Below are positions 1 to 64,000 of a stretch of DNA of 64,000 bases, in pieces. Location of the stretch: assembly GCA_951406725.2 (NCBI GenBank), contig OX597829.1, positions 25,172,001 to 25,236,000 of the forward strand, given 5' to 3'. A model generated the notes under the pieces. The model was not told where the DNA came from and did no database searches. It saw only the letters and a program-made list of their open reading frames with translations. The stretch's first letter is position 1. Each line of letters begins with the position of its first letter. The stretch is from Octopus vulgaris (taxonomy: Eukaryota). Position numbers and translations under genes: made by a program.

Positions 1-846
1 ATGATTAATTTGACAGGCTTAATTAGCACTGAAAATGCTTATGAATAATTAAAAACATCAGATCATACATATTGTCTTCTTACTTATATTTTTATGTTAA
101 TAAGATTAATATAATGCCAGATGCCATGTAGATATATTTCTTAAATATTAATTTAAATTTAATATATACATTTTATATACAAAATACAAAAATTATGTTT
201 TTACACCTCAAAGTTATTTGTTTCTGAAAAAGAAAACCACTTGCAAACCACTCTTCAAATAAGAAGTTACTTGTGTCATAAAAAATAAAATAAATATTTC
301 AACTCTAGTGACACACCAAAAGTTCTGCCAATGTTTTGATACTTTCTCTTTAGATAATATATTGAGGTTTCACTATCACAAAAATCAACTGATGGAATTT
401 TTAGACATTTTTGTGAGCCAAAACAAAATTATATTTAGAAAGTGTTAGCTGCAATAGCTGTAAGCATTTTCATCATTAACTTAATGAGTCACTGACACAA
501 GTTTCTATATGGTTGGTTAACCTGCTAGAAATTATACCCTAATCACTTAAAAATAAAATGAAGTCCTGCATGTATGGAAAGTCAGGATGGTGAATACTGG
601 AATGATTGATCATAGGTATGCATAATCAGGACTGATATGATGACTATTGTATAAATACATCAATATATCTAACACCATTATTATTTATAACTAAAGTGTA
701 AACCTTAGACAAGACACACTGCTCTATATAATACATAAACATATCTAACATTATTAGGGTTATAAAAAAAAGGATAAAAATTTGAGTGAAATAATGAATG
801 AGAGAATCATGGGAAAATGTTAAGGGCTTTATAAAATGAGACTTAC

Positions 847-903
847 CCATATTGAAAGTGATCTATCACGACTACCAATGGCACAGCATGTGTATTGTTG
901 AGG
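847..903 (-). CDS. HIRA: HIRA coding exon 11 (PQQYTCCAIGSRDRSLSIW); gene continues beyond the left edge
   Basis: CAG acceptor and GTAAGT donor; 57 nt, phase 0/0; matches the HIRA CCAVGSKDRSLSVW motif. Confidence 0.93.
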
Positions 904-1029
904 CTGGAATCATAACAAAGGTCATCAATGCGTAAGAGTTATAAAGGAGAAAAAATGGAAATGAGAGAGAGAGAGAGGTGGAGTATAGAAGTATAAACAA
1001 CAGAGAAAGGTATAGAATAAGCACTTTCA

Positions 1030-1205
1030 CACACACACAATGAACTTTTAGTTTCCACCGACTAATTTCATTCACAAGGCTATGGTTGGGCTACAGCCTA
1101 AGTAGAAGACACTTGCCCAAGGTGCTGTTCAGTAGGATTGAACCCCAAAACCTCAAACCATGTGGTTGGGAAGTAAACTTCCTACCCATACATAGCCATG
1201 CTCAT
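1030..1205 (-). mobile_element. tRNA-derived SINE family A, partial and decayed
   Basis: Reverse complement of the family head ggctgtgtggtaagaagcttgcttcccaaccacatggtt...caccttgggcaagtgtcttcta. Confidence 0.75.
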
Positions 1206-1730
1206 GGTTAAAAAATGTATAATAAAATGTGCATATATAAGTTTGTGCTTAGCTTTATTTGTATGGCAGATTTTCTATGACTAGATACTCATTCCCATTG
1301 CCAACTCTTACCCAGTTCTTAGTAAGGTAATATTTTTCGATGAAAAGGATATGGTGATAAAACAAAACTAATATTTGAAATTAATTGTTGTTAACAACCT
1401 TATAGGTCTTTAAACCATTATTCTCATTTTCAGTGACGAAATTTTAAAAAACCATATTTATAGCACACAATATTTCAATTAGTTTGTTCTCTTGCTATCA
1501 TAATACCAGAATCTTGAAGAACATAAACTTGAGAAACCACATGTAAATGACATCAAAATAGTCAGGAATTTTAAAATTATTTGCAGTGAACTAAATCTAT
1601 TTCTTACACAAAAGAAATGAATTTATTAGAAGCAATATAATTCAAGTGATTTAATAGAACATCAGCTGCCATATCAAAGATCTGATGGTTTCCAGCTTAA
1701 TACCAATGCCATGCTATGTACATCCAATTC

Positions 1731-2178
1731 TGAAGATTAGCATGGCCCCTGCACAAGAATGACACGCAAATTCGTGAAGTGTTCCATATCTACTACTCTA
1801 AAGTCCAACCCCTCCCCAAAGTGGTAGGGTGGTATAAACGGGCAGTGTCAGAGCTACGCCGTCGGGAGTATTGGTTCCTAGTAGGGCCACCCAAGGCGGA
1901 TTGGTCTAGCACCGAGTGGTATTAGGGCCGTAGCCTGGCCAATGGGGCTCTGGTGAAAATTCCAAGAGGCGTCTGATCAGCAACCGGCGGCTTCAAGGTT
2001 GTTCTGTCCCCGCGTCTGTGGAGACTCCGCGGCAAACAGGACGTCCTGTCACTGGGGATATGCATGCAGGATATCAGGGACCGCTTGTGAATTCAATATT
2101 CCCACGAAACTTCTTCTATGAATCCTACTACAACCATGGCAATAAATACGAATACGAATGCGAATATGAATTATCTAT
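1731..2178 (+). mobile_element. Chimeric retroposon: U6 3' half + RTE/BovB-like LINE 5'UTR + short tandem tail, flanked by a candidate TSD
   Basis: Direct repeats tatgtacatccaattc (1715-1730) and tatctacatctaattc (2179-2194) match at 14/16; GC-rich body with GAGCTACGCCGTC...GTAGGGCCACCCAAGGCGGATTGGTC; AATAAA then a (TACGAA)-like repeat. Confidence 0.7.
1732..1789 (+). pseudogene. U6: U6 snRNA 3' half (about nt 46-103), retroposed fragment
   Basis: GAAGATTAGCATGGCCCCTGCACAAGAATGACACGCAAATTCGTGAAGTGTTCCATAT is 55/58 identical to the canonical metazoan U6 sequence; the 5' stem, most of the ACAGAGA box and the T-run terminator are missing. Confidence 0.95.
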
Positions 2179-2374
2179 TATCTACATCTAATTCACATCT
2201 TACTCCCTCAGCCTACCTAGTTGTGAGAATAGATACTATACTGTAGTTTGTAAATTCGTAATGAATTCAAACTGTTATATGAATAACATAGAGAGAGATG
2301 CAACTAAACAGGATAAACTTAGATCAAATAGGGTATAATAGTTAGGGAGATGGAGGAAATTCGTGTAAACTCAC

Positions 2375-2425
2375 CTTATCTAATTCTTTTTTAACTTTCA
2401 TAGATAGAATGTTGGGATTAAAACG
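2375..2425 (-). CDS. HIRA: HIRA coding exon 10 (RFNPNILSMKVKKELDK)
   Basis: CAG/GTGAGT boundaries, 51 nt, phase 0/0; matches KFNP following the WD repeat. Confidence 0.88.
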
Positions 2426-3090
2426 CTGAAAGAGAATTATTATTATTATAAATATTATAACAGAATGTCCACAAGAGTAACTAAAATTCACATGAATGTG
2501 CCATATAAAATAATTAGCTATGATTGAGTAGTAAAATTCATGAAGAGGCAGTGAACTAGATTAAATCTATTTGAAATTGTTCATGATGGAACTAATTTTC
2601 ATCTAAATTCTGACTTGAGTTTTTACCAACAACAAAATCATTTAAATTGGCAAACATAATGTTTTACTATATTTGTCCATCCGTGTTCTGAGTAATAGTC
2701 AATACAAGGTATGTAAGATGTGTGATGGTGTATGGTAGCAAAACATAGTTAATAAATGTAGAGGACTATATGTTGTGTGTGTGTAAGTATGGTGGTGCAT
2801 GGTAGTGTAACATGGACAGTGAATGAAGAGGACTATATGTGGTGATATATAATTTTGAAGGTGAGTGGCTATGAATGCAGAAATGGTATATTTGTGATGG
2901 TGTATAGCAGCAGATAGTGTTCTTTTTCTGCTGTTCCTATTGCTTTACTTCTAATGAAATACAAACTACATTACCTAAGTTTTAGGTGTATTATATTAAC
3001 CAAGTTTCAAACTGACTTCTTTTCAAGTAGAATCAAAACAAAGTAGGTATTATATACCATACAGGAAGAGGCATACAAAAATATACTAAC

Positions 3091-3258
3091 AACTACAGTA
3101 ATAGCTTTTCGGTGACCAACAAAATCCATTGATGTTCGCCACCCATCACGCTCGATTATTTGTGCTGTAGGTCCTGAGTTGTTCATTGCATGAGCTGAAA
3201 CTATGTAGTGACCATCAGGTGACCAATTCAGTCGGAGAATATGTGTGGTAGCTGAGCA
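3091..3258 (-). CDS. HIRA: HIRA coding exon 9 (CSATTHILRLNWSPDGHYIVSAHAMNNSGPTAQIIERDGWRTSMDFVGHRKAITVV)
   Basis: Near-identical to the diagnostic HIRA WD40 segment; CAG/GTTAGT, 168 nt. Confidence 0.97.
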
Positions 3259-3557
3259 CTGAAACATACATGCACACTCATTGAAACAACAGGTTTAGTT
3301 TTATAATATACAACAATATGTAGACATCAGCAATAAACTTACAAAAAAAAGTTTTCTTTAATGAATGAATAATTCAGAGAAAGAGATCTGTAGAATGAAG
3401 GGGTTATATATGTGATGAGCATGCCACAAAATTATCACAGTAAAGGACTTCTAATCAGCCACACACACATACAGAGTCACACTCACATACACAGACTAAA
3501 ATAAGCTAGTTCATAAAACTCTGCAAGTTTATGATAGTAAAAGAAAATAACCATTAC

Positions 3558-3635
3558 CTCTTCAAATGGTTCCTTAACAACAGCTTCTTGTTGCCAGTCA
3601 ACAGTACGCCAGATCCTGAGAGTTTTATCATCAGA
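3558..3635 (-). CDS. HIRA: HIRA coding exon 8 (SDDKTLRIWRTVDWQQEAVVKEPFEE)
   Basis: TAG/GTAATG, 78 nt, phase 0/0. Confidence 0.95.
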
Positions 3636-4235
3636 CTAAAGTAGTGAAATTTATAAAAACCTTGTAAAATTCAAAAATAGTTACGCAATATTAAAAAATA
3701 ATTACTGAATATTCCAAGACAACTGACATATAATATGACAACTCCAAAAATTCTCTCTTCAAATTTATATTTCGTGCTTCTCTTATCAATCGATATCATC
3801 GTATGCAAGAACTTTTCCAAGATTGTTTTTAATGTCACCTACATGGAAATCAGAGCAGGAATTTTCATACAGTTTATGAACTGTGAAATTGTTTTATATA
3901 TGTGTGTATATACACACACACACACACAAACACATAAAGTTCTTTGTTTATAAGCTTTGCAATCTATGGAATCACATCCTCAGATATAATTTCCAAGTCA
4001 TCAGGCTACATACACACACACACACAGTAAATTGTAGCCAAAGCGCCATTTGATGACATTACCAGGAGTCTAAGAAGGATTCTTGCATTTTATATCTTGA
4101 AATACCATCTTATATGCCACCATAAAAAGACATGTAATATAGATAGTTGTCTTGAATTGTAAATTAGTTACATATAATTTTAATTTTTTGAAACAGAATA
4201 TGAAATTTAAAATTATATAAAAGAAAAAAAATTTT

Positions 4236-6035
4236 TAGCCCAACTAATTAGGGAAAGAGTCTGCTTAGATGAGATGCAGTTTGGTTTTGTGCCAGGTAGA
4301 AGCATCACTGATGCTATATTCCTGGTATGGCAGCTGCAGGAGAAATACCTAGCCAAAGATAAACCCCTATACTTGACTTTTGTGGACTTGGAGAAAGCCT
4401 TTGACAAGGTCCCTCAATCCTTTATCTGGTGGGTGACGCAGAAACTGGGGATTGACAAATGATTAATAAGGGCTGTACAGGCCCTATACAGAGATGCTGT
4501 TAGTAAGATTAGGGTTGGCAATGAGTATAGTGAAGAATTCTGGGTAGAAGTAGGGGTCCACCAAGGAGCAGCCCTCAGCCCCCTCTTAATCATCATAGTC
4601 CTACAGGCAATAACAGAGTAATTCAAGACAGGTTGGCCTTGGGAACTCCTCTATGCTGATAACCTGGCCGTCAGAGCAGAATCACTAGCAGAACTCGAAG
4701 AAATTTCAGGTGTGGAAGCAAGGTTTAGAATCAAAGGTCCTTAGAGTCAATGTTGCAAAGACCAAAGTTCTAGTAAATAGGAAGGCGAATACATCACACA
4801 CCCTTTCAGGTAGGTAGAAACTCCATAAGATCTACCCAATGTAAGCAATGGACACATAAGAAGAGCAGCAACATCAAAGGAAGATTAACTGGGAAGATAG
4901 CTTTCATGTGCAGCAGATGCACAGAGGCAATAAACACCACAGATGCTCAGAAAAAAGATTCCATCACATGCCAGGGGAGAAACTAGAAGTAGTTGATAGC
5001 TTCTACTACCTAGGTGACCAAGTCTGTAGTGAAGGTGGATGCTCAGAGTGTTACAACTAGAATAAGAATAGCCTGGGCAAAGTTCAGAAAGCTTTTACCC
5101 CCACTAGTGACTCTCGCTCAGAGTGAAAGGTAGATTGTATGATGCATGTGTGCGAACTGCCATGCTTCACGATAGTGAAACATGGGCTGTGACTGCTGAA
5201 GATATGCGTAGGCTCAAAAGACATGAAATTAGAATGATCCACTGGATGTGTAATGTCAGTGCGCATACGCAACAGAGTGTAAGCGCCCTGAGAGAAATGT
5301 TGGACATAAGAAGCATCATGATGTGGCGTGCAAGAGAGACATTTGTGTTGGTATGGTCATGTACTATGGATGAATGAGGAGAGCTGTGTGAAGAAGTGCC
5401 ACTCCCAAACAGTGGAAGGAATCCAGGGTAGAGGGAGACCCAGGAAGACAAGGGATGAGGTGGTGAAGCATGATCTTGGAATGTTGGGCCTCACAGAGGC
5501 AATGACAAAAGACTGAGCCCTCTGGAGATATGCTGTGATTGAGAAGACCCGGCAAACAAAGTTAGTTCACAGGTGTAACCTACACCAGTGTCGCATAACC
5601 AGCCCACTCAAAAGTTCGTTGGATCGTAGGGCGACATGTCATGCTCGGGGAAACCTATTGAGTCAAGTACATCAAAATCATATTCAAATGGAAATTGTAG
5701 TTGTGATCCCTGTGCCAGTGGCATGTAAAAAGCACCAACCAAATGTAGCCGATGCCAGCACCACCTTGACTGACTTCCGTGCCAGTGGCACGTAAAAAGC
5801 ACCATCCAATCATGGTCAATGCCAGACCCCTCTGGCCCCTTTGCTGGTGGTACATTAAAAAGCACCCGCTACACTCTCAGAATGGTGGCCCTTAGGAAGG
5901 GCATCCAGCTGCAGAAACAATGCCAGATCAGACCAGAGCCTGGTGCAGCCTCGTGGCTTCCCAGACCCCAGTGAACCATCCAACTCATGCCAGCATGGAA
6001 AATGAATGGTAAACGATGATAATGATGATGATGAT
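4236..6035 (+). mobile_element. RTE-clade LINE, 5'-truncated and frameshifted (RT C-terminal half, 3'UTR, (GAT)n tail)
   Basis: QFGFVPGRSITDAIF, FVDLEKAFDKVP, GVHQGAALSP, LLYADN, RLCWYGHV, RGRPRKT; ends at aaacgatgataatgatgatg. Confidence 0.93.
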
Positions 6036-6194
6036 GTTCTTTACATAATGTATGTTTGTACGTACACACATTTCATAGAAGCTAATGAGTCACTCTGTCT
6101 CTTCAGTATTTCTCACTTATATGCATTCAGTCAGGCAACAAACAAACTCACCTGTATGTACTAAGTACTTTTTATTCCATTTGTACACCCACCA

Positions 6195-6380
6195 GGCATA
6201 GCCAAATAGTTAAGAAGCTTACATCTCAACTATGTGTCCTCAGGTTCAGTCTCACTGCATGGCACCTTGGGCAAGTGTCTTCTATTATAGGCAACAGGAA
6301 GGGATTCTGGCCATAGAAAATATACCATAACAAATTCTGTCTGGTTCAAGTAAGAATGGACAGTGGACATTTAAATGATG
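6195..6380 (+). mobile_element. SINE: family A head joined to an RTE-type tail, decayed
   Basis: ggttcagtctcactgcatggcaccttgggcaagtgtcttct followed by aggaaggg...ggacatttaaatgatg. Confidence 0.6.
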
Positions 6381-6515
6381 CATGCATGCATGCATCCATA
6401 CATACACACACACACATACATACATGCTTGTGCACAAGTTGCTGTGCATACAGATATGGATGTGTATGTTTGTGAAAAATGCATGTTGGTCTGACAAAAT
6501 ATATAATATTCTTAC

Positions 6516-6598
6516 TTGGGATGCAAGATATTTTCCAACTGGATCCCAGGTAACACCTTTCACCAAACCAGAGTGACCTTTTAAAACACAGATCTGTT
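6516..6598 (-). CDS. HIRA: HIRA coding exon 7 (EQICVLKGHSGLVKGVTWDPVGKYLASQ)
   Basis: CAG/GTAAGA, 83 nt, phase 1/0. Confidence 0.96.
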
Positions 6599-6741
6599 CT
6601 GAAAAAAGAAAAAGAATGATAGAAGTAAGCTATTTAGAAAGTAATGATAATAAAGCTATGAGCCAATGAAAAAATAATACTTATGATAACTTGAGGTGCT
6701 AAAAATAACTGAACTTTCAGGTTCATAAAAAAGGAAAGCCA

Positions 6742-7092
6742 CATCATCATTTAATGTCGGTTTTCCATACTAGTATGGATTGGACAGTTTGACTGAAAAC
6801 TGGTAAGCTGGGGAGCCACACCAGGTACAATCTGGTCTCTACAGCTTGATGCCCTCCCTAATGCCAACCACTCCAGGAGTGTAGTGGATGCTTTTTACAT
6901 TCCACTGGCACAGGTACCAGTTATGTAACACTGGCATCGGCCACAACTATGATCTCAGCTGTCTTAACAGGTCTTCTCTATATTGCTCACTTGTCACTGC
7001 CAATGTGAGGCCCAAAGTTCAAAGGGTGCTTTATACATGCCAGTTACACAACATTGGCATTGGCCGTGACTATGATTTCACTTGGCTTAACA
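6742..7092 (-). mobile_element. RTE 3'UTR/tail-derived element (family B)
   Basis: catcatcatttaatgtc...gatgccctccctaatgccaaccactcc is the reverse complement of the RTE tail at 5870-6035. Confidence 0.75.
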
Positions 7093-7404
7093 TTGGATAA
7101 CAAATAAAAATAGGACCATATGTCCATGGTTGAAATATGTGTGTTTGTCTTCCTGTTGTCTTTACATTGTGCAGTACATAAAAACAAAAAAGCCAATATC
7201 TATACAATGGTATCTGTCTGCAATCTGCTGTGAAATATGGGCCAGCCATTGAGCCGTTCATTGTTTTAAGAATTAGAGGTAATAAGACCTTATTTGGTGA
7301 ATGTTGGGAAAAGAACGAGCATCTGGATATAGAAAATCAGTCTCAAGAAGTTTCACGTAATCCATTTCCTATATGGAAAAGTGGACATTAAACAGTAGCA
7401 ATAA

Positions 7405-7605
7405 TGGATTCAAATTTTGGCACAAGACCAGCAATTTCAGGAGAGGGGTAACTCAATTACATCAACCCCGGCGTTCAACTGGTACTTACTTTGTCAATCA
7501 CAAAAGGATGAAAAGGAAAATGACCTCGGTAGAATTTGAAATCGGTATGTAAAGAGAGATGTAATGCTTCCCAGCATGCTAACGATTCTACAAGCTCACA
7601 GCCTA
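7405..7605 (-). mobile_element. SINE family C; further copies at 8095-8330(-), 44925-45095(+), 60715-60810(-)
   Basis: Reverse complement of gactttgcctttcatcctttcggggtcgataaattaagtaccag...gctggtcttgtgccaaaatttgaa; the central segment resembles a Meta-type SINE domain (recalled, unverified). Confidence 0.7.
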
Positions 7606-7933
7606 ATTAAGCAGTAATAATAATGATGGCAGTGATGATTACATTAAGAAGAAAAATCCTTTGCTTATAACCAGTTTCTGTAGCTAAAGTGGTGTAAGTG
7701 ATTTAGTCAAAGCTAGCATTTATTTGTATTTGTTTACAAACTCAACAGGCAAAATTACCTGTTCACAAGGAATTTGAATAGAGAGCTATGAAGCTAAAGA
7801 ATGTTTTAGCAATTCTGCCAACTCATTTTTTTTTTTTTCGCTTAGAGGTGGAAGCCTCTGAAGATAGTCTTTTGCAAAGGAAATCAATGCTGAATATACA
7901 TATCTTAAGATAAATTTTAAAAAGTTTATTTAC

Positions 7934-8029
7934 CTGGAAATTTCACAGCATTCCATACAACAACAGTGTTGTCAACACTACATGTGGCTAACCAGGCATC
8001 ATGTGGTGACCAAGCCAAGTCAAGTACAT
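7934..8029 (-). CDS. HIRA: HIRA coding exon 6 (DVLDLAWSPHDAWLATCSVDNTVVVWNAVKFP)
   Basis: TAG/GTAAAT, 96 nt, phase 1/1. Confidence 0.97.
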
Positions 8030-8343
8030 CTATAAATTATAAAACAATCAAAATTAAGAACCTGTATGTGCTGCTGTTGATGATGATAATCATAATTCTT
8101 TCAAATTTTGATGCAAGACCAGCGATTTTAGTGTGTGTGTGTGTGTGGGGGGGGTAAGTTGATTACATCAACCCCAGTGCTTAACTGGTACTTATTCTAT
8201 CAACCCTGAAAAGATGAATGGCAAAATTGACCACAGCAGTATCTGAACTGGAATCTAAAGAGTAGGAATAATTAATACCATTAAGCATTTTGTCTGATGT
8301 GCAAACAGATCTGCTAGCTTGCCACTTTGATGATGATAATAAT

Positions 8344-8698
8344 TGTTTACCAACCACATGGTTCCGGGTTCAGTCCTACTGTATGGCACCTTGGGCAAGT
8401 GTCTTCTACTATAGCCTCGGGCCGACCAAAGCCTTGTGAGTGGATTTGGTAGACGGAAACTGAAAAGAAGCCCGTTGTATATATATATCTATGCATGTGT
8501 GTCTGTGTTTGTCTCCCTCACATTGCTTGACAACCGATGCTGGTGTGTATATGTCCCCGTTACTTAGCGGTTCGGCAAAAGAGACCGATAGAATAAGTAC
8601 TGGGCTTACAAAAGAATAAGTCCCGGGGTTGAGTTGTTCGATTAAAGGCGGTGCTCCAGCATGGCTGCAGTCAAATGACTGAAACAAGTAAAGAGAGT
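8344..8698 (+). mobile_element. SINE family A, near full length, with internal TA/TG microsatellite
   Basis: B-box-like ggttccgggttcagtcc, CORE-like caccttgggcaagtgtcttct, tail ggcggtgctccagcatggctgcagtcaaatgactgaaacaagta. Confidence 0.9.
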
Positions 8699-9911
8699 AT
8701 ATACACATACACACAAAGAGAAAAGAATCATTAGCATAGCTACTAACTTTATTGTAGAAAAGTGTGTTTTCATTTTTAGCCATCTATTTTAAATACTCAG
8801 GATACATTCTATAACATTAGCTGACATTAACATCAATAAATGTTACTAGATACACATATATTTGCATGTAAACAACAAATTAAAAGGGTGGCTTATTAGC
8901 AATTAGAACCTAAAGGTAAAATTAATAGGGGTCACAAAAGTAATGGTGGGTGCAGACTAGCACCGTTTATGCTAAAATAAGAGTTAAATTAACTCCAAAG
9001 TCACCAAAGCACTATACTTAATGACTGACGAAGAGAGTTAAGTCCCTAGCGTATATAGCCTTATACGATTTCGAATTTTGGTGTAGACCACCTTAATTCT
9101 CAGCAGCAGCTCTTAACGCCTAGGGTTACACTCAATTTCCTTTGTCAATCTTATAAGAAAAGCCGTTGAAAACATGTTGATTTTCAAAATGGTAAAAGTG
9201 TGTGTGTATACATGTATATCACTTAATCAGCCTATCAGATGTTATACATTGCTGGTCACAATGTGCTTTGCATCATTTTTTAAAACTTTTTAAATGATTC
9301 CACTCTACTGGCTTATATATTAGGAAGGGCATCTTGCCATAGAAACCATGCCCAAACAGACAGTGAAGTTGGGTGTAGTCTTCTGGCTTACCAGCTCCTG
9401 TCAAATCATCCTACCCATGTCAGCATGGAACATGGACATTAAATGAGCATGATGGTGATATAGCTAGTCAGGTATGGTTGTCAGCAGATCTTGAATAAAA
9501 ATAAGAGCCCAGTTACCATGCTGGTCACTTCAGGGAAAATTTTACTATTAAAAGAGTTTATACCAGTTGTTAGGATATCCCACCAAAATAGTGGAGCAAC
9601 AATGCTAATAGCAATCGAAAACATTTCAACATAAAACAGAGGACAGTGCTAAATAGATATGAGAGGAAGCCAAGTATTATTATTATTATTATTAACTTCA
9701 GTTTTGTTGGAATGCCTGCAGCCTACAGTACCATGCTTTTTGTTCTTGTCGTCGTCGTCGTCAGCAGCAGCAGCAGAATTAGTAGTAGTAGTTGATACAA
9801 CATATATTTTCATTACTTCTTGAAGATGTTATGACTAAAGGCTTCATTTTTCAAGTTATAGAAAGGCAGTAATTTAGTTAGATTTTTAAAAATCTAAACC
9901 ATCAGACATAC

Positions 9912-10006
9912 CTCCAGAATGTCCTCGAAGTGTAAATACTGGCCTCCACTGTTCAATATTTACCATTTTTCCTCCACTTCCAAACACTGTTGATGGGCCA
10001 CCATAC
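9912..10006 (-). CDS. HIRA: HIRA coding exon 5 (YGGPSTVFGSGGKMVNIEQWRPVFTLRGHSG)
   Basis: CAG/GTATGT, 95 nt, phase 2/1. Confidence 0.96.
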
Positions 10007-10244
10007 CTGTTGCAGATATAAAAAAAAAAAATCCAGTAAAATGACCATTTTTTAAAAAAGACTCGACAGAAACAAATGACTTTAGAGAATGTGATTTGAT
10101 TCCAAAATATGAGAGAATACCATGAAGAAATACAATAAAGGAGAGCCTCTAGTAGTCAAATCTTCCTATCTGCCACATGATTATAAATAAGGAAAGGACA
10201 CATTTTATATTATAATCTTACACACAACTAAAACAACATAATCT

Positions 10245-10478
10245 TTTATCTTTCACTTGTTTCAGTCATTAGACTGCAGCCATGCTGAGGCACTACTTTG
10301 AAGAATTTTATAGTTGAATGTATCACATACACACATATTTACGATGGGCTTCTTTCAGTTTCTGTCTACCAAATCTACTTGCAAGGCTTTGATTGCTGAA
10401 GGTGCTATGCAGTGAGACTGAACCTGGAGTCATGTGGATTGGGAAGCAAGCTTCTTACCACACAGCCACACCTGCACT
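10245..10478 (-). mobile_element. SINE family A, internally deleted
   Basis: cttgtttcagtcatt...tctttcagtttctgtctacc...cttcttaccacacagccac. Confidence 0.8.
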
Positions 10479-10943
10479 TATAATTGTTACAGTACATATA
10501 CCTTTGACCTTAAGTCTGCTAAATCAGGCTTGATTTTGAGCTAAACAATAACAGAACCAAGGCATCAGTATATCAGATGAGATTAAGTCACCTTCATCAA
10601 CAAATCTCCAAGTAGTTCTTAAACCAAACACCAAGGTTTTTGGTATATTTTCATCTAATCTGTCAAAACAGAGATGAATTTGTGTTACTCATTTAATCTT
10701 CATTCTCATGGCAGTTTAGATAAAAAAAAAATTTTAATCTATTATTTCCTGCATCTCAATCTTTCAACAATGAAACTCTTTTTTTTTTAGAGGTGTGTTT
10801 ATTGTAGACACCAACAGGTCTTCATCCCAAATCAGTTTCGTCTACCATAAATGAAATGTCAATAAATACTGAAGCTGCCATACAACATAAACATCAATCA
10901 AAATGCAACAAATAAATATATACTTCCAACCCACTTTACTTAC

Positions 10944-11034
10944 CTGCTTGTTTGCCAGATCATAACTAATTTGTCATCTGCACCAGAAGCTAAATGTCGG
11001 CCATTATGAGACCAACGGACACAGTTAACACAAC
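10944..11034 (-). CDS. HIRA: HIRA coding exon 4 (GCVNCVRWSHNGRHLASGADDKLVMIWQTSR)
   Basis: CAG/GTAAGT, 91 nt, phase 1/2. Confidence 0.97.
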
Positions 11035-11412
11035 CTGTAGAAAATATTTTTAAAACTGGATTACTGGAAACAGATCTATTATCACATGTGGTTTTACTAA
11101 TGTTACATTCAAACATATTTGACAAGTCATTTTATAAAATATAACTCTGTATTCATTCATTTGATGCAGCATTTATAGTAATATATCAGAGTCCCTTAAT
11201 TCTTTAACATTCAAACCAGCCACATCTGGGACAGGCAAAGGATCAAATACTCATGCAAGCAGGAAAACATCAAAACTGAAAAAATATCTATTTCAAATTT
11301 ATCCACCAGAAAACTAAGATAGTGTTTTCAGCTAAGCTTAATAGCTGACGATAAATCTTTGTTAGTATCAATGTAAAAGTTAAAGGCAGTTGGATGACAA
11401 TTGGTAGAGAAC

Positions 11413-11450
<38 letters not shown>

Positions 11451-11453
<3 letters not shown>

Positions 11454-11851
11454 TCTTTTACTTGTTTCAGTCATTTGACTGCGGCCATGCTGGAGCACCG
11501 CCTTTTAGTCGAGCAAATCGACCCCGGGACTTATTCTTTGTAAGCCCAGTACTTATTCTATCGGCCTCTTTTGCCAAACCGCTAAGTGACGGGGACGTAA
11601 ACACACCAGCATCGGTTGTCAAGCAATGCTAGGGGGACAAACACAGACACACAAACACATACACACACATTATATATATATATATATATACATATATACG
11701 ACAGGCTTCCGTCTACCAAATCCACTCACAAGGCATTGGTCGGCCTGGGGCTATAGCAGAAGACACTTGCCCAAGATGCCACACAGTGGGACTGAACCCG
11801 GAACCATGTGGTTGGTTAGCAAGCTACTTACCACACAGCCACTCCTGCGCC
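11451..11851 (-). mobile_element. SINE family A, full length and young, between (TA)n tracts
   Basis: Head ggcgcaggagtggctgtgtggtaagtagcttgc through tail gactgaaacaagtaaaagagta on the minus strand. Confidence 0.92.
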
Positions 11852-12454
11852 TATATATATATATACATACACATACTGGGAATTCAAATCTCACCAAAAT
11901 CTAGAAAATGAGATCCGGTCAAATATGAGAACCATTTAAATCAACGCATCCTGCCTAAATATGTGTGGTGTTGTATCTACAATAGAAATTAATAACTTCT
12001 AAAAAAACAAGTCTGTCAATAATATCATCGTCATTTAACGTCCCTTTTACCATGTTAACATAGGGTGGATGATTCAACATGAAATAATGAGCCAGAGTGC
12101 TGTGCTGAGCTTCAATGTCTACTCTAGCATGGTTTCTACAGCCAGATGCCTTTCCTAACACCAAGCACTTCAGTGGGTCCTGGCTGCTTTTCTCATGGAA
12201 CCAGCACTGCTAGGTCATCAAATACTCATAAGACCCTTCAACTGAGTGGGACATAGTATTAAAGGATATGTAAGTATGATAGAGGGAGAGGAACAGGTGG
12301 CTTTCTGATGAAGTGAACACACGACTTGGGGGGGGGGGGAGATATGGTGAAGCCATACCCTCAAAGTACAAAATGAATATGAAAGAGAATAGCAATAGAG
12401 GTACAAAAGTGGGTTATAGGTAGGTGTACTTGTTGAAAACAATACTGTACTCAC

Positions 12455-12565
12455 CTAAGTGATTATCCATTTGACATAATATTTTTGGTACAGCATCATT
12501 TTTTTCAGATATTTCATCTCTAACTGGTGCCATGTTCCAAATAACAACTTTACCGCAATCATCAC
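12455..12565 (-). CDS. HIRA: HIRA coding exon 3 (GDDCGKVVIWNMAPVRDEISEKNDAVPKILCQMDNHL)
   Basis: TAG/GTGAGT, 111 nt, phase 1/1. Confidence 0.97.
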   Translation of the reverse strand: MMIAVKLLFGTWHQLEMKYLKKMMLYQKYYVKWIIT

Positions 12566-12792
12566 CTATAGTGAGAAATCGGTGATAAAAAGATAAACTC
12601 TGAGGAATTTACAGGTTATTTCCTACATCCAAATGGTAAATAAAGCAAACATACATTACATCACCAGAAAATCCTGTGGTGCAGTATTGGTCAATTGGAT
12701 TTTAGTTAATATCAGATAAAAATAAATGGAACAACTTTGTAAAAATCTTAGGAAGACTGTTGACAATTATAACTCTGTATTCATTCATTTTA

Positions 12793-15700
12793 TAACAGCC
12801 TCAGCATTGGCTTGAGGGCCAAAATGTAGAGAAGCCGAGACAGAGGGCACCCTTGACGTACCAATCGTTTGATGCAGAACAGCTCCAAAAAGAAACTGTT
12901 CGCCCGAAATAGCAATTCAATGTCGCTGTATAAAGCTTTGATCCATCCACTGAAGGTCAGGCCGAAGCCAGCCACTGCAAGGACCACCGCCAGATACTAA
13001 TGGTCTACCCTAACCAAATGCTTTCGATCGGTCTACATGGACCATAGCCCCACTCTTGCCAGGAATCGTATTTACCCTTTCTAAGGCCTAGTGTAGAAAG
13101 TGGAGATTGTCGTGGACAGTCCTGCCAAGGATGGTGCATGTTTGTGTCTCGCCAACAAGTCCACCCATGACAACCCTTTTGCTAAACCTTGGCCAAAATC
13201 TTCAACTCTGCATTAAGCAAAGTGATGAGCCAAAAATTATCAATTAAATCCCCCTTGTTTGGGTCCTTTCTTAACTGCACCACGACTCCTCAGCTCACAG
13301 ACTTGAGAATTCTCCCATTCTGCTGCCAGTTGGTGTACACGCATGCAAGTAGGTACCCAAACAAGTCTGGCATGCTACCATAGAGCTTGTGAACCGGCCA
13401 TGAACTCTGTGAGCTTCTCCCTGCGCACCAGTCCACCACTCTTCCTGAATAGCTGGGCGAAATGATCGTGAAAATCTCCTTGGGTTCGTTTACTGATCAA
13501 CCATGTGGGTCCATCAAAGATCGAATGGTTGAGTTGTTGCCACACTGGCTCTCTACCACTCAGCCCATCTTGCCGCGTTGATCCCTTCCTGTCTCAATGC
13601 ACAGATCTTAGCCCTGACAATGCACCCTCCGAGTTTACCTTTGACATGTTGGTTGAGTGCCAACCTCACTGCTAACACATTGGATGCACCGCCTGACCTC
13701 ATTGCCTCATCTACTGCCTTAACTAGTCCCTTTTCTACTTTGTTTCTAGTACTAGCTAATTTTTTGCTAAACCTAATCAGCTCAAATTTGATGGCGTACC
13801 ACCATTTGTTGTTGATAATGGATCCACTAAATGCCCTCATTACTAATTGTCTAATCTGGTTTCTGTAGGCTTCGCAGTCCAATAATGACCTCTTTCCTTC
13901 TAGTAATGATTCTATCTCTATAAGATCTGGACGACCCATTGTTTTTTGCCCAGGTCCATGCTGGAACGTCTGGGTGGTCCAGTTGGAATCGATCTGCCAA
14001 CTGGAAACAACTTAGCAGATCGTTGAGGCAAGGGTATCCCCTCCTATTCTGTCTCAAGCCAACATAGCAGATTGTGTTAAAGTCGCTAAGCAATACTAAC
14101 ATGTTTGACATGCCTAGAGAATTCTCTAGGCTTCTGAAGTAGTCGTACTGTCCAGCTCATCCTTCACAGGGAACATAGATGACAACAACCAGCCTAAAAC
14201 CTTTACCTCTTCTGTGCGTCACATCCAAAACGACCAGATCTATAAAGACAGTTCTAATCTCTAAATCCAGGTCTTTCCTGACTAGCACTGCGACCCCCTC
14301 CCGGCCGACAGGGAGAAACATATCTCTTGTAGCTGTTTAGGAGGGGTGAAAAAGACTGCAGCCCACTCAGTCTGGATTCAGTAATTACAACTACGTCCAA
14401 ATGATATGAAACATGGTCATCAAGGAGGCAGCCTTGCTTCCAAACCGACCCCAGGCCACATACATTTAAACAACCAAGTTTAAACGAGTACGTGAAAAAT
14501 AAATTGTATGTTTAAAATTTACTGTTTTAATGGGAGAGGGGGTGTAGTTTCACCCTCCAATTTTCTGTCTGTAGATGTTGTGGTTTGCAAGGTCATTTTT
14601 TTAGAGAATTGCCTGTACAAATGGCTTGAAAAGTTCATCTGTAGTGGGCCGATGTCCTCCGCAAAATATTTAGTTCAAAACAGTCTGTGCTGTCGATGAT
14701 ATAAAACTCGACGTTTGCAGGAATTGTACTGTTTAATTCCGCTGCAATATATTTTTTCACTGACTTCATTAAAAGGAGTTTGTTATTTTTGTCTATCGCC
14801 GTGAAGTTGTTTATCTTTTTTTTATTAGGCAATTGTGGAGGTGTGCGTGTGTGTGCTTTTTTTCAGTGTATGTGTGTTTGCAGCTGTAGTTGTGGGTGTG
14901 GGCGTGCGTGCTTGTCTCTCTGTGAATAGTCCTGTGTATCTGAAGAAGGGGGATCTTTCCGATTCCATCTTCACTTTGATGGTTCCACGGTGACCTACGC
15001 CTGGTTGTTGTTGTTGTTGTTTTCTTGCACTGTCGGCTGCTCTTCAGTATTTTGTGCACTCAACACATACTATTTCTAGCAGTGTGATTGTTTCCTTTGG
15101 TGGCGTGCTTGCCTTTTCTGCTGCGTTTTCTTTGACTTTTTCTTTCTTGCAATTCAACCTTATGTGGCCTTTCTCACCACATTTATAACACCTCGGCTTT
15201 TGCCCCTTGACTACCAACATCAGGCTGGTATCTTCCCCAATTAAAATTGAGCTGAGCATTTCTACCAAATTGATGGGGTTTGCTTGAATCACCAGCTCTA
15301 AGGCCTGTCCAACCCAGTTCATGTGATGGTATCTCTTCGCCCGCAGAATGGTAATTTTTTTCCTCTCTGCCCATGAGGATAACGGCTACCAGCAAGGCCG
15401 ACCCTGACTTTTGAAGTTCTCCTTCCTAAGTAAGTCAGCAGGAGAACTACCTCTTCGGACTTCAATGTCGTTGTCAAATGTTCCCTGGCTTTTTCTTCGC
15501 TAGGGAAACGCACCTCCACAGTACCAAAGCGACTATCCCTTGCTATATAACTTGTTTCTTACCATATCGGCCTCAAGCATTTCTCTATGGCTTCCCTTGT
15601 CACAAAGTCGATTTTTTAATTTTTGACGTGGTAAGTCTTGTATAACAGTGTTTTTCTCTCTGTCGTGTTGATTAATTCAATCAAAGGGAGCAACTTCACA

Positions 15701-16085
15701 TTTTCACCTTCCTTTTGCAATAAACCTTGACATTTTTTTAAATTCGTCCTTATTTATGTGAAAATTTTTACTGGAGTGAGTTACTGCACTTGCAAAATTA
15801 ACTTTAGACTTTTCCACCTGTATAGCCTTGTTAGACATTTTATCGTCTGCCTTTGTAGCAAGCACATGTGACGCCTCTATAGCTTTACCGCTCTCCTCCC
15901 CCATACTCCTTTCTATGCCTTGAAGCAAAATTTTGAGGTTTATTATATTTTCCAATCCCACATCGACCGAAAACAGGCCATGAAACATAGTTTCAAAAAA
16001 TTGGTGACAAATTCATGTTTTTAGCAGTTTCCCCCTTGAAACAAGGGGGAAACAACAACAAAATTCTGCTGTAACAGCAGAAAAA
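12793..16085 (-). mobile_element. L1/Tx1-like LINE, decayed; retains 5'UTR, ORF1, APE endonuclease and N-terminal RT, 3' end missing
   Basis: ORF1 CCHC knuckle CYKCGEKGHIRLNC (about 15150-15190); APE start FKLGCLNV near 14470; SDFN and WTW..SRSYRDRI; RT VRQGCPLS.LLYILAL. Confidence 0.85.
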
Positions 16086-16091
16086 AGTAGT

Positions 16092-16320
16092 GTGGGCATG
16101 TTTATCTATCTCGGAGCTTTGTTTCCTCAGTCGAGTTCCAGATTATCTTTGCAATTTTGGCTGGTTATTTTCAAGACTGCTCCAATCTGGCCAGCCCAAG
16201 GAAAAACTAAGCTACAACTACCATCTGTGCACATCTATATTTCTCCTATACCTGTCATTTCTTATGTCTTTGCTGTAAGGCTTCACTTCCATACACATCA
16301 GCTTAATTTAATTCGTCCTT
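16092..16320 (+). repeat. Dispersed repeat with an inverted partner copy at 16925-17235
   Basis: cagtcgagttccagattatc..gcaattttggc..tgctccaatctggccagcccaaggaaaaactaagcta recurs as its reverse complement at about 17035-17125. Confidence 0.75.
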
Positions 16321-16324
16321 AGTC

Positions 16325-16925
16325 GAAAGACTAGCCTTTTCCCTTCCTAATTTTAGGCCTTGTGCCTAAAATAGAAAGAATTAATAGGACAAGAGAAGGA
16401 AGTAAGTTGGAAGAATACTTAGCGACTTTATGTTTTTATGTTCTGAGTTTAGATTCCACCAATGTCGGCTTTGCTTTTTGTCCTTTCTGGGTCGATGAAA
16501 TAAGTACCAGTTGAGCACTGGGATCAACGTAATCAACTATCCTCTGCACATCCTCCCCAAATTTCAAGCCTTGTGTCTATAGTAGAAAGAGTTAGTAGGG
16601 CAAAACAAGCTGGCACGAGTTAGCACGTCGAACAAAATACTTAGCGTCATTACGTTCTGATTTCGGATTCACCCGAAGTCAATTTTGTCTTTCATCTTTT
16701 TAGGGTTGGTGAAATAAGTATCAGTTCAGCATTGGGATCAATGCAAAAAACTAGCCTCTGCCCCAACCCTAATTTCAGGTCTTGTGCCTAGAGTAGAAAG
16801 AATTAATAGGACAAGAGGAGGTAGCAAGACAGTAGAATAGTTAGTAACCTGGACAAAATATTTATTGGCATTTTGTCCATCTTTACGTTCTGAGTTCAAA
16901 TTCCGTAGAGGATGACTTTCATCCC
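16325..16925 (+). repeat. Head-to-tail tandem array of SINE family C copies (about 210-bp period)
   Basis: Repeated gttctgagtt...gaaataagtaccagtt.agcactgggatcaa...cttgtgccta..gtagaaaga.tta.tagg. Confidence 0.8.
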
Positions 16926-17240
16926 TGTTGTTAATGTCCTGTTATTTGCATTTGTATACCATTTCCCCGTTTTTTTTTTCCCATCCTTGTTTTTGTATAC
17001 ATTCGCTGCTTTCTTCCAAGGAATCTAGTGCTCTTAGCTTAGTTTTTCCTTGGGGTTGGCCAGATTGGAGCAATCTCAAGTATAACAAGCCAAAATTGCA
17101 ATGATAATCTGGAACTTGACTGAAGAAAGAAAACTCTGAACAACTCGTCTTTGTTTTTTCTTGTCCCTTTTTTGTATCATTTGTCTGGATGTTTTGCACT
17201 CTTGTCCCATTTTTTTTGTATTCCTCTATGTATATATATA

Positions 17241-18873
17241 ACTCAACTGCTGGTCCTGATGGTTTCCCAGCAATCCTCCTCAAATCATGAAGCATGCCCT
17301 AGCAAAACCCCTCCAGATTCTCTTCCAGAGCTTTCTTGCAAATGGCAGACTGCCAAGCAAGCTAAAGGAGGGAATAATATGCCCAATCCATAAAGGGGGA
17401 AGCAGAGCAGATGCCAAAAACTATAGGCCTATCTCTCTAACTTCACACATCAGCAAAGTCATGGAACGGATAGTTACAGGGAAACTAATTGCATTCCTTG
17501 AAGAAAATAACTTCTCTTTGCAACTGCTCAGCTACTGGGAAAGGCTGAGTGATACCCAGCATGGTTTTCGACCAGGTAGGAGCTGCCTGACCCAGCTCTT
17601 ACAACATTATGACTGGGTGTTGAGGCAGTTACTCAATCAACATAAATGTGGACGTAATATACCTTAATTTTGCAAAAGCTTTTGACAAGGTGAATCATGG
17701 TATGATATGCCACAAACTGCGTGATCTCAGCATAGCTGGAAAACTTGGAGAGTGGTTACCTGACTTTTTGAAAGATAGTAGTTAGGCAGTAGTGGCTAAT
17801 GGAGCCACCTCTATGAAAACACAAATAGTGAGCGGTGTTCCACAAGGCACTCTCTTGGGACCACTGCATTTTATAGTGGCCCTCTCAGATACGCCCTCAA
17901 GAACCCGGATAGCCGCCCTTGCAAGCTACGCAGACAATACGAAAGTCTCACAGTAAATACAGAACCCCAGCAATGTTGCACATCTGCAGCAGGAGTTGGA
18001 CTCAATTTACAGATGGGCTGAGGATAATAATATGCAGTTTAATGCTGAAAAATTCCTAGCCCTGCACTACCTGTGTCCAAAACTTAATATGAAACTTACA
18101 GGGTACACTGATCCACAGGGAATTTCAATCCCAGAGCCTAAATCATTGATGGACCTGGGTATTGATATGAGTGATGATACCTCTTTCCAAGTGCAGACAA
18201 CTGGCTGGATGGATCCTGAGAACATTCAGAACCAGAGATAAGGAAACCATGATGGTCCTCCGGAGGACATTTGTCCTCAGCCACCTGGATTACTGCTCAC
18301 AGCTATGGTCACCCAACAGTGTGAAATTAACAGCAGACCTTGAAGCAATCCAGAGAAGATTCACAAAGAAGATTGTCCCTTTGCAACTGCTCAGCCACTG
18401 GGAAAGGCTGAAACAGCCAAAACTCTACTCCCTGGAGAGAAGGCGGGAGAGGTATGCAGTAATATACATCTGGAAGATCCTGGAAGGAACCATGCAAAAT
18501 TTTGGCATTGAAAGCTACACCAATGCCAGAACAGGACGACACTGCATAGTGCCAAAGATCCCAGCAACGATATCTCATTTTAGAACCAGTTACTGCAACA
18601 GCCTGGGTTTCATGGGCTCACAGCTTTTTAATATTCTCCTAAAGAGCCTGAGGAACCTGCACAAAGTAGATGTAGGCGTTTTTATATCAAAGCTGGACCG
18701 CTTCCTGTCGATAATCGCAGATGAACCTACATCAAGGCAAGAGGTGCAAATGAGAGTAGCTATATCAAACTCCATTATTCACCAGGTTCGACATATTGGA
18801 GGAGTCTCTCAGTAATAACAGTGTAGCAAAAAGGGCGGTGCATCAGCAGGGCTGCGGCTCTGAGCTGATACAA
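17241..18873 (+). mobile_element. CR1/L2-group LINE, 5'-truncated and decayed (RT, C-terminus, 3'UTR)
   Basis: AGPDG, PIHKGG..NYRPISLTS, QHGFRPGRSC, FAKAFDKV, SGVPQG, YADN, LDYCSQLWSP, LYSLERRR. Confidence 0.93.
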
Positions 18874-19112
18874 TATATATATATATATATATAGTTGAGG
18901 TTATAAGAGGTAATGGTGTCATTGAGACCCAAAGGTGTCAGGTAATGCTGAATAAGTGCTATAGACAGACCATAATTAAGTTCCAGGTTCAGTGATTTTG
19001 TGAATAAGGGGTTCAACATTGGTCATATGTCAGCGTGTGTATATAAGAAGTTTTTTCGTAATGAGATAAAAAGCCAAGGCTGTGTAGATATTAGAACATT
19101 TATAGATAGAAT

Positions 19113-19160
19113 GTCTTACAGCTGTTTCCAGGATATTTATTATATCCCTTCATCAGAGAC
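19113..19160 (-). ncRNA. Minimal type I hammerhead ribozyme motif (Penelope type)
   Basis: Minus strand GUCU-CUGAUGA-A-GGGAUA(uaauaaa)UAUCCU-G-GAAA-CAGCUG-UA-AGAC: stem I GUCU/AGAC, stem II, palindromic stem III ACAGCUGU, GUA cleavage triplet. Confidence 0.8.
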
Positions 19161-19652
19161 GGTGTGAAAGGATGGTTAAGTAATAGTTAATTTAGATAGG
19201 ATACAAAATAGAGAGTAAGGTGGAGGAAAGAAAATAGATGTGAGATATGTAGGGATATTGAATTTGTAGATTCATTTTTTTAGGCAGAATGGTATATATG
19301 CAAGATTCCAATACCTTATGAGAAAAATCCAACAGTATTTAAAATTGTTCATTCCAAGTATAGAGTTTATACACAATGTAAGATTCCAATATCATATGAG
19401 TAAGATCCAACAGTATTTAAGGTATTGGAATCTTACATTGTGTATAAACTCTATACTTGGAATGAACAATTTTAAATACTGTTGGATTTTTCTCATAAGG
19501 TATTGGAATCTTACATATATACCATTCTGCCTAAAAAATGGATCTACAAATTCAATATCCTTACATATCTCACATCTATTTTCTTTCCTCCACCTCACTC
19601 TCAATTTTGTATCCTATCTAAATTAACTATTACTTAACCATCCTCTCACACC

Positions 19653-19704
19653 ATCTCCGATGAAGGGATATAATTAATAAATATCCTGGAAACAGCTGTA
19701 AGAC
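19653..19704 (+). ncRNA. Mutated hammerhead copy (CCGAUGA core) in the opposite arm
   Basis: atct-CCGATGA-agggata...tatcctg-GAAA-cagctg-TA-agac; U4C change in the catalytic core. Confidence 0.65.
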
Positions 19705-19764
19705 CTTATATATCTATAAATATTCTAATATCTACACAGCCTTGATTTTTTTTATCTCATTACG

Positions 19765-19795
<31 letters not shown>

Positions 19796-19958
19796 GTGAG
19801 AATATACAAAAAAAATAAAAGACAAAAAAACAACAAACAGATGTATTAGTTTCACGCACGGGAAGTGAGAAAGTTTTTTACGTTACAAGCCTACACTCTT
19901 TGACTGAAAGGAACACAGAAATAAACAGGAGAGAAAATAGAAAATATATAGATACATA

Positions 19959-20484
19959 AATCTACTACAGAAATTCTGTCTGTGGGTGTGTTTGCTTGTG
20001 TTGTTAGCTAACTCCTCCTACATTGTTTTATCGATTAGGATGAAACTCGACATGTGAGTAAAACTCATGTCTGGAAACCTCGTAACATACTTAGATTGTT
20101 GCAAAACATCAATAATACGGCCCCTAGAAGGGATTCTTATATCTACTACATATAACTAATATATTTTATTTAAACACCCAAGGAAATAACCCACAGCACC
20201 TGCACTTACAATAGTCAGTTTTTAGCGAAGCGATCAACATTTGATTCTCACGATCAGCGGAACTATTTCTACATTTCAACTAGTAAACCATATTATTTCA
20301 CCTTTTTGATTTGAATCTTAAACCTTAAAGACTTCATCCATACATTTTTACACATACATACTGTTTTGTGCTTATATATACTATATTTATATATTAGCTT
20401 TAATAAATTAGCCTTGATAAAGTTAACATTTAAAATGCCACGACAAGGAAGGCAAGCTAACAGAATTCTGTTAGCTTGCCTTCC
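19959..20484 (+). mobile_element. Helitron-like 5' fragment ending in a perfect 38-bp palindrome
   Basis: Starts TCTACTA..tctgtctgtg..atcgattaggatgaaact; ORF start MPRQGRQAN resembles Helitron Rep/Hel N-termini; palindrome at 20447-20484. Confidence 0.5.
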
Positions 20485-20709
20485 CCAATTTCAGCACATG
20501 TATTCTTAGCGAATATATATTGTAATGTGGTGATTGATGATTTAACGTCTATTCTCAACATACTGGCATAGAATTTTTTTCTCTTTTGCTCTTGTTTATA
20601 GTTGTATATCAATATATATATACATATATATTACTAAAGTTTACAGATGTATGTACTAAAGAGCCAAAGCAAAAGACTTAGTGACCATGGAATAATAAAG
20701 AACACTAAC

Positions 20710-20772
20710 CTTGACCACCTGTGGCAAATCGAGACCCATCTGGATGAATATCAATAGAAAATATTGGTTTAT
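20710..20772 (-). CDS. HIRA: HIRA coding exon 2 (DKPIFSIDIHPDGSRFATGGQ)
   Basis: CAG/GTTAGT, 63 nt, phase 1/1. Confidence 0.97.
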
Positions 20773-20809
20773 CTGAAAGTAAAAATATGGTAGAAATTAA
20801 ACATTAAAA

Positions 20810-21800
20810 TAACAAAAGGATCAAAGCTACAAACCATTGCTGAGCTTTTGAAAACATTAAGGTATAATACTGAAACATCACTTGCTACAAGAAATGAACT
20901 GTCGGAGTTTTCCCACCTTCCAAACTGCAACTGATTTTTCAGGTCCCTTGCCAAGAGAATTTTCACCAACATTACAGAGTTCTCTTTACCTCCATTTCTC
21001 AATAAAAATAGGTCTATAAACAGTACCTTCATGGAGAAAGCTACAATATTTGCATTCAATTCCATACAATTCATCCTTCACCAATCTCCTCCAAATCTAC
21101 CCCCTTTCTACTTTTCAGCCTTACACACACACACACTCCAGAGGCAGAAATAAGCAAAACCACAGGCTCTGACAATAGTCTTTCCATAACACTCAAACAC
21201 TACCCTGCAACCTGTTCCTACATTCATTAAATCTTTAATCTCTCACTCTCTACAGGGACATATCTGGAAATATTTAAGTGTGAACCATTCCAAAGAAAGG
21301 TAACCTTCTAATTCAGTCAGCTATCATCTTATTGCAGATGTTGGAGACATCCATATCCTTGAATACTTCTGTCTATCCTCAGTTACCAACAGTACTGTTT
21401 CTACAGAGCCAAATCCACTGATGACCCACTCTCTTATGCCCCTCATCAGTCTATACTCACTTTAGAGAATGTGAATGAAAGCAAAATTGTTGACCTAGAC
21501 ATCTGCAAATGATTTGACCATGGCTGATATATATAAATCTTTTTATCAAAATGTCCTGCCTACAGGCTCTACCCATCACCTATCTCTTGGATCAGTAAGT
21601 TCCCATCAAATTGCAACAGGGTTCAGTTCTGTCTTTCACACTCTTCCTTCTACACATCCACTCTTATCTAGATAATATAACCCTTTATTCTGCCTTAATC
21701 TTTCTTCAACCATGCTTCATCCCATTTGTGACTTAGAAACCACACATGAAATATGCTTAGATTCCAGGAACAGAGACCTTGAAATTAGACACTATGAGGT
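20810..21800 (+). mobile_element. Old, heavily decayed CR1/jockey-like LINE fragment
   Basis: Traces EKA.IFA, IFNLSLSTG, PIPKKG across frameshifts. Confidence 0.45.
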
Positions 21801-21834
21801 TCAATTAAACACTATAAAGACCCTTCATATGATC

Positions 21835-24400
21835 AGAGAATTAGGGACATCGTAATTGAGAAATTTGATGAGAGGGAGGAGGAGCTACAAACATAGAGGG
21901 CAACTGGGAATTCCTGTGAGACAGCTTGCTGAGTGTCACAGATCAAATCTGTGACTGGTGCAAAATCCCTTCCAGAGCTAGGGTAATATGGTGGAGGAAC
22001 AATATTGTAGACAGGGCCTTTAGAGCAAAGAAACAGGCCTGGAAGAGTGGGAGCAGCAGTTAACTGTATCAGATAGCCAGAAGGCAAGCTAGGAGACAGG
22101 TATATCTAGCCAAGGGAGAAGCAGAAAAGAAGTTTGCTAATGTTCAGCATTGTGAGAACCAAAGAACTGAAGTATTTCAGATTGCTAGGCAGTGTGTGAG
22201 AGAAAATTGTGATGTCATAGGAGAGAAATGTGTCCACATGGATGATAGGGCACTTGCTTTTAATGAGTCTGCAAAGAAAGAGGCTTGGAGATGCCATTAT
22301 GAAAGACTGCTGAACCTGGAGAATGAATGAGAGAAGAAGAGTCTGCCAAACATTGACCCAATTGAGAGACCAGCTACCTGAATCGACAGTACCTGGTAGA
22401 TAAAGCACTTAGAGATATGAAGACAGGGAAAGCTCATGGTCCATCAGGAATCACTGCTGAGATCCTCTAAATATCTGGCCATGTGACTAAATATCTAGTC
22501 ACATGTATTGTAAATCAGAAGTTTCATGAAGGAGCCATACCCAACAACTGGTGTAGCAGCACCATAGTCAACTGCTACAAAGGTAAAGGTGATGCCTTAG
22601 ATAGAAATAATTACAGAGGTATCAAATTGTTGGATCAGATAATGAAAGTTACAGAGAAAGCCATAGCCCAACTAATTAAGGAGAGAGTTAATCTAGATCA
22701 GATGCAGTTTGGTTTTGTGCTAGGTAGAAGCACCACTGATGCTATATTTTTGGCGAGGCAACTGCAGGAGAAATACCTAGCCAAAGATAAACCTCTGTAC
22801 TTCGCTTTTGTTGACTTAGAGTACAGCAAAGAATTCAGGGTACAGTAGGAGTTCACCAAGGATTAGTGCTCAGCCCCCTCTTGCTCATCATAGTGCTCCA
22901 GGCAATAGCAGAGGAATTCATGGTAGGCTGCCCCTGGGAGCTCCTCTTTGCTAATAACCTTGCTCTTATATATGACTCACTACCTGAGCTAGAGAAGAAG
23001 TTCCAGGTATGGAAACAAGGTCTAGAATCAAAGGGCCTTAGAGTTAACCTAGCAAAAACCAAAGTCATAGTGAGTAGGAAGGCAGAGAAATCACATATCC
23101 CTTCAGACAGATGGACCTGCTCAATCTGTAGAAGAGGTGCAGGTAGAAACTCCAGAAGATGCACCCAGTGTAAGCTTTGGACATATAAAAGGTGCAGCAA
23201 CATCAGAGGAAGGTTAACAGGGAAACTAACATTTGTATGTGGAAGGTGCACAGGTACAATAAACATTGAAAATGTGCAGAAAATAGACTCCATCAACTAC
23301 CAGGGGGGCAAGCTAGAGGAAGTAGAAAGCTTCCGTTACCTAGGTGACCAAGTTAGTAGTGGAGGTGGATGCTCCGAGAGCATAGCTGTGAGAATAAGAT
23401 TAGGTTGGACAAAGTTTGGAGAGCTCCTACCCCTGCTGGCAACAAAGGGCTTCTCTCTCAGAATGAAAGGCAGATTGATGCCTGTGAAACATGGCAGTGA
23501 AACATGAGCTATGACAGCCAAGGACATGCATAGGCTTGAAAGAAATGAAGCCAGTATGCTTTGCTGAATGTACAATGTCAGTGTGCATGTTCGGCAGAGT
23601 GCAAGTATCTTGAGAGAAAAGTTAGGCATAAGAGGAATCAGATGTGGTGTGCAAGAGAGATGACTGCACTGGTATGGTCGTGTGATGCATATGGACAAGG
23701 ACAACTGTGTAAAGAAGTGCTGATCTCTAACTTTGGAGAGAACTTGAGGTAGACCAGGAAGACATGGGATGAGGTGGTGAAGCATGATCTTCGAACTTTG
23801 AGCCTCACAGAGGCAAAGACTAGTGACCGAGACCTTTGGCAATGTACTGAGCTTGAGAGGACCTGTCAAGCCAAGTGCACCTGTGTCATGTAAAGAACAT
23901 TTTTTGAATGTTGGGCCACATGGAGGCAAAGTGGTTGAGTACCTTTCTAGTGTTGGGCCTTGCAGAGGCAAAGTAACTGAATACCTCTTGAATGTTGGAC
24001 CTGATGGAGGCAAAGTGGATGAGTTCCTTTCAAGCATTGGACCTAACAGAAGCAAAGTAGCTGAGTTCTTTTCAAGTGTTGGGCTTCACAGAGGCAATGA
24101 CCAAGACCTTTGGCATGATGTTGTGCTTGGGAAGAAGATCCATCAAGCTGAGCAAAATTGCAGTCGTGGCAGTTACTGGTGTCATGCAAGTGTCACATAA
24201 ATGCACCCCAGTGTGCCGGTGGTACATAAAAGCACCCATTACACTCTCAGAGTGGTTGGCATTAGGAACAAAATCCTGCCATAGAAAACCATGCCAAATA
24301 AAACTGGAGTCTGGTGCAGCCTTCCAGCATGCCAGCCCAGTCAAACCATCCAACCTATGCCAGCATGGACAACGAACGTTAGTTAAATGATAATGATAAT
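21835..24400 (+). mobile_element. RTE-clade LINE, decayed, same family as 4236-6035, with an internal deletion near 22818
   Basis: YKGKGDALDRNNYRGIKLL, QFGF, LSPLLLIIV, ELLFANN, FRYLGD; RTE tail ending in (TAA/TGA)n. Confidence 0.93.
23902..24105 (+). repeat. 42-bp tandem repeat, about 5 units, derived from the end of the RTE ORF
   Basis: Units tgttgggcc....gaggcaaagt..tgagt; translate as LNVGPHGGKVVEY/LSSVGPCRGKVTEY/LLNVGPDGGKVDEF/LSSIGPNRSKVAEF. Confidence 0.85.
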
Positions 24401-25013
24401 GAAGTTGAAGGTTCAAGTCAATTGCTCAACTGAGTACTACATGTGGGATTCATGTACATGACTTTAGTCAGCCCACACTCTTCACATTCATGTGAAGTCC
24501 CTGCTCCTAACTCATGCACCCATGACAATACTCTACCATCCTACTTATATTCTCATCGCTGTACCTTGAGGATATGCCCTGGCACTTCACCACTATCTAT
24601 TTCTCTCTCACTCTACTAATCCATTTATATTCTGATCCCCATTCCTAGAGGATATGCCCTGGCACTTTACCATCTCTCCCCCACTCTCACTCTTGATCAT
24701 TCACTCTCTTACTGGTTTAGCATGTATCTCTTCTACAGTAATAAACCGTTTTCTGTCCACATTCTTGATCTCTCTCTCTCTCTCACACTCTGACTGGGTA
24801 ATCACATATCTCCTCTAGAGCAACATACCTATTTCTATCCTTCTGTCAAACACTCTAACCTTTCATCACTTGATACAAGGTCACCACTTCCAATGCCCTC
24901 TCTTCCCAAAGGATATTTGTCTTAGTGACCCTGTCAGTGCTAATGCATTCTGGAGCCACAATACTTCTATTTTTTACTTTGTTCCATATTCCCTTTTCTC
25001 ATATCTATCTATA

Positions 25014-25233
25014 CAAGAAATTCTCAACAAGGGTCCATATGAAATTTTGTTTTTATCTGCAATAAATTTCTTATATTTCACAGAACATTTTAACAAATTT
25101 TTTTAATACAATTCCTAATATTATTTAATTATAAAAATAAATTAATTTTGTTAACATTGAATAGCTAGGAGGATCCATCCAAGTAAAATTGGAATCAAAG
25201 GGGTCCATAGGTAAAACTGGTTGAGAAACACTG
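25014..25233. mobile_element. hAT-like MITE, decayed
   Basis: Ends ..ttctcaac / gttgagaaacactg, subterminal gggtccata repeats, flanking atctata direct repeat. Confidence 0.55.
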
Positions 25234-25639
25234 ATCTATATTTACCCATATACGGGATAATCTTGTAGCCTTTTACACATAGTCTCTTCTCTTTCTACTT
25301 CCCTTTACATTGTCTCCTCTAATAGTGTTTATCCAATTACCCTTTCTACTGCTACCACCCTCTCTCATCAACCCCACACCAGAATCATTATACCCAGTAC
25401 TATAGAGTGGCTGGCTTTAGGAAGTACATCAAGCCATGAAAAGCATGCCAAAATATACAGTGGGGAATGATGCAATCTTCCAACTAATCAGATCCTGTCA
25501 AATTGTTCAATTCATGCCAACAAAAAAAAAGATGTTAAGCAATGATGATAATGTGTATGTGTGTCCAAATGCATAAAATGCATGTGTGTGTATGTATGTA
25601 CATATGTATATATATATATATATATATCGAATTGAACCA

Positions 25640-25968
25640 GCCAGGATCCCTGGTCTGGTGGTACGTAAAAAGCACTATCCGACTCGTGGCCGATGCCAGC
25701 ACCGCCTCGACTGGCTTCCGTGCCGGTGGCACATAAAATACACCAATCCGATTGTGGCCGTTGCCAGCCTCGCCTGGCACCTGTGCAGGTGGCACGTAAA
25801 AAGCACCCACTACACTCACGGAGTGGTTGGCGTTAGGAAGGGCATCCAGCTGTAGAAACATTGCCAGATAAGACTGGAGCCTGGTGCAGCCTTCTGGCTT
25901 CCCAGATCCCCGGTCGAACCGTCCAACCCATGCTAGCATGGAGAACGGACGTTAAACGATGATGATGA

Positions 25969-25970
<2 letters not shown>
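25640..25970 (+). mobile_element. RTE 3'UTR/tail element (family B), young, within (TA)n
   Basis: ggcacgtaaaaagcacc repeats then gagtggttggcgttaggaagggcatccagc...gttaaacgatgatgatg. Confidence 0.88.
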
Positions 25971-26013
<43 letters not shown>

Positions 26014-26014
<1 letters not shown>

Positions 26015-26365
26015 GGCGCATGAGTGGCTGTGTGGTAAGAAGCTTGCTTCCAAACCACATGGTTTCGGGTTCAGTCCCACTGCGTGGCACCTTGGGCAAC
26101 TATCTGAATGCCTCTTACACAGGCTTTCTCTCAGGTAATTTCTACTGTGTTGTACAGCCTCCTCTTTCCATGCCACTCATGTTATCCAAGGGAAAGGCAG
26201 TCTGATATAGCTTGGCACTAGTGACGTTGCAACTTATTTCTACAGCCAAGTGAACTGGAGCAATGTGAAATAAAGTGTCTTGTTCAAGCCTGGTCCAGGA
26301 ATCAAACTCACTATGTCGTGATTGTGAGACCAACGCTCTAAGCACTGAGCCATGTGCCTTCACAC
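26014..26365. mobile_element. SINE family A head (+, 26014-26098) abutting a third SINE family (-, about 26150-26365)
   Basis: ggcgcatgagtggctgtgtggtaag head; gtgaactggagcaatgtgaaataaagtg matches 41880-41915 in reverse. Confidence 0.7.
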
Positions 26366-28929
26366 ACTGACATTACACATCTAACAAAGCATGTTCACTT
26401 ATGGTTCTTTCTAATCAACACAAATCCTCTGCATTCAGAGCCCAGGTCTGGTACCCTTATAACTCAAGCATCATACAATCTACCTTTCATTCTGAGAGAA
26501 AGGCTGTTAGCTGCTAGCAGAGCTAACAGTTCCTTGAACTTTTTTTTCAACCTGTTCTTACTCTAGTTATTACAATTTCAGAGTATCTATCCACAATTAG
26601 TAATTCCATTACGTCGGTGACGAAAACTATTGCCTACTTCTAGGTAACTTTCTGAACAGCTGAGACAATGTATTTCTTGGGTATATTGTGAATAATGCTC
26701 CTGTATATAAGGTTATTTTGCAGGTAGCCTGTCTGCGATTACAATAAAACTTGCGTATCCATTGTTTATCAGTCCTAGAGACCATGCCATAACATAATAT
26801 TGAAGCTCGAAGCAGCCCTGCGGCACTGATCCAAGAGACAACAGACATGTAGCCTGCAGACAAGCTTTTTGCTGGAGATTTCAATACAGATATGTTGAAA
26901 AGTTTTGCTGGTGCCCAGAACAAGTTACCATCAAATTTATCAACCCATGCCAGTATACCCCTACATATAAATGTATATACATTAAATGGTTCTGAGGACG
27001 CAATGCTGTACAAGCACCCAACTCTAATGAAGTGCCAAAAGCTAATGAAAAGGATTATGCCATCCTGTTCTTTTGCAATTCATCATTTGACATATACATT
27101 TATTTCTATAATATACATACACACATAAACAATACATATAACCACAAAATAAGAATCGTTATTCCCACACACACACCTAATGGAGATAAATCACACCACA
27201 ATCATCGTCCGTCTTTGTCTTTCATTTCTCCAGGTGCGATATAGCAAACAATACAATGATCGATTACATCGCTTATTTACTTTTATCTCAAAGAACAGGC
27301 TTTGCCCCAATCGAGAATCGCCTTAAGAGCAAACTATTTAATAATGTTATAACATAAAATAGGATCTATATATTTATGTCTAGGTAGAAGTTGGGGCGTT
27401 CTTTACTTTCGTTTCAATTGTCGGGTGAACAATTAATTGTAGCGCTCTTTTTGAGCCGCCAAAGACAAGTTGGATCCAGGCTAACATTAATGCTGGTTGC
27501 ATCCAATTTTATTTTAATTCGCTTTAATGAATTTAACAAATTGACTGTCAATTCGGCTTCTTTAATCAATTCTTGATAGACTCAAAAAAACTTTATTAAT
27601 ATTTGATTTGCAACAAAGAAATAAAAATGCTCGTGCAAAAAAAAAAAGTAAAAAATAAAAACAATCGTTTCATAATTGGTAGAGCATAAATGAGGAGCAG
27701 CAATTAACAATGAACCAAGGTTAGCAGATGAAGTTTTAATTACTGCTAAATGTTGCTTAAGTTTAACATTTCCCTTGATCACAATAAACAGTTGCAAAGT
27801 CAGTCAAAGAAAACAAAACTCAAATATTTATATTTAATAAATAGCGGAAACATTTGCTGTTTGATTCCAGGCAACCATTATACAAAGCATTCCGAATATG
27901 TGAATAAGTTTATCTTATTACCAATCAAAACATCGAACTTACGAAATTGATATTGAAACCAAATCAATACTCTCATTTTTCTTTGTTTGTTAGGCTTATT
28001 TAATAATTTATTATTTTTTTAATTGCAACATGTTAGTATCCTACATAGAGCTAAGGAGTAGATAAAAAAAAATGTTGGAAATGTAAAAATTTGAAATTTC
28101 AAAAATGCATCTATCAAATATGAAGATTCACTTGAATTTTCATATTTGATAAATGCATTTTTTCAAATAAGAATTCTATTGGGATGGTCGAAAATTTATC
28201 ATTACTGTGAAGTAATATTTCTTCAATAATGTGACATGGTTACTTCGTAAGTTCAAATAGACAAATGATCCATGTCTACGAGAGTGGGAGAAAGAGACAG
28301 GACAAGCTGAACATCATTGGACACCGGGTGGCTTGTTGAGGAACTTTACTCATGAAATGGGAATATGCCCTGTTCTCATATGGGACAGCATCAGATTCGA
28401 CTAACAAAATAAACATATTTTAAAAGTTATCTCGTTTAGTTATAAATTAATTGTAAATAAATACACCCTTCCCTACCACGTGGTTTAAATATTTTCCGAA
28501 AACAATATCCAAATTTAAGATCAGAAAATCCTTGACAACAAAAGGTCGTCTACATACAATAAGATTAATTGAAAACGTCAGATATAATTTACTTGTGAAA
28601 CATATAACAAACGATCAACAAAGCAAAACATAAGGTCCACAAATTCATAAATAGTGTTCTTCACGAAGTATACAGGTAAGGATATATCATGTATATAAAT
28701 AATTTTTTTTTTAAAATTGTACTATTTTTTAAAAAAATGTTCTATTTTCAATTAGAGACATGAAGAAAATAAATGAGGATTTCAAAAGGGGAAAAAAATC
28801 TGACTGAAAGAGTAGAAGACAAGAGAAACAAAGATATGGAGTAATATGAACAAACAACGTAATAAACAAAAGTCTCTCTATATAATTAAATATCACAGAT
28901 GTATATAGAATAATTTGTTTGTAACCTAC

Positions 28930-28966
28930 CATCCAATGTTACCCAGCTTGGTTTCAGAAGCCTCAT
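28930..28966 (-). CDS. HIRA: HIRA coding exon 1 (MRLLKPSWVTLD), ATG at 28966
   Basis: Matches the conserved HIRA N-terminus MKLLKPxWV; 37 nt, GTAGGT donor, phase 1 joins exon 2 in frame. Confidence 0.95.
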
Positions 28967-29059
28967 TTTCTATCTTATTTTAATACCTTCTATAGGGGAA
29001 ATCTACATTAAAATATATTATAAACGTTAACAATTAATCTGTGAAATTGTTAATATTAT

Positions 29060-29640
29060 TGCTTTCGGCGTTTATATATTGTTGTAAGGAGTTTCCGCTC
29101 GTTTTCGCCGCTGATCTGTTTCCCCCAGATCCGTTCTACACCAGCACGGGAAGTTGTTGTTTTTACTGAGCTGCCGCCATTTTCACAGATATACACAGAA
29201 AGTGTCACTGGGAGGTGGGTAAGGACAGAGAGAGAAAGAGTGTGATACAGAGAAGGTGTGGTGTAATAGGGAAGAGTGAGGAAGGAACACAGATACAAAG
29301 ATTGAAAGAGGAAAAGGAAGAGAGAGTAGAAGGAGTGAAAGGTGCGTGAGAGATAAGGAAGAGTGGAGAAGGAAAGGAAAAAAAAAAAACAAAGAAAAAG
29401 AAACAGAAAGATAAGGAGGAGGAGATATTGACAAGCGGGCGGGAAAAGAAGAGAAAAGTGAAAGACGGAGGAGGAGAGAGATAGAAAGGAAGGAAAGATA
29501 AAGAGAGGGAACGTAGAGTAGCGGGTATTAGAATTTAATAGACATAACATTGGGGTTGGAAAATTAAGAAAGGCAGAGAGATTGAGGTCGAAGGGGGAGA
29601 ATGAAAAGAACGGAAGTTCGGAGGAATAATGCCTTATGTT
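29060..29640 (-). promoter_or_regulatory. Probable HIRA promoter / 5'UTR region
   Basis: Local CpG enrichment; YY1 motif AAAATGGCGGC on the minus strand (29173-29183); ETS core ACGGAAGT (29610-29617); long purine/pyrimidine-skewed tract. Confidence 0.65.
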
Positions 29641-29899
29641 CTTAGTTGATGTTTTCGTATTTTAGTTTGTTTCATGTAAGAAAGTGTAGGTTCAATGTCG
29701 TCAATGAACAAAAAAAAAATGAAGAACTGGAAGCCGCGTAACTATAAATATCTATAATCATCGTTTATAATCGTTTCTCCAAGCTAGATGGCCATGGTGG
29801 GAGAGCTTTGTTCTACAGCATAGCGTCTCGTTCTTCGTTTGATAAACACAAAACCGCCAATTTTCTATGTGTGTATATAGTATGATGAGAGGGGAAATA

Positions 29900-31300
29900 C
29901 TTATATGACTATCTCTGTTGACTTGAAGATTCTCATAGTCCTTTCACGTATACAGGTTGTTTTAGGTGTGAGTTCGTTAATCTTTCCATGAGGGCTGTCC
30001 TTTCTTAGTCAGGTTCAGAAGCCAAGTTATGAATGTTCCTTCTCCAAATTCTTAATATATAAATACTCGAGTTGATAATAACATGTCACATCGGAATAAC
30101 TATCTTGCAGAGAAGTTATACTACAAAATTTAGAGAAAATGTACATTGTGAGGGTTTATACTGAAGCTATGTATGTTGCATCTTGAATAAAGATTGTGTT
30201 ACTTTAAGGTGACAGGAATCAGGAAATATGGATCCTCGTATATATGATAGATAGTGTCTGATATACTACATTAACCTGAAACGAGATCTTCATGGCAATT
30301 CACCTAGCGTATATCAAAATTATCGTCATTACATTTCTCGTGCTATTTTGGGAGACACTCTACAAGTTTCTGTTAGTGTTGCAACTAAAGCCATAACTGT
30401 ATAAACTAATTTGTGTTTTGTTTTGAATGATTTGAGAAGAAAGGAGAGAGTTGTTGATATCCAGTATCTGTTGAGATTTATGTGGTTCATGCATTGCTTA
30501 ACTTGTAAGTTGTTAGCACTAGGTTTGAAAGGAGAAAATAATAGAAGGGTGCAAAGATTTGAAGAGTAGCAGCCTCTATAGTAACGGTTAAGAAAGGTCG
30601 AGTGAAGCGGATACATCTGTGTATCAGATGTATCCTCTTTGGAGTGAGTTTTTTTGGGGTCTGGAGGAACTGTTGTGTCCAAGTATTTGACAGGGCCGCA
30701 GTGACTGACAAGAGGGAATGTTATCCTTAAGTATTTGCAAGCTGACAACTACAGGACAAACATGGTAATGAGGTAGGACTGGGCGGAGTGGTACCTAGGT
30801 GAGGAAGTATAATATGCATGATGAGATGAGTACCAGAGTGGAAGTTGTCAGACCAGCTAGCCCTTAATAACAAACATGTATACTATCAGTACAAAAGGCA
30901 AGGGAGTCAACTCGTATGTGGGCCTGTTGGTATGTGTTGAGCTTCTTTGGATGTGGTCTAAGATGCCTTTGTTGTGTAGCAAAAATAACATCCTTGATGT
31001 AGGAACAGTTCCCCATTGTGGGTCTTTGTTGGGGATGGGGTCTGAATATTTTCTGTTAGTTAAAGGATGTGAGATCAGGAGAGACTCAATGACAGTGAAG
31101 CCCATTTGTAATGAGGTTGTAAGTTCTAGTTTAATAGGGAGGAAGGTAATAACATGCTGTTGTTTTTTTATGATAAGTGTAGTGACTGTGTTTCTGTGCT
31201 ATTGAAGACGTGATTAATGCAGGTTTTCAAGGTGTCTACTCATGGAGTAAGTGTAAGTTTGGCTTCAGACGTCTATTTTGCATAGAGATGACATTTGGAT
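29900..31300 (-). mobile_element. Decayed Penelope-like element (RT thumb and GIY-YIG traces)
   Basis: Minus-strand traces LIHRCIRF, NVVYQ...IY.GS, INEL...TC across many frameshifts. Confidence 0.4.
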
Positions 31301-32139
31301 GTTGAAGGAAGGATAAAGTGTTATATTGTATAGTTGTGAAACATGTAGTTTGATGTATAGAAGTGAAGAGTATGATTGACAAACACCTTAATGTGCATCA
31401 GAGTTCATACTATGTAGGTGAGAGAGATCTCCATCATTACATGGTGACAATGCAATCTGACCAGAAGCCACTGATCCAAGAGACATCAGACATGCAGTCC
31501 GAAGGCAAGTTTTTTACTGGAAACTTCTTCATGGTGAAAAGTTTTGCTAGTGTTGACAACAACACCTTCCATCAAATTTCTCAAGAGTTACAGTTTATTG
31601 GTGAGTGATATAGGAAGTCAGTTCTCCATAAATTGGGCTAAAGCTGTTGTATGGTGGCTATGACGGGAAGCAAAACGGAAAAGGGATGTAGCGAGAATAA
31701 TCACCCTCGAGCTTCTAGAATATTTGAGACCTGTCTGGAAGCTTCCGGTTTTATGTGGAAGTCTGGGACTTCCGTCCCTTATATACAGGAAAGAAATTCT
31801 AAATTTGCGCCATTCAGTGCCTGTTGGTTCTTCAACATGCATTGGGTCAGGCTGCCGCACTTTACAGACACCCGTGCTCCTGATAGCCTTTCTTACTTGG
31901 AGATATGTGACTGCAACCAGAACATATTCATGTAATGTTATAAGCTTCCTTCAAATAACCTTGTATGTTAATGCATTACCTCCAACAATAAAAGTTATGA
32001 CTTATTACAAGCGTCTCGTGAATTTTATTCTCTTGTTATGAGCAAAAACAGTGACTCTCTTTTCTCTCATACTGACTAAATTATTATAGTGTGTCATTAA
32101 GTCAATATTACCACCAAAAATGGATAACCCTGACACCAA

Positions 32140-32229
32140 TATAAAATGGTGACTTCCAACATTAAGAACACGATAGCCACTCCACTATAAAATGGTGATG
32201 CCCAACGTTAAGAACACAATGGCCGCTTC
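32140..32229 (+). repeat. 46-bp tandem duplication
   Basis: tataaaatggtga....caac.ttaagaacac.at.gcc at 32140 and 32186. Confidence 0.8.
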
Positions 32230-34859
32230 AGAATAACATGGCAGACCTGACTCATTTGGATACGCAAACCACAGCAAACGGTACATCGATGCCATACCAC
32301 ACTTTTCAAGGTAATTTCTAGATTACTCTACCACCACCTCTGATATTCTAATTTTGAAATAATTTCATGTCTTCCACGTCCAACAAGAAAGTCACTTATC
32401 ATGCTAAAACAGATGTGGAACTTGGGCAGCTCTTCAACTGGTCAGACTGTCCAACCTATGCCAGCATTAAATGATGATGATGATGTGAACATAAAAGTTG
32501 CTCTGCAGGAATGCTACTTGCATAACAATCATAGTTAAAAGCTGAAGGAAAGGAAGATCCCACAAAGTTGCTAGAGGTCCTTTTGGTAAGGAATCACCTT
32601 GCTAATCTTGTATGTGTATTGCAGCAGTAGTATTCCATTTCATCTGAGAAAGAGGAGTTCTTCATGATTGAGTTCTTTTCTATAATAAACAAAACATCAC
32701 CAGAAGAGATAGTCAGTGATGGTGAAGATCAGAATTGATAGCAAACATGATACTTTTAATGTATGTCATACATTTCTAAGAGAAGTGCAAGTCAAGACTG
32801 TTTCTCTGATTGATGTAGTGATTATGCTGACAAAGGAGGCAAGCTTGAAGTGACTCTCATTAGAAAATGATTTTTCTTGAGTGAAGTGTTGAAGCTACAT
32901 AAGAATGATACTTGTATGATGATTAAAAAACAGAAAGGAGTAGTATCTTCATAGAGGTGACTACCATTAGGAGACTGTAAGCTGTTCATTAATATACTCA
33001 AGAAGAGAGAAAAAGGACGAAGGTATCCTCAAACCAGCAACTTGGCCTAAATGCTTGAAACAGGACTCTGCTGAAGTATAGTGAGTTTCATCAACATACT
33101 CTTGAATAATGTGCTACTCAAATGAAGTCTGTAGGTAGATGGCTTAGCTGCAAGATTCATATACCAGATATTAACACTTTACAGGAGAGAGGAAGAAGGA
33201 GTAGTAGGACCCAATTAATGTCTGCAAAAATCATGTGGTAACTGAAGAAAAAGTAGGAGTGATTATGAATTCTGTCATCATCCTTGACATCTTGAAAATG
33301 TAACAGTAGATAGCTAAGAATGGAATACTATTCCTGTAGAGATTAACTTTAGGGTGCATTCTTTTAAGGTAATGATGGACCGTGAAGTCTGGCGTAGCAT
33401 GGTAAATTCCATTGTCTCGACCACGGTCGAACAATGATGATGAATGATTAAGGTAATGAAAGGAACATTATCAAACTTGGTAGCCTTCTTAGTTTGAAGT
33501 GACAAGGTGATTTCATGCTTGGTGTGTATATGTATACATCATAGCAAGACAGGTGGAGTGGAGAAAGTTTTGATAGTATTACTGCATTTGTGCAGTTTGG
33601 AGCTAGATGCAAATGTTCAAGCTTCTACAGAATACTTCACATGATACTACCATGGTTAAATAGTGATGGCTAGGCTATTATGATTACAGAGTGTTGGTTA
33701 AGGTGACACAAAGCTAGTAGAAATTCTTTGGGCATTGAACCAAAAGCTGTAGTCTGGAAGACACTGATTTATGATTTTTGTTTTTTCCTGCAGGTGTTGA
33801 GTTTGGAGAGAGTCCCTAGCTGACTATAGTGGGAATGTTTCTGACACCCAAACAATTATTTTATGGGACTCAATATCTTTGTGAAATCATCACAATTTAT
33901 AACAACTTTGAAACTTTCAGTATTTATGTCTATTTATAGATTTGGGTAGTCAGGGTTTCATTGTGTGTGGTGTGTGAAGACATTAAGATGGCATCATTCA
34001 CTTAATTACTTGGACAGGTTAGGAATGAAGTGTGTTTTTCAGTGAGTGTTAAAGTAGGAAAACTAGTAGAGTTCTGTTGTGTTGGAGGACTTGACATGTT
34101 ATAGTATTCTAGAAATGAGGGAACATTGTATGGTGTCGTTGCAGAGACAATGGTAGTTTAATTGTGAAAGAGATCAAGCATATTTAGGAGTTTTGATTAA
34201 TAATATGTAGAAGATGGAACAAATTCTTGCAGAAACTTTAAGATTACATAAGCTTCGATTTCTGCAACAGACTGAGAGGTGTACAAGAGCCAAGAAAAAT
34301 GTTTGCATTGTGATATATCTTCTCTCTGATTCAGATACTTAGAATTACCATAAATGATTAGTTCGAAAACACCTGAAATCCTAAGTCTTTCTGCATATGT
34401 TATTTTACATATCTCAAGCCATATCTGAATCATTACTATTTTGTATCACAAATTGATTTTTTTATATTTTAATTTGAGAATTTCTCAGTTGAGAAAATTT
34501 ACCATCTTGTGTGACCTTACTAAATCAAATGTAACCGAAATAAAAATGATCCTTGAACCATATTACATCTCTTTCTACAAAATTTACCTTTCTCACTTAA
34601 ATTACTACTCAGTTGTCATATTTTGGATTCTTAAAGATCTTTTAAACATAATACATTCCTATCAAAAGTTATTCTATGAATCCTTAAATTACATTATGTT
34701 GATGTCATGTAAACATTTTCTGAACAGTTCCCGACTTCATGTAAATGACAGGAGAAACCTACATGAGTACAGAACATACTATCAAGGACATTTTTACTGA
34801 CTAACACAACAACTAATCACCTATTGATAAGTTATGTATTCATCTGTTTCTTATACCCT

Positions 34860-36250
34860 GCCACAACAACTTTTCCTCCAAAATAAATAAGCTTTCACCT
34901 AAGACATTTTCTCATCTCATTGTCCCATATCCAAGAGACACAACACTTTGTACTTTATCAAATTTACTGTGATACCTCAGCAAAAGCATTGTTTTATCAT
35001 CAGATTCTGTTCTATTATACATGAAATGACAAGAAATACAAAATAAGTAAGCTTTCACCTAAGACTTTCTCCTCTCACTGTCCCATATCCAAGAGACACA
35101 ACACTTTGTACTTTATCAAATTTACTGTGATACCTCAGCAAAAGCATTGTTTTATCATTGGATTCTGTTCTATTATACATGGAATGACAAGAAATACAGA
35201 GGAGGAAAGCAAGGTGCTCCTGTTGATATAGTGTTTCATAGCAGCATTGGAAGACTGTGCTGTATATGCCAATCAATATGAACTTCTTGAAGTTTCAGAT
35301 ACAACTTTATTTCAATCTCTTGAAATAGTCAATGGCAAAGTTTGCAGCAATTACAAGGAGACATGTTTGATATTTGGATTGTTGCACAATGATGAAATCC
35401 AGTGGAGTGCAACAGTCAGCTTTAGAGTTCTTTTCACCATGCTAATAAGATATTGTGAACCATCCAATCCAGTTGAGTTATAGCTCAATTGTGTTGACCT
35501 ACCTAAAGGTTTCAAACATTAATTTAATGGATGTTTCCTGACATCTGTACCCAGGTAAAATTTTCAGTGTTGCCATCATTGGCAGTAAGAATATGACCTC
35601 CATTAACTTAATCCCACTGAAATTAATAATCTAGCACCTGACATTTTGAGAGAAACATGAATGATTATAATGAAACTAAACCCAAATTTGCTGTGGACTA
35701 GATAACAAGCTAATCTCTTATTTTTGACACAGTTCCACTCACTGATGGAATTGGAATAGCATTCTTAATCAATTCATTGTTTGTCAAAGTGTCAACATAA
35801 ATGCAAAGTTATTGCACTTTACTGGAAATATGGGGAGAGATCATACATTTCACTGTCAAACTCCTCTTACTGAACACAAATGAAGCACCTGTTTACAACT
35901 TTGTCAAGAATCGGGAACTGGAGTTTTTTAAGAGAAGCTAGATAATCTGGGACACATGCATAGCGGCATGCAAGAGAGCTCTGGAGATGCTAGACATTGC
36001 AGAAGTTGTGTGACAAGAGATATTGAATTAGAAGAGTAACATTGATGATATCAGGTGGCTAATCTCAGACACTACCAGTGATCTTAAAAGGGACAAAGGC
36101 CACGGAAATTTGTAATGGCCTAAATTTGTCATTGCTTTGAGCCAAAGTTAAAAAATCTCAAGACTGTCTACAAATATATGTCCATGTCTTTGGAGATAAT
36201 CTGTCTTATAGTTGCTTGAAAGGAAACTCCTCTGAGACAGGAACAATTAG
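34860..36250 (+). mobile_element. Helitron Rep/helicase remnant with an internal 160-bp tandem duplication
   Basis: LFYYTWN, FQSLEIVNGKVCSNYKETCLIFGLLHNDEIQW, LFTMLIRYCEPSNPVEL, IIWD, QTLPVI.KGT (PIF1-like motifs). Confidence 0.85.
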
Positions 36251-36499
36251 TCCCAAGCAGGCCACTTGTCATATATATAGTATAAATAGAACATAATTTG
36301 TTCGAATCAAGAAGTACAAACATTGTTTTAAATGTTCCAATCAAATTCTGAAATGTGATTCATTCATTCCACAATATTAAAGAATCAGTTGAACTAGTCT
36401 CCAAGTAACTGGTTTCATTAAAGTAGAATCAGTAGACGATGCCAAGTAGGAATAAAAATATTTCTGAATGAATATGGTATTAGATAATTGGATAAGTTG

Positions 36500-36789
36500 T
36501 CGGGCCGACCAATGCCTTGTGAGTGGATTTGGTAGACGGAAACTGAAAGAAGCCTGTCGTATATATGTATATATATATATGTATGTGTGTCTGTGTTTGT
36601 TCTCCTTGCATTGCTTGACAACCAATACTGGTGTGTTTACGTCCCCGTCACTTAGCGGTTCGGCAAAAAGAGACTGATAGAATAAGTACTGAGCTTACAA
36701 AAAGAATAAGTCCCGGGTTCGAGTTGCTCGACTAAAGGCGGTGCTCCAGCATGGCCGCAGTCAAATGACTGAAACAAGTAAAAGAGTAA
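36500..36789 (+). mobile_element. SINE family A, 5'-truncated
   Basis: cgggccgaccaatgccttgtgagtggatttggtagacgg...gactgaaacaagtaaaagagta. Confidence 0.9.
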
Positions 36790-37254
36790 GTGTTTCCTTG
36801 TTTTACATCTAGTACACTTTATTTTCCATTACCTCAGTCCATCTGCATATTGTTGTCTGTTGAAAGATCCTTCATCACCATAAAAATAAAGCTTAAGTTC
36901 TTCCCCTTGTGGAGACATTCACGTTGTTGTGATGCCCAAATCAAAGGAGTTGTAACTGTGATGTTGAGATAGAGGCCAACTGAAACTGGGATCTTAAGTA
37001 AGGTACATAACCCGGCATCCAAAGTAACCCAACATTACAGGTTCTTAACATTTCCAAAGGTGGCTGTTGGAAAAACATCTTGCTATAAAATTAATTGCTT
37101 AAAATAAAAACATTTCTTTATTTACACAAGTTGAATGGATGTAAAATATAACTAACTTGGAAGTTATGCTTTGTATTCAAGATATGTCTTCTTAAATGTA
37201 CAGACACATAGTATAAACGCAGGTGGTGTGTGTACGTATATATATATATATATA

Positions 37255-37850
37255 TCATCATCATCATCATCATCATTTGATGTCCGTTCTCCATGCTAGC
37301 CTGGGTTGGACATTTCGACCAGGGATCTGGGAAGCCAGAAGGCTGCACCAGGCTCCAGTCTGATCTGGCAGAGTTTCTACAGCTGGATGCCCTTCCTAAC
37401 GTGAGTGTAGTGGGTGCTTTTTACGTGAGTGTAGTGGGTGCTTTTTACGTGAGTGCAGTGGGTGCTTTTTACGTACCACCGGTACAGGTGCCAGGCGAGG
37501 CTGGCAATGGCCACGATCGGATTGGCGCATATTATGTGCCATCGGCACGGAAGCCAGTCAAGGCGGTGCTGGCATTGGCCACGATTTGGATGGTGCTTTT
37601 TACATGCCACTGGCATGGAAGCCAGTCTAGGTGGCGCTGGCATCGGCCACGTTCAGATGGTGCTTTTTACGTGCCACCAGCACAGGGATCACAACTGCAG
37701 TTTCCATTGATTTTGATGTTGGTGTACTTGACTCAATGGATCTCCTCAAGCACAGGGTCGAAATGGTATTTCTTCACTTGCCACCTGCACAGGAGTCAGT
37801 CCAGCGGTCCTGGAAACTGCCAGGTGCCAGTCATAGGATTGGTTCAATTT
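37255..37850 (-). mobile_element. RTE 3'UTR/tail element (family B) with an internal 23-bp triplication
   Basis: (CAT)n start; gtgagtgtagtgggtgctttttac x3 at 37401-37472; repeated ggtgctttttacgtgccac. Confidence 0.88.
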
Positions 37851-37853
37851 CGA

Positions 37854-38629
37854 TGAGGTCTGATCAATAAGTGTCCAGGCTATTGCCATAGTAACAAAGC
37901 TAAAGCAAGCAGAGTAAAGTTGCTCAGCAAAGATTGTTCTTGAACTCTGCTGTGCATGCACACTAAGTTTTAACGTTCTAGCTCACTTCTGTTTACAGCA
38001 GTGCTTGGAAGGAAGGTGTGTAGCGTGTGATCATTGACCATGACAGAGAAGCTTGTCATGGTGATACCTGCTCAGAGGCCTATGCAAAGTTGCAAAAAGT
38101 GTATGAACTGCATACAAGTGTATGAGTGGTTCAGACATTTCCAAGATGGCCACAAAAATGCCGATATTAATGAACGTTCTCAGAGATCCATAACTGGCAG
38201 AACTGAGAAAAACATTGCAAATGTGTGTGCAACTGTGACAGGAAATCGTCAAATCCCCGCCCGTGAGTTATCAGAGGATGTGCAGATTAGTTATCACTGA
38301 AGATTTGGGTATGAGACGCATGTCTGCTTTCAGCTGATCAAGAAGACACTTGGGTTTCAGTTGCACAAGATTTCCTTGATTGTGAACGATGAAAGCTTTT
38401 TGGAAACTTTGCATAGGTCTCTGAGCAGGTATCGCCAGACTTTTGGCAAAATGTGATGTGGATTCTCTGCTCAACTTTCTTTGTCATGGTCAATGCAATG
38501 ATCACATGTTACACATCTTCCTTCCAAGCACTGCTATAAATAGTGGAAGTAAGCTAGAACAGTAAAACTTGGGTGTTTTACTCTACATGCTTTAGTTTTG
38601 TTGCTATGGCAATAGTCCAGATACTTATT
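37854..38629. mobile_element. Mariner-derived non-autonomous element with about 200-bp inverted arms
   Basis: TIR-like gaggtctgatcaataagt; arms 37866-38099 and 38397-38629 are reverse complements; the middle encodes a mariner HTH (VYEWFRHFQDG..ERSQRS..TEKNI..RELSEDVQIS). Confidence 0.85.
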
Positions 38630-39764
38630 CTACTGGTGAGTGTGTTAAATAATAAGGCACTAAAAGAGAATGACCCTCCCCAGACGCAACAGTATATATA
38701 TATGCATTCATGAATATTTGCTGGTTTTAAAAAGCTCTTAATTTTTGTGTTTTCCCTCTCATTGAGTGATGAGAGGACTATTTCTATTTTTAACAAGATG
38801 AACTACTGTAGATACTGAAATTTCTTTACTTCCTCCCAGAAGACAAGTTCAAAAGAATTACCAATAATTTCTGTCAGCCAGCTATTTCAGTTCTTTTACA
38901 ATTATGCAATCTATTATCATATGTCATGTTTCCAAATAAAACATGTTGCTATAATTACAATTAAAAGAAAAATATTGTAATAGCATGTGCTATAATGTAA
39001 GGTGTTTTGATAAGCATAGTAAAATATTAATATGGCCACTAATATGGTTACCAGAAGATATGTAAATAAAGTCTTGAAATTCTTGCTAAGTGAAATGCCC
39101 CATTTGATTATTTTCCATATGGAAGGTAAGAAAGGTAAGAAATTCCAGTGTCATATTTTTGAATGGAGTGAATTAGTAGAGAGCGCAGATTGATTTAGAA
39201 GCAGTCATAGTAAATTAATGCACGGCCTATGACACAAGCATGCAAAGTCAATATGGATTAAGGACAATGGGTAGTGCCTAAATAAGGATTAGTCACTGGA
39301 AAAGCAGTATATAATATTTTTGGAGGAATGTTGTAAATATATACAAAGATCATCCTATCTAGTTGGTATTGTACAGAGGAATAGCAAAGCAGTGATTTGT
39401 GAGCAAACTTCAGCATGTAGCAAAACATAGTACTGTATTCAAGAACATGTCAATCCTTTACTGTACCTTAAAAAAAGACAACATATTTTTCACACTTGGC
39501 TGTAAAGCTGCATACCAATTATGTCCAGTGTTTTATATTACATTCCTTACATTGTGCATGAGTGATGAGTGCAAATGATGGGTGATTGATTCCAGCTGGC
39601 TCTGTTTAATGGTGTTACAGCTAAGATAATGGAAGGGGGAAGGTTTCTATTATGTGGGACAAAAGAACCTGACATTTCTTGGTAGCATTATTGCTACCTG
39701 TGTTTCAGCTGGAGCAAGTGACAAGATTATTACCATCTCCAGTCAATGACTATGAGTGCAAGTC

Positions 39765-40890
39765 ATCATCATTTAATGTCCATTGTCTATGCTGGCAGAG
39801 GTTGGACGGTTTGACCAGGGCTGCACCAGACAGTCTGACTTGACATGGTTTCTACAGCTGGATGCCCTTCCTAATGCCAACCACTCCGAGAATGTAATGG
39901 TGCTTTTGCATGCCACCTGTGCTCCCACAACTATAACTTAACTTGGCTTGATGTTTTCTTCTCAAGCATGGCATATTGCCAAAGGTCTTGGTCATTGCCT
40001 CTGTGAGGCCCGATGCTTGAATGCCTTTTACATGCCACTGGCAGAGTGCTAGTCACATGACACCAGCATCAGCCACATTGCCTCCATGAACCCCAATATT
40101 CAAAAGGTGCATTTATGAGACACCAGCACAAGTGCCATTGACATGGTACTGGCATCGGCCACGACTACAATTTCACTTAGCTTGACACGTCTCAAGCATA
40201 GCATATCGCCAAAGGTCTTGGTTACTTGTTATTGCCTCCATGAGGCCCAACATTCAAAGACCATGCTTCACCACCTCATTTCATATCTTCCTTGGTCTAT
40301 CTCTTCCACAAGTTCCCTCCAGTTAGAGATTGGCACTTCTTTACACAGCTGTCCTTATCCATATGCATCATAAGACCATACCAGTGCAGTCGTCTCTCTC
40401 GCATACCACATCTGATGCCTCTTATGCCCAATTTTTCTGTCAAAGCATTTATACTGTCATACATTGCACATCCAGTGAAGCATGCTAGCTTCATTTCTTT
40501 CAAGCTTATGCATGTCCTCAGTGGTCACAGCCCATGTTTCACTGTTATGTAGCATAGCTGTTTTCATACAGGCATCATACAGTTTGCCTTTCGGCTCTTT
40601 GTTGCCAACAGGGGCATGAGCTATTCTTGTTCTCCCAGTTACTTTCTCAGAGCATCTACCTCTGTTACTGACTTGGTCGCTTAGATAAAGAAAGCTATCA
40701 ACTACCTATAGCTTACCTGCCTGGCATTTGATGGAATCATTATTATTGTTTATTGTACTTGTGCACCTTCCATACACAAAAACTATTTTTCCAGTTAACC
40801 TTCCTGCACTGGGTACACCTAATGGAATGTTACCCATGCCTTTCCTACACATCAAGCAGGATCATTTACCTGAAAGCATTTGTGATTTGT
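39765..40890 (-). mobile_element. RTE LINE 3' fragment plus tail, decayed
   Basis: EKLGIRGIRCGMRERRLHWYG..DKDSCVKKC on the minus strand; (CAT)n tail at 39765. Confidence 0.85.
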
Positions 40891-41070
40891 CTAGACAGTA
40901 AAGTAATAAAATAAAGGGCATCTTTTGTTAGGCTTGTGTATGCAGTCTAGTGGTATGACCTTTATTAATTGTGCATTCCTGTATAGCATATGTCTATGAC
41001 CACACAATCTGTCACAGAATGGTAACCTGTATAAAGACAAGAGTTTTCCAAACTTAACTCAAATGATAAC

Positions 41071-41447
41071 TACTCTCTTTACTCGTTTCAGTCATTTGAC
41101 TGTGGCCATGCTGGAGCACCACCATTAGTCAAGCAAATCAACCCCAGGATTTATTCTTTGTGAGCCTAGTACCAATTCCATCGGTCTCTTTTGCCAAGCC
41201 GCTAAGTTACGGGGACATAAACACACCACCATCAGTTGTCAAGCAATGTTGGGGGGACAAACACAGAAACAAATACATATATACGATGGGCTTCTTTCAG
41301 TTTCCGTCTACCAAATCCACTTACAAGGTTTGGTCGGTCCAAGGCTATAGTAGAAGACACTTGCTCAAGGTGCCACGCAGTGGGACTGAACTCAGAACCA
41401 TGTGGTTGGTAAGCAAGCTACTTATCACACAGCCAATCTTGCACCTG
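41071..41447 (-). mobile_element. SINE family A
   Basis: Full head-to-tail match to 11451-11851. Confidence 0.9.
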
Positions 41448-41809
41448 CTGGTTAAATAAAAAGCTGTCTTTGTTAGAGGATGGATTATCAATAAGATATT
41501 CAAGACAAATGATCATGTTGTATCAGGTCAAGTATATCATTGATGCATAAACCATTAGTATTTGCTTGGGTCAGTCAATCTCCATTTCTGCAAGATACCT
41601 CCACATCTGCCATGACCATATGGCTAACCAGCATGAGCTGTCGTCCCAGCCATATCCAGATGTCATATGCAGGGCCCAGCTAGGAATACTGAGCAAACTG
41701 ACTAACCAGTCTAGGCTGATGTACCTAAATCATATAATAGGATGCATCCCAGTTTCTGAGTATAGTTATCCGTTGTATATGAAATTCAATCAATGTTAAT
41801 CTATAATAC

Positions 41810-42330
41810 TTAGAGCATTGGGTTTGCTATCATGAGGTAGTGAGTTCAATTCCCAGACAGGGCTGTGTTGTGTTCTTGAGCAAGTCACTTTATTTCACAT
41901 TGCTCCAGTTCACTCAGCTGTAGAAATGAGTTTAAGGCTGTGTGTTGGCAGAAACATTAGAACATCAGGTAAAATGCTTAGCGGTATTTCATCTGCCACT
42001 ACGTTCTGAGTTCAAATTCCGCAGAAGTCGACTTTGCCTTTCATCCTTTTTGGGGTCGATAAATTAAGTACTAGTTACGCACTGAGGTCGATGTAATCAA
42101 CTTGATCCCTTTGTCTGCCCTTGTTTGTCCCCTCTATGTTTAGCCCCACAAGGGGCTAAACATAGAAATGAGTTGTGAGGTCACTGGTGCCAAGCTGCAT
42201 CAACCTTTGTTTTTCCCTTGGTGGCATGGAGAGGGGACGCCAATATGCATGGGTGACTCTTCCATAAACAACTTTGTTCAGACTTGTACCTATGGAGGGT
42301 AGCATTCCAGGTACAATCCCACGAAGTGTC
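41810..42330 (+). mobile_element. tRNA-derived SINE interrupted by a family C SINE (41933-42162) with a 12-bp TSD
   Basis: tagaaatgagtt at 41921-41932 and 42163-42174; the host sequence resumes after the second copy. Confidence 0.85.
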
Positions 42331-42620
42331 CTAGTAATATATGTTGGAATTAATTTAAAGTTGTCAGTAACCAATAATCTTATGAAGCATCCCTGTACCA
42401 GGAGTGTATTTTTTACCTTTTATTTGTTTCAGTCATTGGAGTGTTGCCACGCTGGGATACTGTCTTGAATTTTTACTTGAATAAAGTGACTCCAGTACTT
42501 TATTTTTTATTTTTAAACCTGGTGTTTATTCTATTGGTCATTTTGCCAAATCGGAAAGTTATGAAGGAATAAACACACCAGCACTGTTAGTCAAGTGGCA
42601 GTGGGACACACACCCACATA

Positions 42621-43004
42621 TCTATTATATAAAATCTGTTCTGTCTGTGTGTGTCTTCTAGGATCTCGGGCATCCTCCATCCAATTGTGCTCAAATTTGA
42701 TATATAGATACCAATGGTATCATGGCATGTATAAGTTTTGAAAAAATTACCAAAATCAATTCCAGGTGAGAATGCAATCGATAAAGCTGTTGGAACGTGC
42801 ATTTGTAAAATCATTTTCTTGGAATAGAAAAAAAGTCTATCTTTATTTCTTCTTTTGCCGGTGTCTCAAATTTAGATTAAATCAGTGTTTCCCAAAGGAG
42901 AGGCCTATGGGACAGTCGGACAAGTTGTTTTGAGAAAATTTGCTTTAAATGTTTGATAACTCAGCACCATCCATTGGACGGGGAGTGGGACAGCGTTTTG
43001 CTTG
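42621..43004 (+). mobile_element. Non-autonomous Helitron-like element nested in a family A SINE (about 42420-43155, minus strand)
   Basis: A|TC start (tctattatataaaatctg..tgtctgtgtg), CTTG|T end, no TSD; SINE halves on either side. Confidence 0.6.
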
Positions 43005-43744
43005 TGTGTATATATATATATATATAAGCTTTTCACTTTCCATCCATCAAATCCACGCAAGGCTTTGGTCACCCCCCAATGTGCTACATAGTGGGATCGA
43101 CCTTGGAACTATATGGTTGGGATACCAACTTCTTACCACAGCTTTGCCTGCACCTATTGTTGTTGGCATTAATTTAAAGTTGTGGATACCTATGTCTATA
43201 TTAATCAACTTTCATCCTTCTAGGAACAAGTTGTATACTGGAGTGGATTCCCTAGGAATTAGTTGCCTGCTGGTACATATGTGTAAATGTGTATATACAC
43301 ACACACAGATGTTACTTAGTAAGCTAAATTATACTTCAAAGCATAAAACTGCAGTAATATCTGCTCTGTTGACAAATAACTGTAGTGAATGCCTAAGTCC
43401 CAGTAAACAATTAGTTCTTTATCTACAAGTCCTCCATATACCTGCACAATTCAATATCTCTTTCAATTATTGGCCACTTTATGTGTGTGCATCTGTTTTT
43501 AACATTTATATCACCAAGGGTATAAAGGTTAAAATGCTGTAGTATTGCCAATGCCATTTTTTATGTAATGTCTGGATCTCCAACTTCTATACTTTTGTAG
43601 TCAAATAATCAGCCTAGTGAAGTAGACCAGCAGAATTGAGTATCACACAAGTAAACTTGTGGTTTTTGCTTCCAGTTCAAATTCCATTTAGACACACAAT
43701 TTTTCGTAGTAAGATATGTTATCTTGTACAAGTATACTTCTCAT

Positions 43745-43957
43745 ATCTTTAGCATTTAATCTGGCAAAAATATTCTAACTCTATGTTAAAGCTGACTAGA
43801 TGCAACCTCTCATACCTACCCTACAATGTCATTCTAAAAAAATATATACAAAGACACAATTTGAAATATTGAAGCTACAAGATAATGCATGATTAATTCA
43901 AACCAATGTGAATAATAAGCATTACATTTAACCAAGAAATCTTAATGCTAAAGGTTG
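43745..43957. mobile_element. piggyBac-like MITE family; opposite-orientation copies at 45225-45435 and 52960-53160
   Basis: Ends ctttagcatt / aatgctaaagg; shared core acctaccctacaatgtcattcta. Confidence 0.6.
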
Positions 43958-46900
43958 GCTGTTTTTGATACATTATGCAAGAGCCCAACAGGAAAATCCT
44001 TGAAGTCAGTAAATCCAAATTACTTAACTTACAGCAGACCAGCTTTTTCCTGGTCACATAAACAGGCACATTTGATGATAATATGTTCTAAAGTACTAAG
44101 CTCAAATCTTGTCATTACACAAGAAAACAGGAAAAGAATTTTACTGATTAGTGCAACTTTTTCAGTGTTGGTACTAATAAAATTGATGTTAGGGAAGGCA
44201 TCTAGCCAATGGAGCATGAGGTCCTCTGGCTTGTTAAATCCTACCAGCATGGAAATTGCACATAAAACAATGATGTCCTATTTCCTATATTCGTTTCAAT
44301 TTGAATACCTGATTACATAAAACTTACAATTATCTATTATTCAAAAGAATAGTACTGTGCTTATGACACACTCCACTTTACTTGTTTGGTGTGATTAATA
44401 TTCCATCTAAATTTCTCTAGGACCAAGGTTCACTTACATAATTAAAATATTTATGATCAGAGAGTGGACAAGTGAAAGTAAGACTATTCAGAAAAGCAAA
44501 ATTATTGCTTTATTGGTTTAGGTGGGATTCTGCTGACTGACAGAGCATTGTAAGTAACACAAAGCATTTTTCTTAAGAGACATGATAAAAATAGAATAAG
44601 AGGTGGTGATGTTTAACAGGGAGACAATGAACTGGGTTTAGTAGTTAGTGTAAAACTTATGGTTTGGGAATGCATGTATAGACATGATGCAAGAGCAGCA
44701 TTCACTATAAATTACACTAATGTGGTAATTTTAGAAAACTGACGCTTCCATTAAATGGAAGAAGGACAAAATGCTGGTGAGTCTAATTAACTACTTGGGA
44801 AATTGAATTATCAGCTAGGACAAAGCTTGAATAGTTAATGCAACAATTAGTAGATTTAATAATCCTCATTCATCTCATCATGGGCTCACTTAATTGACTC
44901 TAGATCTTGCAAACATATTGTTAAAAAGGTGGCAAGCTGGCAGAATCATTAGCACAAACAAAATGTTGCAGAGGACGACTATCTTTCATCCTTAGGGATT
45001 TATAAAATAAATACCAGTCAGGCATTGGGGTCTATTTAATTGACTTAGCCCCTTCCCCGAAAATTGCTGGCTTTGTGCCAAAACTTGAAACCAGTATTAA
45101 TAGTATCAATAAGTAGGTTTGATTACTAGTAATCAGAAGTATTAAAATATTAATGAAAAACAAACTAAAAATTAAACTTAACATACAAAATCCATATCTA
45201 AGTTTTGCTTATACATTCTAAATATTAAACACTTCAGATTACTGTCAAATGTAATGCTTATACAGTCACCTTTTAAATTAAATCATGTATTATCCTGTCA
45301 CTTCAAGATTTCAATGAAGTGATTGTTTATCTCTAGAATGACATTGTAGGGTAGGTGTGAGAGACTGGATCTGTCTGATTTCAACAGAAGACAGGCAGAC
45401 TATCTGGATCTGATATTGCCAGTGTAAATATTTAAGAAAACTTGATTCTAGATACCAATAATAAGTCTCTCAAAGTGCCAGCATAGCTGTTTAATTTTTA
45501 ACCTCATTTTGCAACCATGCAGTTCCAGAATTGTCTTCTAATAATACCTTTAATAAGTGTCTTCTAATAATACCTTTTGTTGAAACCATTGTGCATGCAA
45601 GTGAAATTCTATAAATGCAAACCATAGAAACCTGTCAAATACTTATCACTAACAATTACCGTAACAATGCCCAGTATACTCAGCTACATGTTAAATTGAA
45701 TGATCAGGTAACCTTACCTGAATCTTTAATGTCAAAACCATACATTCATACACAATCCTTAATTCTAAGAACCAATGAGACAAAATGGGACAAGTACAAT
45801 CCATCTACCAGTTTGTCTAATCAATTTCATAATTTGACCTCAAGCCACAGAATATTTATTCCCTAATGATGTCATAAAATGAATTTGAACAGAGGACCTC
45901 ATTGTTTGTAAAGTAAACTTTCTCATTTAGCCATGCTACACACTAGTGGAATAAAGCACCTTGAAAACAAGGAGTCTGCTAGATGTAAAATTGATAACGA
46001 TATCTAAACTACCATATATATAAATTTACAAATAAGAAAACCATCTTAGAGTTAGTTAAAAATAGAGCTATGAAACAATTTATGTTATATAGCTGACCCA
46101 CTCATTCTAGTGATTATTTCTATTGTTTCTCCCATCAACATCATATACACACTTTAATTTACCAAGCTGTTTCTCTTGCAATATTGCCCAACCTCCACAG
46201 AAACTGCCCTTTTTTCTTCTCAAAGTTCTTTGCCCACATGCAACAATTCAGTCTCCTATATTGCTTTAATGTTTGACCAATCCTGATAGCTCACTCCCTC
46301 TATTCTCTTCACAGATACCAAGTTATCTTCACCTTTACCTCATGTTGCATTGCCCCAAGTCTTTACTGTTTTAACTAACCTGCATTCTGCTACTATGCTC
46401 ACAGCAATTCAAACTCTTACCACTACTAACTTTCTTCATCCTATCCCTCAGAACTCTCTGTGTTCACAATATAAAACAGCCCACTCAATTTCTATATCAT
46501 GATGCACTAGTTCTGCCACTGCACTCATATAACAGATCCGCTGTCATACTACAACAGACAGAAAACCAATCAAAACTACAAGTCACCCAAACCCCAGAAC
46601 CCTTATAATATCCACGTACTCCAAGCACAATATCACATACATTATGAAAAAAAAAAAAATACACAGTGAGGTAATTAGCCATTATCTTTAAAACATTTAT
46701 CACAAAGTACCATAGACATATTAACATTATAAGTTTTATTATCATATTTAATATTAACATTATTATTATTTATTATAATTATTATTAAAATTGTTATTAG
46801 GATCAGTATTACAGACTTATTTCTGTATATAGAAAAAAAAAAGTAATGAAAAATATTAAAATGAAAAAAAAAAAAAAAGCAACCAAAATGGGGCACATGC

Positions 46901-47199
46901 ACTCATGTATATACACACACATCCATGTATATAATATATACATATACAGAAGCACTCAAATTGATATCACTAGCTGCCCAAACTGGTCTAGATTGTTTAA
47001 TGTTTTATATATACATATATATATGTATACACACACACACACACAACACAGCAAGTGCATTCAAAGTCTACTCCATACATATCACTTACGCAGAAACAAT
47101 TAGCAAAGGCAGCTCATCTTCATTAAGCCCCAATACCAAACATAAATAAATAAAGAAAAGGAAACAACAAAACAAAAAATTTAATTTCCTTTTTAATTA

Positions 47200-48420
<1,221 letters not shown>

Positions 48421-48476
48421 TGTTTCATGTTTTTCCATGTTTTCTTTACCTAAAAAAAAATGTTATTTTTTAAAAA

Positions 48477-48667
48477 TCAACTGTCATCTGCATCAATTTC
48501 CTCATCATCATCAACTTTTTCTAGGTCATGTAAAAAGTGAGAGACTTGTTTAAGAGCAACACCTCGACCTTCCATCTCAGCAGGCTCAGAAGCCGTTCCC
48601 CAACTGATGAAGGCTTGTTTAGAAATTACCTCTTCATATAATATAACAAATAATTTTTTTAAGACAC
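48477..48667 (-). CDS. EIF4G: eIF4G terminal coding exon (W2 domain C-terminus, TGA at 48477)
   Basis: LYEEVISKQAFISW..EPAEMEGRGVALKQV matches the eIF4G W2 end; CAG acceptor, phase 1. Confidence 0.93.
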
Positions 48668-49531
48668 CTGTAAAAAAAATTGAAAAAAGAAAGATCAGTA
48701 AAGCCATCATATTACACTTTTCTAATAGACAATATGAAAACATTATACAATGCAATGTATTTTTATTTCTGATATTTAAAACTGCTAACACATATTTAAA
48801 ATGTATTTCTTCAGAACCAAATTCATTTTTATCTAATTAAATAGAAAGTAACTAGTTCTCTTTTATTTACAAGTTGTTGTTTTAATACTAAATTGTTTAC
48901 TGATATTTGTTCCACTTATTAACTGGAACAAGTGACAATTTTCTGCATCTCATACATCTCCCAATCAGTTGTTGCTCCTACCCCTTATCTACTCTCTACA
49001 TCCATCATTCAAACCCTACCCCAACATTTACTGTTGTTACTTAACTTGCCCATGCCCTACACCTCCAACTAATCATACACTTGTTTCTTCAATCACCACT
49101 CGCCTCATCAGCTTGAAACAAATTATCTTGTTCACATTTGGAATATGCTCAGTGGTTCTCTAAATTCCTCACACAATCACTGTCTAATAAATTCACAAAC
49201 ATCTTCAACTTCTGAAGTAAAATAACTTCCTAAACGAATGTAAATTCTAATGTCAATCATGTATAATTGTTTATATTAATAAGGCTTTAATCAGTAGTGT
49301 ACAGGTAAGTATGCGTACACACACAGACTAGTTACTATGAATGGCTGGTGACCAGAACAATTGTACGAGTAATTATCATTAATATCAGTTGTCACAAAGC
49401 CTGTCTCACCATTTCTTTACTGCCTACAGGGGGCTACTATTTGACTATTTCTAATGCATGGTGTTCTATGCAGGTTGTCAAAATACAGAGAGGAAAAAAA
49501 AAGCAATAGAAATTAAAATGAAATAACCTAC

Positions 49532-49669
49532 TTGGTGGGTGCTCCAGTTTGGTATCCAATAACTGGAGCGCATATAGGGCCTGCACCTCGTCGTCTTTAT
49601 TTTTCAAATACTTTTTAAGTAAACTGGAATAACCACGCAACTTTTGTTCTTGAGGCATGAAATTTGGAC
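49532..49669 (-). CDS. EIF4G: eIF4G exon (W2: LLKKYL..EVQALYALQ..LEHPP)
   Basis: TAG/GTAGGT, 138 nt, phase 1/1. Confidence 0.94.
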
Positions 49670-50086
49670 CTACAAAATGGAAATCAATAATTCCTTTAGA
49701 ACTGCATCGAAGACAACACCAGGTTCTACAATGTAATTAATGAACAGAATGAACCAGAAAGTGTTTAACATTCTACTTGCTAAGCAACAAAATTTAACTG
49801 TTCATATACTCGGCAATGTTTGTGTTCACAAATCTTTCACAAAATATTTTGACCTCATTGCATTGATTTAGTAAATTTAGGGAATGCAAACACTTTTAAA
49901 ATGAAAAGAAAAATGTACATATAAATTTCAGTGACACAGAATGTAGTCAAGTGGGAAAAATTCCAAAATAATAACCCACATCAATGTAGATGTCAGTGGA
50001 ATCAATATGATCCAGTTTCATAACTGCCAGTGATTGAAGCCACTTGATGCGATGAGAGAGAGAGAGAGAGAAAGAGAGTAACAAAC

Positions 50087-50168
50087 CTGAGAGACAACTT
50101 GAACATACTGCAGTCATAATAGCACGGATTACCAAAGGATCTTTCTTCTGTTGCTCTGAGACATAAGC
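50087..50168 (-). CDS. EIF4G: eIF4G exon (AYVSEQQKKDPLVIRAIMTAVCSSCLS)
   Basis: TAG/GTTTGT, 82 nt, phase 0/1; RALMTAVC motif. Confidence 0.93.
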
Positions 50169-52524
50169 CTAAATAAAGTACAATATATTACATATAGTAC
50201 AGCATACAAAAAAGATGAATCAAATACAATGTATTCAACAGCTGAGAAGTGTGAGAAGAGCTGCAGACTGGTTAATAACAAAAGTGTATCAGGATAGCAA
50301 AACAAATCAGATCCAAAAATATAGTTCAATTACAAAATCAATAATATTAAGATGCCAATTTGTTGTTTTTGTATGTACCTGGCGTGTGTGTCACACTTCA
50401 AAGTGAGTGACAAAGCGAGAGAGGAGGACATAGAGTGAGTGGTGATGGTATTCATGTTGTGTTTTTAAATGTTTATCACATCACTGCTAGTAGATAAATG
50501 TATTGTTTAATTACAAGCAGGAGAGAGGAGGGACATAGAGGAAGTGAAAGAGAAAAAGTGAGAGACAGTAGACACAGACACATTGTTAAATAACTACAAC
50601 AAATATTTGATGTCACTCTCACTTTTCAGTATCACACGAGGATAAAATTAACTCACAAGTGGCTGAGTACTCCACAGACATGCATATCATTCTCAAGGAG
50701 ATTCAGTCTCACACAATATGACAAGACTGGCCCCTTTCAATTACAGCTACAACTCATTTTGGCCAGCTGAGAGGACTGGAGAAAGATAAAAACCTTCAAG
50801 TGGTTGGAAGAGAAATGAAAAATGATCCTATACAGGGCAGAAAAATTGTTTTAGTCATTAGGATCATTATGTGTCGCAGAGATCTGGAGGCCAAGCCCCC
50901 AAGTAAACACAGATGTGCAAGCTATTATCAAACTGAGCAGGAGACGAGGACGAATACATGACAAAATAATTATTTTGTCTTAGGTAGAGTACCTTGCTCA
51001 AAAACACAGTATGCCACAGGGAATCATACTCATGACTTTATGATCATGGACCAAATACCCCTAACCACTGAGACATGCACCTTCACTCTCTTAACCTTAC
51101 AGAAAAAGAGGGAAGCAATAGAGACAGAAAGGAAAGCCTGTCATTTAAAATGACAATTAGACTTAAATTACAATTGATCTTTTCTAGCTTTTTTACTGAG
51201 TGTCTATCCCTCTTCCGCATTGTTAAAAGAAATGAATAGAAGGAAAGTCTTTCAGGTGTTTATGTTCTTATTCTGGGAATTCTAGAATGATCAACTGTTA
51301 GGTCTTCCTCACCCCACCCCCAGTACGTACTTGCCTTCTTTCACAATCATGCATGTCTTTTAGTGGGGGGGGGGGGCACACCCCTCCACTTTTTCCAAGG
51401 CATGCTTAACGCTTTCTCTACAAACAAGCCCCACTTCCTTTTTCTCATACAAAAACTAGTGCAAATTTCAAAAACCGTGAAGCTGGGAAAAGAGCCCAGA
51501 AAAATGGGTAATACCTCCTACAAAATGGGTGGGGGAGAAATGTTACCAACAGGTGGCTACATGAAATTCAACTGTACTTTAAAGAGTGTTTTCTACTATA
51601 GACTCGGTCCAACCAAAGCCTCGTGAGTGAATTTGGTAGACATAAACTGAAAGAAGCCGATGTTTGTGTGTATGATCCCCCAACTTTTATGATTACACTA
51701 TTTGCCAGTGTATCAGACATCTCTATTTTACAAAGAAATTTGAATAGGATGCAACAATTTAGTATGTTTCACCGTATACTTATTGAAAGTTTTAAAAGTG
51801 CATGCAAATACAATATTGACAGAGTATACAGGAAGGAAGTATACAATCATAAATTTATATTTATCTGTTTCAGTCATTAGACTGTGGCCATGCTGGAGTA
51901 ATTCATCTTTTCAATTGACTATATATTTGAATTTGGCTCAAGAAAATTGCCATACAAGAAGTAAAACTTGTACTTCTGGCTGTAATGTTTTATGTAATCA
52001 TGATCAAACATCAAGTTCAAGCAACACTTGTATTGTTATTCACCCATTACAAACAGCTGGCAGGCAGATGAAAGTTTAGTAACTCTTTCATGTTTCCCAG
52101 AGAATTTCCATCTAGATAATTAAAAGGGTTCCCTAAAGGTATAGTCATTACATAGTGTAAGGCACATACCCGGTGTGTTATGTATACTGCGGAAGGAGGT
52201 TTAATGAGATGTGACTCCCCTACATAACAGCCGGGATACGGTTAGCAATTTTTCTTTGTGTCTGTGCTAACAGACTATGATATATTTCTTTGTTGCCAAT
52301 ATTTTTTTTTGCTATAATTAAGATTTATTTTCCCGTAGCAGGATTCTACTTATCTGGCTACAATAGCTGGTCTTCTATCCATAGTACAGCCACACTGAGT
52401 GCAGGGTAATATTTTTAAAAATATATTTTTAAAAATATTCCAGCAAATATGATACATTGAATGGAGTTACAAAAAAGACAAGAGAAGCAGGAGAGTGATC
52501 AAGAGCAAAACAGTAAAATATTAC

Positions 52525-52662
52525 CTCTATCCAGGCAGTTATCTCATTCTCAGACTGTTCAGATTTAGATATTAATTCAGTTAACTTTGATTGAATGTTG
52601 GCTATTGTCAAGGAACCTGGCACTGGTTTGGAAACACTTCCCCCGAGTGTATATTCAAGTTT
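52525..52662 (-). CDS. EIF4G: eIF4G exon (KLEYTL...NEITAWIE)
   Basis: CAG/GTAATA, 138 nt, phase 0/0. Confidence 0.92.
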
Positions 52663-52786
52663 CTGAAAGACAATTCAATTTCACAATGTCAGTGATGAAA
52701 TGCCAAGTAATTTTTAAGATAAAACCTTCACGAGAAGAAATTAGAAATATCTAGAAAAATACTAATTGCTCATGAATATTAATTAC

Positions 52787-52882
52787 CTTCTCTTTTATAA
52801 ATGAATCAATATCTTTCTCATCTAAGAAATCAGACCATTGTAATTTTGATGATTGCCATAATTCTGCTGCTTTATCTTGTCC
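52787..52882 (-). CDS. EIF4G: eIF4G exon (GQDKAAELWQSSKLQWSDFLDEKDIDSFIKEK)
   Basis: TAG/GTAATT, 96 nt, phase 0/0. Confidence 0.93.
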
Positions 52883-53784
52883 CTAAAAAGTAAAATACAA
52901 ATTCACAAACATTTTAAAATCTGGAAAGTTCAAATCTTACATGTACTTTATAAGTTAGTAATTCTTTAGCATTCAGAGCACAGTCAAATGCAATACATAT
53001 TTATTCACATTTATTTGACTGAAGCAATTACATCATTGAAATCTCAGAGTTAGAATGAGGCATTGTTGGGTACAGACAAGAAGCCAGATTTGGCCAGTTT
53101 AAACAAAACAGATAGAACACTTTGGACCATATATGGTCAGTTTATACGCTAAAAGAGTTTTAGAAGTATAAATATATAAACATGTATCAGGTAACACAAA
53201 TTAGGAAAATAGCATTGAACTATTTTTTTATATTGGTTGCAGTACTTGAAACAATTTCATGAATGATACCAGATTTACAAAATGAATTATGACTAATGAA
53301 GGTCATACCATTGACTGTGTATTACCATGCCTAACAATTCAGTATAAAGGTTGTTAAAGACAAAACAAAGAAAATTAGTAGCTAAAAATAGATATCTTTC
53401 CTTTCCTTTAATAATCTCTCTCCTAACTCCTCAGTATAATCCTCGCTATCTCTCAAAATTCTAATTTAGAAGATCTTTATTGCATATTCTATAAACCTTC
53501 ATAAGCATTTAAATAAGATATACTGCAGTTTTATATGTTCAGAAAATCTTTATAGTTATTGCATAATTGGAGAGGGGGGAAAAAAACAAAAAAAAACCTA
53601 ACTACAGTGACATCCACTGCAAATGTCATGTTAACATTTGCGATTGCTGTATACAACTGTACACTCTTCATTCCACTTCTTTAAATTGTTAATAATGTAA
53701 CTGCTACGCCTAAGAAAAGACACTGTCTTATCAGATACAACAATGTACAAATAGCAATAAATATTTAGTGAGATTTAAACTTAC

Positions 53785-53989
53785 CATCGTCTTACAAAGA
53801 TCCTTTAATATTTCTGATGGTAATATACCACCTAAATTTGATTTCTTCAAAGGTTCACATGCCATTTTCAAAAAACTCAAAGGCATACCGCCTGCTTGTA
53901 TTACAGGACTAATGAGCTCACCAAGATATTGCCAAATTTTAGGTATATCAATCTGCATGTCCTCTGCAATTTCTAGAATTTCCATTAAG
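53785..53989 (-). CDS. EIF4G: eIF4G exon (MA3: EILEIAEDMQIDIPKIWQYLGELISP)
   Basis: CAG/GTAAGT, 205 nt, phase 2/0. Confidence 0.96.
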
Positions 53990-54829
53990 CTGTAAATGAA
54001 ACAAATAAATATGTAAGAGTCCTATATATTTTAGACATATGTTATATTCATACAGAAGAATATATATCTGATATTTGAGTCAACCACATGGAGTATCACT
54101 TGTTAAAATTAAATATTAAATCAAGACACACATAAGAATAAGTCATGATACTTTGTTGATAATCATCTCAAATAAACTGCTATAATAACCATACAAATTT
54201 AAGATGTATTTCAATATTCTAATATAAATCTTGATTAAGTAGAACCTAGAGAATAACAAAGGATTGTACATGTCTTACACTGCCATGAGATTTCATCAAT
54301 TGATAAACCAACACTTAAGTATTGCTAATGAGTAAAATTTAAATAAACAGAATACAAAGTTGGTTAAGGATTAATTACCAATAGATAAAATACATCAAAA
54401 GACTGAACAGAATTATACACTAATTAATTCCACAATGCTATAAATAAATAAGATGCTATAAATTAGAGAAAATAAATTACAATTGATTACATTCTGGAGC
54501 AACAAGTGTAAACATACTAATTATCAAATTAAACTTGATGTAAAAGGTACACTGCACATAACATTGTTTTTAAATCAAAACAGATTCAATTAACTGATGT
54601 AAAAATGACAGTTACCTTACCATATAATATAATGCTCAAATGAAGTTAAAAGTCCAGAAATATTTAGCAATAAACCAGCCTGAAACACAACAGCCTATGA
54701 CCCCACCCCCATAGGCTGACTATGAACGAGCTGTGACATCCAGCATGCAATAATTTCAACTCTTATTAATAGATGCATTATTTCTATCCAAGTAAACTCA
54801 CATCTGACTTGCATCAAAGCAGACTGTAA

Positions 54830-55770
54830 AAGGTTGTCCAGAAAGTTCTGAGTGTTTCTTTTTAATATGCAAAAAGATATATAAATAACTGACCTTTCAA
54901 TAAATTTTATTCAATGAAATAATTTCCATTATTATTAATGACCTTTGCCCATCTATCAGGCAATTTAAATATTCCATCAGCATAAAATATGACTGGTTTT
55001 GAAGAAATAGTTTAGATGCATTTTGACTCCTAAATCATTAAATGTGTTTTTCCTTGCAATGATGTCTGTAGAGACAAAGACAAGTGGTAGTCGGGTGATG
55101 CAATATCAGGAGAATATGGTAGATGGGGTAAGAGATCCCAGCTAAGTTCATGTAAATTTGTTCAGGTAGCCAAAGGTAAATGTGAATGGGCATTGTCTTG
55201 CTGGAACACCACCCCTTTCCTGTTGGCAATCTCTGGCCTCAATTCTTTGAGTTTTTTGGTTCAAATTAGCTACCTGACAACAGTACATCAGAATTAATGG
55301 TCTGGTTTTGTGGGAGCTCATAATGCAATTATGATCCAACCAAACAGAAAGCATGGCTTTTTTGGCATGAATATTCATCTTTGGTTGCCCTCTTGGGGGA
55401 TCTTTATGCTAACTCAAGGATTTTCTTCACACTGTTTTGTACACAATCCGTTTTTCATTTCCAGTCACAAGTTGTTTCAAAAAGACATGTTTTCATTGTT
55501 TCAAAAGCATATCACAAATGATATACAAGTCAAAGCAATTCTTATCTGAGTTTGTGAAGGACCCATACATTAAAGCGAGAAATGTATCCTAGTCATGATA
55601 TTTGAGGCTTTTTTTGATTTTTGCCTTCAAACATCATCCAATTTCAACGGTCTTCCACTGCAACTGTAATCTTCCAAGCTAAACTCTCCAGCTTTAAATT
55701 TTGCAAACCACCTGCAAACAATTGATTCACTTACATCATCACCATAAATTTTTTAGTTGCGTTCAATGAA
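54830..55770 (-). mobile_element. Mariner transposon remnant
   Basis: NIHAKKAMLSVW and RPEIANRKGVVFQQDNA traces; TIR-like aggttgtccagaaagtt. Confidence 0.8.
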
Positions 55771-55809
55771 GCATTAAAAGATTTAGCTTAATAAACCTAA
55801 TAGTAGGCA

Positions 55810-56654
55810 TCTCTTAAAAATTGACAAAATTTAGAATCTTGGTGTCATCAAGTACCAGCAGCAAAGGGCTTGGGCCCTAAGGACATTCATGCCAACATGG
55901 TTGCTACATTAGGAGATGATGCTCCAATTTTGTCAACAGTGCAAAAGTGAGCAGCTGAATTTAGGAAAGGAAGATAGAGTGCTGAAGATGACCAACAGTC
56001 TGGATGTCCAGCAACTGCCACCACGAAGGAAAACATGATGATGGACAGCAGGTGATTGACATAATAAAGTAGCCAATACCACTAGCATATCCCATGAGAG
56101 CGTTGAGAACATTCTGCACAATGAATAATGAAGGTTCCTGTTGTTAGGTTCACCATTTTGGGCCAGTGACAATCCAGCCTCAGTTCCTGAGGATGCAAAA
56201 GAAATTGCGCTTATTGACCATCTTCAGTTGCGCCACATCACATAAGGAAAGTACTATGCCAACTTGCCAAAGTACTTATGAAAGGCTATCAAGACCAAAT
56301 GCACAGGAAAACTGACAAAAGGTATTTTGTTTCATCAGGACACTTACTCCAACACAGAAGTCCTTGTTTTCAACAGCTGCTAAACATCACTGGTTGATCA
56401 ACCTCTCTATCCCTCAGATTTGACCCCTCCTGACTATCTGTTCCCAAACATGAAAAAACACCTGGTCTGGAGCCGGTGTGGCAGTGATGGTGACATCAAA
56501 CCAGTTGCTAACAGAATGAAAGCTCCTTCACTAATAGGATCCAAGAACTGCAACACCAATGGACCGGAAAGGAAACTAAATTGAAAAATCTCTCATTTAG
56601 CCACTTTCCATGAAAATGTTTGGCCTGCCAATGAACTTTCAGCCAACCCTTGTA
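55810..56654 (+). mobile_element. Second mariner remnant (different subfamily)
   Basis: PKDIHANMVATLGDDAP.LSTVQK.AAEFRKGR, DLTPPDY, right end cagccaacccttgTA. Confidence 0.8.
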
Positions 56655-56773
56655 CATAAAACTTATGCATGTAATAATAAGGTATTTAATACATCATTTA
56701 ATTTCACTTTAGAAGTTTAAATTCTAAGTTTTCTTTAAACACAGTTATGTAAAATTGTTTATATCACATATAC

Positions 56774-57024
56774 TAGTGGTTCCTAAACACTTTCAGGCTG
56801 CCACCCCCTTGACACCCAGGCCATATTCCTAGTACCTCCATCCCAATCAAACTTCGTTCAGAAGCAAATTCAAAGCAACTGTATTTAACAAATTAAACTT
56901 AACCTAATGAACCCATTATTTTGTTTTACACGAATCGCTACCCTATTATCACCCCACTTTTCATCAACACCCTTTTGGAACTTTTCACCACCCCCAGGGG
57001 GCAATATCACTTTGGGAAACACTG
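56774..57024. mobile_element. hAT (Charlie-like) MITE with a perfect 8-bp TSD
   Basis: tagtggttcctaaac ... tttgggaaacactg flanked by acatatac (56766-56773 and 57025-57032). Confidence 0.88.
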
Positions 57025-57218
57025 ACATATACTACACAAATGAGCCATCATAATATTACTATACATATATTTTTAAAATTGCTATTGAAACTAACAAATC
57101 TGAAAAGTTATTCTATGTTCTAATGGATTAAAATTAGAGTCACAAGTCCAGCAGATTGATATTTGTAAAGAATAAACAGAGGAAAAGAGAAAAAAAGCAA
57201 AACCAAGACTATACTTAC

Positions 57219-57382
57219 CCTTGAGTAAATCGTTTACCCTCAATAATTTTTTCTTTCAATATAACTGAGAAAAGTTTTCCTGACTGTTTCCGTGAAGCTT
57301 CTGATCGTTCCAAAATAAGGTTAAAAGCATCAACTACAAACTTTTGTTGATCAGAAAGTTCCTGAATGCTGAGCTTTGCCTC
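57219..57382 (-). CDS. EIF4G: eIF4G exon (MA3: EAKLSIQEL...ILERSEASRKQSGKLF)
   Basis: TAG/GTAAGT, 164 nt, phase 0/2. Confidence 0.93.
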
Positions 57383-57723
57383 CTAAGGAATAAAATATAC
57401 ACAAGTTCAAGCAAACACACATACAATATATATATATATATATATATATAAATATATATATAGATAGATAGATAGAGAGAGAGAAATAGTAATAGAATGG
57501 AACTTAAAACAAGGTAATTAGTAATATTAATTTTGTACTAATGCCACTTACGTCATGGAGCCATCAGAAGGAAAAAGGGAAAAAGTTATACTCAAAACAG
57601 AAATCAACTGAAATGTGTTGTTCAAAACATCAACACTGCAGAGTAAACTGATACTGTCTTACTAAAATATTACTAGAAAGGAAATAGAATCTATTTAGCA
57701 AAATAGTAAGTTTCAAAACTTAC

Positions 57724-57853
57724 TTCCAAATTATTAGAACTGAAAAATTCATTTAAAATTTCAACAGTTTTCTTTGATGATTTTTCTCGAGATTGACTGC
57801 TTTCTCTGCTAGGAACCTGTGATAAAGTTCTACTGCCTCTATTATGAATATTC
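57724..57853 (-). CDS. EIF4G: eIF4G exon (NIHNRGSRTLSQVPSRESSQSREKSSKKTVEILNEFFSSNNLE)
   Basis: CAG/GTAAGT, 130 nt, phase 2/0; frame differs from the listed ORF 57753-57959. Confidence 0.88.
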
Positions 57854-58070
57854 CTGTAACGATAAAAAGATGCAAACTATTCAATAATTTCATAAAATCA
57901 CATGTGAATAAATGATGAAAATTTATGAATAATTTCAAAATTAATTTTAAGATAAACACTGAAACAAAATCAACAGTTTTTTAACAAAGATATTTTTGCA
58001 CCCTACATATCAGACACATTCCATACTAAGAAGCACTATGACAAAAACCACAGATTTGATGGTAACTCAC

Positions 58071-58256
58071 CTTGCCAATCCACTATCTTTATCACCTTCT
58101 TCAGATTGTAATGAAATCTTATTTCTAGAGCCACTACTACTTGCACTGGAACTTGATGTCAAAGAACGTCCAATTTCACTTCGACCAGGGCTGGCTCCCC
58201 TTCGGGGATATATCGAAGTTCGACTGTCATCATCATTTCGGCTCAAGGCATAAAAC
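58071..58256 (-). CDS. EIF4G: eIF4G exon (RFYAL..., Ser/Arg-rich linker)
   Basis: CAG/GTGAGT, 186 nt, phase 2/2; completes the NRFxAL motif. Confidence 0.9.
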
Positions 58257-60529
58257 CTGAAAAGAACAAATATCAAAAGCTTAGTATAATACTATACTCC
58301 ACAACTATGGTAACTAATAAAATACATTCATTATTTTAACAAAACAACTAGCTATACCTATCCATGCTATTATGTTAGTGACAACATATGACTTTACACG
58401 GTAAAGATGGGTTAGACACTGTTACAAAAAATTTTCCTTTAACATGACATTTTAAAAGATCAAACTTCAAATCAAGCAATAATGCCCCTGAATGTCATAA
58501 ATATTACTGCAGTAAATAAATAAATAAAAAAATAACAAAATGGCAAATGTCTTTTACAATAACATTGTAAGTGGATTTGGAAGACAGAAACTCAAAGCTC
58601 ATGTGGATGGATAAAGACACACACACATGGGTGTATAAATACCTGTCCTTCACCCCCGACTGCTCGACAATGACAATTTGTATTCGTGTATTTACACCCC
58701 CATAATTCAGCAGTTCAAGAAAAAGAAGAAAAAAAACACTCCTGGGGGGTGGTCAATTCATTTGACTAAAGTCTTCAAGCTGGTTCTCCAGCATGGCTGC
58801 ATCAAGTAAAACATAAGATATTCAAAATCTTATGAAAACAGATTTAAACAATCCTGCTCAGAATTCAAAATGTGTTTAGTGTTGTGTATTCCAATTTGAT
58901 TAAAAATAAAAGGCAAACAAGGGAATCTGATATGCCTACACGAAATTTGAACACTTTTCCATTAAAAAGCTATATCAAGCTTCAATATCTTATCTTTGTC
59001 TTCGTTTTTCTAAGTTAGCTGCAAGTTTCAATTCACCCATTATGTAGGGGTTTTAATTATTCTAATGATTTACTATGGGAGTGCAAACGCTTGCATTGTT
59101 TTCTTGAAACATTCTGTTAAGTTATACCTATATTTTAAATACATTAATGTATGAAAAACGAATAACAATGCTTCTGCATAGATCTATATAGTTTTTAATT
59201 AATATAACTGGGTATTGGATAATAATAAAACTGGTATGGTGATAAGTTTGAAAGAAAATTTTTTAAATTCTAATTAGATAAACCTGTCAGATTTATGTAA
59301 GAATTTTGAATCAAGAATTTTAAGCAATTTATAGAAGTCTAAATCCATAATTATTTTAGAACTTCACTGAAGCACACCTATACGAATGTAGAGAGGAAAA
59401 GGGGTGATAAATCATGCCAGTATGGAATGATGTTTGACATCAACTTTATGAAATGTCTAACATAGTTACTTGTAAATAGTTGAGTCATTTTTCTTTCAGG
59501 TTATTCTTAACTTCCTGTAAGACACAGTACCGCACAGGACTGCATTAGTCACCCAGTCCTGAAACATATGATATCACAAAAATCGACTAACCTCATTTAC
59601 ATTCATTTTGAAGGCAATAAGGAGTAACTAATGTAAGGGAGAACTTTAATCCCTTCTATCGTTCATTTCATTATACTATCATTATACAACTGCATTTTTG
59701 ACAGAAAATTTGCCATAGAATATTGAAAGTTATTAAAAACTAATTTTTTCTTCGTTTTTTAAAATTAGCATTTTCAATACAGATAGGCGTAATGAAAGGC
59801 ACTTCCAAGCACTTCTTTAATCACTGCCTACATTCAGTTGATATCACAAGTTATCTTATTTTCTAAAAGAATTAAACCCCTAAGTTTTATCTCTACAATA
59901 GTGAGCATAACCTGCAGTCTTTCTGAAAACCAGAGCTAAGTACTCCGGGTTCAATAAACGCGTGCGGACACACACACACAAATATGGTGATTGACGTACT
60001 TTAGGGAATCTCTTATTATCTCAACTAATAAAAAGAAATTTATGAACCTATAAATTAAGAGGAAACCCATTTTCCCTTCATTTTGTCTATACAACCTAAG
60101 TCAAACAAAATTTGGATCGAATTGATTCTAGAGATATGAATGGGTTTGAAACTGAAACAGTGCAGGCTTTCCCCCAAGAACTGCTATTCTAAAGAACCAA
60201 GTATTATTTTGGACAAATACTCTAAGAACTCTTTATTACAAAGTTTCATATATATATAATGTGGATCAGTTTTTCTGACACATGATTGCACACAAACTTT
60301 GTCAACACTTCATAGGCTCTCCTTCTTTTATTGTTAGTAAAAGGTGTTGTACAGTATATTGAACCCCGAGATTTACTTTTGGTTATTCAAATCGACATGC
60401 TTCATATGGTAAATGGAGATAAGCACTTCAGGCTCTTAAGTAAGCTATGTAATTAGCTACTAACTTTATATATGTTGATATTTGAACAATGAACAATGGA
60501 CATTCATGAAAATTATGAAAATGAAATAC

Positions 60530-60645
60530 CTGTTTACAGGTTTCTCTGATGATTCCTGTGTACCTTTAAGACCACCACTGCTTCCACGACCCCAACCAGC
60601 AGGATTTCCTCCACCAGGACCCAATTGAACATTTTCATTTTTTTT
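60530..60645 (-). CDS. EIF4G: eIF4G exon (KKNENVQLGPGGGNPAGWGRGSSGG...PVN)
   Basis: TAG/GTATTT, 116 nt, phase 0/2; conserved WG.GSSGG motif. Confidence 0.92.
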
Positions 60646-61611
60646 CTAAAAAAAGAAAAAAAAAATTAACTATTATAATAATTTCTAATTTAGCCAGGAA
60701 GTCAGCAGTCTGAAGGTTGGATGCATCAATTCACTTGATCTCAGTTATTACTTGACTAGTTCTTTACTGACCTCAGAAAAGCAAAGTTGATCAGGACAAT
60801 ATTTGAACTTAAATATAAACAGAAATGATTCTGTTGCTGCTAATAAATAAAAGTTTAACTAGCAATAAAGATCAATTTACTTTTATTCGTCTCATAACAT
60901 TCCATTTTAGAAAATACAACTAGTAAATAAGTCTGATTTCAGGAATTCTTTCATTCTACCAAGCAATCAATTATTTCCATTGATGATGATTTCATCAAGA
61001 AAAATGAAACTATTGCAAAATTCATCTTCATACACATGAATTAATATTCTAATGGGCCTATATAACATCTTCATTTCAGTACCAACTTTTCAATGCTTGT
61101 ATAGGTAGCATGGAACCTGTTTACAAGATTTCAAATACTTGTTTCTTTGAAGCCACAATATTGTCTGAATTAAGAATTTCAAACCACTGTCTTTTGAAGT
61201 ACTCCAAATCACAGTTGAAATAAAAGGAGTTTTAGCAATTGTAGATTCTCCCATACTAAAAGCAATACTGAAGCAAACACAAAATTGCTAAGATTATAAT
61301 ATTTGATATTGACTAATAAATTTAGAGTAAATGGCACTTCATTGTGACAACACAAGCAATGCAAAATGAATGTAATAATATGAGTGTTATAGGCAAACAG
61401 AAAATTGATTGTCAACCAATTTTTAGAATTAACGACACTAAACTTTATGAACGCTGCTATTCTTAATTACATTTTTCATAGTAAACTGTTGAATGTGATG
61501 AATTTTTTCAATATTTGATTTAGATCTATAATTTATTCCTGCAATTTTAAAATTATATTTTACTTTATAAATTATCAAATAGCAAATTCCCTACAATTCA
61601 GTGATACATAC

Positions 61612-61718
61612 CCATGGCAGTCGTAATTTATTTATGTCAAGTTTTGACGATCTCACTGGAGTCCAACCCTCCTCTACTCCACCTGCACCACCCATTGACG
61701 GAACCCGTCCTTGAGATG
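61612..61718 (-). CDS. EIF4G: eIF4G exon (SQGRVPSMGGAGGVEEGWTPVRSSKLDINKLRLPW)
   Basis: TAG/GTATGT, 107 nt, phase 1/0; GW.xV motif. Confidence 0.88.
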
Positions 61719-61992
61719 CTACAAGAAAGAAGTTTTATGCAAACAATAAATACTGAAATAAAATATTCGAAAGTGCTTGTAAACATAACTGTTGTAAGCT
61801 TTAGTAATATAATATGAACCAATTTATCAATAACTAAGTATTTTCTGATCAATCAAAATTAAACTATATTAGAACAAATTATAATTCTCAAACTAGTAAA
61901 ATATACAGTAGTACCTCAGTTCTGATCGTGAACCAACTATGCTTTACAAATATACATACAAATAAATATATATAATGAATTAATAAATAAAA

Positions 61993-62629
61993 CATGCATA
62001 TATACATACATATATGTACGTACATACCTCTACATGTATATATACATGCATATATGGGTACAGGACACCAAAAAAAACGCCGAACACAATGAGAAACGAA
62101 AGCATAAACACAAAACCAAGGAACTGGACATTTTTCTTAAACAACGAAAAAATAGAGTACAGGACAAATAACACAAGGAAAATTCCCTTCTTCAGTCGCC
62201 ATGGTTTTTCGAAGGTGAAGGCGATATGCATCTTCGATAGAAACTTTCCTTCCCGTGAAAAGTAAATTAAACAAAATATACGGAGGGGTAAAAATGGTAA
62301 CAAAAACAGGACAAGGAGAATAACAAGACAAGAAGGGCTGTTAAGCCGAACGAGATAAAGTGTTACGAATGCTATTTTTGAGAACGGCGAAGGAGCAACA
62401 GAAAATGCCGTTTACACTTCAAGGAAGCTGGGTCAGAAAGACAGTAGCAGAGCTCTCGTCGCGGGTCAACGACGGGAGGGAGGGGGAGCAAGAGAAAGGG
62501 AGAGAAAAAAAGGGAATGGTTGTGAGGAAACCAGAAAGAATGAAGAATGAGAGAGGGGGGGAGATAGTAAGGTAGAAGAAAAGGAAACCAGAAAGAATGA
62601 AGGCTGAGAAAGGGAGGGGACAGAAAGGT

Positions 62630-62630
<1 letters not shown>
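61993..62630. repeat. Dispersed repeat (possibly Penelope-derived), same family as the 47638-47875 arms
   Basis: atgggtacaggaca.caaaaaa..cgc.gaacacaatgagaaacgaaagcataaa shared with 47700-47750. Confidence 0.6.
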
Positions 62631-62657
<27 letters not shown>

Positions 62658-62660
<3 letters not shown>

Positions 62661-63035
62661 TTGCGTCAGAAATTAATTAGCACTTCTCAAATTTCTACAT
62701 TAAATAGGTTAAATCAATTAACCTTATGAGCTGTTCAAAACGCCTTACGCGATGAGAAAACTTAGTATGGTGTGATTTCGGTCCTTGCGAGGCGCTACCT
62801 ATATCTATTAAACAAAGGAAGATTTGTCTGCATCCGCACTCCAAGTTGTTGCACTGCTATGTCAACATCATAAGGCTGTAGACTCTCAAACTGCTCTGCA
62901 AACAAAGTTATGTCATCGTTCTGCGCAACAGTGAACTCGCAACAAAGCAATAGTTCGAGATATGGCCACTAGGTGACAGCACATACCTTGAGTGAAGAGC
63001 AAATCAGGGGTGTTAATTAATTTCTGACGGTAGTG
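62658..63035. mobile_element. Tc1/mariner-type MITE
   Basis: TIRs cacttgcgtcagaaattaattagcac / gtgttaattaatttctgacggtagtg flanked by TA. Confidence 0.88.
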
Positions 63036-63378
63036 TATATATAAAAAAAATAAAGCATATTTTGTTCGTGATCAGAGACATTCGTAAACCAACATACTAC
63101 TGTATTAAATGAATAAGACAGCATATAGAACTTTACAAAAATAGACAAATGTTTTGGATCAGTATTATTTTGTAAAAGTAAAATACTCAGTTTTAGCAAT
63201 AAAATATCTTCAGAGAACAAATGAGTTACAGAATGAGAATTGTAGGTTGCATTCCTATAAATTTGTCATTGGTTCTTTATCAGAGCAAATGTGTCGGAGA
63301 TTCTTTATTTAAACACTTGAGCCTTTAAAAAAAAAAACATTTTAAGTATATCAAATTTGTCAATATCATAAGACTAAC

Positions 63379-63676
63379 CTCTTACTCCAGGTCCAGGAGT
63401 CATGCCTGTGTTAGAGGCTCCATTACCAACACCTCGATGATGGAGGATTCTTTGTTTTGCAGCTGCATTTTCCAGGAGTAATTTACGTTCCTTCTCTTCT
63501 TGTGCAGCCTCTAAATGGATCTGCTGTATTGTCTTTGGGTTATTCTCAGCCCTTCTTGGAACCCAATTGTTCTCGCGTAGTTCAATAGCATCTTGTAACA
63601 TGAAACGTACCCGTGATGAGGTCTTCTTTTCACTAACAATTTCTTTCATTTGTTGGAAATATATTTTCATAGTACC
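63379..63676 (-). CDS. EIF4G: eIF4G exon (end of MIF4G: YFQQM..SSRVRFMLQDAIELRENNWVPRR..PKTIQQIH.EA)
   Basis: TAG/GTTAGT, 298 nt, phase 0/1; diagnostic eIF4G motif. Confidence 0.96.
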
Positions 63677-63932
63677 CTATGTAAAAATAAAATAAAATAA
63701 TTAATTGATTAACTGAAAAGGGATTTATTTTTTTCCATTCAACTTCAAAGTGCAAACTGCTATGCATCTTTTTCATTTTGTAGCATAAAAATTTTATCAA
63801 AAGGTGCATGAATTTCCAGGCAAATCTTTTTATTGAATATTTTGCATTATAGAAAGATTTACATTTTACTTCCACAAAGATTTGACCTCATTAAATATTA
63901 ACTTGTAAATAGATAAAAAAAAAAAAACTCAC

Positions 63933-64000
63933 TTTTGATACGTCGGAATCCACTTCCTTGCCAACTGTTTTCAACAAGCGACATAAACACTCTAAACTCT
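63933..64000 (-). CDS. EIF4G: eIF4G exon, partial at the window edge (SLECLCRLLKTVGKEVDSDVSK)
   Basis: MIF4G motif ECLCRLL.T.GK; GTGAGT donor, phase 0. Confidence 0.95.

Follow-up and report, generated by a model that had tools for sequence, protein, structure and literature searches.

A single-copy chimera joining 5'-truncated U6 snRNA to the tailless 5' end of a putative RTE-type LINE in Octopus vulgaris

The window analyzed in this study is a stretch of 64,000 nucleotides of the Octopus vulgaris genome (contig OX597829.1, positions 25,172,001 to 25,236,000 of the forward strand), which lies on C16 of the 2.8-Gb assembly across which the searches were run. Positions 1715-2194 of the window are occupied by a chimera, in which a U6 snRNA retrocopy truncated at its 5' end is joined to the first ~385 nt of a LINE, regarded here as RTE-type, without the LINE tail. 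The features of the locus are as follows:

1715..1730, + strand: left copy of the target-site duplication (14/16 identical to 2179-2194; core 1719-1730, 11/12 identical to 2183-2194)
1731, + strand: single extra base preceding the U6 part
1732..1789, + strand: U6 snRNA retrocopy, nt 46-103, 5'-truncated (Rfam and comparison with a U6 copy)
1787..1793, + strand: 7-mer identical to 2179-2185, flanking the LINE piece alone (the basis for a reading as two nested insertions, see below)
1790..1792, + strand: three extra junction bases, the same as the first three of the LINE, probably a duplication or an untemplated addition
1793..2117, + strand: complete 5' UTR of an abundant LINE, putatively RTE-type, from the 5' start of the family
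2118..2177, + strand: first 20 codons of the LINE APE-RT ORF, with AATAAA (2141) and TACGAA repeats inside
2178..2185, + strand: doubled last seven bases of the LINE, overlapping the right repeat at its start and matching LINE-internal TATCTAC
2179..2194, + strand: right copy of the target-site duplication (core 2183-2194)

The U6 part scored 55.6 bits against RF00026 in Rfam (cut-off 44) and differed from a genomic U6 copy (L032) at three of the 58 positions. Two of the mismatches were of the CpG type by eye, and a single T of the U tail is kept, all in agreement with a sequence-only reading made before this analysis. The same reading had proposed the 16-bp direct repeat bracketing the unit, and this proposal held up: of 3000 randomly chosen pairs of window positions, 2 equalled the boundary-anchored score of the repeat, and none did so in two controls of 1500 pairs each, which kept the real left flank and the real right flank, respectively. 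The target-site duplication encloses both the U6 and LINE parts, whereas the competing 7-mer encloses the LINE piece alone. The U6 part diverged at 3/58 positions, the LINE piece at 24/335 (7.2%) when compared with the majority base per column in 54 other copies, and the repeat core at 1/12, suggesting that the parts of the chimera are about equal in age. Neither the U6 upstream promoter nor the LINE tail is present.

The body downstream of U6 (1790-2178) corresponds to the start of a ~3.4-kb LINE. An assembly search with 1732-2180 gave 1854 candidates, and in the best 40, which were scored, every match except the window itself began at query positions 53-73, past the U6 part. The 5' copies L006, L007, and L010 extend into an APE-like frame, and L092 is a 3.37-kb element with an RT domain (PF00078, RVT_1; E 5e-31) and a short-repeat tail. 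The LINE ORF opens with an ATG at family position 322, which is 2118 in the window, and its start reads MNPTTTMAINTNTN. The body had been described as ending in AATAAA and TACGAA-like repeats. Both are present in the sequence; however, they are in-frame codons at the start of the LINE ORF (encoding AINTNTN) and therefore make no tail, and we rejected their interpretation as a polyadenylation signal or a tail.

The parent LINE agrees with the RTE pattern in its length of ~3-3.5 kb, short 5' UTR, single APE-RT frame, short tandem-repeat tail, and bipartite derivatives. From this architecture and these derivatives, which are reported for the RTE, Ingi, Vingi, and R2 clades (PMC5786205), we call it RTE-type, a putative assignment that bears out the earlier view of U6 joined to an RTE-type 5' end. 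The APE motifs were read by eye in broken frames, and Pfam gave no match for two short N-terminal pieces of the LINE. In the Atlas, the RT matched RVT_1 alone, one cluster having DUF6451 in 16% of its members.

The 5' start of the family is sharp to ~3 nt, with 36/54 support at the first C and ~90% within three bases, and the window copy opens at this very start behind the three extra bases. The window matches family positions 1-363 alone. The LINE homology ends at 2177 with no tail beyond, and the 3' tail of the family found no match anywhere in the whole window, as had been suspected from the absence of a visible LINE tail. Among the 69 non-redundant 5'-complete copies read (window included), 44 comprise the 5' UTR or 5' part plus the tail, 12 have an inverted tail upstream, four continue into the ORF, and nine, including the window, are tailless. 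The copies are decayed descendants of a few masters. Most of them share a GGAAC-UUCG-GUUCC hairpin further on (window 1850-1915).

The exact pattern of the U6|LINE junction matched once in 2.8 Gb, and in a DNA search spanning the junction the window alone covered both parts (best 40 of 595 candidates); since the junction and copy searches score the best candidates, these counts are lower bounds and old decayed siblings could escape. U6 lies upstream of one of the 69 5'-complete LINE copies, namely the window itself, and of none of the other 68. Likewise, none of the 148 other U6 3' ends read was followed by this LINE family. The chimera is thus single-copy and has left no detectable daughter copies; a one-off chimera was among the outcomes that the earlier reading had named as counting against its own interpretation.

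Two of the origins first considered for the locus were a U6-derived SINE and a U6-targeting LINE. Given the single junction and the 68 copies free of U6, it is neither, and both candidates were rejected, the latter also on the 148 U6 ends. We regard it as highly improbable that the chimera belongs to an undescribed U6-headed SINE family or a LINE targeting U6 genes. Such a family would have a precedent in the U1/U2-headed SINEU (PMC4494074), an octopus repeat table includes undescribed 'U' and 'U-L1' SINE classes (PMC13282606), and old decayed siblings are what best-candidate scoring could overlook. However, apart from the counts above, the tail for re-mobilisation is absent, and the two U6 chimeras found in a second RTE-like family differ in their junctions. 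No Keno-like preference for snRNA genes was seen from the side of the LINE (0/68) or of U6 (0/148). The chimera resembles SINEU in having an snRNA-derived head on a retroposon body; the published families are multicopy, headed by U1/U2, and end in poly(A) (Kojima, 2015; PMC4494074), whereas the window chimera is single-copy, U6-headed, and tailless, with neither a shared multicopy head-body junction nor a LINE-recognised tail.

An exact pattern search found 381 U6 3' ends in the assembly. The sample of 148 ends other than the window was not random, as it consisted of the best Rfam and BLAST matches together with most of the first 100 of the 381 pattern matches, and it included 13 source loci of the partner library and four near-identical duplicates. 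A retroposon partner was present within 30 nt of the U6 3' end in 118 of the 148. In 49 of these 118 chimeras, U6 is joined to the 5' start of the partner, which is one of four SINE kinds with A/B-box heads in 48 cases and a second RTE-like family in one. ARAGORN called no tRNA in seven SINE-chimera loci, and we therefore term these heads A/B-box-bearing from sequence only. The peculiarities of the window were found among the 118 as well: a single T in 12, a 5'-truncated U6 in 22, and the same three bases past the T run in 19. In the SINE-A chimeras, the T run was followed by A alone at 4 of 28 junctions, the rest having further letters (in three perhaps leader only); six of the 34 rows in the junction table were tails and were excluded.

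Full U6 and a complete A/B-box SINE lie within one repeat in L074 (17/18), L076 (15/15), and L136 (14/14). A single repeat of 14-18 bp encloses three of ten SINE-B chimeras and none of the nine SINE-A chimeras tested, and the chimeras with short tails have a repeat outside microsatellites in 2 of 33. A 22-bp 'repeat' at L088 turned out to be a neighbouring SINE tail and was left out of the count. The second RTE-like family (1038 candidates) supplied two chimeras with full-length U6 at its 5' start and with differing junctions, and these are independent (L139/L225, C1:179.10 Mb; L230, C18:2.05 Mb). By eye, L230 is flanked by a 10/12 repeat. L253 was rejected as a third case, as it contains no U6. 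The 30 of 148 ends without a library partner were mostly gene-like, inverted pairs, or next to decayed partners.

At the other end of the LINE piece, the final seven bases occur twice, the second copy extending into the right repeat, the start of which matches LINE-internal TATCTAC. We infer that this match (2178..2185) is the microhomology used for priming. Complete 5' starts joined to an inverted tail in a twin-priming-like arrangement were seen in 12 of the 69 copies (L003, L005, L011, L012, L016, L021, L022, L023, L027, L148, L268, and L273). Their 5' pieces stop at family positions 332-372, and 11 of the 12 have a flanking repeat of at least 7 bp; the repeats of five score at least 8, compared with 8 of 420 swapped flanks. 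Of the eight tailless copies besides the window, L025 has a 9-bp repeat and the other seven have none scoring at least 8; with a repeat in one of eight, most of these copies may be later deletions. Altogether, internal priming near the first RTE codons appears to recur at other loci. Internal priming through microhomology is known in twin priming and in tailless retrocopies (PMC4476161), and for RTEs a dependence of priming on short RNA repeats has been proposed (PMC6007223). The first codons of the LINE are a repeat-like stretch and could be linked to such repeat-dependent priming.

We consider it probable that a single TPRT event produced the chimera, with priming within the LINE RNA, copying to its 5' end, and a jump to U6. 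The LINE endonuclease would have nicked the target, and the nicked strand would have annealed to codons 19-20 of the LINE RNA, rather than to its tail, by a microhomology of 3-7 nt. One re-priming slip would have doubled the seven bases. The enzyme would then have copied to the 5' end of the RNA, added or re-copied three bases, and jumped onto the 3' end of U6 RNA, where copying would have halted at nt 46 and the end would have been joined to the target. This proposed course is in line with each of the odd features of the window being seen again at other loci. For the R2 reverse transcriptase in vitro, a template jump is described as following, and needing, untemplated base addition, and the same source raises the possibility that template jumping is not needed in vivo, ascribing L1 chimeras to ligation beforehand (PMC8857657). 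Counted against a single event are the 7-mer around the LINE alone and the few repeats at the other tailless copies, the SINE-A chimeras, and the short-tail chimeras.

The 7-mer is central to a second explanation, which we find unlikely: a partnerless U6 copy would have been inserted first with the 16-bp repeat, and a tailless LINE piece would have followed into its 3' junction with a repeat of 7 bp, perhaps after the same particle had cut again. Untemplated addition would then not be needed to account for the single T and the three extra bases. The 7-mer at 2179-2185 recurs perfectly at 1787-1793, and the repeats of the LINE family are often 7-13 bp. On the other hand, a second insertion within ~7 bp is required, the end of U6 followed by the own start of the family gives the 7-mer in any case, and both the one-T ends (12/118) and the three bases (19/118) are found in other chimeras. 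Moreover, no clear partnerless U6 retrocopy flanked by a repeat was seen by eye among the 30 unpartnered ends of the 148.

The third origin named in the sequence-only reading, in which RtcB joins U6 bearing a 2',3'-cyclic phosphate to a 5'-OH LINE RNA and the fused RNA is copied once from a priming site within the LINE, fits the locus poorly, and we judge it less likely still than two nested insertions. Ligation by RtcB is the demonstrated route for human U6/L1, in which a 5'-OH is required and 4-8 T are joined precisely; triphosphate ends are reported as unused (0/26 full-length products) (PMC6789731). In addition, some RTEs are predicted to have self-cleaving ribozymes at the 5' end that give 5'-OH (PMC5786205), the 5' start of the present family is sharp, SINE RNA excised from longer transcripts could give 5'-OH ends, and 85 of the 118 chimeras carry 4-8 T, a range that also counts against the template jump. 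However, U6 in the window ends in one T and is followed by three extra bases at the junction, instead of 4-8 T and none. Furthermore, 48 chimeras are at the starts of A/B-box SINEs, the RNAs of which presumably start with a triphosphate.

Rfam detected no ribozyme in the LINE 5' UTR of the window or of copy L147, and in the second RTE-like family it gave twister-P3 alone, with an E of 2.8 and far from the 5' end. Folding in the ribozyme search gave z of -0.41 and +1.27. The first 55 nt of the LINE (window 1793-1850), which have no Rfam match, show an HDV/twister-like layout without the catalytic bases; twister and HDV layouts were tried by eye, and each lacks conserved bases. At what we take, by HDV numbering, to be the position of the expected catalytic C, T was found in 54 of 54 copies. 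Perere-3 of Schistosoma is headed by a twister variant (PMC8501958), and its motif had no match by eye in the LINE start.

Chimeras with U6 are known from L2/Mon-1 in platypus, L2, RTEX-2, and AnolisSINE2 in Anolis, and RTE_Mdo and RTESINE1 in opossum (Doucet et al., 2015; PMC4476161). In those as in the window, U6 lies upstream in sense and is often 5'-truncated, the machinery is non-L1, and each copy is a separate event, attributed to template switching. In contrast, the partners described there are short LINE 3' pieces rather than a tailless LINE 5' end, and the window belongs to an invertebrate-type genome. The human U6/L1 chimeras likewise have the U6 3' end head-to-tail with a LINE in one target-site duplication (Moldovan et al., 2019; PMC6789731). 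They differ in having 4-8 T precisely on a 5'-OH and usually a 5'-truncated L1, whereas in the window a single T and three extra bases precede a complete 5' start. Each human chimera is described as unique, without propagation (PMC11838501). As the LINE 3' end and tail are missing at the primed end, we regard the window as a variant of the classical U6/LINE chimera.

The LINE family itself resembles the bipartite non-autonomous RTEs (Kojima, 2018; PMC5786205) in that 44 of the 69 copies are 5' UTR plus tail; unlike these, the window copy has no tail half. Addition of a small-RNA head to a bipartite element by a template switch has been proposed as the birth of a SINE (PMC5786205), and U6 is described as having no internal promoter (PMC4494074). 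With the tail half missing and no promoter inside U6, the window chimera is no SINE founder. Twin priming and 'tailless' retropseudogenes share internal RNA priming through microhomology with the nicked target (PMC4476161); in the window, the priming is placed by inference at the LINE's own first codons, and U6 is added on. In the open-access literature searched, we found neither a case of U6 fused to the 5' end of an RTE that lacks its tail nor any such chimera in cephalopods.

The locus is a dead single-copy fossil, of value for what it indicates about the formation of U6/LINE chimeras; the genome-wide U6 pattern is of more interest than the locus. Work on human points to RtcB ligation prior to copying and an older model to template switching, and with at least 381 U6 3' ends both can be tested by junction statistics outside mammals. 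Tentatively, and with somewhat more doubt than confidence, we suggest that the locus could be the least common visible outcome of something that LINE reverse transcriptases do throughout this genome: having copied an RNA completely, they would leave its 5' end, even that of a triphosphate-ended Pol III SINE RNA, and jump end-to-end onto U6 without RtcB. In the same view, the first 330-375 nt of RTE RNA would act as a second end that can be primed and is retained within the particle. If RtcB-independent jumping is true, template jumping in vivo would be documented by hundreds of U6 chimeras. The internal end that recurs at the first RTE codons is relevant to the origin of bipartite RTEs and new SINEs, and a second primable end, if true, would explain why RTEs repeatedly spawn bipartite 5'-plus-tail derivatives and SINEs.

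Several further arrangements of U6 were observed across the genome. The classical form is represented by L217, in which U6 is joined to a 5'-truncated LINE RT fragment with 37% protein identity to the family of the window, and serial chimeras, U6-U6-tail and U6-U6-piece, occur among L105, L171, and L217. In 35 of 89 U6 ends (e.g., L090, L082, L137, and L031), U6 is joined to tails of 45-60 nt, which are of four related kinds. These tails have nearly fixed starts, 3-5 nt ahead of a GC-rich stem, and are often in (TA)n; the start is a candidate stall or cleavage point. A segmental tandem duplication at C1:132.42-132.53 Mb (L123, L124, L126, and L128) has one U6-tail chimera every 18-26 kb. Head-to-head inverted U6 pairs lie in palindromes of 250-720 bp (L087, L173, L211, L065, L214, and L222), of which L087, L173, and L211 have a common gene-like 3' flank; the pairs may represent a foldback family derived from U6 genes. 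Finally, a tandem array of approximately seven U6 genes with a spacing of 1.0-1.4 kb and a variant 5' stem was found at C1:139.42 Mb (L039-L043 and L129-L135).
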